Source: Chloroflexota bacterium (GTDB taxonomy: Bacteria; Chloroflexota; UBA11872; VXOZ01). Taken from it: a stretch of DNA of 64,000 nt. Made by a program: the position numbers and the translations under genes. The stretch is taken from contig OZ244922.1 in assembly GCA_965221905.1 (NCBI GenBank), positions 608,001 to 672,000 on the forward strand, given 5' to 3'. The notes beneath the pieces are model-generated. The model saw nothing but the letters and a program-made list of their open reading frames with translations. It was not told the DNA's origin and did no database searches. Shown piece by piece: positions 1-64,000 of the stretch (position 1 is its first letter; each line of letters opens with the position of its first letter).

Positions 1-588
1 GGCAATCGCTTCAACGACGGCAAATGCGATCCGGCCGGCCGTTTCTGGGCAGGTACCATGGCCTACGAGAATCCCAAGGACTCAGGCAGCCTCTACCGCC
101 TCGATACCGACCTCAGCGTCCATAAGATATTCGGCGACGTTGCAATCTCGAACGGCATCATCTGGAGTCTCGACCACACGACGATGTACTACATCGATAC
201 CCTGCGCAAGAACGTGCGTGCGTTCGATTACGCTGACGACACCGGCGACATTTCTAACGAGCGGGTCATTATCAAAGTGCCTGAGGAAATCGGGATGCCG
301 GACGGGATGGCCATAGATAGCGAAGGGATGCTCTGGGTGGCGCACTACGGCGGATCGTGCGTGAGCCGCTGGAATCCCAATACCGCCCAGCACTTGGAGA
401 AAATCGACTTGCCCGTTACCCAGGTGACCGCCTGCGCATTTGGCGGGCCGAATTTGGACATCCTCTTCATTACCTCGGCTGCCCAGGAACTGGACGCCGC
501 GGAGCTTGCGCGCCAGCCGCTTGCCGGCGGGCTCTTTTCTATCAAGACGCCGTACCAGGGAGTCCCCTCTTTCAGGTTTGGCGGCTAG
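1..588 (+). CDS. SMP-30/gluconolactonase/LRE family protein (5' end truncated by window)
   Basis: Frame is open from base 1 (GNRFNDGKCDPAGRFWAGTM); motifs ISNGIIWS, PDGMAIDSEG, TACAFGG. Confidence 0.92.
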   Translation, partial: GNRFNDGKCDPAGRFWAGTMAYENPKDSGSLYRLDTDLSVHKIFGDVAISNGIIWSLDHTTMYYIDTLRKNVRAFDYADDTGDISNERVIIKVPEEIGMPDGMAIDSEGMLWVAHYGGSCVSRWNPNTAQHLEKIDLPVTQVTACAFGGPNLDILFITSAAQELDAAELARQPLAGGLFSIKTPYQGVPSFRFGG

Positions 589-675
589 AGGCAGACTGAA
601 CGCATGAGTTGCGGCACCACCCAAAGAACGCATATGGCCGTTGTTGCCTTCTGTGTTTAGGAAAGGAACTGACAA

Positions 676-1803
676 TTGGATTCGCTCGCGCCACGGCAGG
701 ACTTTATTGGAGTGGAAGATGCGACCTATCTCTATACCGGCGCGGAATCGGCGCCGCTGAAATCGCAGGCACAGGCCCTGGAGCGCTACTTGCAGGAACG
801 GTCACGCGCCGAGGCCGGGCGGGCGGAGCATATAGAAACAGAAAAACGGTGCAAGCTGCGAGTCTCTCACCTCATGGGATGCGCTGCGGATGACATCGGC
901 CTAGTGGGCAGCGCTTCTGAAGCCATTGTGCTAATTGCCAGCGGCATCGACTTCAAGCCCGGCGACAACATCGTGACCAACGACCTGGAATTTCCCAGCA
1001 CCGTGTTGCCCTGGCTGCAGATGAAAGAACACGGTATCGAGGTGCGCTTGGTGCGCAGTCGGGACTGGCAATTCACGCCCGAGGAAGTTACTGAGCAGAT
1101 CGACGGGCGCACGCGCCTGGTGGCCGTGAGCCACGTGAGTTACCTCTCCGGGCTGCGGCTCGACCTTGATCCCATTGCCCACGCCGCCCACTCCCACGGC
1201 GCGCTACTGTTGGCGGACGTTACCCAGTCGCTCGGCGTCGTGCCAGTTGATGTGAGCGCGTATGACTTTGCGGTGGCGAGCACCTATAAATGGCTGCTCG
1301 GTATCCACGGCAGCGGCGTGCTCTACTGGAATCGCGTGCGGCTACCGGAATTTGCCCCAGGCGCGGTGGGTTGGTTTTCGGTGGATAATTTCATAAGTCC
1401 GGACCGATTCGAGAGATTTACGTGGAAGCCGACCGCCGAGCGCTTCGAACTGGGCATGCCGGCGCATGCGGCAATTTACGCCTTGGAGAACGGTGTGCGC
1501 TACCTCCAACAGTTCGGCGCCGACCGCATCGGCGTGCACGTGGAAGCGCTCGGTGAAGAACTCATCGACGGTCTGCGCGCCCAGGGCTGGACGGTGATGA
1601 CGCCCCAGGAGCGGGCGCGCCGCGCGGGCAACATTGCCGTGGCGTGCGATGACGCGGTCACTGTCCGCGACGCCCTCATAGAGCAGAACGTGCATGTTTG
1701 GGGCGGCGATGGGCGCGTGCGCGGGTCGCTTCACTTATACAACGATAGCGCGGACGTTGCCGCCTATCTTGCCGCGCTGCAGCCCTTTGCCCCCGGCCGC
1801 TGA
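676..1803 (+). CDS. PLP-dependent class V aminotransferase (SufS/kynureninase-like fold)
   Basis: TTG start; DLEFPS, DVTQSLG, STYKWLLG (PLP lysine), RFELG, RGSLHLYN. Confidence 0.88.
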   Translation: MDSLAPRQDFIGVEDATYLYTGAESAPLKSQAQALERYLQERSRAEAGRAEHIETEKRCKLRVSHLMGCAADDIGLVGSASEAIVLIASGIDFKPGDNIVTNDLEFPSTVLPWLQMKEHGIEVRLVRSRDWQFTPEEVTEQIDGRTRLVAVSHVSYLSGLRLDLDPIAHAAHSHGALLLADVTQSLGVVPVDVSAYDFAVASTYKWLLGIHGSGVLYWNRVRLPEFAPGAVGWFSVDNFISPDRFERFTWKPTAERFELGMPAHAAIYALENGVRYLQQFGADRIGVHVEALGEELIDGLRAQGWTVMTPQERARRAGNIAVACDDAVTVRDALIEQNVHVWGGDGRVRGSLHLYNDSADVAAYLAALQPFAPGR

Positions 1804-2240
1804 TGGCGTTTACCCACGAGTTTACGATCGCGGCTCCACGAAAGAGGGTGGTGAGTTTTCACCGCAAAAGGCAGAGTCTCGCAGCCATCACGCCGCCGCC
1901 ACTGATCGTGCGGATTCAACACGGCCCGGAGCTACTTTCCTCGGGTGACGAACTCCGTTTTACGCTGTGGCTCGGCCCATTCCCCATCCGCTGGCACGCC
2001 GTGATCGAATCCATGAGCAACAGTGGGTTTGCAGACAGACAGATTGCAGGCCCGTTCGCGCATTGGGTCCACCGGCATACATTCTTGGATAGCGGGAAAG
2101 GCATCACCACGGTGCGCGACGAGATCAAGTACGTCTACCGTCGTGATCTCGTTTGGGGGCCGGTGGGTCGGCTCTTCGTCTTGGGACTGCCGCCGCTCTT
2201 TGCCTACCGCGCCTGGCGCACCCGGCGGATGTTGGAATAG
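1803..2240 (+). CDS. SRPBCC/START-like ligand-binding protein
   Basis: LAAITPP, FADRQIAGPFAHWVHRHTF and LFAYR pattern; TGATG overlap with upstream gene. Confidence 0.85.
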   Translation: MAFTHEFTIAAPRKRVVSFHRKRQSLAAITPPPLIVRIQHGPELLSSGDELRFTLWLGPFPIRWHAVIESMSNSGFADRQIAGPFAHWVHRHTFLDSGKGITTVRDEIKYVYRRDLVWGPVGRLFVLGLPPLFAYRAWRTRRMLE

Positions 2241-2334
2241 CGTGATACTAGGCTGGAAAATTGACCGAAGCCTAGGGGCATTTGGCTTGCGATCTGCTAG
2301 CAGAAAGGATCGACCTACCAAGTGCTGAGGACCA

Positions 2335-2520
2335 TCAGGAAGTTGGCAGAAGTGCAATCACCTGCAAAACAGCGGACACCGCTACCACGGCAGTTAGGCC
2401 CAGGCCTAGCATCCACTTCATGGCACGGACTTCACTGCGCAGTTCGGCAATATCTGCTTTTGTTGCCAAGTGTTCGTAGCCTCCCTCGATGCGAGCGACC
2501 CGCTCATCTATAGAGGCCAT
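2335..2520 (-). CDS. Small coiled-coil + C-terminal TM protein (LATKADI motif; DUF1640/CCDC90-like)
   Basis: AGGAG RBS upstream; ERVARIEG..LATKADIAELRSEV followed by a hydrophobic helix. Confidence 0.7.
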   Translation of the reverse strand: MASIDERVARIEGGYEHLATKADIAELRSEVRAMKWMLGLGLTAVVAVSAVLQVIALLPTS

Positions 2521-2656
2521 CCAAGTACACTCCTAAATTGCTGCCTTACTAGGTAATAGTATACAACAGCCGAAGGTTTGGGAACACCTTGTAACATGCC
2601 TGAATCTTCTCCGTGTCTCGGGCTTTTATTCGTTCGCGGTAACAATAAGGACCCAA

Positions 2657-4090
2657 CTAACCCAAACGAGAAGACCGGGTTGTCTTAGACCCTTTCTCTT
2701 GCCGTGTACGTGCCGCATTGAAATCCATTAGAGGATAGGGGCTGCCTGGATGTTGGCCGGGGAGGCGGGCCGGTAGGGGTTCGCCGAGGAAGCCTTCCAG
2801 ACGGGCGCGTTGCCGGGCGACGACGTCCGGGTGTTGGGCGGCCACGTCGGTGAAATTATCGCGGTCTGCGTCGATGCGATAGAGTTTCCACTGCGGATCG
2901 GATTCCTGGATATTCACCACTGCGTTCCAGGTGTGGTCGCGGACGCTCGCCTCGTAGGCCCAGACCGTGAGCGACCAATCGCGCAGCGAATCGCGCTCAC
3001 CGGTGGCGACCGGCCACATGTTTTCCCCGTCCAGGCGGTCGTGGGGCACTTCCAACCAGTCTAAGATCGTAGGCGCAACGTCGATGTGCTGCACGAATGG
3101 TGTGACTACGGTGTCTTGCGGCCCCTGCGGATGGCGCACGAGCATATTTACGCGTGTGTTGTAGGCATTCATGTGGCGCTGGCTCTTGCCGAACTCGCCG
3201 TGCTCATTCATCTGCGTGCCGTGGTCGGAGGTAAAGACGATGATGGTCTCATCCAGCAGCCCGCTGTCGGCGAGGTGATTGAGGAGCACGCCGATCCACT
3301 TGTCAATGAACGTAATCGACCCGTAGTACAACGCTTTGACCCGTTCCTGCTCCGCCGCGGTCAGCGGCTCGCCGCGCGGCTGTATCGGTTCGATGCCCGA
3401 CCACGGCTCATCCATGTAGGCGTCGGCATAGGAGAAGGGCGGGTGCCAGGGCTCGTGGGCTTCAAACGAGTCGACCCAGAGAAAGAACGGATGCTGGTCG
3501 CGGCTGTCATCGATGAATTGAATGGCCCGGCGCATGCACTTGGCGAAAGTGAAATCCTCTTCCGTCTTGCGGTCTTTCACGTTCCAGAGCCACTGGCGCA
3601 GCCCGAACGGTACATTGCCTGGATCGTGCGTATAGCGTTCGGCCTGGAGTTCCGCCTCGGTGCCTAAGCGGTAAGGGTCAGCCTCCTGGCCGCGAAAGAA
3701 TTCCCAGTTCATGAAGCCGCGCGTAAAGTTCATGGTCGGTTTGAAGAGGTGGTAGGTATCGGCTACGAGGCCCGTGGCATAGCCCGCGCGGGAGAGCCGC
3801 TCGGCCAGGGTCTGTTGGTGCGGCGGCACGCCGTGCCAGCCGGGCATCCCCGGCGCGCCCGGCGATGAGCCGGTGGTGCTAATAGTCCACCGCCAGGGGA
3901 AGCCGCGTATGCCGGTGAAGAGCGAGCGCCGCGCGGGGACCGTCGGCAACGCTTCGGCAAACGCGTTCTCAAACCAGACCCCGTCCCGCGCCATGGCGTC
4001 CAGGGTTGGCGTCTGCATGCCTGCATGAGCGCCCAGGTGGCGGATGCAGTCAGCGCGGAAGGTGTCGAGACAGATGACGATGCAGTTCAC
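2657..4090 (-). CDS. Sulfatase-like hydrolase (alkaline phosphatase superfamily) with TxPxR motif
   Basis: IVICLDTFRAD, PTVPARRSLFTG, AHEPW, FTSDHG. Confidence 0.9.
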   Translation of the reverse strand: MNCIVICLDTFRADCIRHLGAHAGMQTPTLDAMARDGVWFENAFAEALPTVPARRSLFTGIRGFPWRWTISTTGSSPGAPGMPGWHGVPPHQQTLAERLSRAGYATGLVADTYHLFKPTMNFTRGFMNWEFFRGQEADPYRLGTEAELQAERYTHDPGNVPFGLRQWLWNVKDRKTEEDFTFAKCMRRAIQFIDDSRDQHPFFLWVDSFEAHEPWHPPFSYADAYMDEPWSGIEPIQPRGEPLTAAEQERVKALYYGSITFIDKWIGVLLNHLADSGLLDETIIVFTSDHGTQMNEHGEFGKSQRHMNAYNTRVNMLVRHPQGPQDTVVTPFVQHIDVAPTILDWLEVPHDRLDGENMWPVATGERDSLRDWSLTVWAYEASVRDHTWNAVVNIQESDPQWKLYRIDADRDNFTDVAAQHPDVVARQRARLEGFLGEPLPARLPGQHPGSPYPLMDFNAARTRQEKGSKTTRSSRLG

Positions 4091-4241
4091 GGGGGATTCT
4101 CCCTATTCGGAATTGAATAATGGGATGCCGGGCCTACTCTTGACGGCTATACGTTTGGCCATTTGTACAGTTGGCATTGTAGGAGAGTTTGTAAAGGGCA
4201 AAGGGCTATGGCCTAGTAAGCGGTCGGCAAAACGCTCTCTA

Positions 4242-4460
4242 TCATTCCTCGCTTGGTTTACCAACGTCCTTTGGCCTGTCGGCAGCGCCCTCAATCCGAG
4301 ACACGCGCTGATATATCTCAAACATGTGGTTGCGCATGTCACGGTTGTCTTCCCTGATTGCGTTCTCGCCTTGCCGGATAAACGCAATTATGGCAATTCC
4401 TACGCTGATGGCAACCAGAATAATGGCAAGAGTTGAAATCAGGAGGCCGTAATCTTCCAA
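4242..4460 (-). CDS. Small N-terminal TM + coiled-coil protein
   Basis: GGAGGGAG RBS before TTG at 4460; hydrophobic N-terminus then QRVSRIEG; directly follows the GIY-YIG-like gene. Confidence 0.6.
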   Translation of the reverse strand: MEDYGLLISTLAIILVAISVGIAIIAFIRQGENAIREDNRDMRNHMFEIYQRVSRIEGAADRPKDVGKPSEE

Positions 4461-4471
4461 TTGTCTCCCTC

Positions 4472-4798
4472 CTACCACTGCTTATTCGCTGGAGGATGGA
4501 GTGCTGCTATCAAGTCACGTTCCTCCAAGTACCTGTTTACTGTGCTGCCATTCACGTGGGCCAAGACATGTGATGGCTCATAGCGCATGATTTCTTGATT
4601 GCTTCTTTGTGCACTCAACCTATCGTTGAAGTTCTCGGTCTCGCCAACATAGATAATCGCCCAACCTGAAGGCTCACTTAGTTTTGCCAATGCGTAGTTG
4701 CCCGGCTCTTTACTGCCTACCCAATCAATGGGAAAGATCCAATAGGTGTATGATACGCCGGACGACCCGGCCAAGCTCATTGTTGGCCGAAGATCCAC
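4472..4798 (-). CDS. Stand-alone GIY-YIG nuclease-like protein
   Basis: PGNY...IIYVGET...RL...EERDLI..HPPAN matches the GIY-YIG core (Tyr, Arg, Glu, Asn). Confidence 0.7.
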   Translation of the reverse strand: MDLRPTMSLAGSSGVSYTYWIFPIDWVGSKEPGNYALAKLSEPSGWAIIYVGETENFNDRLSAQRSNQEIMRYEPSHVLAHVNGSTVNRYLEERDLIAALHPPANKQW

Positions 4799-4891
4799 TA
4801 TATGTGTCCTCTCCTAATTGCTCCCTGGGCATGCGCGCGTGCATTTAGTATACAACAGGGCTTATTCCGGTAAACTAGATCAATCACAAGG

Positions 4892-5761
4892 TCATGCCCG
4901 CCTTTGCGTCCGCAGTGCGAGATAGATACCCAGCAGGACCAAAGCCCCACCCGCGACCTGGAGCACCGTCAAGTGCTCATCCAGGATGAAGTACGCCAGA
5001 ATGCTTGCGCCCACGGGCTCGCCGAGGATCGCCACCGCCACTACGGCGGCGGAGACGTAGCGCAGGGTCCAATTGTAAGCGGTGTGGCCGAGCAGTTGCG
5101 GTCCAAACGCCAACAGAATCATGACCAGGTACGTCGCAGGTGCATAGCCGGTGAAGGACTGTTGGGTCGCTACAGCCGCGATCAGCACTAACAGCGCCGC
5201 CATGCCGTAGACCACCGTGATATACGGCAGCAGATCGAGCCGCTGCCGCAGGCGCTGTCCCAGCAGCAGGTAGCCGGAATGCATCACCGCTCCCAGCAGC
5301 GCCAGCAGGTCCCCCCAAAGGGCTTGTCCTTGCACCTGAAAGTCGCTGTAGCCGATCAGGATGCCGCCCGTGACGGAGAGGGCGATACCCCATACCAGCA
5401 GCGGGTGGAGCCGCTCGCGGAAGATGATTACCATGCCGAGGCCCACGAAAATTGGATTGATCGTAACGAGCACGACGGAACTGGCGACCGACGTATACTC
5501 CAACGACGCGATCCAGGCGATGAAGTGCAGACCCAGAAAGCTGCCCGCAATTGCCGCGTGCAGCCAATCGCGGCCGCTCAGGGCAATGAGGTGCGATCTG
5601 CGTAACGTGAGTGCGAGCGGCGCCAGCACCAGCGCGGCAATGCCGAGCCGATAGGCGGCAATAATGAGCACCGGCGCGTGCGCGAGCTTGATGAGGATCG
5701 AGGCGCTGCTAATGATCGCCACGGAGGCGCTCAGGGCGAGGATGACACGGAAGTACGGCAT
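4892..5761 (-). CDS. DMT/EamA family transporter
   Basis: About 10 TM helices; YTSVASSVVL, WGDLLALLGA, LGHTAYNW, GEPVGA; start trimmed to ATG 5761. Confidence 0.92.
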   Translation of the reverse strand: MPYFRVILALSASVAIISSASILIKLAHAPVLIIAAYRLGIAALVLAPLALTLRRSHLIALSGRDWLHAAIAGSFLGLHFIAWIASLEYTSVASSVVLVTINPIFVGLGMVIIFRERLHPLLVWGIALSVTGGILIGYSDFQVQGQALWGDLLALLGAVMHSGYLLLGQRLRQRLDLLPYITVVYGMAALLVLIAAVATQQSFTGYAPATYLVMILLAFGPQLLGHTAYNWTLRYVSAAVVAVAILGEPVGASILAYFILDEHLTVLQVAGGALVLLGIYLALRTQRRA

Positions 5762-6306
5762 GCAGACTTGGAAACTCCTGTGGTACGCCACTGTTGCAGA
5801 ATAGTCGTCCGCGCGCATGGAGAGCAAGCCCGCACTGGTCATTCTCAAAGACGATACTAGTACCCGATTTCGTCTTTCCCGCGCAAGCGGGAAACCATCG
5901 TTGCCGCACTCTAGGCATCGGGTCTTGTCGTGAGTGCAGGGAAAAATGTTCTGACGCAGCGACGAGGCGGTTACACTGAGGGTAGGGGCGCGACATGCCG
6001 TGCCCCAACGTGTCAAGCAAGGATTACCCGAACACTGTATTTGGTGTTAGGTATGCAGACCGGCACGGCGCGTGGCGGCTGCAAGTGCCCGAAAATCAGC
6101 TGGCTTTTCCTTCAGGTAGACAAATCGCCGCCCATTTGGTCAAATAGGTAAAGCTTGGATCGGGACTCAGAATGAGACAGTCCCAAATCCGGCGGGAAAA
6201 TCTTACAGGCCACTCTGCTTTAAAGATGCCCCAAACGGTGAACAGTCGTACATCAGACTGATCTTGTACCGCCTAACAGGTATTTCGTAGAGGACTATCA
6301 CGCAGT

Positions 6307-7185
6307 ATGCGACTTCAGAATCACGTAGCCATTGTCACCGGCGCCGCCAATAATATCGGCCGCGCGATTGCGCGGAGCTTTGCGGCGGAGGGCGCTAAAG
6401 TCCTCATTGCCGATATCCAGGACGAAGCGGGCGAGGCAGTGGCGGAGTCGATACGCGGCAATGGCGGCGAGGCGTCGTTCTATCACGCCGACATCGGTAC
6501 TGACGCCGGCAATCGCGGCATGGTGGCAGCGGCAGTGGAACGGTACGGCGGAGTGACGATTCTTGTGAATAATGCGCATTGGGAGCGGCGGGGTTCGATC
6601 GAAGAGTTGAGCGAGGAAGATTGGGACGCGAGTTTTGCCGTGTTGCTCAAGGCGCCTTTTCTCGCCAGCAAGTATGCCGTGCCGCACATGCGCGCGGCGG
6701 GCGGCGGCGCCATTCTAAACCTCAGCTCGGTGCACGGTTTCCAAGTGAGCCCCGGGTATCCCACGTACGAGACGGCTAAGGCCGCGCTCATCCAGCTTAC
6801 AAAGCAGATGGCCCTCGACTTGGGCAATGACGGCATCCGCGTCAACGCAATTGCTCCCGGAGCCATTCCGTCAGACGAGATGCGAGAAGAAAACGCCCAC
6901 GATCCAATTTGGCACGAACGCAATATACTCTGGAATGTTCTCCCCACCATTGGTCGCGCTGAGGACATCGCCCAGGGGGCGCTCTATCTCTGTTCAGAGG
7001 AGGCGCGTTTCGTTACGGGGCATACCTTGCTCATCGACGGCGGCTTTTTGCTCGGCTTCAAGGGCCTGGGCGGCACGCGCGTGCAGGAGTTCCTGCAGCG
7101 GCACCCGGAGCTCTTGGAGTACGATCTCTCGCGTCCGCTTGGTCCGGCGGCGCACATTCGCGATAAAGATACTGCAAAGCAGTAG
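6307..7185 (+). CDS. Short-chain dehydrogenase/reductase (SDR)
   Basis: TGAANNIG, LVNNA, YETAK (YxxxK), IRVNAIAPG, DGG. Confidence 0.95.
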   Translation: MRLQNHVAIVTGAANNIGRAIARSFAAEGAKVLIADIQDEAGEAVAESIRGNGGEASFYHADIGTDAGNRGMVAAAVERYGGVTILVNNAHWERRGSIEELSEEDWDASFAVLLKAPFLASKYAVPHMRAAGGGAILNLSSVHGFQVSPGYPTYETAKAALIQLTKQMALDLGNDGIRVNAIAPGAIPSDEMREENAHDPIWHERNILWNVLPTIGRAEDIAQGALYLCSEEARFVTGHTLLIDGGFLLGFKGLGGTRVQEFLQRHPELLEYDLSRPLGPAAHIRDKDTAKQ

Positions 7186-7251
7186 CACCCGACCAACCCA
7201 TGCCTGCGTGTGGCAGCGCGTTACGTTTCCTAGGAGAAAGGATGCTTTCGC

Positions 7252-8076
7252 ATGAAAACCGACGCTCGTCCTATACTGGTAGCCGACGGCTTTGGCTTTC
7301 CTGAAGGCCCTTCATTCGACCGCGAAGGCAACTTCTACGTCATGGAGTGCGATGCGGGCCGCATTAGCAAGGTCACGCAAGACGGTCACGTGGAACTCTT
7401 TGCAGAGACGGGCGGCGTACCGTGCGGCTCGCGCCTGCACCGGAGCGGCCACCTGTTCGTGGCGGAGAACGGCTTAGCGAAAATACTCGACTTTGCACCC
7501 GATGGATCGTGGACGGTGGTGGCGGAGTCGTTTAACAATAAGCCCTTTCGGGGGCCGAACGACCTGATTCTCGATAGACACGGCAATTGCTATTTCTCCG
7601 ATCCCAAGGGGTCAGACCTGGAGAAGCCGGTGGGGCGCGTGTTTCGTGTGGGAGCGGATGGGTCGATTTCCGTTTTTGCCGTGGGTCTAGCGTTTCCCAA
7701 TGGTATCTGTCTCTCCGCGGATGAAGAAACGCTCTATGTGGCGGAGACCTTCACTCGTCGCATTCATGCCTTTACCCTAAATCCCGATGGAAGTGCAAAC
7801 CACCGCAGCCTGTTTGCGCAAATGGAGGGCGGCGTTGGGCCGGACGGCATGGACTTTGGCGCGGACGGCAACCTCTACGTCGCTCACTACGGCAAAGGTG
7901 CGGTGGCGGTGATTGCGCCCAACGGCGAGGTGATAGCAGAGCTGCCGGTGCCGGGGAAGAATCCCACGAACGTGGACTTCTGGGAAGACTCGCTCTACGT
8001 TACGGAGACGGAGACCGGCGCGGTATATCGCCTCGAAATCGGCGTGGAGGGCCAGCCGCTCTTCGGATTGCGGTAA
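7252..8076 (+). CDS. SMP-30/gluconolactonase/LRE family protein
   Basis: FPEGP, GPNDL, FPNGICLS, GPDGMDFG, PTNV. Confidence 0.93.
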   Translation: MKTDARPILVADGFGFPEGPSFDREGNFYVMECDAGRISKVTQDGHVELFAETGGVPCGSRLHRSGHLFVAENGLAKILDFAPDGSWTVVAESFNNKPFRGPNDLILDRHGNCYFSDPKGSDLEKPVGRVFRVGADGSISVFAVGLAFPNGICLSADEETLYVAETFTRRIHAFTLNPDGSANHRSLFAQMEGGVGPDGMDFGADGNLYVAHYGKGAVAVIAPNGEVIAELPVPGKNPTNVDFWEDSLYVTETETGAVYRLEIGVEGQPLFGLR

Positions 8077-8286
8077 GCAACCTCTTGCCGGCGAGTGTCA
8101 TTCTGTGCCGAAGGGCGTATCGTGCACGTTAGCCATACGTGGTGAATTAACGACTGGTAAGCTGAGATTCACGAGCTTCTTCTCTCCACATAGTGCGGGG
8201 GCTTGTCCCCCGTTTCCTTACCGGCACAGCATCAAATGCCGCAAGTCTTTCAGCCTCTGCAATTCGCCGAGGAGGACAGCACCTCA

Positions 8287-9501
8287 ATGCAGCGGAAGCA
8301 ACTCGACGTAGCCTTTATCGGCGGGCCGCAGTACGACGCGCTCTACACACGGTTGCCGCAATTCGAGAAAGAGACCGGCTATACGGTTAACGTCCGCGTG
8401 CAACTGCCGCATCCGGCGCTTAACGCGCACATCGACGAGATGTACTCCACCGGCGCGGCCCGCTACGACGTGATCTCTACCCACGTTAAGTACGCTCCTG
8501 CGCAGCAAGAATGGCTGCTGCCGCTCGATGGGCGGTTTTCCGATAAAGAGCTGTCGGCTTTTTCGCCTGCGCTGCTCAAGCTTGCACGGGTTGATGGCGC
8601 GCTGGTGCAGATACCGCGCAACGTAGACGCCCGCGTTCTTTTCTATCGCAAAGATCTGTTTACGGATTCGGCAGAGCAGGCGCGGTTTCAACGCCAATAC
8701 GGCCGTGCGCTGCGCGTGCCGCAGACGTGGGATGAGGTGCGGGACCTCGCCACCTTCTTCACGCGTCCGCCCGGCATGTTTGGATTTGCCTTCCCCGGTC
8801 ACTCATCGGGCCTGTTCGGCACGTTCTTCGAGTTGGCAGTCATGGCGGGCGGGACTCTTTTCGATGCGCAGCTTAGGCCATCGTTCAATACGCGCGCCGG
8901 TCGCTGGGCGCTCGGATTCCTGGCCGATCTCTACCAGCAGGGGCTGACGCCGCGCGACCTGCAGGCGACCTACTTTGATGAGGTCTCGCAGCTCTTTCGC
9001 GAAGGAACGTGCGCGCTGGTTGCCGATTGGCCCGCTTACTACGGCCTGCTGACAGACCCGCAAACCAGCGCGGTTGCAGACGCGTTCGGCGTGGCGCTCT
9101 ATCCGGTGGGTCCGGCAGGCAAACGCGCCGTGTATGCGGGCGGCCACTCGTTTGCCATCCCCACGTCTGTGAAGGACATGGAGGGCGCACTGACCCTGGT
9201 GCGGTTTCTCACCTCTGCGGAAAGCCAGTACTTGGAGGCACAGGCCGGCGCAGTCGTCCCGAGGAGTGGTGTAATGGCCCGTTTGCGCGCCGAGACGCCC
9301 CCCGGCACGATGCACGCAAAGCGACTGGCACTCCTAGATGAGACGATCCAGCACTATATGCTGACATTTCCGCAATTTGCCGCGTACCCGCAGGTGGAAG
9401 AAGTGTGCGCTGAAATACTGCAAGCGGCAATTCGGGGTCAGGTGATGCTGCCGCGGGCGCTAGAATACCTCGAAGAGCAAGTGCGTGCGCTTCTGAAGTG
9501 A
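8287..9501 (+). CDS. Sugar ABC-type solute-binding protein fold, apparently without signal peptide
   Basis: GAGGAGGA RBS before ATG 8287; IPRNVDARVLFYRKDLF, PQTWDE, FLTSAESQ typical of SBP family 1. Confidence 0.85.
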   Translation: MQRKQLDVAFIGGPQYDALYTRLPQFEKETGYTVNVRVQLPHPALNAHIDEMYSTGAARYDVISTHVKYAPAQQEWLLPLDGRFSDKELSAFSPALLKLARVDGALVQIPRNVDARVLFYRKDLFTDSAEQARFQRQYGRALRVPQTWDEVRDLATFFTRPPGMFGFAFPGHSSGLFGTFFELAVMAGGTLFDAQLRPSFNTRAGRWALGFLADLYQQGLTPRDLQATYFDEVSQLFREGTCALVADWPAYYGLLTDPQTSAVADAFGVALYPVGPAGKRAVYAGGHSFAIPTSVKDMEGALTLVRFLTSAESQYLEAQAGAVVPRSGVMARLRAETPPGTMHAKRLALLDETIQHYMLTFPQFAAYPQVEEVCAEILQAAIRGQVMLPRALEYLEEQVRALLK

Positions 9502-9812
9502 CAGTCAGGTGGGCGTGGTATCATGGCAGCGCGGTCGTGGTATTGTGCGAGGCGGCGCCGGCGCGCTTTGTCATTCCGAGCGAAGCGAGGAATCTAGAGG
9601 CAAACGTCTTGCTACTTAGTCACAATTTTCCTCCAGACACGCGCCAATAGTAGTATGCGGAGGCCTATCCTCCCTGGCAATCGAAGGCCTGGGGCACAGA
9701 GAAGATGGATTCCGGCTTTCGCCGGAATGACGGTATTATTTGATATTGACAGTTTGATTCAACTGGAACTTGAGATAAAGTGAGCGGGTAGTCTTGGAAG
9801 AAAGGTATTGCC

Positions 9813-10664
9813 ATGGCTGATATCAAGGTTGGCGTGCGGCTTATCTGCTTGCGTACGCCCGGTCCGGAAGGGCTGGAGACGGCGGCGCAGATTGGCGCTG
9901 ACAGCGTTCAGTTGACCGTAGGGCAAGGGGAGTACGCGCCGGAAGGGATCACGGCGGCCGGTATTAGGGAACTGCAGCAGCGCGTGCAAGACTTGGGCAT
10001 GGTGATCTCGGCCACAGACGGCGGTTTGGACGATTTCGGCGACGCCGAAACGGTCGCGGAACAGGTCGCCCGCACCAAACATCTCCTCGACCATACTCGC
10101 GATCTTGGCGCGCCGGCGCTCACCAGCCACATCGGCATCGTTCCCAAGGATGCCAGTGCCCCCCGACGCCAGGTTTTTCACGAAGCAATGGAGCAGATTG
10201 GGAAGTACGCCGAGGAAATAGGCATGTACTTCGGCATCGAGACCGGCCCGGAGCCGGCCACCGTGCTGCTGGAGCTTATAGAGTCTATCGATACCGACGG
10301 CATCAAGATCAATCTGGACCCGGCCAACTTCATCACGTGGGCGGCGCGCATCGCCAAACAGGAGGGACGCCCCTACGATCGCGCGGCGGCGTTTGCCGAG
10401 TCCGACCCCCACGAAGCGGTCTACATCCTGCGGGACCACATTATACATACTCACATCAAGGATTCCGCTGTGGAGGACGATTCCGGCCGCCATGAGACGC
10501 CGGTGGGTCAAGGCTGGATCGAGTGGCCGCGCTACCTCAAGTCGTACCAGGACATCGGATTCACGGGCTACCACTGCATTGAGCGCGAGGCGGGAGAGAA
10601 CCGCGTGGCGGAAACCCGCGACGCCATTGCCTTCGTGCGCGAGATCGCGCAGCAGTTGGATTAG
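9813..10664 (+). CDS. Sugar phosphate isomerase/epimerase (xylose isomerase-like TIM barrel)
   Basis: GIETGPE, NLDPAN, HTHIKD, GQGWIEW, IERE metal-binding pattern. Confidence 0.9.
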   Translation: MADIKVGVRLICLRTPGPEGLETAAQIGADSVQLTVGQGEYAPEGITAAGIRELQQRVQDLGMVISATDGGLDDFGDAETVAEQVARTKHLLDHTRDLGAPALTSHIGIVPKDASAPRRQVFHEAMEQIGKYAEEIGMYFGIETGPEPATVLLELIESIDTDGIKINLDPANFITWAARIAKQEGRPYDRAAAFAESDPHEAVYILRDHIIHTHIKDSAVEDDSGRHETPVGQGWIEWPRYLKSYQDIGFTGYHCIEREAGENRVAETRDAIAFVREIAQQLD

Positions 10665-10676
10665 CAGTTGCGTTGA

Positions 10677-12170
10677 ATGGACGTACTCACGGCCATATTG
10701 GTACTGGGTGGCGCTGCCGGGCTAACGATGCTGCTGAGTGCGGTCTTGGGTCGCCTCTTGCCGCAGTTCACTTCCCGTCACGTCAAGCCGGTCGTGCAGA
10801 GCAAAGACCATGAAGACTTGCCGAGCCTGCGCCTGCCCAACGTCGGTGGTATGGCGCTAGTCATTGTGCTCTGGTGTCTTGGCGGAGTCTGGTGGGTAGT
10901 ATGGCCTCAGACGGGTACGATTCTCCTGCTGCTCATAGCGCTTACCACGCTCTTCTTTGCGCTCGGCTTCATCGATGATTGGTTAAAGTGGCGGCGGGGC
11001 ACCGGCATCGGTGAGCGCACGTATTTGCTCGGTCACGCCTTCATGGCGCTCGCCACTGTGGCGTCACTGTATTGGCTGGTAGGAGACTTTGCGCAGTCGG
11101 CAATACAGGGAGGCCGCGTGTTGCAGGCCCTCAACGTCGTCGGCAGCATTGGACTTGGACTGACTCTCTTCTGGCTCTTCTTGCTCACCTTCGGTACGGC
11201 GTTTTCGGTCGCCGTGAGTGACGGCATCGACGGCCTGACCGCCGGCATGGCGAGTATAGCCGGTGGCGGCATGCTTCTATCACTCATAGTCCGTGAGGCA
11301 AACAGTGAATTAATTGCATTTGGGGCCGCTCTCCTGGGTGTGTGCATTGGGCTGCTCCTCTTCAATCAGCCTTCGGACTGGTCTTCCACGGGTAGCGTAA
11401 AGCGACGCTCGCGCATCTATCTGGGCGATAGCGGCGCCGTGGCGTTGGGCGGGGCTTTCGCGGCGCTGGCGCTCTATAGCGGTGCGGACGCCGTATGGCT
11501 TTTCGTCGGCGGCGTTTTCCTGCTGGACGGCGGTTCCGGCTTCCTGCAAGCTAAAATCGTGACACCGTTCTGCCGCCACTTCGTCCGCTTGCGGCGCTAC
11601 GCCAAGACACCGCACTTCGTGCCCCATACGGAGTTTCCACTGCCGTTTACGGCCACGCCGCTGCACCACCACTTCGAGATGCTCGGCATCGGCCGGCTCA
11701 GTGTGGTGTGGCTCTTCTGGTCGTGCAGCGTCTTGGCGGCAATCAGCGGCATCATAGTAGCGGCATTTCCGCGGTTTCACGTTGTAACGGTTGGGAGCGC
11801 GTTGCTATTCTACGCAGTATTAATTGGCGGCGCAATGTGGATGACGGGGCGCTTTCTCGGTGCGATGGAAGGGGCGAATGGTACTGCGGTGCTGACGGTC
11901 TGCGCCGGCAGGCCTTACACATTGTTTGGTCGTCACCTGTATCGTGTCGTCGAACTTACCGCTACGTCTCTACCGTCTCCAAGAGACCAGCAAATGATCG
12001 CTCTTTGGCAGCCGTGCAACCGCTGGGACGTGCTGGCAAACCTCGCCTACGTCCAAGCCCTCGCGGGAGACCGGAAGACAGCCCAAGAGACGTGGCAGCG
12101 CATCCCTGAGGCGAACCGTAGATTGCGCCCTGATCACCCGGTTGTGGCAACGCTGGGCAATTTAACGTAG
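10677..12170 (+). CDS. MraY-like polyprenyl-phosphate sugar-1-phosphate transferase (Glycos_transf_4 family) with C-terminal extension
   Basis: PNVGG, GFIDDWLK, DGIDGL, IYLGDSGA, PLHHHFE motifs; no dcw genes nearby. Confidence 0.8.
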   Translation: MDVLTAILVLGGAAGLTMLLSAVLGRLLPQFTSRHVKPVVQSKDHEDLPSLRLPNVGGMALVIVLWCLGGVWWVVWPQTGTILLLLIALTTLFFALGFIDDWLKWRRGTGIGERTYLLGHAFMALATVASLYWLVGDFAQSAIQGGRVLQALNVVGSIGLGLTLFWLFLLTFGTAFSVAVSDGIDGLTAGMASIAGGGMLLSLIVREANSELIAFGAALLGVCIGLLLFNQPSDWSSTGSVKRRSRIYLGDSGAVALGGAFAALALYSGADAVWLFVGGVFLLDGGSGFLQAKIVTPFCRHFVRLRRYAKTPHFVPHTEFPLPFTATPLHHHFEMLGIGRLSVVWLFWSCSVLAAISGIIVAAFPRFHVVTVGSALLFYAVLIGGAMWMTGRFLGAMEGANGTAVLTVCAGRPYTLFGRHLYRVVELTATSLPSPRDQQMIALWQPCNRWDVLANLAYVQALAGDRKTAQETWQRIPEANRRLRPDHPVVATLGNLT

Positions 12171-12474
12171 AGCGGGGGCTTGTCCCCCGCCTCTTGCCAC
12201 AGCAAATGAACGCATTCTGACCTACTGCTCGAATTCTTCGTCGGCGGGGCGTGTCCTGTGTTCGCCAAAGGGCTTCTCAGAATAATGATTGAGGAGTTTG
12301 GGGCACGTGTGGGATCATAGTACGTATCACAAGTCCGTACCTCCAAAGCTCCAGGCTGCGTATTCCATTCAGCATTGGCAGCGCAATGGACCCAATTTGC
12401 CCGTAGAGAAGAGTCTCCCGTTCCATTGCGCCCATCTTCGCGGCGTGGTCTTATAGGAACAGGGGCAAATTCGC

Positions 12475-13920
12475 ATGATCAGCGCCGTGACCGACAGGAC
12501 GATTTCGCCGCGAATCCAGCAACTGCCGAAGGCCATCGAGCCGCATGCGGTGGCGTCTGCGTTTGCCCATTTGCCGGGATTGGCGCTCTTGGAGAGCAGC
12601 CAGCCGGGAGCGCTCGGACGGAATTCCTACCTCACCGCCGATCCGTTTCTGCGCGTTGAGAGCGTCGGCGACCGGATTACCTTGCAGTGGCGGGACTGCA
12701 GTCCGCAAAGCGAAGTACGGTATGGTCAGCCGTTCGCGGTGCTGCGTACGCTGCTGGCGGAATATGCGGCGACGCCCACACTGGAAGGTCCGCCCTTTCA
12801 AGGCGGTGCAGTGGGCGCATTTGCCTATGATCTGGGGCGTCAGCTTGAAGAGCTGCCGTCGCAGGCCCGCAATGACGTGCCTACCCCTGAGTTGAGCTTG
12901 GGATTTTACGATTGGGTACTGGCGCACGACCACCAAACGGGAACTTCCTGGCTGGTGACCACCGGCCTGCCCGACCGCACGGAAGAGTGCGCCTTGGCAC
13001 GGCAGGCACAGGTCATAGAAATACTCACAGCTTGGCAGGCGCGCAGCGGCGACCGGGAACATGCCGCCGGACGCTTTCGCCTGACCACTCCCTTAGAATC
13101 GAACATGACCCGCGAGCAGTACCTTGCCATGGTGCGGCGGGCGCAGGATTATATCGCGGCCGGCGACGTCTACCAGGTGAACCTCTCGCAGCGGTTTGCC
13201 GCCGGATGGGAGGGATCGCCGTGGGCACTCTACCGGAGCCTACAGCGAGAGAGTCCGGTGCCGTTTGGGGCCTTTCTCGATCTCGGCGATAGCTGGGTAG
13301 TTTCAGCTTCCCCGGAACGATTCTTGCACGTGCGCAATGGGGTTGTAGAATCGCGACCGATTAAGGGCACGCGGCCGCGCGGGGACACTCCGGCGTTGGA
13401 CTCCGCGCTGGCGGACGAGCTGCGCACGAGCGAGAAGGACCGCGCTGAGAACCTCATGATCGTGGACCTGCTGCGCAACGACTTGGGCAAGGTCTGTCAG
13501 CTTGGCTCAGTGCGTGTGCCCGCGCTGTGGCAAATAGAGGGCTATAGCAACGTCTGGCAGCTTGTCAGCGCGGTTACGGGCGAGTTGCGTCCCGGAGCCG
13601 ATGCCGTTGCGGTGCTTGAAGCTGCTTTTCCCGGCGGCTCCGTAACCGGCTGTCCCAAGATTCGGGCGATGGAGATCATCGAGGAGTTGGAACCGGTGCG
13701 GCGGGGCTTCTACTGCGGCGCGATTGGCTATCTTGGCTTTGATGGCTCGATGGATACGAGCATTGTGATCCGTACGGTGGTGCTGACGCGCGACCGGCTC
13801 TACTTACAAGTAGGCGGCGCAGTGGTGGCGGATTCCGATCCCCAAGCGGAGTATGAAGAGACTCTCGTGAAAGCCCAAGCCGCGCGGCATGTGCTGGAGG
13901 GAACGGACCCGCAGCAGTGA
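12475..13920 (+). CDS. pabB: Aminodeoxychorismate synthase component I
   Basis: YQVNLSQRF, SASPERFL, RPIKGTRPRG, AENLMIVDLLRND, FPGGSVTGCPK. Confidence 0.9.
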   Translation: MISAVTDRTISPRIQQLPKAIEPHAVASAFAHLPGLALLESSQPGALGRNSYLTADPFLRVESVGDRITLQWRDCSPQSEVRYGQPFAVLRTLLAEYAATPTLEGPPFQGGAVGAFAYDLGRQLEELPSQARNDVPTPELSLGFYDWVLAHDHQTGTSWLVTTGLPDRTEECALARQAQVIEILTAWQARSGDREHAAGRFRLTTPLESNMTREQYLAMVRRAQDYIAAGDVYQVNLSQRFAAGWEGSPWALYRSLQRESPVPFGAFLDLGDSWVVSASPERFLHVRNGVVESRPIKGTRPRGDTPALDSALADELRTSEKDRAENLMIVDLLRNDLGKVCQLGSVRVPALWQIEGYSNVWQLVSAVTGELRPGADAVAVLEAAFPGGSVTGCPKIRAMEIIEELEPVRRGFYCGAIGYLGFDGSMDTSIVIRTVVLTRDRLYLQVGGAVVADSDPQAEYEETLVKAQAARHVLEGTDPQQ

Positions 13921-13941
13921 AGCCCAGCACGCTATGGTTGT

Positions 13942-14850
13942 GTGCATTATGTGCGGGAGGAACGGCATATCGGCAGCAAAGCCATCTGCTATGTAGACGG
14001 GCAACTCGTACCGGAGAGCGCGGGCGTAATCTCTGTTCGCGATCGTGGGTTGCTGCTCGGCGACGGGCTGTTCGAGACGATGCGTGTCGTGGGAGGCCGC
14101 GTACTCCAATGGCAGCGGCATTGGGAGCGCCTGCACAATGGGGCGGGCGTGATCCGTCTGACGTTGCAGTGGACGGCGGACGAACTGCATGAAGCGGTGA
14201 GACGCACTCTCCGCGCCAACGAATTGCGCGAGGCAACCGTCCGACTCACCGTGACGCGGGGAAGCAGCGCCGCGCGCGGCCTGCTGCCGCCTGCCGACGC
14301 GCTGCCGATGCTTCTCATCCGCGCGACGCCGTTTGTGCCCTACCCGGACCGCCTCTATCGAAACGGCATGCAGGTGTTCGTCAGCCGAACTGTCCGCCGT
14401 AACGAGTACTCACCGCTCTCCCGTGTAAAGTCGCTGAACTATCTCGACAACGTTGTAGCCCGCCAAGAAGCGGCGGAAAGAGGGGCTGATGAGGCACTGC
14501 TGCTCAATACGCAAGGCCATGTAGCGTGCGCGACCACAGCAAACATATTCAGTGTGCACGCAGGCCGCTTGCTCACGCCGCCGTTGGAAGCCGGTGCGCT
14601 GCCGGGAACCGTGCGGGCGCTCATTATCGAAGAACTCGCGCAAGAAGCCAATTGCCTCGTTGGCATCACACATCTCCGCGAGGAGGCACTACGTGACGCC
14701 GACGAGCTTTTCCTCACAAACGCGCTCATGGGCATCATGCCGGTGACAACTCTAGACGGTCAGCCTATCGGCGACGGCAAACCCGGGCCGCTCACACAAG
14801 GACTCCGCACCGCGTACGAGAAGTGGTTGTTGTCGGCTGGGGAGCGGTAG
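13942..14850 (+). CDS. Class IV aminotransferase, probably 4-amino-4-deoxychorismate lyase (PabC-like)
   Basis: DRGLLLGDGLFETMR, VKSLNY, LPGTVR, ADELFLTNA; directly downstream of pabB; start uncertain. Confidence 0.85.
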   Translation: MHYVREERHIGSKAICYVDGQLVPESAGVISVRDRGLLLGDGLFETMRVVGGRVLQWQRHWERLHNGAGVIRLTLQWTADELHEAVRRTLRANELREATVRLTVTRGSSAARGLLPPADALPMLLIRATPFVPYPDRLYRNGMQVFVSRTVRRNEYSPLSRVKSLNYLDNVVARQEAAERGADEALLLNTQGHVACATTANIFSVHAGRLLTPPLEAGALPGTVRALIIEELAQEANCLVGITHLREEALRDADELFLTNALMGIMPVTTLDGQPIGDGKPGPLTQGLRTAYEKWLLSAGER

Positions 14851-15014
14851 CCTGAGATGAGGACCGAAATCGCTTGCCGGGAATGTTTAGACAGATTTCC
14901 CGGTTCCTACGTGCGCTCCAGTTAGCAGGAGACACTCACTGTTCTTGCCGAAGGGGTGACGGGCTGCCGTCAGCAGGCGAGCAAGGAATTGCCTGTGCGG
15001 GTCTAAGAAAAACA

Positions 15015-15052
15015 TAGGGAGGAGGGTGACAACCTTGTCAACCTCCTCCCTA
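15015..15052. terminator. GC-rich hairpin between convergent pabC-like and dksA/traR-like genes
   Basis: TAGGGAGGAGGGTGACAA-CC-TTGTCAACCTCCTCCCTA near-perfect inverted repeat. Confidence 0.6.
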
Positions 15053-15124
15053 CGGAGTGAGAGGGTAAGAGACAGCAGGTAGAATTCTGCTTAGTACGCT
15101 GAGCAATCAGCGTGCGCCGACTGC

Positions 15125-15511
15125 TCAGCGAGCGCCGAACCAGGCGCGTTCGCGTCGGGCCTGGCACGCCACGCAGAGCGTGGCTTCCGGCACAAACTCA
15201 AGACGTTCTGCAGAGATACCCTCCCCGCAGTCTTCGCAGACCCCATAGGTGCCTGCTTCGGCTTTCTGCCAGGCCTGATCGAAGGCTCTCAGATCACGTC
15301 GTAAGACATCCAGCACTGCTTCACGATCCTCTTGGATGGCGACGTCCTGCGCCAGGTCCACGAAGTCGTCGTCGTTAGCCGAACCATCGGTCCCACGCGC
15401 ACGTTCCTGCAAATCGGTCGCTACTGAGTTTGCGAGGAGCGCTGCCAAGGCATCTCTTGCCTCTTGCAACCGCTGCACGCGGTCGACTCGTTGTTCTAGC
15501 TCTCTGGCCAT
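15125..15511 (-). CDS. TraR/DksA family C4 zinc-finger protein
   Basis: GTYGVCEDCGEGISAERLEFVPEATLCVAC; coiled coil with DFVDLA tip; AAGGAGG RBS before ATG 15511. Confidence 0.9.
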   Translation of the reverse strand: MARELEQRVDRVQRLQEARDALAALLANSVATDLQERARGTDGSANDDDFVDLAQDVAIQEDREAVLDVLRRDLRAFDQAWQKAEAGTYGVCEDCGEGISAERLEFVPEATLCVACQARRERAWFGAR

Positions 15512-15685
15512 GGGTTGTACCTCCTTCACCGCACTTTGTCCGCCACATTGGCGGGGCCGGTGCCGTGCCATGATGTGGGCTGGGTGGGCGCGCAGTGTAA
15601 CTTCTTTGTTACGTCTCATCGGCCCACCGGGTTGCAACGAGCTATTTCTGCCAGCATACCACCGGATATAAAGACTGTGAAGCGA

Positions 15686-15738
15686 TTCTAAGGAACTTCT
15701 TAGGATATTTGCCAATTATTAAGGATATTCTAAGAAAC
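15686..15738. promoter_or_regulatory. Phased direct repeats (T[T/A][C/T]T[A/T]AG), candidate OmpR/PhoB-family operator
   Basis: TTCTAAG 15686, TTCTTAG 15697, TATTAAG 15717, TTCTAAG 15728 (two 11-bp-spaced pairs) in an AT-rich divergent intergenic region. Confidence 0.5.
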
Positions 15739-16015
15739 AAGCTTCTATTCTAATAACTATAGTCTTTATAGTATAGGCTGAAGGGCAATAAATCGAGAGA
15801 TTCTATTAGGTTCCCGCTACAAGGGTTGCAGTCTCAGTGAAGAAGGCTTAAGAATAGTTATGCTCGGCAGTGCTCTTAGTTAGCGCAGTTTGTACCTCGC
15901 GGTCCCCGCCGAGGACACGAAGCAGCGCTAGCAGTGTACTATATGCAATGCCGTTTGGCAGTGCAAGACGCAACGTGGCACAATTACCAACACTATCTGC
16001 GGAGTACCTATTCTG

Positions 16016-17074
16016 ATGAAGATGTATACGCTAGCGGTAGCCGGTCTCGGTTCCTTTACGCAACGTGTCCTGCTGCCCGGCCTGCTTGCCTGTGACCGTG
16101 TGCGCGTGGTTGGCGCGTTTACGCGGAGTCAAGAGCGTGCTGCAGAGATGCAGTCTCAGCACTCCGATCTGCCGATCTTTACGGACTACACGCAATTGCT
16201 GGACGCCGCCGCGCCGGAAATCGTATTGATCGGCACGCCTAATGCCTCGCACGCGTCCATGACGATTGAGGCCGCCCAACGCGGCTGCCACGTCATTTGC
16301 GAGAAACCCCTTGCGCCGACATTGCAGGGAGCCGAGGCGATGGCGGCTGCTGTACAGGATGCGGGCATCCGCACTGCCGTCAACTTCACCTTTCGCTCCA
16401 TAGGCGCCGCACGCTACGCCAAGCACCTTTTGGATGAGGGGCGCTTGGGGCGCATCACACACGTAGTTCTCTTATACTTGCAGGACATTCGTCAGGGCGC
16501 GGATCGCCCCAAAGTGTGGCGCATGGATGGTGAAATAGCTGGCGCCGGCGCGCTGGGCGACCTAGGCAGCCACGCCATCGATTTGGTGCGGTGGTGGTGC
16601 GGTGACTTTGCCACGGTTACGGGACACACCTACACACACAACGTGGAGCGGCAGGGGGGTGCGGTCACCAACGACGATACCGCAGTCTTGCTCGCGCGGC
16701 TTACGTCCGGTTTACCGGTGACGCTGCATATCAGTCAGGCGGCCGCGGGGCGCTCCAACTCGTTGCGCGTAGAGGTTTACGGGGAAGCAGCAAGCCTCGT
16801 CTTCACTACAGAGCGCGGCACGGAGCCCACAGTGCAGATCGCCAGCCCCGGTGAGATTGGCTTTACGCAGTTGCCGATTCCCGATGAGTTTACGGTCGCG
16901 TATGAGGCATTTCCAGCATACTGCGCCGGTCGGCTAGTGAACACTATTCTCGGTACGGACTTCGTTGCGGACTTTGCCGACGGCCTCGCGGCCCAGCGGG
17001 TGATCGATGCAGTCCAACGAGCTGCGGCGAATAGCATCTGGGTACCGCTTCCACGCGTCGAAAAGACAACGTAG
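16016..17074 (+). CDS. Gfo/Idh/MocA family oxidoreductase
   Basis: AVAGLG, TPNASH, CEKPLA, GALGDLGSHAID. Confidence 0.93.
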   Translation: MKMYTLAVAGLGSFTQRVLLPGLLACDRVRVVGAFTRSQERAAEMQSQHSDLPIFTDYTQLLDAAAPEIVLIGTPNASHASMTIEAAQRGCHVICEKPLAPTLQGAEAMAAAVQDAGIRTAVNFTFRSIGAARYAKHLLDEGRLGRITHVVLLYLQDIRQGADRPKVWRMDGEIAGAGALGDLGSHAIDLVRWWCGDFATVTGHTYTHNVERQGGAVTNDDTAVLLARLTSGLPVTLHISQAAAGRSNSLRVEVYGEAASLVFTTERGTEPTVQIASPGEIGFTQLPIPDEFTVAYEAFPAYCAGRLVNTILGTDFVADFADGLAAQRVIDAVQRAAANSIWVPLPRVEKTT

Positions 17075-17138
17075 GCTGCTCATCGGTGAGGCTTCAGTCT
17101 CGGACGGTGGAGTGCCTTCGGGAGATACGCTCGCGGCA

Positions 17139-18263
17139 CTAATTGGGCCCATCGTTCTGCGGCGGCGGATCCTCATCTCCATCATCTAATGGTTCATCCT
17201 CTGTCTCCAATTGAGCGATGAGCCACGGCACGAAGAGGCGCATCACCAGCACCTGCATCGCTGCCACGAGGGGCACGGCAATCACGATGCCAAGTATTCC
17301 ATACAGCACGCCTCCTGCCAGCACGCCAACCATTACGAGGATGGGATGCAGGCCAACGGCGCGTTCCATAATCTTGGGTACAAGTATGTTGTTCTCTAAC
17401 TGTTGAATGACCACGTACAGGATCGCCGTGGCCAACGCGAGCCACGGTGAGTCGGTAAACGCCACGAGTATCGCCGGTATGGCTCCAAGAAACGGCCCGA
17501 TTATTGGGATGATTTCCATAAGACTGGCCCAGGTCGCCAGGGCAACCGGATAGGGAATTCCCAACGCAAAGAGGCCGATGAACGTCACCGTGCCGATAAA
17601 GGCCATGAGGATGATCTGGCCGCGCACCCAGCCCCCGGCACGTTGCGAGAGTTCGGCGGCAAGGCTGCGGACCGCCTCCGCGCGTTTTGGCGGCAAGAGC
17701 GCGATCACGGAACTATTCAGCCTTTCAGTGGCGCTCATCCAGAAGAAGCCAATTACGAGCACAGAGACTACGCCGAACAAGAACCCCAGAACCTGGAACG
17801 GTACGGCAGCCAAGGTACCGACGAGCTGCGTCATGGTTGTGGTAAGGTTCGTGCCAAGGTCGCGCAACTGGTCGTCGTCGAAGCCCAGCTCTACTGATGT
17901 CTCGTAGAGTCGCGGTAACTCTGCTTTAACCCTTTCAATTAGAATTGGCGTCAATTCGTCGAAGCCACGGACCTGCACCACCAGCGGTGGGACAATGAGC
18001 AGACCAACGCCCGTTAGAACGAGGGCCAGCAGCAGATAGACGATCATTACGGCGACGCCGCGGGGTATCTTCCAAGTTTGTAGCTTATTGGCGATGGGCC
18101 GTATTGACTCCGCCAGGAGGATGCCGAGGAAGAGCAGCACCAGCACGCTCACGATGCGCGTGGCAATGATGCCGATGAAGAGCACAAGCAAAACCACGCC
18201 CGCACCGAGCAGAAAGCTCATGGGCGTGATTCTAATTATGCGTGGTTCAGGAAGGTTGTCCAT
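17139..18263 (-). CDS. AI-2E family transporter (PerM-like)
   Basis: GWVRGQ, IPIIGP, QQLENNILVPKIM, GLHP. Confidence 0.93.
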   Translation of the reverse strand: MDNLPEPRIIRITPMSFLLGAGVVLLVLFIGIIATRIVSVLVLLFLGILLAESIRPIANKLQTWKIPRGVAVMIVYLLLALVLTGVGLLIVPPLVVQVRGFDELTPILIERVKAELPRLYETSVELGFDDDQLRDLGTNLTTTMTQLVGTLAAVPFQVLGFLFGVVSVLVIGFFWMSATERLNSSVIALLPPKRAEAVRSLAAELSQRAGGWVRGQIILMAFIGTVTFIGLFALGIPYPVALATWASLMEIIPIIGPFLGAIPAILVAFTDSPWLALATAILYVVIQQLENNILVPKIMERAVGLHPILVMVGVLAGGVLYGILGIVIAVPLVAAMQVLVMRLFVPWLIAQLETEDEPLDDGDEDPPPQNDGPN

Positions 18264-18790
18264 AGAAATACCGGATTCCAGAGTAGCACGCCGCTCATCT
18301 CAATGGCAATTGATTGCATGCATGGCCGTAAGCTATCCGATCAGAGGGATCGTGTGAGTCGGCATGGCTGCAATCCACTTGGCGCAGTATCTCCGTATTT
18401 CGTCTGCCCTTCAGATCACGGGCACACTCCTTAGCTTGCGATAGTGAGCAAACCACTCCCTCCGCCTGCGCGCTCCAGCGGGTTGCCACTGGCACGGAAT
18501 TCGGGATTGTGGCGAAAACAATACATATGTGCTGACTTTAAAGTATTATAGAAAACGCAAGTATAACAGCGAGAGAAAGTAGAGTCGCATCCAATCTGCG
18601 CTAAGGTATGGTGAAGTGAAGCGCCGGAGCTGCGAAGAATTGGGTCTCTGCATCCGGGCAGCTCTTTACGCATAGGCGAAAACGCTCGGCCCACACAACC
18701 AAGCAGTGGGCGCATTGCGAACCTCCGTGTTTGCGCCGATGTAGGGCGATTCCTTACGGTGGCCGGGCGCAACGTGCTAGGTGCATGTGC

Positions 18791-19435
18791 ATGCGCGACT
18801 TGCCGGAGATCGAGGCGGTGTTAGACGAAAAACAACAGCCATTAGCGGGTCAAGGCACAGGTGAATCTGCAGATTCACTCCCATGGCTTGAGCGAAATCG
18901 CTTGGGCATTGTGCTTCTGCTGGTCGTGCTCACTGCTATCGCGCTGGGATTGTATGCGCTGCAGTTGCGCAACACGGCGCCAATCAGCATCACGCCGGTG
19001 CAAACGGAATTGCGCGACATAAGAGTGTACATAACCGGTGCTGTGGCGCAACCGGGAGTTTACGCAGCCAGTTCCGGGGAGCGTGTGGGCGACGTGGTGG
19101 CACGCGCCGGCGGTCTGACGGCAGCAGCCGATCCCGTGGCCATTAATCTGGCGCGGCGGACGCAGGACGAGATGCACATTCATGTTCCTGCAAAAGGTGA
19201 ATCCGGGCAGGCAGCCGCTTCGAATACAGCCTCTTCGCCGCTGGCCCCGCTAAATGTTAATACGGCAACGCAAAGAGACCTGGAAGCGCTGCCCGGCATC
19301 GGGGAGGTGACGGCGCGCAGAATTCTCGCCTCGCGCGAGGCCGACGGCCCGTTTGCGAGCGTGGACGATTTGAGCCGCGCCGGAGTGCGCCCCACGATCA
19401 TCGAGCAGATTCGGAGCATGGTCGTTGCTGAGTAG
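18791..19435 (+). CDS. comEA: Competence DNA-binding protein ComEA
   Basis: TM helix, SLBB domain (VYITGAVAQPGVY), HhH domain (LNVNTAT..LEALPGIG); start approximate. Confidence 0.88.
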   Translation: MRDLPEIEAVLDEKQQPLAGQGTGESADSLPWLERNRLGIVLLLVVLTAIALGLYALQLRNTAPISITPVQTELRDIRVYITGAVAQPGVYAASSGERVGDVVARAGGLTAAADPVAINLARRTQDEMHIHVPAKGESGQAAASNTASSPLAPLNVNTATQRDLEALPGIGEVTARRILASREADGPFASVDDLSRAGVRPTIIEQIRSMVVAE

Positions 19436-19691
19436 GTAAACAAGGCGCCTTTCTTAGCGAGCACGGTCTTAGCGAGCATGGGCGCGAGCCTGATGGCACG
19501 CTGTACGGGGTTGCGAGACCAAGCGCCAGCTTCTTTATGATGAGCACAGGTTTCAAACCTGTGCTACTCTCTTTGATGAAAGAGCCGCAAATGAAACTAC
19601 TACAGTCATTTGCCGCGCGAAGCTGTGATATGAGACACACGCAGAGCCGCAAAGGCGCGCACACAGATTAAGCAGCAACGAGAAACCGCAC

Positions 19692-20867
19692 ATGGATGAA
19701 ATACGCATCGGTATTGTCGGACTAGGTCATCGCGGGCTGCACTGGCTGCGCATGCTCGAGCGGATAGAAGGCTACCGCATTACGGCCTTGTGCGATCCGA
19801 TTGTGGCGCTGCACGAGCGGGCTTTGGCGGAACTGCACCAGCGTGACGGCGTGACGGCCTACGCAAGCTATGAGGACATGCTGGGCGACCCGATCGTGGA
19901 CGCGGTGGCCGTTACCGTGCGCTGCAAGGAGCAGGGCGAACTGGCGGCCATGGCGCTGGAAGCCGGCAAGCACGTGAATACTGAGGTGCCGGCGGCGCAC
20001 ACCATTGCGGACTGCTGGCGCATCGTGCTGGCGCAGGAGCGGTCGGGCCTGGTCTACCAGCTTGGCGAGCAGACGCGCTTCTGGGGCTATATCGACGCCT
20101 GGCGCGATCTGGTGCAGTCGGGCAAGTTGGGACAGATCACGTTCTGCGAGGGGCAGTACATCGGCTATTACGGCACGCGCCAGTTTTTTCAAGACCCTGA
20201 TTCAGGAGAGTTTGCCGCAGTAGAAGAGCTCTATGAAAAACCCGGGGCGCAGCCGACCTGGCTGCACACCATGCCGCCGATTCACTACCTGCCCCATGAG
20301 TTAAGCCCGCTGCTGAAAGTGCTCGACGACCGGGTGGTGAACGTGACCGCTATGAGCACCGGCGCGCCCAGTTACTCGCACCCCGAAATCGGCCAGCCGG
20401 ACGTGCAGGTGGCGCTGATGAAGACGGAGAAAGACGCGATTCTGCGGTTGGTCTGTGGCTTTACCCAGCCGGTCTCCCACGGCATGGGACACCACTGGTT
20501 CCACATCAGCGGCACGGGCGGCGTGCTGGAATGGAAGCGCAGCGGCCAAGGCAAGCCGCTCATGTGGCTGGCCGACGGCCAGATGCACGACCCGGCGGAG
20601 ATGGACTGGGGCCACGCCCGCACCGACGCGCCAGCCGAGGCCCGCGGCAGCGGTCACGGCGACGCCGACTACTACGTCCACGTCTCGTTCCGCGATGCCG
20701 TGCTCGGCAAAACACCCCTGGAGTTCGACGTCTACCAAGCTATGGATACCGCCGCCCCCGCCATCCTCGCCGCCGATTCCATCGACCAAGGGACTGCACT
20801 TCTCCAAGTCCCCAACTTCCGCCCGGGACCTGAGAGACAAAAGAGCGAACCGCCAGACCTCGGGTGA
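19692..20867 (+). CDS. Gfo/Idh/MocA family oxidoreductase (EVP-type)
   Basis: IGIVGLGHRG, GKHVNTEVPA, GHGDAD. Confidence 0.9.
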   Translation: MDEIRIGIVGLGHRGLHWLRMLERIEGYRITALCDPIVALHERALAELHQRDGVTAYASYEDMLGDPIVDAVAVTVRCKEQGELAAMALEAGKHVNTEVPAAHTIADCWRIVLAQERSGLVYQLGEQTRFWGYIDAWRDLVQSGKLGQITFCEGQYIGYYGTRQFFQDPDSGEFAAVEELYEKPGAQPTWLHTMPPIHYLPHELSPLLKVLDDRVVNVTAMSTGAPSYSHPEIGQPDVQVALMKTEKDAILRLVCGFTQPVSHGMGHHWFHISGTGGVLEWKRSGQGKPLMWLADGQMHDPAEMDWGHARTDAPAEARGSGHGDADYYVHVSFRDAVLGKTPLEFDVYQAMDTAAPAILAADSIDQGTALLQVPNFRPGPERQKSEPPDLG

Positions 20868-21004
20868 CAAAGACTAGATGCCTAATGGCCAAGTTAGTGC
20901 ATTAGGTAGTCTAGACGCTTTCGCCAAGCATCTTGATTCTATTGACTCACTGTGACCCCCAGAATGCCATTCGCTACGCCGCAACAGATGAGGTGAAGTG
21001 ATTC

Positions 21005-23341
21005 ATGAAGTCACGCATTGCAGGCCTGGCACTTGAATTCCTGCGGCGTTTTCGCTCAAAGCGACTTTGCAGGTCGGGCCTCGAGTTGTGCCATGCAGGT
21101 CGGTTCAGAGAGGCAAGAGAGCAATTCAATAAAGTAGTCTCAATTGATCCAGAGCATGTCTCCGGATACTACTATCGTGCCATTTGCCACGCGGAACTGA
21201 ATAACCACCTAGCAGCAATTGAGGACTATGGCAAGGCCCTTGTCCTACGTCCGAATCTTGCCAATGCCTACTATGATCGTGGCCATTCGCTCCTAAAACT
21301 AGGGAACCACATAGAAGCGGTAGACGACTTCGATAAGGCATTGGATCTTGAGATATCGATCGAGTTCGAGGCTGAGGACGCCGAAGCCTACTACCGTCGC
21401 GCGATTGAATCATACGAAGAGCGAGACTGCAGGAAATCGCTAACGGACTTAGACAGGGCTGTCATTATCAGACCACACCACGCAGGAACTTATCTCTTGC
21501 GTGGAGTTTGTCACAGTTTTGTTGGCAGCTACGTAGAAGCAGCGGATGACTATGACCGGGCACTTGCGCTTGATCCATCCCTTGAACTCGAGCCTAAGTG
21601 TGCAGAAGCGTATCTGCAGCGGGGACTGTCCCGCGCGCAAGCAGGTGGACATAGGAGTGCCATAGCAGATATCGAAAGGGTTCTTGAACTCGAACCAAGA
21701 TGTGCTGAAGCGTATCTTCAAAGGGGCTCTTGTCATAGCGAACTAGGCAACCACGTAGAGGCGGCGGATGATTATGACCGCGCACTTGCGCTTGATCCAT
21801 CCCTTGAACTCGAGCCTAAGTGTGCTGAAGCGTATCTTCAAAGGGGCTCTTGTCATAGCGAACTAGGCAACCATGCAGAGGCGGCGGATGATTATGACCG
21901 CGCGCTTACACTTGATCCATCTCTTGTACTCAAGCATAAGTGTGCAGAAGCGTATCGGTTCCGTGGCATCTACCAAAGTGAACAAGGCAACTATGTAGAA
22001 GCGGCTGGCGACTATGACCGCGCGCTTGCACTTGATCCATCCATTGAACTTGAGGCTAAGTGTGCAGAAGCGTATCGGTTCCGTGGCATCTACCAAAGTG
22101 AACAAGGCAACTATGTAGAAGCGGCGGAAGACTACGACAGAGCGCTTATGTTTGATCCCTCGATTGAATTAGAAGAATCGGCTGCTGTGGCCTTTCATGG
22201 CAGAGGTTCTCGCCGCGCCGACTGTGGAAAGCACGTAGATGCAATAGCGGACTTTGGTAAGGCTCATGAACTTAATCCAAGGTTTGCTACAGCTATTCTT
22301 GACCGCGGAGTTTCGCGTACGGCATTGGGTTTATACGTGAAAGCTATAGGAGACTTCAGCAAAGCAGGCGAGCTTGAACCAGAGAATGGAGCAGCATTCT
22401 ACAACCGTGGCGTTGCCAATTTGATACTGGACGATTACAGGATTGCAATAAGGGACTTCGATAGAGCGATAGAACTTGATCCTAAATGCGCTGAAGCTCT
22501 ATTGAATCGTGGCTTCGCTTTCAGTCGGCTAGGACAACAGGAGAAAGCGATAGATGACTTTGTTAACTGCATTGCGCTCGAGCGTAGTAATGGCGCAGCC
22601 AGCTACTTCTGCGGAGTCTCCTGCATTCGCAGCGACCGCCTGATGAGGGCATCGGAGCACTTTGACAATGCTCTAATACTTAATCCGGATTTAGAACTTA
22701 CTCCAAAGGATACTATTGCCTACTACTATCGTGGCAAAGACGAAATGAGCCGCGGGAGGTTCGAGGAAGCCGCACGTTATTTTAGCAGGGCGATCAAGTA
22801 CAGGCCAACTAGACGTATAGCAGCTCGTTGCCATTACCTTCGCGGTGTATCCTACAGGAATTTGCGCGTCAATAGAGATATCGCAGCAGATTTTGATAGA
22901 GTTATTATTCTCGACCCAGCAATAAAGCTTGCACCAGAAGATGCCCAGGCCTGGCTAGGTCGTAGCATTCGCCACATGAGACTGGGGCAGCACAGCCAAG
23001 CTAAATCAGACTTCTGGCAGGCGTTGGCAGTCAGCCGTGAACACGTTTCCGAATATTGTTCTAACAAGATTTGCTTTGAAGGGCCCTTGAGAAACTACCG
23101 CGACTTTCGAGAAGCAGTTGAGAAGCACCTTGATATTGAAATTGAGAAATACCTTGAAACCATACCAGGATATATCTTCGCTTCCAACACGCGCGGGTTC
23201 TACGGGAGAGCGAATGAGTATAGGCGGGAGGTAATGGAGGCTCTTGAAAATGGAGAGCCTATTCCAGATCCCTCCACTATGTTTTCTCCGACTTGGCCGA
23301 TACCTGCCAGCAAGAGGGGGAAACGAAGAAGCCTAAGATAG
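21005..23341 (+). CDS. Tetratricopeptide repeat protein with recently expanded repeats
   Basis: Many AEAY..RG......G...A..DYDRAL.LDP units; AT-richer than flanks. Confidence 0.92.
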   Translation: MKSRIAGLALEFLRRFRSKRLCRSGLELCHAGRFREAREQFNKVVSIDPEHVSGYYYRAICHAELNNHLAAIEDYGKALVLRPNLANAYYDRGHSLLKLGNHIEAVDDFDKALDLEISIEFEAEDAEAYYRRAIESYEERDCRKSLTDLDRAVIIRPHHAGTYLLRGVCHSFVGSYVEAADDYDRALALDPSLELEPKCAEAYLQRGLSRAQAGGHRSAIADIERVLELEPRCAEAYLQRGSCHSELGNHVEAADDYDRALALDPSLELEPKCAEAYLQRGSCHSELGNHAEAADDYDRALTLDPSLVLKHKCAEAYRFRGIYQSEQGNYVEAAGDYDRALALDPSIELEAKCAEAYRFRGIYQSEQGNYVEAAEDYDRALMFDPSIELEESAAVAFHGRGSRRADCGKHVDAIADFGKAHELNPRFATAILDRGVSRTALGLYVKAIGDFSKAGELEPENGAAFYNRGVANLILDDYRIAIRDFDRAIELDPKCAEALLNRGFAFSRLGQQEKAIDDFVNCIALERSNGAASYFCGVSCIRSDRLMRASEHFDNALILNPDLELTPKDTIAYYYRGKDEMSRGRFEEAARYFSRAIKYRPTRRIAARCHYLRGVSYRNLRVNRDIAADFDRVIILDPAIKLAPEDAQAWLGRSIRHMRLGQHSQAKSDFWQALAVSREHVSEYCSNKICFEGPLRNYRDFREAVEKHLDIEIEKYLETIPGYIFASNTRGFYGRANEYRREVMEALENGEPIPDPSTMFSPTWPIPASKRGKRRSLR
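21540..22165 (+). repeat. Near-identical 120-bp tandem coding repeats within the TPR gene
   Basis: 21721-21780 nearly identical to 21841-21900; 21961-22006 identical to 22081-22126. Confidence 0.85.
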
Positions 23342-23459
23342 GCTAGGTCTAACAAATCTAGATGCCTTAGACTGTGGCTCATTGTGTCCAAAATGTTTGG
23401 TATCCCTAAAGTTCTCTACACTCTCCAAGACTTCAAAGGCATTGAGACATTTGAGCCAA

Positions 23460-24680
23460 CTACTCTTCGATCAACCTGCCGAATTTCCGCTTGCCGACTT
23501 GGAAGATTTGGCCCGGCTTTGCATCGAATGGCGCGTTGGTGTCGGTGATGCGGGTGTTGTCCAGGCGGACGCCGCCTTGTTTGACGAGGCGACGGGCCTC
23601 TGACTTGCTGCTAGCGAGGTTGGCGGCGATGAGGGCGTCCACGATGGTCTTTGCATCCCGTAGTGCGTCATTGAGAGCAATTATAGGAATATCGGTTGGG
23701 AGTGCGCCCTGGCGGAACATGCGCACGAACTCGGCCTCGGCAGCGTGAGCGGACGCTTCGTCATGGAACTGGGTCACGATCTCGCGGGCGAGGAGGGCCT
23801 TAACGTCGCGGGGATTGCGCCGCTCGGCGGCCATGTCGGCAAACGTCTCTTCCAACGTCGGCGTCGGAATATCCGTTAGCGTTTCAAAATAGTCGCGCAT
23901 TACGGCATCGGTGAGCGACATCACCTTGCCGTACATATCGTTCGGCTCGTCGGTGATAGCCACGTAGTTGTCGTAGCTCTTGCTCATCTTGCGCGTGCCG
24001 TCGGTGCCGACCAGCAGCGGCCACGTGAGAAACTGCTGCGGCGGCAGGCCGTGGGCCGACATGATGTCGCGGGCCACCTGGAAATTGAAGTACTGGTCGG
24101 TGCCGCCGAGCTCCACGTCGGCTTCGATGGCAACCGAATCGTACGCCTGGAGCAGCGGGTAGAGAAACTCCACCACCGAAACGGCCTGACCGCCCCGGTA
24201 GCGCGTGGAGAAGTCGTCGCGGTCGAGCATGCGGTTCACGGTGTACTTGGCGCAGAGGCGCACCACGTCTTCCAGCGCGAAATCCTCGAACCAGGAAGTT
24301 TGCCAGGCAACCTCGATCTTGTCCACGTCCACGATCTTGCCCATCTGGTCGAGGTAGGTCTGGGCATTGGCCTGCACTTCCTCGGCGCTGAGCATCTGGC
24401 GCGTGGCGGAGCGACCCGACGGATCGCCGATGCGGGCGGTCCAGTCGCCGATAATTATGATCACGCGGTGCCCCAACTCCTGGAACTGCCGGATTTTGCG
24501 GAAGCCCACCGCATGGCCCAGGTGAAGGTCGGGCCGGCTGGGGTCCACGCCGAACTTGATGCGCAGCGGTTTGTCCGCCCGCAGCATTTTTTCCAGGTCA
24601 GCCCGCACCACCGCGTCCACCACGCCCCGGTTTAGCAGCGTTTGCAGCGCTTCTTCTGACGTTTGTACCGTCGCCATCAC
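23460..24680 (-). CDS. tyrS: Tyrosine--tRNA ligase
   Basis: GVDPSRPDLHLGH (HIGH), GGTDQ, KMSKS, C-terminal S4 domain. Confidence 0.97.
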   Translation of the reverse strand: MMATVQTSEEALQTLLNRGVVDAVVRADLEKMLRADKPLRIKFGVDPSRPDLHLGHAVGFRKIRQFQELGHRVIIIIGDWTARIGDPSGRSATRQMLSAEEVQANAQTYLDQMGKIVDVDKIEVAWQTSWFEDFALEDVVRLCAKYTVNRMLDRDDFSTRYRGGQAVSVVEFLYPLLQAYDSVAIEADVELGGTDQYFNFQVARDIMSAHGLPPQQFLTWPLLVGTDGTRKMSKSYDNYVAITDEPNDMYGKVMSLTDAVMRDYFETLTDIPTPTLEETFADMAAERRNPRDVKALLAREIVTQFHDEASAHAAEAEFVRMFRQGALPTDIPIIALNDALRDAKTIVDALIAANLASSKSEARRLVKQGGVRLDNTRITDTNAPFDAKPGQIFQVGKRKFGRLIEE

Positions 24681-24994
24681 CTGCTCCTCTGGTCTCGAAA
24701 TTGGTAAAGGACTTCAATTGCTGTGAAGGTTTCACAAGCGATTATATACTGCGGGCAAAGATTGGATGCTCCAGCCCCTGGCAAGAGTTAAAAAAAACGC
24801 TGACGGAATGGATGCATGAAATTACAAGAAGCAACGGCTAGGTTTCGACTGCCGGAACAACTAGGTAGCGCTGAAACGCGCCGTGAGTGCACTTGTCAAG
24901 GACAGACGTCCTGAGCGGCGCTTGAAACGTCATTCTTGTGCGTGTTGACTAATTCGTTGACAGTTCAATAATTACAATTGAAACCATGGCTGGC

Positions 24995-25359
24995 AGAAGA
25001 CGTGCAACTCCGTCATTCCGGCGCAAGCCGGAATCCATCTTCGCTGCACCCCCTGGACTCCGGCCCCGTATCAAGTACGGGGCAGGCTTTTCGCCGGAGT
25101 GACGGTTCTCCTGCCGCCTGCCATGTTCGTCTCTGATGCATGTGCAAACACTTCTCGTGCTTGGAGCAACCTATCGCGTAAGACAGCCAATACTAGGACA
25201 TCATCTCCTGTTGTTTGAAGTTCCACTACTGTCAGCGAATTACCTGACATTTACAATTCCGGCGAAATCCCTGCCCGTGCTTGTTGCGGGGCCGATGTCC
25301 AGGCATAGAGCAAAGATGGATTCCCGCTTTCGCGGGAATGACGGCATTGAACGTCTTCT
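24995..25359. repeat. Composite palindromic repeat mosaic (BIME-like) with ~51-bp outer inverted arms
   Basis: 24995-25045 is the near reverse complement of 25309-25359 (GTCATTCC..GGAATCCA family); inner units 25053-25105 and ~25254-25302 are also inverted. Confidence 0.8.
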
Positions 25360-25468
25360 CCATTCCAGGTATGCGCTGAGTTCACGAATCTGTCAACGAA
25401 GTAGCCTGTACTTTCACGAATGACTTCTGACTCAATCGGAGAAGTGGATTAGACTGAGCTCGAACATC

Positions 25469-25882
25469 CTAACTCACATGTCGAGCGCGCTTCGCCGCAA
25501 GGCCGCCAAGAAAAGTGGAAACCAGAAACGCAACGAGCATGCCGATGGGGAACCATAATTTTGCGGGATAAAAGACATAGAATGAGTAAACGCCCCAAAG
25601 GGATAGCAGTCCGCCGATGGCGCTGGTGACGGCAAGAGCGCTCCCCTTTGCCACCTTGGCCCCAATAAAGCCGCCCACCAGTCCACCCAGGGCAGCGGCA
25701 AGTATCACCAGCATCAGGCCGTTCGTCTCAGCGGCAGCTACCCGCAACGCCGTGGCTTCAGGCGTTTGGGGGTCCATCAATTCCGGTGGCGTGGGATAGA
25801 ACCGGTCTGCCGCGACGCTTCCAAGAAAGAAGACAACGTTGGCGACAAGCACGCCGAGGACAACAGCAAGGATTTTCCGCAT
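25469..25882 (-). CDS. Hypothetical membrane protein (4 TM)
   Basis: GAGG RBS, four hydrophobic segments. Confidence 0.75.
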   Translation of the reverse strand: MRKILAVVLGVLVANVVFFLGSVAADRFYPTPPELMDPQTPEATALRVAAAETNGLMLVILAAALGGLVGGFIGAKVAKGSALAVTSAIGGLLSLWGVYSFYVFYPAKLWFPIGMLVAFLVSTFLGGLAAKRARHVS

Positions 25883-26351
25883 GAGTGCCTCTCTTTCGGT
25901 TGCGGGGGTACTACTTCCATTATATCCGCCGGAGTTGCCGGACCTAAAGGCAGAGCGGTCACTGGGATGGGGAGTAGAGTGGCGGACGGTTGATGAGTTG
26001 CCGCCGTAAACCAGAGGCTGCGCCGTTCGCGGGAGGGGCTGGATTCAACAGCATGCAGGGAAGATGGGTTCCCGTTTTCGCGGGAATGACGGAGTCGACG
26101 GAATCGACGAGAGATGACGGAGTTGAGGCGCTGTATGAGGGAATGAACGGGTGGCGCATTCTCAATGCAAAGTGGCAGACTCTGCCTTACGGTACCAAGA
26201 AGTCAATCGAGTTAGTATTCTTACCCAACTACTTGGGGCATTGGACGCAGGTTACAAACCTGCCCTACCGGAGACGAATAGCCCAATTCGACACACCTAT
26301 CTTTCGTGTGGGGCCTGTGCCACTCTTCGCCAAGAGAAAACTGAGACTGCC

Positions 26352-27422
26352 TTACATGCCGCGCAGAGCCTGCACCACGGCGTCGGTGACCTCTTGGGTG
26401 GTGGCGGTTCCCCCCAAGTCGGGAGTACGCACGCCGCCGCTTGCCGTTACCGCTTCCATGGCATTCATGACGAGTTCTCCCGCTTCGTGCTCGCCCAGGT
26501 AGTCCAGCATCATGGCGCCTGCCCAGATAGCCGCCAGCGGATTGGCAATGTTCTTGCCATAAATATCCGGCGCGGAGCCGTGCACCGGCTCGAACATGCC
26601 CGGGTAACGTCGGGTAGGATCGATATTGGCGCTGGGCGGCAGACCCAAGCTCCCCTGCAGCGCGCCGCCAAGGTCGGTGAGGATGTCAGCAAAGAGATTC
26701 GAGGCGACCACTACGTCGAATGATTCAGGACTGGTCACGAACCGGGCAGCAGCAGCGTCTACGTGGTACTTACTGGTTGCAATGTCAGGATAATCCTGTG
26801 CCACAGACAAGAAAACCTCGTCCCAGAAGACCATGTTGTACTGCATGGCGTTGGACTTGGTGATGCTCGTGACGCCGGTGCGCCCGTGGGTTTGGGCATA
26901 GTCGAAGGCGTAGCGAATGATGCGCTCCACGGCAGTGCGCGTAAAGACGATGGACTGCAACGCCACTTCGTGATCGGTGCCCACGTGCACACGGCCGCCT
27001 ACGCCGGAGTACTCGCCCTCAGTGTTTTCTCTCACGCAGACGAAGTCGACATCTTCAGGCCCCTTGTCGCGCAGAGGGCCGTTAATACCACGAAGCAGCT
27101 TGATGGGACGCAGGTTGACGTATTGCCGAAAGGCCTTGCGAATCGGGAGCAGCAAGCCCCAGAGCGAAATGTGATCGGGTACCGTGGGGAAGCCCACCGC
27201 GCCGAGATAGATCGCTCGGAACTGTTCCAGCGTCTGCAGCGCGTCCGCCGGCATCATGAGGTCATGCTGCAGATAGTATTCGCAGCCCCATGGAAAGTCG
27301 GTGTAGTTGAGCCAGTAACTACCGGTTAAGGCACCGGCGGCGTCGAGCACCTGTTTCCCCGAGGCGATGACGTCCGGTCCGATTCCGTCGCCGCCAATTT
27401 CGGCAATCTCATACGTCTGCAT
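26352..27422 (-). CDS. ttuC: Tartrate dehydrogenase / D-malate dehydrogenase (decarboxylating)
   Basis: GDGIG, PDHISLWGLLLPIR, RENTEGEYS, TKSNA, NLFADILTDL, EPVHGSAPDI. Confidence 0.88.
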   Translation of the reverse strand: MQTYEIAEIGGDGIGPDVIASGKQVLDAAGALTGSYWLNYTDFPWGCEYYLQHDLMMPADALQTLEQFRAIYLGAVGFPTVPDHISLWGLLLPIRKAFRQYVNLRPIKLLRGINGPLRDKGPEDVDFVCVRENTEGEYSGVGGRVHVGTDHEVALQSIVFTRTAVERIIRYAFDYAQTHGRTGVTSITKSNAMQYNMVFWDEVFLSVAQDYPDIATSKYHVDAAAARFVTSPESFDVVVASNLFADILTDLGGALQGSLGLPPSANIDPTRRYPGMFEPVHGSAPDIYGKNIANPLAAIWAGAMMLDYLGEHEAGELVMNAMEAVTASGGVRTPDLGGTATTQEVTDAVVQALRGM

Positions 27423-27656
27423 GCGGGTTTGTCCTCCTCAATCGATAGTAAAACGTTGTTACGAAGCTATGTGCTGAATTGCGCAAGCGATGGCGTTTGC
27501 CTCCCGAATGGCTGTGGTTGATGCTTTTCGTCAGAAACCTCGCGAAAATCGTTACTCCACAGCTCAGCGTCGATGAGCGATGTCCATGCTATTCTATACG
27601 GGATGTCTTGCCTCGAGCTCTTGCCAGACTTGATTACAATTGAAACTGCGTGGCCC

Positions 27657-28334
27657 ATGGATAAGCACACACCCTATTATGAACTCTTAGAGGCGATCCG
27701 CCAGCCGGCGTGTCCCGTCTGCCGCTTGGCTATCCGCAGCGGCGACCGCTTTCTGGAGACATATTCCTACGAGCACGTCAACGACATCGAGATCCGGGAG
27801 CTGGTGCGGGCGGCAAAGGGCTTCTGCCATCATCATACCTGGCGACTCTTCCACGAACACAGCCCGTTGGGCACTGCTCTGACCTACTTCGACATTCTCG
27901 GCGAGGCGTCCCAGCAAATCGCCTCCTCTAAAGATCAGCAGGGCTTCTTGCGCAGCCTGGCTGCGCGTGCGCGCAAGCGGCTTACGCCTCAGGGCACGTG
28001 CCTGGGCTGTGATGCGCAGAGCAATGCCGAGCAGCGCTATCTAGGATTGTTGGTCGAGACCCTGCGCGGCGATCGTGAGGCTCAGGAAGCCTATACAGAT
28101 TCGGACGGCCTTTGCTTGCTCCACTTGCGCGCCGCTCTGGTTTCGCGACCCTCGCGCGACGCGACAGACCTGCTATTGCGTGTGCAGGAGAAACGCATCG
28201 CTGCTGTACGCGAGCAGATGAGCGAGATCGTGCGCAAGGCCGACTATCGGGTGAAGGACCGCGTGACTCCGGAAGACATCGACAGCTTGCCCGCGGCGCT
28301 GGCGCAGGTAGTGGGACAAGAAGCGCTGGACTAA
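27657..28334 (+). CDS. DUF6062-like protein with duplicated Cys/His metal-binding motifs
   Basis: CPVC..GFCHHH and CLGC..GLCLLH. Confidence 0.75.
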   Translation: MDKHTPYYELLEAIRQPACPVCRLAIRSGDRFLETYSYEHVNDIEIRELVRAAKGFCHHHTWRLFHEHSPLGTALTYFDILGEASQQIASSKDQQGFLRSLAARARKRLTPQGTCLGCDAQSNAEQRYLGLLVETLRGDREAQEAYTDSDGLCLLHLRAALVSRPSRDATDLLLRVQEKRIAAVREQMSEIVRKADYRVKDRVTPEDIDSLPAALAQVVGQEALD

Positions 28335-28371
28335 GCCAACTGGGGGCGTGTACCAAGAGGGAAGGTGGCCC

Positions 28372-29061
28372 ATGAAGTATGAGCGGATGCTGCCGGCGGA
28401 GATCGAACAGCAATTGCAGACGCGGCCCATCGCCATTCTGCCTTGGGGCGCATTAGAGTGGCACGGCTACCACCTGGCGGTCGGACAAGACGCGTTGAAA
28501 GCGCAGGGCATCGCCGACCGCTGCGCCGAGGCGGCTGGTGCAATCTCGCTGCCGGTGGTGTGGTGCGGCTTTCAGACCATGAAGCCCCACGCGGGTTTTA
28601 AGCACACGCTGGAGTTCCGCGATGAGACCGTGCGCACGTTGGCGCGCGAGTACTTGGAGCAACTGGACGATGAAGGCTTCAAGGTCATCGTCATCATCAC
28701 CGGGCACTACGGACCTCTGCACGTGCGCGCGCTCAAGGAGGTGGGCGAGTGGTATCAGCAGCAGCATCCCCACCTACAGGTCTGGGTGCTGGCGGAGTAT
28801 GAGGTGGTGAAAGACCTCGGGTACACGGGCGATCATGCCGCGAAATGGGAGACCTCGATCTTCTGGCACCTGCATCCTGAACTCACCGACATCAGCCGCT
28901 ACCGCACGGACCTCACCATGAAAGAGCAAGGCGTCGGCGGTGAAGACCCGTCTGTGCACGCTTCACCCGAGCTCGGTGAGATGATTGTGAATGCAATCGC
29001 TGAGCGGGTGGCCGCGCGCTGCGGCGAGTTGCTGGCTGAGGTGCAGAGAGTTGCTAGCTGA
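28372..29061 (+). CDS. Creatininase/creatinine amidohydrolase family protein
   Basis: GALEWHGYHL..GQD, GHYG, DHAAKWETS. Confidence 0.9.
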   Translation: MKYERMLPAEIEQQLQTRPIAILPWGALEWHGYHLAVGQDALKAQGIADRCAEAAGAISLPVVWCGFQTMKPHAGFKHTLEFRDETVRTLAREYLEQLDDEGFKVIVIITGHYGPLHVRALKEVGEWYQQQHPHLQVWVLAEYEVVKDLGYTGDHAAKWETSIFWHLHPELTDISRYRTDLTMKEQGVGGEDPSVHASPELGEMIVNAIAERVAARCGELLAEVQRVAS

Positions 29062-29199
29062 CGTGCAGATTCCGGAAGGTGAAGCGATCTCGCGTAGAGT
29101 GGGAAGACGCGGATGAGAGAACCTGGCGGTGAATTCTAAGGGTGCGGGATTAACTAGGCTCCGTTCATCCTTCGACAGGCTCAGAAACTGTCTTGGGTG

Positions 29200-30320
<1,121 letters not shown>

Positions 30321-30367
30321 TTTTCCAAGATATAAGGACGAACGGAGTCTGGTTCTCCTGGAAGGCT

Positions 30368-30396
30368 GTAGGGGCGGTTCGCGAACCGCCCCTACA
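30368..30396. repeat. GTAG-type REP palindrome
   Basis: GTAGGGGCGGTTCGCGAACCGCCCCTAC; related copies at ~5982-6009, ~8191-8213, ~12167-12192. Confidence 0.75.
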
Positions 30397-30617
30397 GCCT
30401 TCCAATTTTCACCTAATGGGGTGTAAATTTATTGGGGTGTATATTGGTCCGTTTGTGGTGAGCGCTTCGATTAGCTCAGCAAAGGCTTGTCGAACCATGA
30501 ACGGCAATTGGGTTCTAATTGCTCGCGCACGCATTCAGGGGCTATTCATTCAAAGGAAATACGTGGCGGGCCGGACGAGGGTTTGCTGCATTCCCCGCGT
30601 TACTATCTGAAGCCAAG

Positions 30618-31142
30618 CTACAGCCCGCCCCCGCAGGTGTTGGCGGCCCACAGCCCTCGTCCTACGGCGCGCGCCTCTGCCTCCGCCGCTTGGAACATCT
30701 GCTGGTACCGGTACGGCACACTGTACGTGAACTCCCGCGCGTAGCCCTGGCGAACCATCCACTCGTTGAAGAGCACGTCGCCCACCCACACGAACGCCAG
30801 CAGCCGGTCGTAACGATCGCGCCGGCCTTGCGACGCGTCGAATTCCAAGCGCACCGCCTTTCCAGCGAGCAACTCCTTGGCCTTGGCGCTGGCTTCAGGG
30901 CCAAAGCACTGTACGGGCCTCCCCGGCGCATTCGTTTCCGGCGCGTCTATGCCGATCAAGCGCACAGACTCGACTACGCCACGCATGCGTACTTTGATAG
31001 TATCGCCGTCCACAACCGAGACAATGGGGGAGGTACCGTCTGGATTGCCACACGTCCGCTGCGCTACAACAGCAATGAGTAGCGCGATAGTGAGAAGGAC
31101 AAGAGTGCGCCCGCGCAAAATGCCCCTCACGCGCCTCCTCAT
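30618..31142 (-). CDS. Thermonuclease (staphylococcal nuclease family), N-terminally anchored
   Basis: VVDGDT, RLIGIDAPE, DRYDRLLA, GYA, RGLW; start uncertain (31142 or 31169). Confidence 0.93.
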   Translation of the reverse strand: MRRRVRGILRGRTLVLLTIALLIAVVAQRTCGNPDGTSPIVSVVDGDTIKVRMRGVVESVRLIGIDAPETNAPGRPVQCFGPEASAKAKELLAGKAVRLEFDASQGRRDRYDRLLAFVWVGDVLFNEWMVRQGYAREFTYSVPYRYQQMFQAAEAEARAVGRGLWAANTCGGGL

Positions 31143-31829
31143 ATAACGCCGCCTGCGTGCCTTCAGCAACTTTCAAGCCTCCCACCACAGATATTCAATT
31201 GCCAATAGTAGCAGCAATGTGCAGAAGTGGCATGAATGGGCACCGCAAGCCCCGGTTAGATTCACCATCTGTGGAAAGGGAGTTGCAAACGAGGGCACCG
31301 ACCCCGCGCAAGCCCCGCCACTGGTCGAGTGTACTCCGCATCCTGTGGAAACGCTGGTGTAGCCGCCCACTCGCCTTATGCCATGAGATAGGGCCTCGAG
31401 CTTTATACTTCAGTTGAGAATCCCTACTGGCAGTCTCTAGAGTCTTGCCATGCCAAGAAGCCCAGTACGCCGGCGAGACTTTACACCGCGATTTCCAAAG
31501 TGCTACCGTAAAGATTGAGCAATACTACAACAAATGAAGTAATGCGGCGGCGTCACAGGCGGGAGTCGGCGTGGCGCGCCGCAAGGGACGGGGCTCTTGG
31601 CTTTCCCAATGGATACCTTTGCACAACTTGGGTCGAATGTGCAGAGTCCCCTCTCCCTCAATGGAAAGGGCTAGAGCCTGCCCCGTACTTGATACGGGGG
31701 TGAGGATGGACTCTATCCATTACCCTTCGATCCTGCCCGCTTAGTTGAGATGTGCAAAGGTCGCCAAAGAGACTGTTTCCCACCAGTATCATACTTTCGG
31801 CAAGTACAAGAATTGAGAGGCTTTAGAAC

Positions 31830-32903
31830 ATGGCTGTAAACGGAACCCCCCAGACTGACGACTTGGTTAACGCGCTGCGCGTTGTGCAGGACCCCGATCT
31901 GCATAAAGACATCGTTACGCTGAACATGGTGCGTGAAATGACCTACGAGAAAGGCACGGCGGCCTTTCAGTTAGTATTGACTACCCCCGCGTGCCCGATG
32001 AAGGAGCACCTGGAAAACGAGTGTCGGAAGGCGCTGATGGCCGTGCCCGGCGTACAGGCCGTGGAGATCGATACGCGGTCGGAAGTGGCCAAGCGCATGT
32101 CCCCCGAATCGGCGGAATTCTTGACGGACGTGAAGAACGTGCTTTTCGTTGGGAGCGGTAAGGGTGGGGTCGGCAAGTCCACCACCGCCGTGAATCTGGC
32201 AATCGCGCTGGCGCAGACCGGCGCTACGGTGGGGTTGCTGGACGCCGACGTCTACGGCCCGAATATCCCCATGATGATGGGATCGGAGGCGCAATTGCGG
32301 GGCGCGGGCAGCAAGGTGATCCCCGCTGAGGCCTACGGCATTACGCTCATGTCCGCCGGATTCGTCATCAAGCCGGAACAGGCCATGATCTGGCGCGGGC
32401 CAATTGTTCATCGTTTGCTCACGCAGTTTCTCAGTGACGTGCACTGGGGCGAGCGCGACTACCTGGTGGTGGACCTGCCGCCCGGCACCGGCGATGCGCC
32501 TCTCAGCTTAGCGCAGTCCATCCCCGGCGCGGGCGCTGTGATTGTCTGCACCCCGCAGGACGTGGCCCTGGCCGACGCCCGCAAGGCCATCGGCATGTTC
32601 CAACAACTGCGCGTGCCGATTTTGGGCATCGTGGAGAATATGAGCTACTTCCTCTGCCCCCGCTGCGACGAACGCACGGAAATCTTCAGCCACGGCGGCG
32701 CGCGCCAAGCGGCTGAAGCGATGGGCGTGCCTTTCCTCGGCGAGGTGCCGCTAAACGTCGCCATCCGCGAAGGCGGCGACAACGGCAAGCCGATTACGGC
32801 TATCCAACCCGACTCACCCCTGGCCGCCATCTACCGCGACGTCGCCGGCGCAGTAGCCCAACAAATCAGCATCGTCGGCCAAGAAGCGGTAGTAATCAAC
32901 TAG
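31830..32903 (+). CDS. mrp: Mrp/NBP35 (ApbC) Fe-S cluster carrier ATPase
   Basis: N-terminal ACP domain, GKGGVGKST, DADVYGP, DLPPGTGD, ENMSYFLCPRC. Confidence 0.95.
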   Translation: MAVNGTPQTDDLVNALRVVQDPDLHKDIVTLNMVREMTYEKGTAAFQLVLTTPACPMKEHLENECRKALMAVPGVQAVEIDTRSEVAKRMSPESAEFLTDVKNVLFVGSGKGGVGKSTTAVNLAIALAQTGATVGLLDADVYGPNIPMMMGSEAQLRGAGSKVIPAEAYGITLMSAGFVIKPEQAMIWRGPIVHRLLTQFLSDVHWGERDYLVVDLPPGTGDAPLSLAQSIPGAGAVIVCTPQDVALADARKAIGMFQQLRVPILGIVENMSYFLCPRCDERTEIFSHGGARQAAEAMGVPFLGEVPLNVAIREGGDNGKPITAIQPDSPLAAIYRDVAGAVAQQISIVGQEAVVIN

Positions 32904-32915
32904 GGTCAGTTGACC

Positions 32916-35828
32916 TCAATCATCTAAATTCAATAGATCGAAGTAGCCCTTGCGCAGTAAGTTTTCACGGGCGCGGGTGGCATTACTCTTTGCGTATTCA
33001 TCGCCACTATCAAAGCCCGCTCGAATGATGCGCTTTGCTGTCTCAGTCCCAACATAGAAAGTAGAGTCATTGGGAGTGTCGGTTAGCTTTGCAAAACACT
33101 CAACCACCTTGGTCGTATGCCCTGGCAGCATCTCTTCCAAGGCTTTGGCAACTATCGAAACCGCCTGGAAAGTAGATCCTCTGGTAGCGTCCAAGACCCT
33201 TGAGAATGCGTTCAAGCGCCACTCTGCTTCCAGGCAATTGGCCTTTAGCAAAGCGGAGTAGTGAACTAATTCGTCAGAATCTCCTAATTCTAGCCGCCAT
33301 TCGAAGAATTCAACCAACCTACATTTCAAGTCTTCCGGCAAGTCCTCCTTTGTATTCTCAAGTTTGAGTCCAAGGTGGTCGACTAAGTTCGACCAGCGCT
33401 TGCGGTCGTGTTCCGTGCCCAAATAATAGCGCTCCAAGAGACTATCCTCACCTTTGAGCGGATACAAATCCCAAAGGTAATACATGAACAGATGCTGGCC
33501 GAGATAGTCTGAGAACTCTCTATCAGATTCGTCTCGTCCCTTGATTTTGGTCAACTGCTGGACTCCGAATTCGTAGTCCTTGCCAAGTTCTTCAAATGCC
33601 CGGACATTGGGGCCAAATCTACGTAAGTAACTGCCGAATGCCACCTGCCAGTCATCTGGCCTCTTCTGGGGAAAGATGTCTGACTTGTGATCCAGTGCCC
33701 AAGTTTCATCGAAACCAAGTAGACGTACGTAGTTTGCACCAAGGATTGCACGCTCCGGCAACGTCAGGGGTAAATCTCTCTCGATAGCGAAGCGCTTCAA
33801 TAGAACTGTCTTGACCTCGCCAAAGTCGGTGTCCGGGTCGATTCTCTGGAGCCAAAGACCGAATTCCATCAGGTACTCGAGTGCACGACTGCGAGTGTTG
33901 TTTATAGCTGTAGTGAGGTAATCATTGCTTCCAAAGAATTCTGGATTATCCTTGTCTAATCGCCAATCGAACTGTGTACACAGCATCTCAAGGAGTCCCG
34001 CCAAGCGCGCTTTAGCAATTATCGGCGCATTGACCTCCTTCTTTGTGCAGGTGTGTACGAGATGTCCTACTGCTTGGCGTGCTCTAGCCCAACTGGGATT
34101 GGACCTTGACTGTTCGCCACGACTAAAATCGTGCTCGTATTCTTGATCAGGATGCGAAAGCACCCATTCGCAGAATTCTAAACACTCGTCTAGTCTGACG
34201 AAGTCCTTTTCTTCTATGCGCTTCGCCATTCCTTCAATAATTGCCCGCACATAGATGGGACGTTCAATCCGATCCCGATTGTCCATCCAGAATCCGAATC
34301 GGTCAGAATTAGGCAGAATGCTCTCCATGAAAGCGGTTTGAAACGCCTCGGCCAGCCCTTCAATACTGATATCTACGAATGAACCGTCCTCGTCAACCTC
34401 GTAAGGTCGCTCTTCTTGCCAAGCATTTATGTAGTCAAGTATTCCCTGATCACTCTTAGCTGCGAGCTCCTGAGGTGAGATTGGACTTCCGCGCGAAATG
34501 GTTCTTGCCTCGGGTTCACTGACCGGGGAATAGTCTTCATCAGTAATCTGATTGTCTGCTTCAGCTTCTAGCTCTTGAAAGTAATTCAGGTATTTCCCAA
34601 AGAGAATGGAACCAAACGGTTTGAGTTGCATCCGATGAAAGTGGCGCTGACGCACCGCAAACAAGCTCTCAGTAAATCGTTCACCGTAGTGCTCCTTGAA
34701 AGCCTCCTTAGATGGTCCAAGGAGTATGTGGTCGAAGATTGATTTGCGCTCTTGTTCCGTCAGTAATTCTTCGCCAAAGTGCTCAATTGCGCTTTGTACC
34801 ATCAGGTGGAATTCATAGTGGTGTTCAGAACGCCGGTAGTCGTCGTGCGAGTTTATCATCTGTTGAATCCAAGGTTTGGTTTGCTCTGTCGGATAGTGCA
34901 CATAGAGATGTTGTCGTAGGCGCTTGAAGAGCTTCCACCGCTGCTTTCGAAGTCGTTCATCTAAGGCATCAATAGAATCCGGATCTTCTTCATATACTTG
35001 CTCGCAGGCAGAGGTCATCGTGTAGATGAGTAGCTCCTCGGGTTCGCCATAGCCCTCGTACTTGCCTCTGAGCCGTGGATACCAGACTTCAGAGTAGTCT
35101 TCGTCTCCGTCTCTTTCGATTAGATCTTGGTGCATGCCAAGATATGTCATCCTCGCCACGGCACTAATCAGGATGCAAGCTGTCTTGAACGGTTCCTTCT
35201 CGATTAGAGGCCGGATACCTCTAGTCAGTATTTCGCGGTAGTCCCAGCTCTCAAACCGCGGGACAGGTTCGAGATAGGTTAACAAGCCATCGGAATCTTC
35301 CTTGTATCGACTGCGCTTTTCGCTATCTTTGCGATCAGGCAAGAATCCGATTAATTTAGTTGCAAGCAAAAGTGCGGCGTCGGTTTCCTCTTCTGTCGTC
35401 CAGTAGGCTAACAGGCTCGAGTATCTGTGAGCCATGGTCTGAAATTCTAGCTCTGTATATTCGAGCATCTTGTCCTTGAGTCTTGCTGATTGTTTTCCAG
35501 GCAGCTCTAGTGCTATCTCCAACACAACGCTATAGATATTTGGGTTATCGACTCTTGGTATACCTGACAAGATCTCAACAACCTCTTCCGGACGGCACTT
35601 AGCGATATTCCTGAGATATTGAAGCTCTGGCCAAAAGGGGAATTGAACAGAACCGTCAGGGAGTGTAAGAGCGTTTGGGGGAGAAGTGAAGCAGCCGCGG
35701 TCAGAAAGTGGTTGAATCCACAAGGGATTGTTGAGACGCGAGAAGAAGAATTGCCGGTCAATTTCCCTCTTTGCCGACCCCAAGGCGCTGTCTACTGTTT
35801 CAGCTGTTGGTGTCTTCCAGGATTTCAT
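32916..35828 (-). CDS. Large hypothetical protein (970 aa), predicted alpha-helical solenoid; defence candidate
   Basis: Long AT-richer ORF; FFSRLNNPLW..PL..GCF..PP N-terminus; no catalytic motif recognised. Confidence 0.8.
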   Translation of the reverse strand: MKSWKTPTAETVDSALGSAKREIDRQFFFSRLNNPLWIQPLSDRGCFTSPPNALTLPDGSVQFPFWPELQYLRNIAKCRPEEVVEILSGIPRVDNPNIYSVVLEIALELPGKQSARLKDKMLEYTELEFQTMAHRYSSLLAYWTTEEETDAALLLATKLIGFLPDRKDSEKRSRYKEDSDGLLTYLEPVPRFESWDYREILTRGIRPLIEKEPFKTACILISAVARMTYLGMHQDLIERDGDEDYSEVWYPRLRGKYEGYGEPEELLIYTMTSACEQVYEEDPDSIDALDERLRKQRWKLFKRLRQHLYVHYPTEQTKPWIQQMINSHDDYRRSEHHYEFHLMVQSAIEHFGEELLTEQERKSIFDHILLGPSKEAFKEHYGERFTESLFAVRQRHFHRMQLKPFGSILFGKYLNYFQELEAEADNQITDEDYSPVSEPEARTISRGSPISPQELAAKSDQGILDYINAWQEERPYEVDEDGSFVDISIEGLAEAFQTAFMESILPNSDRFGFWMDNRDRIERPIYVRAIIEGMAKRIEEKDFVRLDECLEFCEWVLSHPDQEYEHDFSRGEQSRSNPSWARARQAVGHLVHTCTKKEVNAPIIAKARLAGLLEMLCTQFDWRLDKDNPEFFGSNDYLTTAINNTRSRALEYLMEFGLWLQRIDPDTDFGEVKTVLLKRFAIERDLPLTLPERAILGANYVRLLGFDETWALDHKSDIFPQKRPDDWQVAFGSYLRRFGPNVRAFEELGKDYEFGVQQLTKIKGRDESDREFSDYLGQHLFMYYLWDLYPLKGEDSLLERYYLGTEHDRKRWSNLVDHLGLKLENTKEDLPEDLKCRLVEFFEWRLELGDSDELVHYSALLKANCLEAEWRLNAFSRVLDATRGSTFQAVSIVAKALEEMLPGHTTKVVECFAKLTDTPNDSTFYVGTETAKRIIRAGFDSGDEYAKSNATRARENLLRKGYFDLLNLDD

Positions 35829-36465
35829 TCATCCCCTTTATTCGCTCATATGCGCTACTTGCTGCAGCGTATAGCATCGATTGAAGCGTTTTAAAGTGCT
35901 TTTCGGTCTTAAGTCGTTCTTCTGCGGAGAAGGGGCGTTTCCGGCAATGTGCGAACTTTACAAACCAACTTCTAGCCTCTTTCCACTCGTCCAATAGATT
36001 CCCAGGGATTCTGTCAATATCGTCATAGTCCAAGAATGTCCTAAAGAACAGGTAGTTGTTTAGGTCGTTCCTTTCGGCGCCGGTGTCATGTTCTACAAGC
36101 AGTTCCCTTACCTTTGCACAGGCTTCGAAGGTAACCAAGTGACCTCCCGCGTCATCGCTTTCTCCAAAGTCGCCTCTTGTGGAATTGATCCCGCGACCCC
36201 CCCATTCGTCCTTCCACTTTTTCTTTACGGTTTCAGTTAATTGCTTGTATTGCACTCGTCCCCCATCAGTGCCTGCAACAGTCCGAGCCAGATAGTTTGC
36301 GAAATCTCTTCCTACGTGAGCAATGATCGTAATGTAACCTGGGGTTTTGGCATTTAGGGAATGGATAGCCATTCCGTAGGCCTCCGCAAATACCGGCAGA
36401 TCTAACTCTTCGTTGATCCAGTTAAGAACGACCTGTTGTTTTCTTGTGAGATTGACGTTCGCCAA
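35800..36465 (-). CDS. Hypothetical protein (~221 aa), possible HEPN-like effector
   Basis: AGGA RBS before TTG 36465; AHVGRD and R-WFVKFAH motifs; overlaps the next gene by 29 nt. Confidence 0.7.
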   Translation of the reverse strand: MANVNLTRKQQVVLNWINEELDLPVFAEAYGMAIHSLNAKTPGYITIIAHVGRDFANYLARTVAGTDGGRVQYKQLTETVKKKWKDEWGGRGINSTRGDFGESDDAGGHLVTFEACAKVRELLVEHDTGAERNDLNNYLFFRTFLDYDDIDRIPGNLLDEWKEARSWFVKFAHCRKRPFSAEERLKTEKHFKTLQSMLYAAASSAYERIKGMNEILEDTNS

Positions 36466-36540
36466 ATTGCCGGTTCCTGTAGATATAGCCAAGTACGAGA
36501 TCAAACCAAGTCTTCTCTTCCAGGATATAATCGAACTCAA

Positions 36541-37347
36541 TTAACTCGCGCCGGATTTGCCGAGGAAGACTTGGGTGAGGATGTCGGTGGAGCGGATGGA
36601 TTCGGGGGTGCCGGTGAAGACGATGCGGCCTTTATCCAGCACGTAGGCGCGGTCTACTATGTCGAGGACGCCCTTGATGTTGTGCTCGACGATCACGATG
36701 GTCGTCTTGAGCCGTTCGCTGATTTCAGACACTCGCTCAAAGACCTCTTTGACGACGATAGGCGCGAGGCCCAGGGTCGGTTCATCCAGCAGGAGCACAT
36801 CGGGAGCCGCCATGAGGCCGCGGCCCAGGGCGAGCATCTGCTGCTGCCCGCCGGACATTTGGCTGGCCAGGTCGCGGCGCTTGCTCTGCAGGATGGGGAA
36901 GATCCGCATCACTTCGTCGAGACGGCGATTCTTTTCCGCCTTGTCTTTCAAGGAGAGGCAGCCCATCTCCAAGTTTTCCTCTATGGTGAGGTGCGTGAAG
37001 ACGCGCCTGCCCTGTGGGACGAAGGCAATGCCCTCTTTCACGATCTCATGGGTCTTTGCCGCCAGTCGCTTCCGCCGCCACAGGACCTCACCGGCCACGA
37101 CGGGCGCAAGACCCATGACGGCCTTGAGCACCGTAGACTTGCCGGCGCCGTTAGGGCCCATCACGGCCACGACCTCACCCTTGCTTACGCCCAACGAAAC
37201 CTCATCGAGAGCGACCACGGCCCCGTAGTGCACGGATATGCCGGAGAGCTCGAGGATCGGCGCGCCATTGGCGGCTGGGCCGTGCGCGTCGGCGGCAGCG
37301 GGCGGATTGGGGATCTGCGCTTCGGTTTTCTCTTCCGGTGTGTCCAT
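36541..37347 (-). CDS. livF: Branched-chain amino acid-type ABC transporter ATPase (LivF-like)
   Basis: GPNGAGKST, VPQGRRVF, MSGGQQQM, LLDEPTLGLAP. Confidence 0.9.
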   Translation of the reverse strand: MDTPEEKTEAQIPNPPAAADAHGPAANGAPILELSGISVHYGAVVALDEVSLGVSKGEVVAVMGPNGAGKSTVLKAVMGLAPVVAGEVLWRRKRLAAKTHEIVKEGIAFVPQGRRVFTHLTIEENLEMGCLSLKDKAEKNRRLDEVMRIFPILQSKRRDLASQMSGGQQQMLALGRGLMAAPDVLLLDEPTLGLAPIVVKEVFERVSEISERLKTTIVIVEHNIKGVLDIVDRAYVLDKGRIVFTGTPESIRSTDILTQVFLGKSGAS

Positions 37348-37665
37348 TGGGTTGTCCTGCGTTGAAATCCACGGGCGCTCAGCCGGGGAACGCGGCTAGT
37401 AGCTCTTCAAGCTGTATTTGCTCTAATGGTACACCCTCACCCTAGCCCTCTCCCTCATGGAGAGGGAACAGGATCGGAGCTTGGGATTCAACTAGGGCTA
37501 CGCATCTACCGTATCAGGAAATCGCCAGTATCAGGCACTTGTCAGCAATTTTCATAGAACACTTCTTGGCTATTGCTAGCTTCAGGTATCCGCCTGTATT
37601 CGGCACTTGCTACCACGATGTATCCACTAGCATCAAGATTCCGTCTGGATTGGGTCGATTCTGTT

Positions 37666-38427
37666 CTACACGCCCAAGTACGCGTCGATTACCTTCGGTC
37701 GGCTCAAGACCTCGTCGACGGCGCCTTCCGCGAGGAGGCTGCCGCTATCCAGGATGATAAGGTGGTCGGAAAGCTCGCGCACGATATCCATGTTGTGGGA
37801 GATGAAGACGATAGTGTCGCCTTGTTCCCGCATGCGGTTCATAATTCCTTTCACCTTCTCCACCATCTCGGGAAAGAGGCCGGCAAAGGGTTCATCGAAG
37901 AGGTAGATATCCGCCTCCATGGCCATGGCGCGGCCGATTTCCAGTAGTTTGCGCTGACCGTAGGACAGGTTCATGGCGAGGGCATCCCGCTTTTCCCACA
38001 GGCCGACAATGTCTAAAATGCCGCGCACCTTATCCCGTTGCACCGGCTTTACCCGCTCAAGCAGAGCGGGAAAGAGCCGACGCTCGGTCAAGACCACCAT
38101 GAGGTTATCCCACACGGTGACCTGGTCGAAGAGCCGTACCTCTTGAAACGTGCGGGTCAGGCCGTGGGCCGGGTTTTCGTGGGCTTTCACCACTTTCAGG
38201 CTGATACCGTCTATAACTACAATGCCTCCGTCCAGGGGCAGCACGCCGCTGAGGAGATTCACCAGCGTGGTCTTGCCCGATCCATTCGGCCCGGCGATGC
38301 TGGTTAAGCCCTTCTTGGGAATGGAAATGGAGAGCTTCCGCACCGCTCGCACGGCGCCAAAGTGTTTCGAGATACTATCCGTCTGTATGACGTAGTGGTC
38401 GTCGATTTTCTCTGAACCGGGTCTCAT
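37666..38427 (-). CDS. livG: Branched-chain amino acid-type ABC transporter ATPase (LivG-like)
   Basis: GPNGSGKTT, RTFQ, LSYGQRKLLE, DEPFAG, AYLG; ATGA overlap with livM. Confidence 0.9.
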   Translation of the reverse strand: MRPGSEKIDDHYVIQTDSISKHFGAVRAVRKLSISIPKKGLTSIAGPNGSGKTTLVNLLSGVLPLDGGIVVIDGISLKVVKAHENPAHGLTRTFQEVRLFDQVTVWDNLMVVLTERRLFPALLERVKPVQRDKVRGILDIVGLWEKRDALAMNLSYGQRKLLEIGRAMAMEADIYLFDEPFAGLFPEMVEKVKGIMNRMREQGDTIVFISHNMDIVRELSDHLIILDSGSLLAEGAVDEVLSRPKVIDAYLGV

Positions 38428-39479
38428 AGCTTGTACCTCCCAACCAGGCCCTGGGGCCGGAAGAGCATCAGCAGCACTAACAGAATGCCCAGCACGACGA
38501 GCCGGGCCTGACCGACGTGAACGGTAGGCAGAAACGGCAGGAAGCGCATACCCTCTTCCAGCAGCACGAAGGCCATGGCGCCCAGCAGCGAGCCCCAGAT
38601 GGTGGCCAGCCCGCCGAGGATTACGATGGCAACGAGCAGCATGGATTCCAGGAGAATGAAAGAGTTTGGGTCTACGAAGGTCGTCCAACTCGCAAAGAGC
38701 CCGCCGGCCAGACCCGCCATCATAGCTGAAATGGTCCAGACCGCCAGCTTGTAGTGGGTGGTTTGGTAACCAAAGACCGCAATTGCTTCCTCGTCCTCAC
38801 GGATGGTGGTCAGTACCCGCCCAAATGACGATGTCACGATGAGCCAGGAAAGCAGCACGATGAATGCGAGAAACGCGAGGATGAACAGGAGGAACTCTAG
38901 CTCTCCGTCGAGCGTGAACCCGCCTATCGCAGGCCGGGCTACCTCATGAATGCCGAATGCGCCGCGGGTGAGGCCGCGCCAATTCAAGAAAACGTTGAAG
39001 CTGATGATAGCGAAGCCGAACGAAACAAGGACGTAGATATCGTCCCGAAACCGGTTGAAGACCACGCCTACGGCAATGGCAATGACCCCGGCGAGCAGTA
39101 CGCCCACAGGCAGCGCCGCAAAGAAGGGCCAACCAAAGGTAGGGATAGCCTCGGTGCGCAGTTGGTCGTACTCAGCTTTCGACGTGAGGATCGCGACCGT
39201 GTAGGCGCCGATGCCAAAGAAGCCGATGTGGCCCACTGAGAGTAGGCCGGTAAACCCCACAACGAGGTTCAGGCTGACTGCCAGAATCGCCCAGATCGCA
39301 AAGACGGTACCCACCGTGATGGCGAATCCGACTCCCTGCCACAGCATGAAACCAAGCGCCCACGCGATGATCAGCAGATTAGCCCACAGTTCCACATTGC
39401 TCTTGGCGGCTGCCAGGAATTCCTGTGGATTGCCAAGAAGCCGCGTGGGCTTTCCGCTGCTTTGTGTGTCCGGTTGCAT
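38424..39479 (-). CDS. livM: Branched-chain amino acid-type ABC permease (LivM-like)
   Basis: SLNLVVGFTGLLSVGH, FGRVL..IREDE, ILGG, RPQGL. Confidence 0.9.
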   Translation of the reverse strand: MQPDTQSSGKPTRLLGNPQEFLAAAKSNVELWANLLIIAWALGFMLWQGVGFAITVGTVFAIWAILAVSLNLVVGFTGLLSVGHIGFFGIGAYTVAILTSKAEYDQLRTEAIPTFGWPFFAALPVGVLLAGVIAIAVGVVFNRFRDDIYVLVSFGFAIISFNVFLNWRGLTRGAFGIHEVARPAIGGFTLDGELEFLLFILAFLAFIVLLSWLIVTSSFGRVLTTIREDEEAIAVFGYQTTHYKLAVWTISAMMAGLAGGLFASWTTFVDPNSFILLESMLLVAIVILGGLATIWGSLLGAMAFVLLEEGMRFLPFLPTVHVGQARLVVLGILLVLLMLFRPQGLVGRYKL

Positions 39480-39485
39480 GCGCTT

Positions 39486-40835
39486 CTACTTCCTCGGCAA
39501 GAGGCCTTTGGGCCAGAACGATAGAAACAGAATCAAGAGTACGAAAGAGATGACGTCCCGCCACTCACCCGCCAAGTCCCAGATGCCGAATTGTTCGATC
39601 ATTCCCAGCACGAATCCGCCAACAATGGCGCCTTGCAGGTTGCCAATACCGCCGACCACGGACGCGATCCAGCCTTTTAGGAGGAGCAGCAGCCCCATCC
39701 GGGGTTGTATAGCCGTATCGTGACCGCTCAAGATACCAGCCAAAGCCGCATAGACTGCGCCGATGAAGAATACAACGGCGATCACTGTGGTGGTGTTTAT
39801 GCCCACCACCTTCGAGACCTCTTCATCGTCGCCGATGGCCCGCACCGCCTTGCCGAACGCGGTCTGCTTGAGCAAAAACTGCAAGAACAAGAAGCCCAAA
39901 AGCGCGACGCCGACGGTGAACATGTTGAAGCCTTTGATGCTCGCCCCGGCGATGGTCAATGGATCGCTGCCGAGGGCTTCAGGCAGGGGACGCGGCGTGC
40001 TCTCGAAAACTATGCTGGTAAAGGCGGTGATTGCCAGCAGGATGCCAAGCGTTGCAACCAACATGATCAGCGGCGACCGCGACCGTTCCCGCATGTACAC
40101 GTACAGGCCGCGGTAGAGGGCAAGGCCGACGACTCCCGCCAGGAAGCAGGAGACTCCCCAACTCAGATAGAGCTTCGAGTCGGGAGCATTGGCGATGAGA
40201 TAGCCGCAGTACGCTCCCAAAGCCGCTGCCGCAGCGCCGGTGACGCTGACAGCTGCCAGCAAGATGCGGCCGGCAACGATGCCTTGATAGGCCTGATACA
40301 GTGCCCAGGTCAGAGCTGCAGCCACCCCGATGCCGATCACGGGGCTAAGGGTGAGGTGCAAGTCTTTAGGATACGTAAGCACGAAGCCCGTGTAGACTCC
40401 TGCCCCAGCCGCGAGCACTCCGCCGACGCCATACAGAATGGATCGATTAACACGCGATCGAATGCGGGGATACATGCTTTCGTAGAGTGCCCAGGCCACG
40501 ACGCCGGCGGTCACTGCGGCGTAGAGGACGTTCACGAATACATTGTTCACCGCATACAGCCCGCCGAGGGTCTCTTGCGACCGCAGGTAGAATACGCCGT
40601 ATGCGCCCAGCGCAGCCGCCGCTCCATAGTACAGATCAAAGAACCAGACGGTGCTATAGACCAGAGTAAACCCCATCGCCAGCAGGGCGTACACCGCCCC
40701 CACAGACAAGCCGTTGAAGGCAAACTGCAGGGCTTGGTCGGGAGACTCGCTGATCTTCCAACCGACGTAGGCCGCAGCGGCCGCTGCTAGAACTATTGCC
40801 AGGAGGTTATTCAGGCTAGGACGTTGGGCAATCAA
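39486..40835 (-). CDS. livH: Branched-chain amino acid-type ABC permease (LivH-like), internally expanded
   Basis: NGLSVGAVYALLAMGFTLVY, GKAVRA, VVGGIGN, PKGL; 449 aa, longer than typical LivH. Confidence 0.88.
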   Translation of the reverse strand: MIAQRPSLNNLLAIVLAAAAAAYVGWKISESPDQALQFAFNGLSVGAVYALLAMGFTLVYSTVWFFDLYYGAAAALGAYGVFYLRSQETLGGLYAVNNVFVNVLYAAVTAGVVAWALYESMYPRIRSRVNRSILYGVGGVLAAGAGVYTGFVLTYPKDLHLTLSPVIGIGVAAALTWALYQAYQGIVAGRILLAAVSVTGAAAAALGAYCGYLIANAPDSKLYLSWGVSCFLAGVVGLALYRGLYVYMRERSRSPLIMLVATLGILLAITAFTSIVFESTPRPLPEALGSDPLTIAGASIKGFNMFTVGVALLGFLFLQFLLKQTAFGKAVRAIGDDEEVSKVVGINTTTVIAVVFFIGAVYAALAGILSGHDTAIQPRMGLLLLLKGWIASVVGGIGNLQGAIVGGFVLGMIEQFGIWDLAGEWRDVISFVLLILFLSFWPKGLLPRK

Positions 40836-41192
40836 GTGCGTTCTCTCTAAGCGGATTTTACGTAGGTGTAGTGGTCACACGGAACCTGACGTGCCGGTCT
40901 CTGCCAAAGGCTCCCTGACTAGCCGATTCAATTCTATGCGTGCAATGGCGATGTCGCGCCCGATGGTCAGTTCGTCCGGAGCGCTAGCCAACCCAATAGT
41001 ACAGGGAGCAAGTAGCCGCTTGCCCGGATACTTGCGGTTTCCGGCCAAAAAATGTCCAAAGGACGGTTGGCGTTGTGGCCGCTCAGCCTGCGCTTGCCGA
41101 AGTATAAAGGTGTGAAGGGTCCGGCAAGAGTTACGCGCGAGCGGCTCTCTTGCAGGCATGCTAGGCATCCTCATTGACGCTAGACGCTCCTC

Positions 41193-42395
41193 CTATTCGG
41201 TCGGCGCGCTCCCCAACACCTTGTAGCCGTGGTTTTCCGCCGTTCTCTCGGCAATGGGCAGGACCTCTACGACCAGTCTGGAGAGGCCCACCACCTCTCC
41301 GTCGGCGTCGAAGCTGTAGTCGTTGCCGATCGCGCCGCTCCAGGTAATCTCGTACATGCAGTCGCGGAAGCCGTCGGCGTCCTGGTCGTCGCCGGTTTGT
41401 TTGAGACATTCGGCGGCGATGTACACGTTATCATAGGCGGAACCGAGGTGCCACGGCAGCGTGACATAGTCGTAGCGTTCCCGGAAGTCGGCCAGGACCT
41501 CTTGGGCTTTCGCATTGTCGGGGTGCAGGTCCGCCGTGATCGCTTTCATCCCGGTGGCGTCGTCGCCGGCGATCTCCAACGATGTTGTGCCCACAGACAC
41601 CGTCTCGGCGTAGATGGGGCCTTGATAGCCTAACTCTCGCGCCTGCTTGATGATCACTCCGGCCGCAAACTCGGACTGCGGCGCTAGGTGAAGCGCATCC
41701 GGTTCATCGTCGAGCAGTTTGCTTAGTTGGGTCCGGAAGTCGGTAACGTCGGACGCGTACGTCTCCTGGGACACCACCTGTCCGCCCAGTTTAGTGAACT
41801 GACCTACCGTGGTGCGGCGTACGCCTTCGGCGTAGTCGGTGGCCTCGGTGATGGTGGCCAACCTGCGGACGCCGTCAGCCCACATCAGGTTACCGGTGGC
41901 GACACCGACCTCAACGTCGCTGATCTGGGTGCGAAAGATGTAGTCGCCCGCGTTGGCGATGTCCGGGCTGCTCGCCAGCCCTGAAAACAGAATAACCCCG
42001 TCGGCCTCCGCCAGCGGGGCAACTCCGAGCATGGCGCCGCTGCAGGAGGTTCCCAGGATGATCTTCACGCCATCTACGTCTGTCAGCTTTCGGTAAGCGG
42101 TGACCGCTTCCTTGGCGCTGCACTGGGAGTCCTCCACAATGAGTTCAAGCATCCGACCATCGATGCCGCCTGCGGCGTTGATTTCGTCCACGGCCATCTG
42201 CTTGGCGCGCACGGCCACATTGCCGTAGGTCTCGCCAGGGCCTGTGAGCGACTCCATCACGCCTATCCTAAAGGGCCCTTTTTCACCGCCTCGCGCGTCT
42301 TGCTCCGTGTCCGCGGCGGCGCAGCCAATGACAAGCAAAGCGAGCAGCCATAGCGCCCAGAGCCAAATAAACCGTTTCCACGATACGGGCCGCAT
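41193..42395 (-). CDS. ABC transporter substrate-binding lipoprotein (LivK/LivJ-like)
   Basis: LVIGC lipobox; SLTGP, EINAAGGI.GR, GDYIFRT. Confidence 0.92.
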   Translation of the reverse strand: MRPVSWKRFIWLWALWLLALLVIGCAAADTEQDARGGEKGPFRIGVMESLTGPGETYGNVAVRAKQMAVDEINAAGGIDGRMLELIVEDSQCSAKEAVTAYRKLTDVDGVKIILGTSCSGAMLGVAPLAEADGVILFSGLASSPDIANAGDYIFRTQISDVEVGVATGNLMWADGVRRLATITEATDYAEGVRRTTVGQFTKLGGQVVSQETYASDVTDFRTQLSKLLDDEPDALHLAPQSEFAAGVIIKQARELGYQGPIYAETVSVGTTSLEIAGDDATGMKAITADLHPDNAKAQEVLADFRERYDYVTLPWHLGSAYDNVYIAAECLKQTGDDQDADGFRDCMYEITWSGAIGNDYSFDADGEVVGLSRLVVEVLPIAERTAENHGYKVLGSAPTE

Positions 42396-42775
42396 TGCGC
42401 TCTTTTCTGTGAGGATACTCTAGGGTATCTAATCGGGTAGTTACTCTAACACCATTAGCGTCAATCCGGCAAGTATTCGGTAGAATATACTAACCCGGAA
42501 TACGAGCAGTCGAAAATGAATCTCAGGGAAGCAAGGTCGCTGCACAGACCTTTAGCGGTGATTGCGGAGCGCAGAGCGTCCACATGTTCTGCACGCAGTG
42601 GTCCAGGCTGACACGGAGAGCGCCAAACCGTTCTTGCTGAGTGAGCTTCGCGAAGTCCTTGTCGAAGCAAGAACGGTTTGGCAAGCACTTCATCATGAGC
42701 GGTCTTGTGGTAAGTGCAAACCGCGCAATCCACGGGTGATCCGTAAACACACCGCAAATGCAATTTGCAGTGGCC

Positions 42776-43987
42776 TTACTCCGTCGGCGCGCTGCCGAGA
42801 ACCTTGTAGCCTTGGTTCTCCTCTGTCCGCTCGGCTACGGGCAAGACTTCCACCACCACGTTGGAAAGACCGACGACCTCGCCGTTCTCATCAAAGGTGT
42901 AATTCTCGCCGATAGCGCCGGTCCAGGTGATTGCGTATAGGCAGTCGCGCATGCCGTCAGCGTCTTGATCGTCATTAGTCTGCTTGAGGCACTCGGCGGT
43001 GATGTAAATGTCATCGTAGACCGAGCCTATGTACCAGGCCAGCGTCACGTAATCGTAGCGCGCCCGGAATTTGGCCAGCACTTCCTGGCCCTTGGCGTTG
43101 CTAGGTGAGATGTCCGGCAAGATGGCCTTGGTACCCGCGGCAGCATCACCGGCGATCTCAAGCGCCGTGGCCCCAACCGGCACGATGTCAGCATAGATTT
43201 GGCCCTCGAAGCCCAACTCACGCACCTGCTTGATGACAGTGCCGCCGGTGAACTCGGACTGGGCGGCGATGAGCAGGGCATCGGGATTCTCGCCAATCAG
43301 CTTCGTAAGCTGGGTCCTGAAGTCGGTGGTATCTGATCCGTAACGCTCCTCAGCAACCACGGTACCGCCGCGCTTTTCAAACTGCGCAACCGATGTGCGG
43401 CGCACACCTTCGGCGTAGTCGGTGGTCTCGGAGATGGTCGCCAAATTGCGGACGCCGTCCGCCCACATGACGTTGCCGGCGTCAATGCCCAACTGAGCGT
43501 CGTTCATCGACGTGCGGAAGATGTAGTCTCCCGCGTTGGCAATGTCCGGGCTCGTTGCTAAACCGGAGAAAAGGATCACACCGTCGGCTTCCGCCAAAGG
43601 CGCGGCGCCCAGCATCGCACTGCTGCAGGACGTGCCGAGAATGATCTTGACACCGTCAACGTCGGTCAGCTTGTTGTACGCCGTAATGGCGTCTTGCGCG
43701 GCGCACTTGGAATCCTCCACGATGAGTTCCAGCATGCGGCCGTTGATGCCGCCCGCGGCGTTTATCTCATCCACGGCCATCTGCTTCGCCTGCAAGGCCA
43801 CGCTGCCGTAGGTCTCGCCCGGGCCCGTGAGCGACTCCATCACGCCAATTCTAAAGGGTGCTTGGTCACCCTCTTGTATATCTTTGTCTTCGTCCGTGGC
43901 GCTATCGCCGCCACATGCAATGACCAGCGAGGCCAGTAGCGCCAGTGCTGCCAGCAAAATAGCTCTCTTCCAGTATAGAATTCGCAT
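42776..43987 (-). CDS. ABC transporter substrate-binding lipoprotein (LivK/LivJ-like), paralog of 41193-42395
   Basis: LVIAC lipobox; long identical stretches with the neighbouring SBP; AGAGAGGAG RBS. Confidence 0.92.
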   Translation of the reverse strand: MRILYWKRAILLAALALLASLVIACGGDSATDEDKDIQEGDQAPFRIGVMESLTGPGETYGSVALQAKQMAVDEINAAGGINGRMLELIVEDSKCAAQDAITAYNKLTDVDGVKIILGTSCSSAMLGAAPLAEADGVILFSGLATSPDIANAGDYIFRTSMNDAQLGIDAGNVMWADGVRNLATISETTDYAEGVRRTSVAQFEKRGGTVVAEERYGSDTTDFRTQLTKLIGENPDALLIAAQSEFTGGTVIKQVRELGFEGQIYADIVPVGATALEIAGDAAAGTKAILPDISPSNAKGQEVLAKFRARYDYVTLAWYIGSVYDDIYITAECLKQTNDDQDADGMRDCLYAITWTGAIGENYTFDENGEVVGLSNVVVEVLPVAERTEENQGYKVLGSAPTE

Positions 43988-44313
43988 GGCACACTCCTCT
44001 CTGAGAATGCGTACGATACCCATATTGTAAGATACTGTAGCATGTTCCCGTCAATCCCGCAAGTAGGGGGAATGAAAACTGAGTTTGCGGTACGTGGTGG
44101 GGCACAGTTTCCACTTTCTTCATGGTGGCAGTTGGCGCTCAAATTCGGAGTGCAGCTAGATACGTCTGCGACTACCTGCTACAGAACAGGCGCACCATCT
44201 CAAACCAGGAGATGTCTCTGGGGAAACTAAAGTCAATATGGTCATGACCTGCGATACAGGTTAGCCTAATGCTATACTGCCGATAAGGGATGTAACCTAC
44301 TAAGGTAAGAGTC

Positions 44314-45618
44314 ATGATGGAAGAGACAGAATTCGGGCCTTCATTGACAAAGGTGTGGGCCAAGAACTTCCGCAGCATTGAATATGCAGAGCTTGAATTG
44401 GGGCCGCTGACAGTGCTGGTGGGACCCAATGCTTCTGGGAAGAGCAATTTGCTCGATCTATTGTGCTTCTTAGGTGACACAGCTCGTGAGGGTTTAGAAA
44501 CGGCGATTAGCCGACGAGGTGGGATAGAATCCATTGGGCGCAGGTCTCCGAGTGGAAGAATATTGGGTCCTGAGATTGGCTTTGAATACAGATCTCAGGA
44601 CGGGACATTGACTTACTCTTTTGCCTTGAACAGACGGCGTGATGGGGAGTATCAGGTCAAGCGGGAGATTGCTAGGCTAAAACCTTTGGAATCGGATGAT
44701 CTTCCACCGGAGTTCAAGATTACTAATGGACTTCTTACTAAGCCCAGTCTCAAGAGAGCATTGAGACTGATTAAAGAGAGCGGAGAGAAGAACGGTCACA
44801 CGGATATAATCAATCACCTTGTGAAGGATACGGGCCGCCAAGACCTCCAACTGTTGGCTCCGGAAGCCTTTAGACATACTTCGATGCTGGCATTTTACCT
44901 ACTTCAAACTGGCACAATGCAGTCCAGCCTTGGATTTCACTTGCACACCAATCTAGAGAGAGCAAGAGACTTTCTTGGCAAAGTTTGGATTTACCACATT
45001 TTCCCTAATCTACTTCGTAACCCTCAAAAAGTGGCGGAGAGCCATCCTATGGCGGCTGGCGGTGAGAATCTGGCGTCTGTCTTACAGGACATGAATCACA
45101 GTAAGGGTCGCTTCCTCCCGGACCTGAAAGATGCTTTGACCTTTGCGGTTCCTGGAGTCCGAGACATTAGAGTTAAGTCCGCTGGAAGTTACTATGTAGT
45201 GGAGATCAACCACGAGAGGGATGGGGGGACCGAAAAGGGTTCCTGGTTTGATCTATCTCATGAGTCGGACGGCACCATCCGGCTATTGGCTATGCTGACC
45301 GCTCTGTTTCAAGATCCTGCTCCATCACTGATTTGCCTCGAAGAGCCCGAATTAGCCATCCATCCTGGTGCAATGGCGGTCTTGTCAGACACCATGGTGG
45401 AAGCCTCGCTGCGCGGACAGGTACTGGTGGCTACCCACAGCCCCGACTTGATTGACCGCCTGCCCATTGAGAGTATTCGGGCGGTGACCACGGAAGATAG
45501 TGCCACCAGGGTGGGCATCATTGCAGATCATCAACTGAAGTCGGTTAAAGAGGATCTATTCTCGCCGGGAGAACTACACAGCATGGAAGGTCTGGAACCG
45601 GCAGCACTAGGAGAGTAG
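44314..45618 (+). CDS. AAA_21-type ABC ATPase (OLD/PARIS-like)
   Basis: KNFRS, GPNASGKSN (Walker A), ESDGT signature, ICLEEPE (Walker B), VATHS. Confidence 0.9.
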   Translation: MMEETEFGPSLTKVWAKNFRSIEYAELELGPLTVLVGPNASGKSNLLDLLCFLGDTAREGLETAISRRGGIESIGRRSPSGRILGPEIGFEYRSQDGTLTYSFALNRRRDGEYQVKREIARLKPLESDDLPPEFKITNGLLTKPSLKRALRLIKESGEKNGHTDIINHLVKDTGRQDLQLLAPEAFRHTSMLAFYLLQTGTMQSSLGFHLHTNLERARDFLGKVWIYHIFPNLLRNPQKVAESHPMAAGGENLASVLQDMNHSKGRFLPDLKDALTFAVPGVRDIRVKSAGSYYVVEINHERDGGTEKGSWFDLSHESDGTIRLLAMLTALFQDPAPSLICLEEPELAIHPGAMAVLSDTMVEASLRGQVLVATHSPDLIDRLPIESIRAVTTEDSATRVGIIADHQLKSVKEDLFSPGELHSMEGLEPAALGE

Positions 45619-45622
45619 CAGT

Positions 45623-46219
45623 TTGATCACGATTGTACCTGTAGTTGAGGGCGATGGGGATGCTAGTGCACTGCCTGAGCTTCTGAATCGGATAATCTCT
45701 ACTAAGTTCAATCGGTACGACATCGTTGTGGCTGAAGGCAAAAGCAAGGTAGTCAAGGCAAACGGGCTAGATAAGCTAAAGAACAAGCTGGAAAAGTTCC
45801 TGCTACATGCACAGAACAAACCCAAGTGTGGAGCGATTCTGATCCTTGTGGATGCTGACTCTGAATGCCCGGTAACATTGGCCCAACATTTCTCCCAACG
45901 CTGTGAACAGATCGGCGCAAGATACCCCATACAGGTAGTGTGCGCTTATCGTACATACGAGTCTTGGTTCCTAGCCAGTTTGGAAACAATCAGAGGGAAT
46001 CATGGTATCGCGAGTGCCGCAGTACTACCTTGCGATGCTGAGAATGTACCAAGTCCCAAACAATGGCTCACGCGCCAAATGCCCGCTGGCCAGGCGTACA
46101 AGGAGACGACTCATCAAGCGTCCCTTAGCCAGAAGATAGATCTAGACCTGGCATATCGAAACTCCCGTTCTTTCCGCAGGCTATGTCACGCGATCGAACA
46201 ACTGCTTGAAGTCATGTAG
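45623..46219 (+). CDS. DUF4276 family TOPRIM-like protein
   Basis: VVEGDGD, LVDAD, ESWFLA, SRSFRRL; 4 bp after the ATPase stop. Confidence 0.82.
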   Translation: MITIVPVVEGDGDASALPELLNRIISTKFNRYDIVVAEGKSKVVKANGLDKLKNKLEKFLLHAQNKPKCGAILILVDADSECPVTLAQHFSQRCEQIGARYPIQVVCAYRTYESWFLASLETIRGNHGIASAAVLPCDAENVPSPKQWLTRQMPAGQAYKETTHQASLSQKIDLDLAYRNSRSFRRLCHAIEQLLEVM

Positions 46220-46444
46220 GCACCCTAGGCTAATTGAGTTGGCGGTGTCTGAATATGCTGAAGCGATTTCTCAATCGACAAGACTTCATGGGTGACGAAA
46301 TGTGTGCGATCCGGTTCCAGGGCTCTGGCATTGGAAATCCTGCCATGTGAGTCGATGTGGCTGGCCACTTACACATTCAAAATCGATTGATGCTCATGTG
46401 TTCTTGGCATTCAATTGGAAAACTCGGATCGATTCCACTCTTGT

Positions 46445-47257
46445 TTACTTGCTAGTCAAGTCGTTGAACGTCACCAGCAAGTCTTCCACGTGATTGCGGA
46501 CACTGCTGCGGTCTGCGCTGCAGACTAGGCACGTGAACGGGAATTCGCCGGTGGCGCGGAAGCGAGCGGCGTTGGGGTAGTGGAAGTCGCCGGTGTGGGT
46601 CATGAACTGGCCCCACCAGCCGTAGGTGAAGGCGGGGCCGGAGACCCGGCTGTTTGCGAGCCACTTCGGCGGAAAGAGCGACTGGAACGGCGGAAAGTTG
46701 TTGATCCAACTGCCGCATTGCACAATCTCAATGTCCGGCCGGTCCCGTTCCAGGTTGTCCAGGAGTTTTAAGAGCGATTGCGCCAGGGCGGGCATATCCC
46801 GGAAGGGCGACCGGGGTTGCAGCACGTTCGTGAAGTGAATGTGGACGACATCTTCTGCGTAGTCCCGGGAGAAGCAACTGTAGGGCGTGGGCGGAATGAC
46901 CTGCCCCGCACCCTCCCAGAGGTTGCCCTTGCGTTCCCCGGCGAGGCGTTCCTCCATAGTCGGGAGGAGCAGCGCGTAGGCGGCTTCTTCCAGCGCTTCG
47001 GTGGTCGCGTCGGCACGGTGATGATGGAATAGTTCCTTCAATTGGTCCACTAGCGCATTCCACTCGGGATCGGGGTGGCCTTGCGCAGGATGGTGTTTGC
47101 CGTCCCAGAGGTGCGTGCGCCGGCAAATATCGACGCGAGTAGTAATCAATTCCTCGAACGGGCGCTGCTCGGTTTGCAGCAGCCGATGCACGTACCAGAC
47201 CTTGAGTTTCACGCACTCGCGATCGTAGTTGCGCCGGATTTCTAGCCGTGTTGGCAT
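46445..47257 (-). CDS. Hypothetical protein (possible remote acyltransferase-like fold)
   Basis: AGGAG RBS, coherent 270-aa ORF; HIHF..QCGSWIN..WWGQF. Confidence 0.7.
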   Translation of the reverse strand: MPTRLEIRRNYDRECVKLKVWYVHRLLQTEQRPFEELITTRVDICRRTHLWDGKHHPAQGHPDPEWNALVDQLKELFHHHRADATTEALEEAAYALLLPTMEERLAGERKGNLWEGAGQVIPPTPYSCFSRDYAEDVVHIHFTNVLQPRSPFRDMPALAQSLLKLLDNLERDRPDIEIVQCGSWINNFPPFQSLFPPKWLANSRVSGPAFTYGWWGQFMTHTGDFHYPNAARFRATGEFPFTCLVCSADRSSVRNHVEDLLVTFNDLTSK

Positions 47258-47544
47258 TATTCAAACTCCTGGCGAAGGCTTTCGTGCGCTTCAGAGGCGG
47301 GTGAAAACACCCCGGAATGATAAAGGATTCCCCTCACCCTGCCCTCTCCCCAAGGAGAGGGTTTAAGATGAGACTACTTTTGCGCCTCAGGGGTATGGGA
47401 AGGATCTCCTGGTGGATGTTTGCATAGTCTCTTGACATACTTTGCGCGCCGCTTGGCGCTCGTTCTGCGCGGCTCAAGAGCGCACCTCTAGGCGCCGCAC
47501 TCTGCCAGTGACGCTTCTCGTGAGCGACGTGCTATCTACAACTT

Positions 47545-48513
47545 TCACGCTACGGTGACCGGCAAACCCGTCTCGATGGACTGCCGGGCCGCTCCGATGA
47601 GGCGCATTGCCTCCACGCCGTCTTCACCCGTGACGATTGGCGAGGCTTCGCTCGCCACGCAGTCGAGGAAGTGGCTGACTTCCAGATAGAAGCGGTCGTG
47701 GCCGCCGACGTCGGTCTCGACTCGTTCGGTAACGTGGTCCAGACTGAAGCGGCTGCGATTGGTGACGAAATCGATAACGATAGCGCCGCGTTCCCCGTAG
47801 ACTTCGACGCATTTCTCCGTGTGGGGCGACGACCAGCTTCCCTCCATCGTGCCCACCACGCCGTCCACACTCTGCGCCATGAAGACGACGGTATCGGTAC
47901 CGGTTATAGCCTGGGCGAGGGTCCCGCCCTTGGCGTAGATGCTCTTCATTTCTCCAACCAAGTACCGGAATAGATCGACATAATGCGGACCTGATTCCCA
48001 GAGGATGCCGCCGCCCCGAACGGGCTCCGCCAACCAGGTGCCGGCCATGAGTTCAACGCCTGCGAACCGGAGACGGAAGTGGTGCAGCGGGCCCAGCTTG
48101 CCGGTATCTATCCACTCCTTGGCTTTCGCAATCGGGGTATAGAAGCGGTTGCAGAAAGCGGTCATGAGAATGACGTTGGCGCTGCTGGCGGCGGCGACCA
48201 TGGCCTCGCCCTCGCTCACGCTCATGGCCAGAGGCTTCTCGCAGAGCACGTGCAGGCCGCGCGCCGCTGCGTGCTCGGTAATCTCGCGATGGGAGGGTGG
48301 CGGCGTACAAATGCTCACGGCATGCAGTTCCTCCGAGCGCAGCATGGCCGCATAGTCGGTGTATGCCTTGGTATCGTATTCCTGGGCGCGCGCCTCAGCC
48401 ACGGCCTGAATCGGATCGGCCACGGCCACGATTTGCGCCCCCTCGTTCGCGGCATAGCTGCGCAGGTGGGAGTGCGAAATGGCGCCACAACCGATTACGC
48501 CTACACGTACCAT
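47545..48513 (-). CDS. Gfo/Idh/MocA family oxidoreductase
   Basis: VGVIGCGAI, CTPPPSH, CEKPLA, GGGILWESGPH. Confidence 0.93.
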   Translation of the reverse strand: MVRVGVIGCGAISHSHLRSYAANEGAQIVAVADPIQAVAEARAQEYDTKAYTDYAAMLRSEELHAVSICTPPPSHREITEHAAARGLHVLCEKPLAMSVSEGEAMVAAASSANVILMTAFCNRFYTPIAKAKEWIDTGKLGPLHHFRLRFAGVELMAGTWLAEPVRGGGILWESGPHYVDLFRYLVGEMKSIYAKGGTLAQAITGTDTVVFMAQSVDGVVGTMEGSWSSPHTEKCVEVYGERGAIVIDFVTNRSRFSLDHVTERVETDVGGHDRFYLEVSHFLDCVASEASPIVTGEDGVEAMRLIGAARQSIETGLPVTVA

Positions 48514-48603
48514 GGTTTTGTCTTTCTCCGTAGTGTTGTGCTGGCTCGTATCTTGCGCGCTTGGAGTAAACTTCGCGTGCGTACTATTACAAGGTAGCTG
48601 CGT

Positions 48604-49353
48604 CTATTGCTTTCGACCCACCATCAGACGGGTGAGCAAGCCGAATTTTGCCGGTTCGAGGGCAAACGTCTCGCGAATCAGCGGCGGTGCGGCGGCGAAT
48701 AGCGCTCTCAGTTCGCTCACTTGAGCGGGCGGCGTCTGCTGCCGGGCTACCCAATCGTCGAACTCCAGCATCTTCAACCAGGTGTGTGTCACGGCAAAGC
48801 TGAGGCCCGCCTCCTGGAAGAATCGCTGCCACTCACTTTGGCTCCACTCGCGCACGTGGGAAGGATCGCGCAGCACTTCCACTTTGTTGATCCAGCGGTC
48901 CGCAGCAGGATCATCCGGCGAGGTATTGTCGACGACCAGCAGCCGACCGTCCGCGGTCAGGACGCGGGCAATTTCTTGCACGACGCGCGCCGGATTATGG
49001 AAGTGGTGTCCCGTGTAACGGCAGACGACCAAGGAAAAGGTCTCATCGGGAAACGGTAGGCGCTCGGCGTTGCCCACGCTTGCCTGGAAGTGCTCGATGC
49101 CGCGCTCGCGCGCGTTGCGGCAGGCTGCCTCAACCATCTGCGGCGTAATGTCGAGGCCGATGATGTGTCCCGCGCAGCGGGCCAGCGCGAAAGCAGCATG
49201 CCCTGCGCCGGTGCCAAGATCGAGAGCGCGGGCGTGCCGGCCGGGCCCGGCCTCCTCCACTAGCCAGACTAAGTCCTCGCCCTCCGCAAACACCGTGCTA
49301 TGGCTATAGGCTTCAGCCGCGCGGCCGAATTGTTTCTGAGTCTGCTGGTACAT
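48604..49353 (-). CDS. Class I SAM-dependent methyltransferase
   Basis: LDLGTGAGH, AERLPFPD, HHF, RDPSHVR. Confidence 0.92.
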   Translation of the reverse strand: MYQQTQKQFGRAAEAYSHSTVFAEGEDLVWLVEEAGPGRHARALDLGTGAGHAAFALARCAGHIIGLDITPQMVEAACRNARERGIEHFQASVGNAERLPFPDETFSLVVCRYTGHHFHNPARVVQEIARVLTADGRLLVVDNTSPDDPAADRWINKVEVLRDPSHVREWSQSEWQRFFQEAGLSFAVTHTWLKMLEFDDWVARQQTPPAQVSELRALFAAAPPLIRETFALEPAKFGLLTRLMVGRKQ

Positions 49354-49684
49354 AGTCTTGAACTTAGTCTACCTTCATCTTTAGGTCGGGTCTTTCCCAC
49401 GCCGCTCGACCGCGCGCTCCACGCCGGTGCTAATCGACGCCGCCAATTGCGCTCGCGGCAGTTGTAAAGGGACTGCCAATGGGGGTCAAGATGTCTGATT
49501 ATGAAACTCCTAGAATCTGCTAATCGCATAGTAAATGATGCGCCGTGCGCTGGGCAATGCGAACATGACACTGGTAAGGTGCTATGCTAGAATCGTGGCT
49601 TGGGTGAAGCGAAAAACACACCCTACGCCGGGCCGAAGCGGTGGTTACGAATATCAGCAACCTGTCAATAAGGAGTGGTTCTTG

Positions 49685-50182
49685 ATGCGATGGCGTTTAC
49701 GCGTTCCTTTGGCGCTCGTCGCGATTCTTTTCTCGATGGCATTGATAATTGGTTGTGGTGGTGAGGAAGAAGAAGCATGGAGTTGGGATGCAGAACCACC
49801 AACGCCAACGCCGGACAGAAGCATTATTGAGCCAGTTCCTACTCCATCCGGTCCGGTCGACCCTGAATCTATTGAAGTGATAGTGGACCTTAGCACAGGC
49901 GACGCCGAGCGCGGAGAAGAGCTCTTTGAGGAAAAGGGCTGTGTCGCCTGTCATAAGATTGCGGAAGACGGCCCCGGCGGCGAGGTTGGACCAGTGCTTG
50001 CAGGCATTGGCGATGTGGCGAACCGTCCCATGCTGGCCGCGGACATCGCGAACACACCGGAGAACATCTGGCGCTGGGTGCAATTCCCGCAGAAGATCAA
50101 GCCCGGCACGGAGATGGCGCCCCTGGGGATGGATGGCCAAGAGGCCGCTGACCTCGTGGCATATCTCCAAACATTGAAGTAG
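49685..50182 (+). CDS. Monoheme cytochrome c lipoprotein (copy 1)
   Basis: LIIGC lipobox, CVACH, GP.L.G, KPGTEM (axial Met); AAGGAG RBS. Confidence 0.9.
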   Translation: MRWRLRVPLALVAILFSMALIIGCGGEEEEAWSWDAEPPTPTPDRSIIEPVPTPSGPVDPESIEVIVDLSTGDAERGEELFEEKGCVACHKIAEDGPGGEVGPVLAGIGDVANRPMLAADIANTPENIWRWVQFPQKIKPGTEMAPLGMDGQEAADLVAYLQTLK

Positions 50183-50242
50183 GGAAGAAGGCAGGCTGTT
50201 GGCTGTCTCTCATGCGTCGGTACGTAAAGGGTGCAAGGCTTG

Positions 50243-50728
50243 ATGCATAAGCTTGCGCGCTTGGCTTTGGCGATCTTCGCGATTTTCCTCATGTCGGCAT
50301 TGGTCGCGGCTTGCTTCCCGTGGGATGGATCGGATTCGACGCCAGCGCCCACAGCGGAACCAGCGAGAGTTGCACCGGATGTTACTCCCACCCCTACGCC
50401 TCCCGAGGATATTCCGCCGCCGCCAGACGGCTATTTGGAGCGAGCGGACGAACGCAAGGGAGAGGAGCTCTTTGAAGAAAAGGGCTGTGTCGCCTGTCAT
50501 AAGATCGCGGAGGATGGCCCCGGCGGCGAGATTGGCCCTGTGCTTGCCGGCATTGGCGATGCGACGAACCGACCGATGCTGGCTGCAGACATAGCGAACA
50601 AGCCGGAGAATATCTGGCGCTGGATTCAGTTCCCGCAATTAATTAAGCCAGGTACGGAGATGGCGCCCCTAGGAATGGATGGGGAAGAAGCCGCTCACCT
50701 CGTGAAATACCTCTTGACGTTGAAGTAG
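50243..50728 (+). CDS. Monoheme cytochrome c lipoprotein (copy 2)
   Basis: LVAAC lipobox, Pro/Thr linker, CVACH, KPGTEM. Confidence 0.9.
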   Translation: MHKLARLALAIFAIFLMSALVAACFPWDGSDSTPAPTAEPARVAPDVTPTPTPPEDIPPPPDGYLERADERKGEELFEEKGCVACHKIAEDGPGGEIGPVLAGIGDATNRPMLAADIANKPENIWRWIQFPQLIKPGTEMAPLGMDGEEAAHLVKYLLTLK

Positions 50729-50785
50729 GGAGTAACGCACGCTGTTGGCTCACTCTCGCGTGTCGCAATGCATAGGGAACGAGGA

Positions 50786-51346
50786 ATGATGCGCGGACGG
50801 GTGCGCCTTGTCAAGGGTCTAGCGGGGGCCTTGCTTGCAGCGGCTCTTTTCGTGGGCTGCTTTCCATGGGATAGATCGGAGCCAACGCCAGTGCTTCCAA
50901 CGGCTCCGCCCGCGGCGACGAGCCCGGCGCCGACATCGACTGCCGAGCAAAGCGCAGCCAGTGAAACGGCAACGCCGGAGCAGACACCGACCCCTCGGCC
51001 TACCGCAATCATAGTTACGCGCACTCCCAGGCCGCTGCCCACCGTGCCGCCGGGCGTGCTGAGCCAAGGCGATGCGCGGCTGGGTCAAGAGCTCTTCGAG
51101 AGCAAAGGGTGCATCGCTTGCCATCAGATTCGGGGTGAAGGCGGCGACACCGGCCCGGCCCTCGACGGCATCGGCGATCGGTCGCGGCGGCCGATGCTGG
51201 CGGGCAGTCTTGATAATACGTCGGAGAATAAGTGGCGCTGGATTATAAATCCGCAACTCGTCAAGCCCGGTACGGCCATGTCTCCGCAGCCGCTCGATCC
51301 CGTAGAAGCTGCCCATCTGGTGGCATACTTGGAAACCTTGAGGTAG
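50786..51346 (+). CDS. Monoheme cytochrome c lipoprotein (copy 3)
   Basis: LFVGC lipobox, long Pro/Thr linker, CIACH, KPGTAM. Confidence 0.9.
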   Translation: MMRGRVRLVKGLAGALLAAALFVGCFPWDRSEPTPVLPTAPPAATSPAPTSTAEQSAASETATPEQTPTPRPTAIIVTRTPRPLPTVPPGVLSQGDARLGQELFESKGCIACHQIRGEGGDTGPALDGIGDRSRRPMLAGSLDNTSENKWRWIINPQLVKPGTAMSPQPLDPVEAAHLVAYLETLR

Positions 51347-51396
51347 GCGGTAGGCCGCGTGGCCTCTTGCCCTTACAGTCGAGATGAGCATTAAAT

Positions 51397-51427
51397 ACAG
51401 GGATGGCCGATATACAGCCATCCCTGT
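51397..51427. terminator. Hairpin after the cytochrome c cluster
   Basis: ACAGGGATGGC-N9-GCCATCCCTGT; no clear U-tract. Confidence 0.5.
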
Positions 51428-51472
51428 GGTGATTAAGGTATTCAAGCAAGCTCTCATGAGTTAGAGACGCCT

Positions 51473-52336
51473 GTGGTTATCCACTGCTATGCCAAGATCA
51501 ACCTGACTCTGGAAATCCTCGGCAAGCGCGCCGACGGGTACCACGAGGTCCGCACGGTCATGCAGACCGTCGGTCTGGCGGACCGGCTGGAGGTATCGGC
51601 GGCGGCGGATCTCTCGTTCACGTGTTCCGACCCCGCCTTGGCGACGCCGGACAATCTCGTGTACCGCGCCGCACGACTGCTGCAAGCGGAGTACGCCGTG
51701 CGCACCGGTGCCGCGCTCAGGCTGGAAAAGCGCATTCCAGTGGCCGCCGGTTTGGGGGGCGGCAGCAGCGACGCGGCGGCTACTATTGTCGCTCTCAACC
51801 GGCTGTGGAATCTTCAACTATCCCTAACTGAACAGCGGCGGCTGGCAGCAGCGCTGGGTTCAGACGTGCCGTTCTTTCTCACGGGCGGGGCGTTGGCCAC
51901 CGGTCGGGGCGAACGCATTACACGGCTGCCGCCGCTGCCGCAGTACTGGGTCGTGCTCGTCCTGCTGCCGTGTGCGCTCAGCACGGCGGCGGTCTACCAA
52001 GCCGTGACCCCAGCGGACTACACCGCAGGCGTCACGACCGCAGACACCGTCGCCGCTGCCCAGCACGGCACACTGTCACCGCAAACCCGCTGGCACAACG
52101 CCCTTGCACGCCCCGCCCAGGCTCTGGCTCCGGGAATCGCAGCCGCAAAGAATGCCATGATTCAGGCCGGCGCCCCACACGCCCACGTATCCGGCAGCGG
52201 CCCGACGGTCTTCGCCATGTGCCAAGAGGAAGGTGCGGCGCGCACGCTCGCCGACCGCCTCCAGGAGCAGGGGCACAACGCCGAGATCGCCCCGTTCGTT
52301 CAGTCCGGTTGGGCTTGGGGCGAAGCGGGCGCGTAG
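51473..52336 (+). CDS. ispE: 4-diphosphocytidyl-2-C-methyl-D-erythritol kinase
   Basis: AKINLTL, DGYHE, KRIPVAAGLGGGSSDAA, GSDVPFF, SGSGPT. Confidence 0.96.
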   Translation: MVIHCYAKINLTLEILGKRADGYHEVRTVMQTVGLADRLEVSAAADLSFTCSDPALATPDNLVYRAARLLQAEYAVRTGAALRLEKRIPVAAGLGGGSSDAAATIVALNRLWNLQLSLTEQRRLAAALGSDVPFFLTGGALATGRGERITRLPPLPQYWVVLVLLPCALSTAAVYQAVTPADYTAGVTTADTVAAAQHGTLSPQTRWHNALARPAQALAPGIAAAKNAMIQAGAPHAHVSGSGPTVFAMCQEEGAARTLADRLQEQGHNAEIAPFVQSGWAWGEAGA

Positions 52337-52770
52337 AACCGGGAGCCAGCGGGGCTAATGGGTACGCATGGTGGTACGGATGCTGCAGGGATAAGGATTC
52401 ACCAGCCAGGGTCTTTCGATTGCCGCATTAAACGGAGTGATGGGTTTGCATGGTCAGCAACCGAGCATCGTGCTGGGCTTGGCGATCGGTCGTGCTGAGG
52501 TGGCTATGCCCGGGTCCTGTCGAAGCAAGAACGGCCGTGTGCGCATATGCCGGAATTCACCCGTGCCGCGTTTCCCCTTCGACATGCTCAGGGCGATCAG
52601 GTTGGTGCATAGGGTGAGCAAGTATTTGCGTCTAGGGCGGACTGACGAAAGTGCGCAACGGAGCCTCCCAAGAGCAAGAGCGCATGACCCCTACCGCTAT
52701 GCGTCGGCGACTGCCGGTTTCTCGTGGCTTGTGGTACATTTGTCGGGAGCAAGTCAAAGGAGCGGCCAAG

Positions 52771-54165
52771 ATGAATGTCATCTGGATAGTTGCTGACACC
52801 TTCCGCAGGGACCACGTAGGCGCCTACGGCAATCCTACGATTCGAACGCCTTCTCTCGATGCGCTGGCGGCCAGGTCGGTCAGGTTCGACGGCCACTATG
52901 CTGCCGGCTTCCCGACCATGCCCACGCGAGCAGACCATCATACAGGGCGCTGGACGATGTCCTTCATGGGTTGGGAGCCCCTGCCTGCGGGAGTGAACAC
53001 TATTGCGGAAGTGCTGGCGGACCACGGCTATCATACGGCGGCATCGGTGGATACCCCCTACTATCTAAGGGACGGAATGAACTATGACCGGGGGTTTCAG
53101 TCCTTCTTCATGAACAGGGGCCAGGATACAATGTGGTCCCTCATCCCTCAGCCCGGCTATCACAATGAATCCCTCGACGTCCGCGCGGCTTGGCGCAACG
53201 AATCGGATCGGAATGCCCCGCGGACGTTCATGACCGCCATGCAGTGGTTGGAACGACACTACAAAGAGGACTTCTTTCTCTACATTGACACCTGGGATCC
53301 GCATGAACCTTGGGATGCGCCAGCTTACTATACAGAACTCTACTGGCCCGGATACGACGGTGAAGTGGTGCTCCCACTGTATGGAAACTGGCATCACGCG
53401 CCGGGCTACAGCGAGGAGCAGGTGCGGAAGGGTCACGCCACCTATTGTGGTGAAGTCACCATGGTCGACACGTGGCTGGGGTTCTTGCTGAAGGCCGTCG
53501 AGAACATGGGCCTGACGGACACAACTGCCATCATCTTCACCACAGACCACGGCTTCTGTTTTGGGGAGCATGGCGGCCTATTCGGCAAGATGCATGCGGA
53601 TACGTACCCGGACGGGAGCCTGCGGCCCTATGGCGAGCCGGGATCAACATGGACCCACTCTCCCCTCTACGAGGAGCTTGTCCACTTGCCGCTTCTGGTT
53701 TACGTGCCTGGCATATGCCCGGGAGTTTACAAAGGCCTTAGTTCCGCGGTCGACGTCATGCCATCCGTACTCGATCTGATGGGCATAGAGATTCCGGCCT
53801 ATGTCCAAGGCAGGTCCCTCGTGTCCGGGATGCAAGATACTGCACTGCCAGGACGGGAGTACGTAGTCAGCAGCATTCCCTTTGCCAACCCTGGCGATCC
53901 GGTTCAATCTGTTGACAGCTTGCTTCGTACCCTTTCGGACTACCCGGTGACCACCATCACGGCGGGAGAATGGAGCCTGCTCTATAGTCCGCAAGCCGGT
54001 CTATCGGAACTATACAATCTGAATTCCGATCCAAATCAGCTTGAGAGCATGATCGGAACGCATCGAGACGATGCCAGAGAAATTCATCGTTTCCTGGTTG
54101 ACTTTATGCACGAAACTAGCGTGCCGGAACGACTACTGCAGCCGCGTTTGGAACTTCGTGCTTAG
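52771..54165 (+). CDS. Sulfatase-like hydrolase with TxPxR motif
   Basis: AAGGAG RBS; IVADTFRRD, PTMPTRA, DPHEPW, TTDHG. Confidence 0.9.
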   Translation: MNVIWIVADTFRRDHVGAYGNPTIRTPSLDALAARSVRFDGHYAAGFPTMPTRADHHTGRWTMSFMGWEPLPAGVNTIAEVLADHGYHTAASVDTPYYLRDGMNYDRGFQSFFMNRGQDTMWSLIPQPGYHNESLDVRAAWRNESDRNAPRTFMTAMQWLERHYKEDFFLYIDTWDPHEPWDAPAYYTELYWPGYDGEVVLPLYGNWHHAPGYSEEQVRKGHATYCGEVTMVDTWLGFLLKAVENMGLTDTTAIIFTTDHGFCFGEHGGLFGKMHADTYPDGSLRPYGEPGSTWTHSPLYEELVHLPLLVYVPGICPGVYKGLSSAVDVMPSVLDLMGIEIPAYVQGRSLVSGMQDTALPGREYVVSSIPFANPGDPVQSVDSLLRTLSDYPVTTITAGEWSLLYSPQAGLSELYNLNSDPNQLESMIGTHRDDAREIHRFLVDFMHETSVPERLLQPRLELRA

Positions 54166-54339
54166 ATGCGTTGAAGTTCAAACCCCTTGCTATTCCGGTT
54201 CTGGCTGGGAAAGTCCGAAGGTAAGAGAGGTCTTTCCCAGTAGGACACCAGCATTCCGGCGGGCGGCGGCCGATATCCTGACCGCTCGTGAGGGCCGTCC
54301 GATAGGAAAGGAACGCTCGCACGCGACCGTCATTACAGT

Positions 54340-55890
54340 ATGAGGAAGCGATACGATCACATTGTCGTCGGGGCGGGTTCGGCAGGTGCGGTCTTGGCGG
54401 CCCGCTTGACTGAAGATCGTCACCGGTCGGTTCTGCTTCTCGAGGCCGGAGAGGACTATCCCACGCTGGATCGGATGCCGGATCCGTTGAAGTATGCCTA
54501 TGGGATCGGCACAACGCTCTGGGATAGCGGACACGCGTGGAATTTTCGCGCCAGGGCTACGGACCAAGCCCAGATAGATGTCCCGCGCGGCAAGGTCACC
54601 GGCGGTTCCAGCGCTATCAACGACGCCCAATTTCTGAGAGGAATGCCGGAGGATTTCGCGCGGTGGGCGGCGTGGGGGAACCCCGAATGGGAATTCGCAA
54701 AGGTCTTGCCCTACCTGAGAAAGTTAGAAGCGGACCAGGATTTCCAAAATGAATTCCATGGCTCGGACGGTCCTATCAGTTGCCGTCGGTATCGGCCTGA
54801 CGAATGGGGGCCGCAACAGCACGCCTTCTATCAGGCATGCCGAGACGCCGGTTTCCCCGACTGCCCGGACCACAATCACCCCAACGCCACCGGCGTTGGG
54901 CCTCTGGCTTTCAACATCGCCGGCCGCGTGCGGGTGAGTACGGCAATCGGCTACCTAAACCCCGCACGCACGCGACCGGGGTTGACCGTCAGACCCCACT
55001 GCCTCGTCCACCGGATCATCTTCGAAGGCAAGCGCGCGGTAGGGCTGCACGTGATCAACGGCCGTGAAGAGTTTTCCGTCTATGGCGAGGAAGTCATCCT
55101 CTGTGCCGGCGCTATCGGATCGCCACATATCCTTGCGCTGTCGGGTATTGGACCGGCGGCGCAGTTGCGGCAGTTGGGGATACCCATTGTGCAGGACCTT
55201 CCCGGCGTCGGGCGCAATCTCCGGGACCACCCGGATGTGCCAATGGCCTGGCGTACGCGTGAAGGATTCCCCTTGAACACCGACCAGGTCGCAACGGGCA
55301 CTGTCACCCTACGGTTTACGGCCTCGGGTTCGCCTTTCAAGAACGACTTGGTCATTTACATGGGCAACTACGCCGCGGCAAGGCCTATGCGAGGTTCGGA
55401 TCATCAGAATCCGGTAGGCATAGGGGTCAGCCTGTGCCTCTACTTGGCGTTGAGCCAGGGTGAACTCCGCATCCAATCTGACGACCCTAGGCATGCGCCT
55501 TACCTCGACTTTAACCTGCTGGACGACCCCTACGATCGTTCACGGCTCCGTGAAAGCCTCAGGACCTGCGCCGACCTGTTCAAGCATACGGCCTTCGGTG
55601 GGATAGTCGACGAGCGGTTTGCGCCCTCAGACGAAGTCCTGGATGACGACGATGCCCTGGATTCCTGGATGCAGCGAGAGGTGGTCACGGCCCACCACGT
55701 CTCGAGCACGTGCAAAATGGGGCCCGCAAACGACCCAATGGCTGTGGTGGACCAATACGGCAAGGTGCACGGCGTCGAGGGACTCCGCATCAGCGACGCA
55801 TCCATCATGCCCGATACGGTGCGGGCGAACCTTAACCATACCGTGATTGCGATAGCGGAGAAGGTGGCCGATTTCATCAAGGAAAGTTGA
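54340..55890 (+). CDS. GMC family oxidoreductase (choline dehydrogenase-like)
   Basis: GAGSAG, RGKVTGGSSAIN, GVGRNLRDH, HHVSSTCKMG, DASIMP. Confidence 0.93.
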   Translation: MRKRYDHIVVGAGSAGAVLAARLTEDRHRSVLLLEAGEDYPTLDRMPDPLKYAYGIGTTLWDSGHAWNFRARATDQAQIDVPRGKVTGGSSAINDAQFLRGMPEDFARWAAWGNPEWEFAKVLPYLRKLEADQDFQNEFHGSDGPISCRRYRPDEWGPQQHAFYQACRDAGFPDCPDHNHPNATGVGPLAFNIAGRVRVSTAIGYLNPARTRPGLTVRPHCLVHRIIFEGKRAVGLHVINGREEFSVYGEEVILCAGAIGSPHILALSGIGPAAQLRQLGIPIVQDLPGVGRNLRDHPDVPMAWRTREGFPLNTDQVATGTVTLRFTASGSPFKNDLVIYMGNYAAARPMRGSDHQNPVGIGVSLCLYLALSQGELRIQSDDPRHAPYLDFNLLDDPYDRSRLRESLRTCADLFKHTAFGGIVDERFAPSDEVLDDDDALDSWMQREVVTAHHVSSTCKMGPANDPMAVVDQYGKVHGVEGLRISDASIMPDTVRANLNHTVIAIAEKVADFIKES

Positions 55891-56112
55891 CTGCGCGGCG
55901 GGGTCCGGCATGTCTCAAAATGCTAAAATCTCCATCCAGGACAGCTGCGACCGCCGAGGCCGTAGGTTTCCGGTGGGACTAGCGACAGAAGCAGCGGCGA
56001 GCTCGCGGGTGGAATTGCCGCAGTCGGGGCTAGAGGATCACTCCGCTACCACTGCTGCCGGAGCACCGTGTCGTGCTCGTGCCGCGTACGACGGAGGATA
56101 CTCTAAGAGACG

Positions 56113-56757
56113 ATGAAAGCCTATCGCGCGTTGCGTGTTGCCACAGCCGTGCTCTTGACCGGCCTCTGTTTCCTCATTTCAACAGGGGTGACAAATGCTT
56201 GCTCGTGCGGGGACTTACCCTCCCCAGCCGTGGCATTGGGGCAATCTGCAAAAGTGTTCTCCGGGAAGGTCGTGCACGTAAGCGATGGCGGCGGCACGGA
56301 GAGAGAGCCCGCTCTGCTCAGCGGTTACATCTCGGTAGAGTTCGAAGTCTACGCAGTGTGGAAAGGCCCGGCCTATGCCACCATGTTCGTCGAGACGGCA
56401 TGGTGGAGTGGCAGTTGCGGGGTGGAATTCTATCTTGGACAAGAATGGCTGGTCTATTCCTATGACGGTGAAACCACGCACCCTTGCAGCCGCACACGTC
56501 CCTTGGAGCTGGCGCAGGCAGACATTAACGAACTTGGCGAGGGCCAAGTTCCTGTGCCGGGAACAATCGAGCCCTATCGACAGTCCGGTCACCGGATCGA
56601 GCGGACACGCACGCAGGCCGCCGTGGCCGACGCACCCACACCAGCGGCAAGCCCTTGGTGGGATTTCATTCCCGCGTGGCTGAACTTCGTACTCCTCATA
56701 GTTGTGGTGGTAGCAGTGCTGGGCTGGGTGCTGCGTGGGACCAGCCAGAAGGGCTAG
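56113..56757 (+). CDS. Exported TIMP/NTR-like protein with C-terminal membrane anchor
   Basis: Signal peptide ending TNA|CSC; VFSGKV, SCG..F..GQEWLVY, CSRT; C-terminal TM. Confidence 0.75.
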   Translation: MKAYRALRVATAVLLTGLCFLISTGVTNACSCGDLPSPAVALGQSAKVFSGKVVHVSDGGGTEREPALLSGYISVEFEVYAVWKGPAYATMFVETAWWSGSCGVEFYLGQEWLVYSYDGETTHPCSRTRPLELAQADINELGEGQVPVPGTIEPYRQSGHRIERTRTQAAVADAPTPAASPWWDFIPAWLNFVLLIVVVVAVLGWVLRGTSQKG

Positions 56758-56917
56758 GGCTGTCTCTGCGCCAGGCAGACCCTTGCGGCCCGGGCGGCCG
56801 GCCGCGGCATCAGCACGGCGATCGGCCCAGGCGCTAGTCCGCAGTACTCGCTAGCAGATGTCTAGAGTGACTATTGCAGACGAAGAGGCGCCTGGTCGCT
56901 ATTGAAAAACCGCTCGC

Positions 56918-57850
56918 CTATGCCCGAAACGGCTTGCCGGTGCGGCGGAGCTCCTTGGTGACGGCTACTTGGCAGGTGACGTACGCGCTCTCTGTCGGTC
57001 GGCCGCGGTGGTTCATGTCGCCGGCGGAATAGCCGGGGCGGGCGTCGCCGATGGTGCCGACGATGAGGTTGGCGTGTTCCGTGGTCGTATCGTAGCGGTC
57101 GGCGATGAGGCCCACCATATCCACCCACGCCGCGCGCACGGCATCCGTCCAGGTCCGGCCCTGACCGCTCGTGAGGTATTCATCGGCGCACTCGGCCACG
57201 TTCGTGGTCTCGACAACCGGGCTGGAGGTCGAGAAGCCCGGCGAGCGGTCTACTCTAATCTTCACGGCCGTGTCGATCTCTACGCCGGTGCCGGTGAGTT
57301 CGCCGTCCGACATGCGCGCGTGGGCGTCGGCCAGGGTGAGCAGGCCGCCGGGCTTCTGCGCGCGAATGTGCACGGTGCTGCCGGGGCGCGTTGAGTTGAA
57401 GTCCATGTTGCCGCCGTGGTCGATCTCATACGGGTCCACCGACTCCAACATCACCACTCCGACCATGGGGCGTTCCGGCACCACGAAGTCCGGCGGAAAG
57501 TGCACAAGTCCGTCGCGGACGGGCGCGATGAGGCGCACGCTGCCCCAGATGGGGCCGCCGTTGCGATAAAAGCCGTAGGGACCCACCTCCATATCCAGGA
57601 TTTCGATTGCCACCCAATCTCCCGGCTCGATGCCCTCGATGAAGAACGGCCCGCCCGGCCGTGAGTAGCGCGGCGTGCCGACTTCCATGACTGCGCCGGG
57701 CTTGAGTTCGCCTTTTATCTTCAGGTCCTGGTCGTGGCCGCCGACAGTCTCGATGACGACCGTCTCGCCCAATCGCAGAGTGCCTCGGAGTTGCCCACGT
57801 TCGGGATCGTTGGGCCCGCTGTAGTAGGGTGTACGGGTGAAGCGTCGCAT
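56918..57850 (-). CDS. Acetamidase/formamidase family protein
   Basis: GPFFIEGIEPGD, HGGNMD, ADAHARMSDGELTGTGVE. Confidence 0.88.
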   Translation of the reverse strand: MRRFTRTPYYSGPNDPERGQLRGTLRLGETVVIETVGGHDQDLKIKGELKPGAVMEVGTPRYSRPGGPFFIEGIEPGDWVAIEILDMEVGPYGFYRNGGPIWGSVRLIAPVRDGLVHFPPDFVVPERPMVGVVMLESVDPYEIDHGGNMDFNSTRPGSTVHIRAQKPGGLLTLADAHARMSDGELTGTGVEIDTAVKIRVDRSPGFSTSSPVVETTNVAECADEYLTSGQGRTWTDAVRAAWVDMVGLIADRYDTTTEHANLIVGTIGDARPGYSAGDMNHRGRPTESAYVTCQVAVTKELRRTGKPFRA

Positions 57851-58061
57851 GCGAATCCTCCCGCTTGCGGTATTGTTCGGCCGCAATATGTGGTACTCAC
57901 TATGAGCGAAGCCGGCCGGAACTTCCTTATCCTACCTTAAATTTTATGCCGAACTAGGGTCTAGGGCTAGCCCTTTTGCGCCGATTCATAGGTACATTTA
58001 AGTAATCTGCTAAGTTACACGATTGGCAGACCGACATGGTCGTTCGCCAGCGCTAGTTTGC

Positions 58062-58091
58062 TTGACAGAAGCGGATTCTCCGCCCTATACT
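58062..58091 (+). promoter_or_regulatory. Sigma70-type promoter for tRNA-Val
   Basis: TTGACA-N18-TATACT about 85 bp upstream of the tRNA. Confidence 0.65.
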
Positions 58092-58174
58092 TACGGAAAT
58101 CTGTCAATGGCGCCAGAGGAGACCGACGAGTGACTCGATCAATTTGGAAGCCTGCGGGGCTTCTTTACCGTTAA

Positions 58175-58251
<77 letters not shown>

Positions 58252-58685
58252 AACTGGATAAAATCAAGAACTGTCACTTTGAGGTTCGTTCTGGACCTGT
58301 GATGGGTGTGCTGGAGAGGGCCGGGCCAGCCTCAATATCCCATACCAGCTATCTGAAGACCAGGGAATCGGACGGACGCACTGTTATGGTGAGGCATCGG
58401 CAGAGAAGCGGTGGAAGAGGCGAAATGTAGCGGCTGGTATTGGCTGGCGCTGTAATCGTACTGATATGCGATTGTCCAGAAGCTAAGTGCTCGCAGATTT
58501 GCAGGGAAGACCTGTCGCCTGTGCCACCCCTGGACTACCTCAAGATCAGGATCCGAAACTCACACTAGGTGGGCCTGCCCGCTCTCCATGCGCCATCGCC
58601 CCACTCGTTCAAATGGTTCGACAGGCTCACCACGAGCGGCAAGGGCAGGGGTTTGCCATGAGCGGTAAGGAGGATAGGCTCACCA

Positions 58686-59165
58686 TTGAAGAACGTGGTC
58701 AGACACTTCACCGCCACCGGGTTCGTTGTGCATGACGAGAGCGTCCTGCTGCACTGGCACCCAAAGGTCAAAGAGTGGCTGCCCCCAGGCGGCCACATCG
58801 AAGACAACGAGGACCCTGTCCAGGCCGTCCTGCGGGAGATACGGGAGGAGACGGGTCTGTCAGCCGAGATCGTGCCCACCGGGGTCGTCCTGGACCTGGA
58901 GCATCCGGTACCGGTCCACCCTCCGTTCACCATACTGGTGGAGAATATCCATGACCCGGTGGACGGGTATCACCAGCACATCGACATGATTTACTTCTGC
59001 CGGCTCCCAGGCGTACCCGGCCTGTTGAACGACGGTTGGATATGGGTGAGCAGATTGGACGTTGAAGCGAAGCTGCCTCTGGTCGCCGCTGGCGCTCCAG
59101 TCAAATCGCCTCCCGAAGATGTCCGCCTGCTGGCAATGAGGGCCTTAGACCTGGCCCCGATGTGA
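58686..59165 (+). CDS. NUDIX hydrolase
   Basis: PGGHIEDNEDPVQAVLREIREETGL Nudix box. Confidence 0.93.
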   Translation: MKNVVRHFTATGFVVHDESVLLHWHPKVKEWLPPGGHIEDNEDPVQAVLREIREETGLSAEIVPTGVVLDLEHPVPVHPPFTILVENIHDPVDGYHQHIDMIYFCRLPGVPGLLNDGWIWVSRLDVEAKLPLVAAGAPVKSPPEDVRLLAMRALDLAPM

Positions 59166-59387
59166 CGTAGGCGCACCCGCTCATATGGTTCGACATCCCG
59201 GTAGCGATAGGAACTTGCGTTCCTCCCCCTGGTCACGCCACAATGCTTAGGTCAAGGGCCTAGGTAGGCCCACAGAGCCCCTAGCCACATCTCGAAGATG
59301 GTTCTGTCTTCCGTCAAAACAGGCCCATCTAGAGATGACATTCCGAGTCTCTCCTGACCAATTCAGCCGCGCAAAGCGGGGATTGAA

Positions 59388-59882
59388 TTGAACGCAATGG
59401 ACGAAAAGGCGTTCGAGAATTCAACGAAGGTCGCAAAGAAGACCTTCGCCAAGAAGGCTGGCGCAAAGACGGTCCTCCTCTCAGGCGGCAATCCTCAGAT
59501 CGCGAAGGCCGACGGCGACGCTCCCGTGCAGGCATACATCGCGGCCATGCCAGGCTGGAAGAGCGATCTTGGGCGCCGCCTCGACGCGGTCATTGTGCGC
59601 GAGGTGCCCAACGTGCGCAAGGCCGTGCGATGGAACTCGCCATTCTATGGCATCGAGGGCCAAGGTTGGTTCGTGAGTTACCACGTATTTGTTCAATACG
59701 TAAAGGTGACCTTCTTCCGAGGCGCGTCTCTAAGACCCGTTCCGCCCGGCTCAGGCAAAGATAAGGACGCACGCTGGATCGATATCCACGAGGGTGAATT
59801 CGACGAAGCGCAGATGGCCGAGTGGGTCAGGCAGGCGGCGGCCCTGCCCGGTTGGGATGGGTTCAGACATTCTGCAAGCTGA
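59388..59882 (+). CDS. DUF1801 (YdhG-like) protein
   Basis: LLSGGNPQIAK, KAVRWNSPFYG, VKVTFFRGASL. Confidence 0.85.
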   Translation: MNAMDEKAFENSTKVAKKTFAKKAGAKTVLLSGGNPQIAKADGDAPVQAYIAAMPGWKSDLGRRLDAVIVREVPNVRKAVRWNSPFYGIEGQGWFVSYHVFVQYVKVTFFRGASLRPVPPGSGKDKDARWIDIHEGEFDEAQMAEWVRQAAALPGWDGFRHSAS

Positions 59883-60174
59883 ATGCCGAATCGTCCAGGA
59901 GACCTATTGAAGGCTCTTTTGGCTTCTTCATCGGCGAGGAGGTGCGCGAACGTGCGCGGCAGTACGTGTCGTAGTATTCTCGGCCAAGTTGGGAGAGATT
60001 TGGAGGATACGATCTGGCGAGCCGGTCTTCCGAATTCGAGAATTCCTTTGAGGGCCCATATGGATCGCTTGACCGGCTCACCATATAGATGCCTCCCAGG
60101 GAGACGTTCGCGGTGCTGTACTCTTAGGCCCGTCGCAGCAGTGGGCGTTGGGCAATGTGGAGCAGGTGTAACTC

Positions 60175-61911
60175 ATGGCTGCAGTAAACGTCAACGACAA
60201 CGTCCGCTACGAACCCGATGAGAATCCTCCCCGCTTAGTTACCATTGGCTCCGGCGTTCAGGCTGCCATCTTGATTCTGGCGCCGGTAGTGCTGACCGTA
60301 GTTATCGTGTCTCGCATTGCCGGGCAGTCTGAAGGTTTCATAACGTGGGCCGTGTTTGCGGCATTGCTCGTTAGCGGGTCCACGACCATACTCCAGGCCG
60401 TTCGGGTCGGAAGGTTTGGCTCGGGGCACGTGCTGATGATGGGCACGTCGGGGGCCTTCATCGCCGTCTGCGTCGCGGCGCTTAAGCTCGCGGGCCCGGC
60501 CACAATGGCGAGCCTGATCGTTATATCATCGCTATTCCAGTTCTTGCTGGCGGCGCGACTCTCGCTGCTGCGCCGCATCTTTACGCCGATAGTTACGGGC
60601 ACCGTAATCATGCTGATCGCGGCCACGGTGATGCCGATTGTATTTGATTCGCTCAAGGTCGTGCCCGAAGGGTCGCCGGAGGCGGCCGCTCCGGTGGCGG
60701 CTCTGGTTACGCTGGTTATCGTAGCGGCGATGGTGGTGCGTGCGCCGCCGACCTGGCGGCTGTGGTCGCCAATCATCGCCATTGCCGCGGGTTGTCTTGT
60801 TTCCATACCCTTTGGCATCTACGACTTACAACAGGTACTGGATGCGCCATGGATCGGGGTGCCTTTCGACTCGTGGCCGGGCTTTGACGTTACCCCCGGC
60901 GTTGAGTTTTGGGCGTTGCTGCCCGCATTCGTCGTGGTTACCTTGGTTGGGGCTATCGAGACCATTGGGGACGGCGTGGCGATCCAGCGCGTCTCCCGCC
61001 GCAACCCCCGCGCTACGGACTTTCGCGTCGTGCAAGGCGCGCTCAATGCCGACGGCGTAGGCAATTTGCTCTCAGGCTTACTGGCAACCGTGCCGAATAC
61101 AACCTACTCATCCAGCATCTCTCTTGCCGAGGTCACCGGGGTCGCCGCACGGCGTGTGGGCGTGGTTATCGGTGTCATCTTTGTTGTCTTGGCTTTCTTC
61201 CCCAAAGTTGCCGCCTTGCTGATTGCTATTCCCGCTCCCGTGGCGGCTGCGTATATCACTGTGCTTGTCGTATTGCTCTTTGTGCAGGGCATGAGAATTG
61301 TCATCCAGGACGGCATGGACCACCGCAAGACTGTAGTTGTCGGTCTGTCATTTTGGGTTGGCGCGGGCTTTCAGAGCGGATGGATCTTTCCGGAATTGTT
61401 GGGTGAAGGGTTCATGGGCGTGCTGCTGAGCAACGGTATGACGGCGGGCGCTATCGTGGCGATTATTGTGATGGTGTTTATCGAGCTCACGCGCCCGCGG
61501 CGCAGGCGATTGCAGGTGGCGCTAGAGAGTGCTGCCCTGCCGAAGATCGAAGAATTCTTGTTGTCGTTCGCCTCCAAATGCAAATGGAACGACGCTTCGG
61601 CGGAAAGGCTCACCTCAGCCGGCGAAGAGACGCTGGCAATCCTATTGCAGGAGAGCGGCGGCGCTCAAGGCGGCGGGCGGCGGTTGACGGTCAACGCCCG
61701 TTTGGAAGGCAGCATGGCAGAGCTGGAATTCATGACGTCGCTGGAAGGCGAGAATGTGGAAGACTATCTGACGCACCTCAATGAGCTTCCGCCCGTGCCG
61801 GACGAACGCGAGGTGTCGTTCCGTTTGCTCTGGCACTATGCGTCCTCCGTGCGGCACCAGAAGTATCACGGGTTGGACATCATCACGGTGAACGTCGAGG
61901 GTTTGCGCTAG
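60175..61911 (+). CDS. NCS2 (xanthine/uracil) family permease with C-terminal soluble domain
   Basis: GTSGAF, IETIGD, ADG.GN, PNTTYSSS; ~140-aa soluble tail. Confidence 0.88.
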   Translation: MAAVNVNDNVRYEPDENPPRLVTIGSGVQAAILILAPVVLTVVIVSRIAGQSEGFITWAVFAALLVSGSTTILQAVRVGRFGSGHVLMMGTSGAFIAVCVAALKLAGPATMASLIVISSLFQFLLAARLSLLRRIFTPIVTGTVIMLIAATVMPIVFDSLKVVPEGSPEAAAPVAALVTLVIVAAMVVRAPPTWRLWSPIIAIAAGCLVSIPFGIYDLQQVLDAPWIGVPFDSWPGFDVTPGVEFWALLPAFVVVTLVGAIETIGDGVAIQRVSRRNPRATDFRVVQGALNADGVGNLLSGLLATVPNTTYSSSISLAEVTGVAARRVGVVIGVIFVVLAFFPKVAALLIAIPAPVAAAYITVLVVLLFVQGMRIVIQDGMDHRKTVVVGLSFWVGAGFQSGWIFPELLGEGFMGVLLSNGMTAGAIVAIIVMVFIELTRPRRRRLQVALESAALPKIEEFLLSFASKCKWNDASAERLTSAGEETLAILLQESGGAQGGGRRLTVNARLEGSMAELEFMTSLEGENVEDYLTHLNELPPVPDEREVSFRLLWHYASSVRHQKYHGLDIITVNVEGLR

Positions 61912-62027
61912 AGGCTCCCGGTAAAGGCTCGCGCTAGACACGCGCATCTTGTCCGCTCCGGGCATTTGGAAACATCATTCCGGCGAGCCTCACCTAAATC
62001 TTGGAGCGGACCAATTGTCGATGAGCC

Positions 62028-62601
62028 ATGCCCATTCAGATTGTCGAACAGTCCCCGGCTCTGCTGGGAAGCTACGGCGACATTCCCATCTCGTTCACCG
62101 TCGATTCGCAATATCAAGTCGAGGCCCTTGACCGAGGACGAGGCGGCTGGCGGCTTACGGTGGAGCGAGTAAGGCCGCCGTACGTTAGAGACTATGATGA
62201 AGGCGGCGAACGCCCTCTCCGGTGGCTGAAACGCTGGGAACTTGCGAATTGGGCGGTCCTGGCAGCCATGAGGAATGGGTCGCGGCTTGGCGGAGCCGTC
62301 GTCGCCTGGAATACGCCCGGCGTAGATATGCTGGAGGGACGCGACAATCTGGCGGTGCTTTGGGACGTACGCGTTCATCCGGACTACCGCAGAGAGGGTG
62401 TAGGCTCTCGATTGTTCCAACATGCCGCCGCATGGGCGCGGGGCCAAGAGATGTCGGCAACTCAAGATCGAGACGCAGAACATCAACGTGCGGGCGTGCA
62501 AGTTCTATGCCAAGCAGGGCTGCTATCTGGGGGCGGTACACCCCGGCGCTTACCCTGAGTTCCCCGATGAAGTCCAGCTACTCTGGTTTCTAGACCTCTA
62601 A
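62028..62601 (+). pseudogene. GNAT acetyltransferase (streptothricin acetyltransferase-like) with frameshift
   Basis: VHPDYRREGVG continues in another frame as KIETQNINVRACKFYAKQGC...LLWFLDL*; one extra G in GGGG 62440-62443. Confidence 0.82.
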
Positions 62602-62763
62602 GAGGGTGTTTCCAAAGGTGTTGTCTGCACGAGTAACGTTCGCCCCCGTATCGTTTCGATACGCTGTATCGAGGTACGGGGCAGGCTCTGAGCTTGTCGA
62701 AGGGCAGTTCATACTTCGACAGGCTCAGCACGAACGGTTTTCATGGGCTTTGCAAACACCCTC
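62602..62763. mobile_element. 162-bp MITE with 16-bp terminal inverted repeats and TAA duplication
   Basis: TAA|GAGGGTGTTTCCAAAG...CTTTGCAAACACCCTC|TAA (15/16 match). Confidence 0.78.
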
Positions 62764-62940
62764 TAAGTGATTCCGCGCACACGCACTTTTCCGCTACCTA
62801 GAATCGGCTGCAGGACTGACCCCATTGCCGGACGCGCTCCGAATCTCGTGTTCAAGCTTGACGGACTTTTGCTGGCTCTGGGGGCAGATGCAAATTCTAG
62901 GCGGCACTCCAAAGCCTAACGAGCTACATCGGCCTTCACC

Positions 62941-63486
62941 TTACTCAACAGCGATCTCGGTGATGTCTTTCCAGCCGTAGGCCACCTCAATAATGTCTGT
63001 GCCGCCAATCGTGATGGTTTTTTGCTCGACGTACTCTCCTCCCATCAATTCGTAGAAATGGCGGGCCGGGTGATTGTCCTGGAGCACCCAAAGCAGCATT
63101 GAATCGAATCCGTTTGTAAGCAATTGCTGGGCCGCAGCCGAAAAGAGGAGACGGCCGACGCCCTTTCGCTGATGCTCTTCCAAGACGTAAATAGCGAATA
63201 TTTCTCCGCGGTAGAGCGGCTTACCTTCTCGTTCCGGGGCGCAATATGCGAAGCCAACTATCTCGCCCCCATCGGTCTCGGCAACAAGCATGCTTGCACC
63301 GGGTCGGTCTGCCGAGATGGCCTGGCTCCAATTTGACTCGCTATTGGCGTACGCGAGGTCGGCCAGGAAATCGGCCGGCAAGATCCCTGCATACGTGGTC
63401 CGCCACGTGTCTACGTGGACTCGTGCTATGGCGCCAGCATCCGTTGGGCCGGCCTCTCGGATGGTTATTTCCACGCCATTATTCAT
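62941..63486 (-). CDS. GNAT family N-acetyltransferase
   Basis: HVDTWRTTYAG, IYVLEEHQRKGVG, LWVLQDN..ARHFYE. Confidence 0.93.
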   Translation of the reverse strand: MNNGVEITIREAGPTDAGAIARVHVDTWRTTYAGILPADFLADLAYANSESNWSQAISADRPGASMLVAETDGGEIVGFAYCAPEREGKPLYRGEIFAIYVLEEHQRKGVGRLLFSAAAQQLLTNGFDSMLLWVLQDNHPARHFYELMGGEYVEQKTITIGGTDIIEVAYGWKDITEIAVE

Positions 63487-64000
63487 TCCGTCACGGTCAA
63501 GGCGCCGCCGAGCGTTTCGCCGCGATGCTCAGGACGGTAATACGAGTAGACCTGGGAGACTACCTCTTTGGCCCGCACGGGGTATTTCGCTCGTGCTTGG
63601 AATGCAAAGGTGAATGTCTGCCCGGCCTGCATGGTGTCGATGTAGAGAATGACCTTGCGGCCTGCAATCTCGAAGCGCTTGAGGTTTTCGTATTCGTCGA
63701 CGAGGGCTGCCACCGTTTCACGCACCGGCTCAAAGCCTGTCGGCACGGCCACGTCGAGGACGACCATGCCGGCTTCGATCTGTTGGGGAGGCGTGAAGGT
63801 GATGGAGGCGGATACGGTAATGAGATCGTCAACCGCGACATGCTCGGTACCGTAATCCACAGTGATCTCAAACACGTCCGGTATTTCCGTTTGCCGCTCC
63901 GGCACGTTGTAGCGCAGGACCGATTGCAGGACCGCAGTACCTCTGCCGGCGGCTGTCATGACTACCGTGTTACCGAGCGGGACCTGCACGATCTGCATCA
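63483..64000 (-). CDS. Alpha-2-macroglobulin/TEP family protein, C-terminal receptor-binding domain (gene starts beyond the window)
   Basis: G.G..VLQ...RYNV, GMVVLDVAVPTGF, KRFE....VILYID, VYSYYRPE. Confidence 0.85.
   Translation of the reverse strand, partial: MQIVQVPLGNTVVMTAAGRGTAVLQSVLRYNVPERQTEIPDVFEITVDYGTEHVAVDDLITVSASITFTPPQQIEAGMVVLDVAVPTGFEPVRETVAALVDEYENLKRFEIAGRKVILYIDTMQAGQTFTFAFQARAKYPVRAKEVVSQVYSYYRPEHRGETLGGALTVTE

Follow-up and report, generated by a model that had tools for sequence, protein, structure and literature searches.

The two overlapping genes between mrp and livF in the window (the whole stretch of 64,000 nucleotides analysed here, from a Chloroflexota bacterium) are best explained as a two-subunit anti-phage system of the Dsr1/Avs7-sensor family, and the probability of this explanation is put at about 0.6. 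Judged from sequence homology, the large gene encodes the sensor part of Dsr1 minus the SIR2 domain, and the pair is a real and probably functional defence system. The preliminary description had presented it as undescribed, a claim that is not supported, because a sensor family with swapped effectors was published in 2026. In that work, the Avs7/Dsr1 sensor is reported to be joined to N-terminal effectors that are swapped, a 'HEPN-like RNase' form among them, and split proteins are mentioned in its methods (Nature 2026; PMC13581612; preprint PMC12803255). The biological principle, a capsid sensor with swapped effectors, is already published, and the locus of the window is a two-piece version of it.

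Locus and defence hotspot

The large gene (32916..35828, minus strand) starts with ATG and encodes 970 amino acids (aa), and the small gene (35800..36465, minus strand) starts with TTG and encodes 221 aa, with an all-helical, HEPN-like fold predicted for what would be the effector subunit. The longest form of the small ORF in the ORF listing is 35800-36540 (minus strand, 246 aa); the TTG at 36465, which gives 221 aa, is identical to the start of a 90%-identical homolog (P0001), and an AGGAA Shine-Dalgarno-like site, recognised from sequence only, lies 8 nt 5' of it (36474..36478, minus strand). Both ORFs were confirmed at the coordinates first proposed, and both have many homologs, so they are not chance ORFs.

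The genes occupy a low-GC cargo interval (32904..36540) between mrp (31830-32903, plus strand; Mrp/ApbC-type, ParA and FeS_assembly_P) and livF (36541-37347, minus strand), a livF-type ABC ATPase and the last gene of the liv operon. The GC content is 0.47-0.51 over 33000-36500 against 0.58-0.66 in the flanks, and this drop, together with the flanking gene assignments, agrees with the AT-richer insert noted before. On the minus strand the small gene comes next after livF, behind a 75-nt spacer. In a promoter and terminator scan the counts did not exceed those in shuffled sequences, and the junction sequence recurs over 16 nt ahead of the small gene (35813-35828 / 36516-36531, 14 of 16 matches), a likeness that is close to chance by estimate. 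Contigs from an RNA library cover no more than a relative with 95% similarity to the small gene, and this coverage is no demonstration of transcription.

The mrp-livF interval is variable in the genus and holds different defence or toxin cargo in five relatives, namely a HigB toxin with a TPR protein (G134 and G188), a DpnII-type restriction enzyme (G310), a UvrD-like helicase with DarT and an ADP-ribosylglycohydrolase (G214), and a Dcm methylase with Vsr (G143). It is a clear defence-cargo hotspot of the Chloroflexota genus of the source. The pair itself is patchy, with a match in 3 of 10 genus relatives and in 9 of 401 phylum genomes. At two further loci (L002 and L003) it adjoins a DNA methylase-HNH gene, and in other phyla its neighbours are methylases or restriction genes, not liv genes. 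A two-gene sensor and effector pair in a defence context, as first proposed, is borne out.

The large protein as a Dsr1-type sensor

The large protein matches the PADLOC Dsr1 model PDLC04166 at E 8e-20 (residues 443-818 on profile positions 729-1072 of 1227), and a weaker match to another Dsr1 model, PDLC04167, is colinear with it (residues 266-383 on 606-719 of 1248). In the window's protein the clear match to the Dsr1 model covers the middle part only. All nine relatives tested (9/9) match Dsr1, at E 8.2e-13 to 2.6e-48, and relatives align from about profile position 305 to 1170-1200. The split sensor of locus L009 places residues 5-895 on positions 307-1169, and that of L005 residues 8-806 on 305-1067; both align from about position 305, and therefore these sensors start where SIR2 stops. 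Pfam and NCBIfam detect no catalytic domain in the large protein, no P-loop or NTPase domain is found by Pfam, and neither protein of the pair has a SIR2 match in Pfam or PADLOC. The large protein has no match among PDB sequences at E <= 1 and none in the phage collection. Its earlier reading as a non-catalytic helical sensor is upheld by the PADLOC Dsr1 homology.

A homologous sensor (Dsr1 HMM), no NTPase and a variable N-terminal module, the marks of the swapped-effector family, are all found here. With Dsr1, the locus shares the homologous large helical sensor, the defence-island setting and an effector that is N-terminal to or upstream of the sensor. It differs from Dsr1 in the absence of a SIR2 NADase domain, in an effector that is a separate 221-aa polypeptide of another predicted fold, and in having two genes with a 29-nt overlap where Dsr1 is one chain. 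The 'HEPN-like RNase-containing protein' of Streptomyces sp. NBC_00271 belongs to the same sensor family and, as presented in the paper, has a non-SIR2 effector and no STAND NTPase (PMC13581612); it was published as a single chain, whereas the system of the window is split, and the two effectors are likened by the published label. On a plasmid of Streptomyces sp. NBC_00212, a fused 1090-aa protein has the window's small domain in a compact version, marked by the motifs SHLFRE and GYAH (58 columns in hhalign, 77.6%, E 1.9e-5).

Avs7 has a homologous sensor that recognises the phage major capsid protein, a link that rests on the same paper (PMC13581612), but it is described with a STAND NTPase and ATP-dependent tetramers with EF-Tu, and the pair of the window has no NTPase. 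DSR2, as described, also combines an N-terminal effector with a sensor of helical repeats, whose binding to a structural protein of the phage leads to abortive infection. However, its effector is SIR2, it senses the tail tube protein, it is a single chain, and no sequence match to it was seen.

Split and fused relatives

Among the 120 best large-protein homologs, 17 are extended at the N-terminus by 100 aa or more. In four of these the extension is the small protein's own domain (P0097, P0120, P0132 and, in part, P0080). The other 13 have a 'type-B' domain there, which hhalign shows to be a homolog of the small family (93.8%, E 1.8e-7, 176 columns). Further fused small-type forms are L032, P0172, P0192 and P0300, and a search for longer proteins with a small-family alignment gave at least two fused forms among the matches listed. 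Where the upstream region is visible (21 distinct loci), the module is a separate upstream gene in 15 and fused in 6. Whether homologs are fused or split had been raised as a check, and both forms are seen, with an N-terminal module that varies among relatives. Since fused homologs exist, the module is one that occurs in split and fused forms.

The small protein

Clustered at 50% identity, the family of the small protein counts 574 representatives, and neither Pfam nor NCBIfam nor PADLOC has a model for it. The small protein has no match in the plasmid collection. It carries AHVGRD at residues 49-54 and RSWFVKFAH at 165-173. In an alignment of 102 family sequences with a mean column identity of 19%, H173 and N220 are invariant, and H50, R53, N57 and H126, all present in the window's protein, are at least 90% conserved. 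Near-invariant His, Arg and Asn at such a low mean identity favour catalysis over scaffolding. They hint at an RNase that works without metal, although the protein could also be another type of nuclease, and they are direct targets for mutagenesis.

The best structural matches of the small-protein model are HEPN-MNT toxins, Csm6, RnlA/LsoA, Las1 and the AbiA C-terminal domain; the closest of them are mostly RNase-type HEPN domains, and the matches are modest. The Foldseek check proposed at the outset, run with both small-protein models against PDB, gave nothing at E <= 0.001, and the small-family profile gave chance-level matches only against PDB sequences (E >= 0.34). With the HEPN superfamily RNases the small protein would share a predicted helical bundle, an invariant His immediately ahead of the last helix, and a role as a defence effector. 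It differs from them in a conserved Arg on helix 2, within H-x2-R-x3-N, in one additional helix at the N-terminus and in some 45 inserted residues (65-112). The Rx4-6H motif would require an Arg 4-6 residues ahead of H173, and none is conserved there in the 102 sequences; these positions include W167 and F168 family-wide, and R165 is kept in the close subfamily only. Most close homologs have R165-x5-H171, and the window's protein has F171 instead. Loss of Rx4-6H alone does not exclude a HEPN fold, because family c2405 is listed in the 2013 HEPN survey with a conserved H and no R (PMC3710099). Thus the HEPN-like label of the preliminary description keeps its basis in the best fold resemblance and in two motifs that hold conserved His and Arg, but not in the canonical Rx4-6H, which is not conserved.

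A distant link leads to PF18165 (pP_pnuc_1), by its Pfam name a predicted pPIWI-associating nuclease. Fused relatives match it through their type-B N-terminal domains in 12 of 17 cases (E < 0.01), with one above the cut-off, and in the ESM Atlas PF18165 clusters are among the look-alikes of the small protein (score 0.90). The small protein itself has no PF18165 match at E <= 1, hence lies below the gathering score, and none of 40 relatives matches at E <= 0.01. In hhalign against four true PF18165 members, the small family reaches 41.6% (60 columns) and type-B 91.3% (52 columns). The likeness lies in the first two helices, with the common pattern L..W/Y.GA...L...P....a..RE, but the small family matches over this N-terminal hairpin only, about 55-60 residues. 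A literature search on pPIWI-associating nuclease, PF18165 and pP_pnuc found no relevant paper, and the accessible part of Burroughs et al. (2013; PMC3702460) holds no description of the small-protein domain.

The 29-nt overlap

The two genes overlap by 29 dual-coded nt (35800..35828, minus strand), which encode ...EILEDTNS* in the frame of the small gene and MKSWKTPTA in that of the large gene, +1 relative to the first; the flanking codons extend these ends to ...NEILEDTNS* and MKSWKTPTAE. An AAGGGG Shine-Dalgarno-like site lies 4 nt 5' of the large gene's ATG (35833..35838, minus strand) and within the conserved (I/L)KG codons of the small gene, and AAAGGG or AAGGG is retained in most split loci. 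Both the dual coding and the upstream AAGGGG had been pointed out before and are present in the DNA.

The overlap is kept in homologs. Of 11 distinct split loci of the small type, drawn from Chloroflexota, Latescibacterota, Nitrospirales and metagenomes, 10 share its exact length of 29 nt, a recurrence across several phyla which argues that it is not an assembly error. Contigs of three studies also bridge it gap-free and without indels (X1, which may come from the source sample, as well as X3 and X4), and the assembly indel considered at first is refuted by the two results together. Column identity over the 11 loci is 0.90 in the overlap and 0.75/0.76 in the flanks, a high conservation that arises because one DNA encodes two protein motifs, ILEE[AT]N and M.SWK.PT. 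Standalone small-family representatives end exactly one residue past the conserved [AT]N in 79 of 107 cases, and M1, S3, P7 and T8 are invariant among 42 large proteins. In other split subtypes the length of the overlap is not the same, at 8 nt and up to 20-32 nt.

Proposed mechanism

Both genes would be translated as a coupled pair, and the subunits should stay in step because the ribosome-binding site and start of the large gene lie within the small gene's final 40 nt. The 970-aa protein would be a helical sensor, the counterpart of which in Dsr1 and Avs7 binds the phage major capsid protein, and the 221-aa HEPN-like protein would stand in place of the N-terminal SIR2 domain of Dsr1. The two subunits would form a complex that, upon a phage trigger on the sensor, rearranges or oligomerises and switches the effector on, which would then cut host or phage RNA and abort the infection. 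The RNase activity, the phage trigger and the abortive infection are inferred. The phage major capsid protein is reported to trigger EcDsr1 and SeAvs7, as shown for those two only (PMC13581612); among Dsr1 proteins the trigger is known for that of E. coli only, as far as the paper describes, and sensors in the family may have diverged in specificity.

A physical complex is suggested by the fusions and by one weak in silico pass. The complex prediction scored 0.44 (three runs, 0.43-0.45) with a verdict of 'weak support', against 0.00 for the best of 3 controls; the partner pLDDT was at least 64 and the runs agreed in at least 47% of contacts. The mark for a pass is reached by 58 of 80 solved complexes and by 2 of 110 mismatched pairs, and passes at or below 0.60 comprise only 7 of the 80 solved complexes plus both mismatched pairs that passed. 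The locus would be an intact example of the Dsr1/Avs7 capsid-sensor family built from two polypeptides, and a separable effector and sensor would ease the study of how sensor binding activates the effector.

Alternative explanations

The pair could belong to the Dsr1 family while its small protein is not an RNase but a DNase, an enzyme acting on nucleotides or small molecules, or a non-enzymatic adaptor that recruits or regulates. We consider this rather unlikely. The unconserved canonical HEPN motif and the modest fold matches speak for it, as do the Pfam name of the distantly related PF18165, only a 'predicted nuclease', and the 'effector-associated domains' that a figure legend places among the N-terminal modules of the sensor family (PMC13581612); the (near-)invariant His, Arg and Asn of the 102 sequences point instead to catalysis, and the best fold matches are mostly to RNase-type HEPN domains.

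It is improbable that the pair is no phage sensor but a toxin-antitoxin-like addiction module or a housekeeping element linked to the liv operon. Its place directly behind livF on the same strand, the 75-nt spacer in which no sigma-70-like promoter was found and the HigB toxin at the same hotspot in relatives would fit such a role, but the homology of the sensor to Dsr1, the low GC of the cargo, the patchy occurrence at a site of variable content and the restriction-type neighbours in other phyla do not. Programmed +1 frameshifting at the overlap, by which part of the product would be a single fused effector-sensor chain, was also suggested early and is very improbable. The +1 frame of the large gene, the unusual conservation of the overlap and the existence of fused relatives are compatible with it; however, the large gene has its own ATG with AAGGGG at the right spacing, no slippery run is visible by eye at the overlap, no structured RNA was detected there (z -0.35; consensus energy -3.37 kcal/mol), the two superimposed protein motifs account for the conservation, and the overlap length changes in other split subtypes.

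The two-subunit Dsr1/Avs7-type reading may be extended in four respects, which we think unlikely to hold jointly. The small protein may represent a new nuclease class, a HEPN-like bundle with catalytic H-x2-R-x3-N on helix 2, H126 and the invariant His before the last helix, and not Rx4-6H. This class may be distantly shared with the pAgo-associated pP_pnuc_1 domains and be used here as a detachable effector subunit. The cross-phylum 29-nt junction may be functional and fix subunit stoichiometry by translational coupling, and small duplications or deletions at this junction may let the module change from split to fused and back. For the last idea, a metagenome scan with the fused P0120, seeking DNA of a fusion with both motifs, found no relative, so it rests on protein sequences. 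In these, the P0097-type fusions carry both junction motifs in tandem, and L032 is without one of them.

Organization of the Gene Pair

The low-GC interval between mrp and livF carries two minus-strand genes, which are a real and probably functional two-gene defense system of the Dsr1/Avs7-sensor family. The large gene (32916–35828) encodes a protein of 970 aa. The longest ORF called for the small gene spans 35800–36540, and the start is placed at a TTG (36465) with AGGAA 8 nt before it, giving a product of 221 aa that begins in the same way as P0001, a homolog with 90% identity. The two genes overlap by 29 nt, the large gene is in the +1 frame, and a Shine-Dalgarno-like AAGGGG (35833–35838, minus strand) lies 4 nt before its ATG. 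This arrangement, read from the sequence in the preliminary description, was confirmed by ORF calls and bridging contigs. An assembly indel at the overlap is not supported, since independent contigs from the sequencing runs X3 and X4 span it without gaps, as do contigs from X1, a run that may represent the source sample, and no insertions or deletions are listed.

A 14-of-16 copy of the junction sequence ATGAAATCCTGGAAGA (35813–35828) occurs at 36516–36531, just downstream of the livF stop, which is about chance level by a rough estimate.

The Large Protein Is a Dsr1/Avs7-Type Sensor

The large protein had no meaningful match in Pfam or NCBIfam, and no solved structure matched it by sequence. 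The PADLOC Dsr1 model PDLC04166 matches it with an E-value of 8e-20 (residues 443–818 against profile positions 729–1072 of 1227) and also matches 9/9 relatives tested, while a second, weaker Dsr1 model matches it colinearly. In the split sensors of loci L009 and L005, the alignment to PDLC04166 starts at residues 5–8 and profile positions 305–307, and these proteins therefore begin where the Dsr1 SIR2 domain ends. The protein belongs to a large and well conserved family, with 1186 proteins at E ≤ 0.001 among 7999 candidates examined, a mean column identity of 60% over 42 aligned sequences, and an N-terminus, M-x-S-W-K-x-P-T, that is invariant or nearly so in them. Four haloarchaeal plasmid proteins (H1–H4), annotated as "AAA family ATPase," match 75–88% of the large protein at 21–22% identity; they probably belong to the STAND (Avs7-like) proteins and share its sensor.

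In the published account, Avs7 and Dsr1 have a common bilobed helical sensor recognizing the phage major capsid protein, and this sensor also occurs without the STAND NTPase, combined instead with effectors of the NADase, nuclease, kinase and "HEPN-like RNase" kinds (PMC13581612, 2026 Nature; preprint PMC12803255). The principle of one sensor with swapped effectors is thus known, and the pair can no longer be called undescribed in that respect. No description of the dual-coded junction was found in the main text of PMC13581612, and literature searches on related topics brought up nothing about it. The locus adds an intact split member, the definition of an effector family with its conserved residues, and a strictly conserved dual-coded junction.

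The Small Protein Is a Candidate HEPN-Like Effector

No family match was found for the small protein in Pfam, NCBIfam or PADLOC, nor a relevant Pfam match in any of 40 relatives tested. Among 1.84 billion representatives, a profile search recovered 574 proteins at E ≤ 0.001 (296 at ≤ 1e-10), mostly standalone proteins of 200–250 aa. An alignment of 102 sequences has a mean column identity of 19%, with H173 and N220 invariant and W16, Y30, H50, R53, N57, Y73, W84, H126, F191 and L216 conserved in at least 90%; the window's protein retains every one of these residues. The AlphaFold2 model built with this alignment is all-helical and confident (pLDDT 91.9, pTM 0.84), compared with a pLDDT of only 68 for an earlier model from 19 sequences.

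Structural matches titled HEPN are sacsin HEPN, two HEPN toxins, ST0689, AF_0298 and 4nqf. Roquin, AbiA, TT1696, Csm6, RnlA/LsoA and 1wwp are further matches that we take to be HEPN. The matches 1ylm, 1jog, the aminoglycoside nucleotidyltransferase C-domain and Las1 are HEPN according to PMC3710099, and SO_3166 is so assigned in the abstract of a paper. The canonical Rx4-6H motif is not conserved in the family; its conserved Arg belongs to an H50-x2-R53-x3-N57 pattern on helix 2, and the invariant His lies in the loop preceding the last helix.

A compact version of this small domain forms the N-terminus of a fused protein of 1090 aa encoded on a plasmid of Streptomyces sp. NBC_00212, and therefore the published HEPN-like example, which comes from another NBC strain, may belong to the same effector family. 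We put the full model, a sensor with a HEPN-like nuclease, at roughly 60%, and are more confident of the general statement that this is a defense sensor with a separate effector. For the pair, we infer RNase activity, a trigger and abortive infection.

Split and Fused Architectures

Among the best 120 homologs of the large protein, 98 begin as the window's protein does and 5 are truncated, leaving 17 with an N-terminal extension of at least 100 aa, which is the small protein's own domain in 4 and a second type (type-B) in 13. Type-B shares homology with the small family across the whole domain (hhalign 93.8%, E 1.8e-7, 176 columns). Both split and fused forms are present among the 21 distinct loci at which the upstream region is visible (L003/L007, L027/L028 and L034/L035 each counted once; L029, where the contig ends at the gene, left out). 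Split pairs carry the small type at 11 loci, type-B at three and a more distant type at one; fused genes carry type-B at three, the small type at one and another N-terminal domain at two. The close relative L001 (mrp 99% identical) has a fused type-B gene at the same livF-mrp site.

Type-B weakly matches PF18165 (pP_pnuc_1), with hits at E < 0.01 in 12/17 fused proteins, of which one exceeds the cut-off; the matched stretch is mostly profile positions 8–41. Clusters of this family also occur among the small protein's look-alikes in the ESM Atlas (score 0.90). Compared by hhalign with four true members from Chloroflexota, the small family reached only 41.6% over 60 columns and type-B 91.3% over 52 columns. 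The likeness is confined to the N-terminal helical hairpin, so membership in PF18165 is not established. True PF18165 genes of two Chloroflexota genomes (L037:1420–2788 and L038:1381–2776) each have, as their upstream partner, a conserved gene of 268–279 aa with no assigned function; neither a Dsr1-like sensor nor an Argonaute lies beside them within the short loci fetched.

A predicted complex between the small protein and residues 1–700 of the large protein scored 0.44 (best control 0.00; verdict "weak support"). The partner pLDDT was at least 64, and the runs agreed in no less than 47% of contacts. The mark for this score is reached by 58/80 solved complexes and 2/110 mismatched pairs, but passes at ≤ 0.60 comprise only 7 of the 80 solved complexes and both passing mismatches. 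The prediction lends mild support to binding, counted as such because the fusions already made it likely.

The Dual-Coded Overlap

The overlap is kept by homologs, as the preliminary description had asked, measuring exactly 29 nt in 10/11 small-type split loci. In the exception (L008:864–1565, genome G197), the usual stop of the small gene is lost and the gene runs 12 codons longer, giving a 65-nt overlap; this pair again adjoins mrp, with a DNA methylase fragment instead of livF upstream. Column identity is 0.90 inside the overlap vs. 0.75/0.76 in the 60 nt to each side. The same DNA encodes two conserved motifs, ...LDEILEE[AT]N of the small protein and M.SWK.PT of the large one, and the Shine-Dalgarno-like AAGGG coincides with conserved (I/L)KG codons of the small protein. 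Among standalone small-protein representatives, 79/107 stop exactly one residue past the conserved [AT]N. Fusions of the P0097 type bear both junction motifs in tandem, and the fused L032 is without the SWKKPT segment; the fused forms show that both motifs matter as protein.

Translational coupling of the two genes is the simplest reading. Programmed frameshifting, proposed earlier from the +1 frame, finds no support, as no RNA structure is predicted at the overlap (z −0.35, consensus energy −3.37 kcal/mol).

The mrp-livF Interval as a Defense Hotspot

GC content is 0.47–0.51 over the pair vs. 0.58–0.66 in the flanks, which hold an Mrp/ApbC-type gene and a livF-type gene, the last of a liv ABC-transporter operon. 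The pair is present in 3/10 genus relatives and 9/401 phylum genomes searched. In five genus relatives without it (L020–L024), the interval is 2.8–5.3 kb long, lower in GC and varying in cargo: a HigB toxin with a TPR protein in two, a restriction enzyme of the DpnII/MboI type in one, a UvrD-like helicase together with DarT and an ADP-ribosylglycohydrolase in another, and a Dcm methylase with Vsr, HATPase_c_3 and Methyltransf_35 in the last. Elsewhere, its neighbor is a methylase-HNH gene, as in L002 and L003, or the pair lies beside other genes resembling restriction-modification components. This pattern is that of mobile defense cargo in a hotspot.

The cargo interval of one relative contains a partial second copy of the mrp 3′ end (L021:2179–2550, genome G310; residues 234–357, 85% identical), which recombination at the mrp end may have left behind as a scar. 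At 1.7–3.7 kb from the insert, the window has minus-strand genes for an IS110-family transposase (29200–30135) and a staphylococcal-nuclease-like protein (30618–31169). The sole Rfam match in the window is a tRNA gene on the plus strand (58175–58248).
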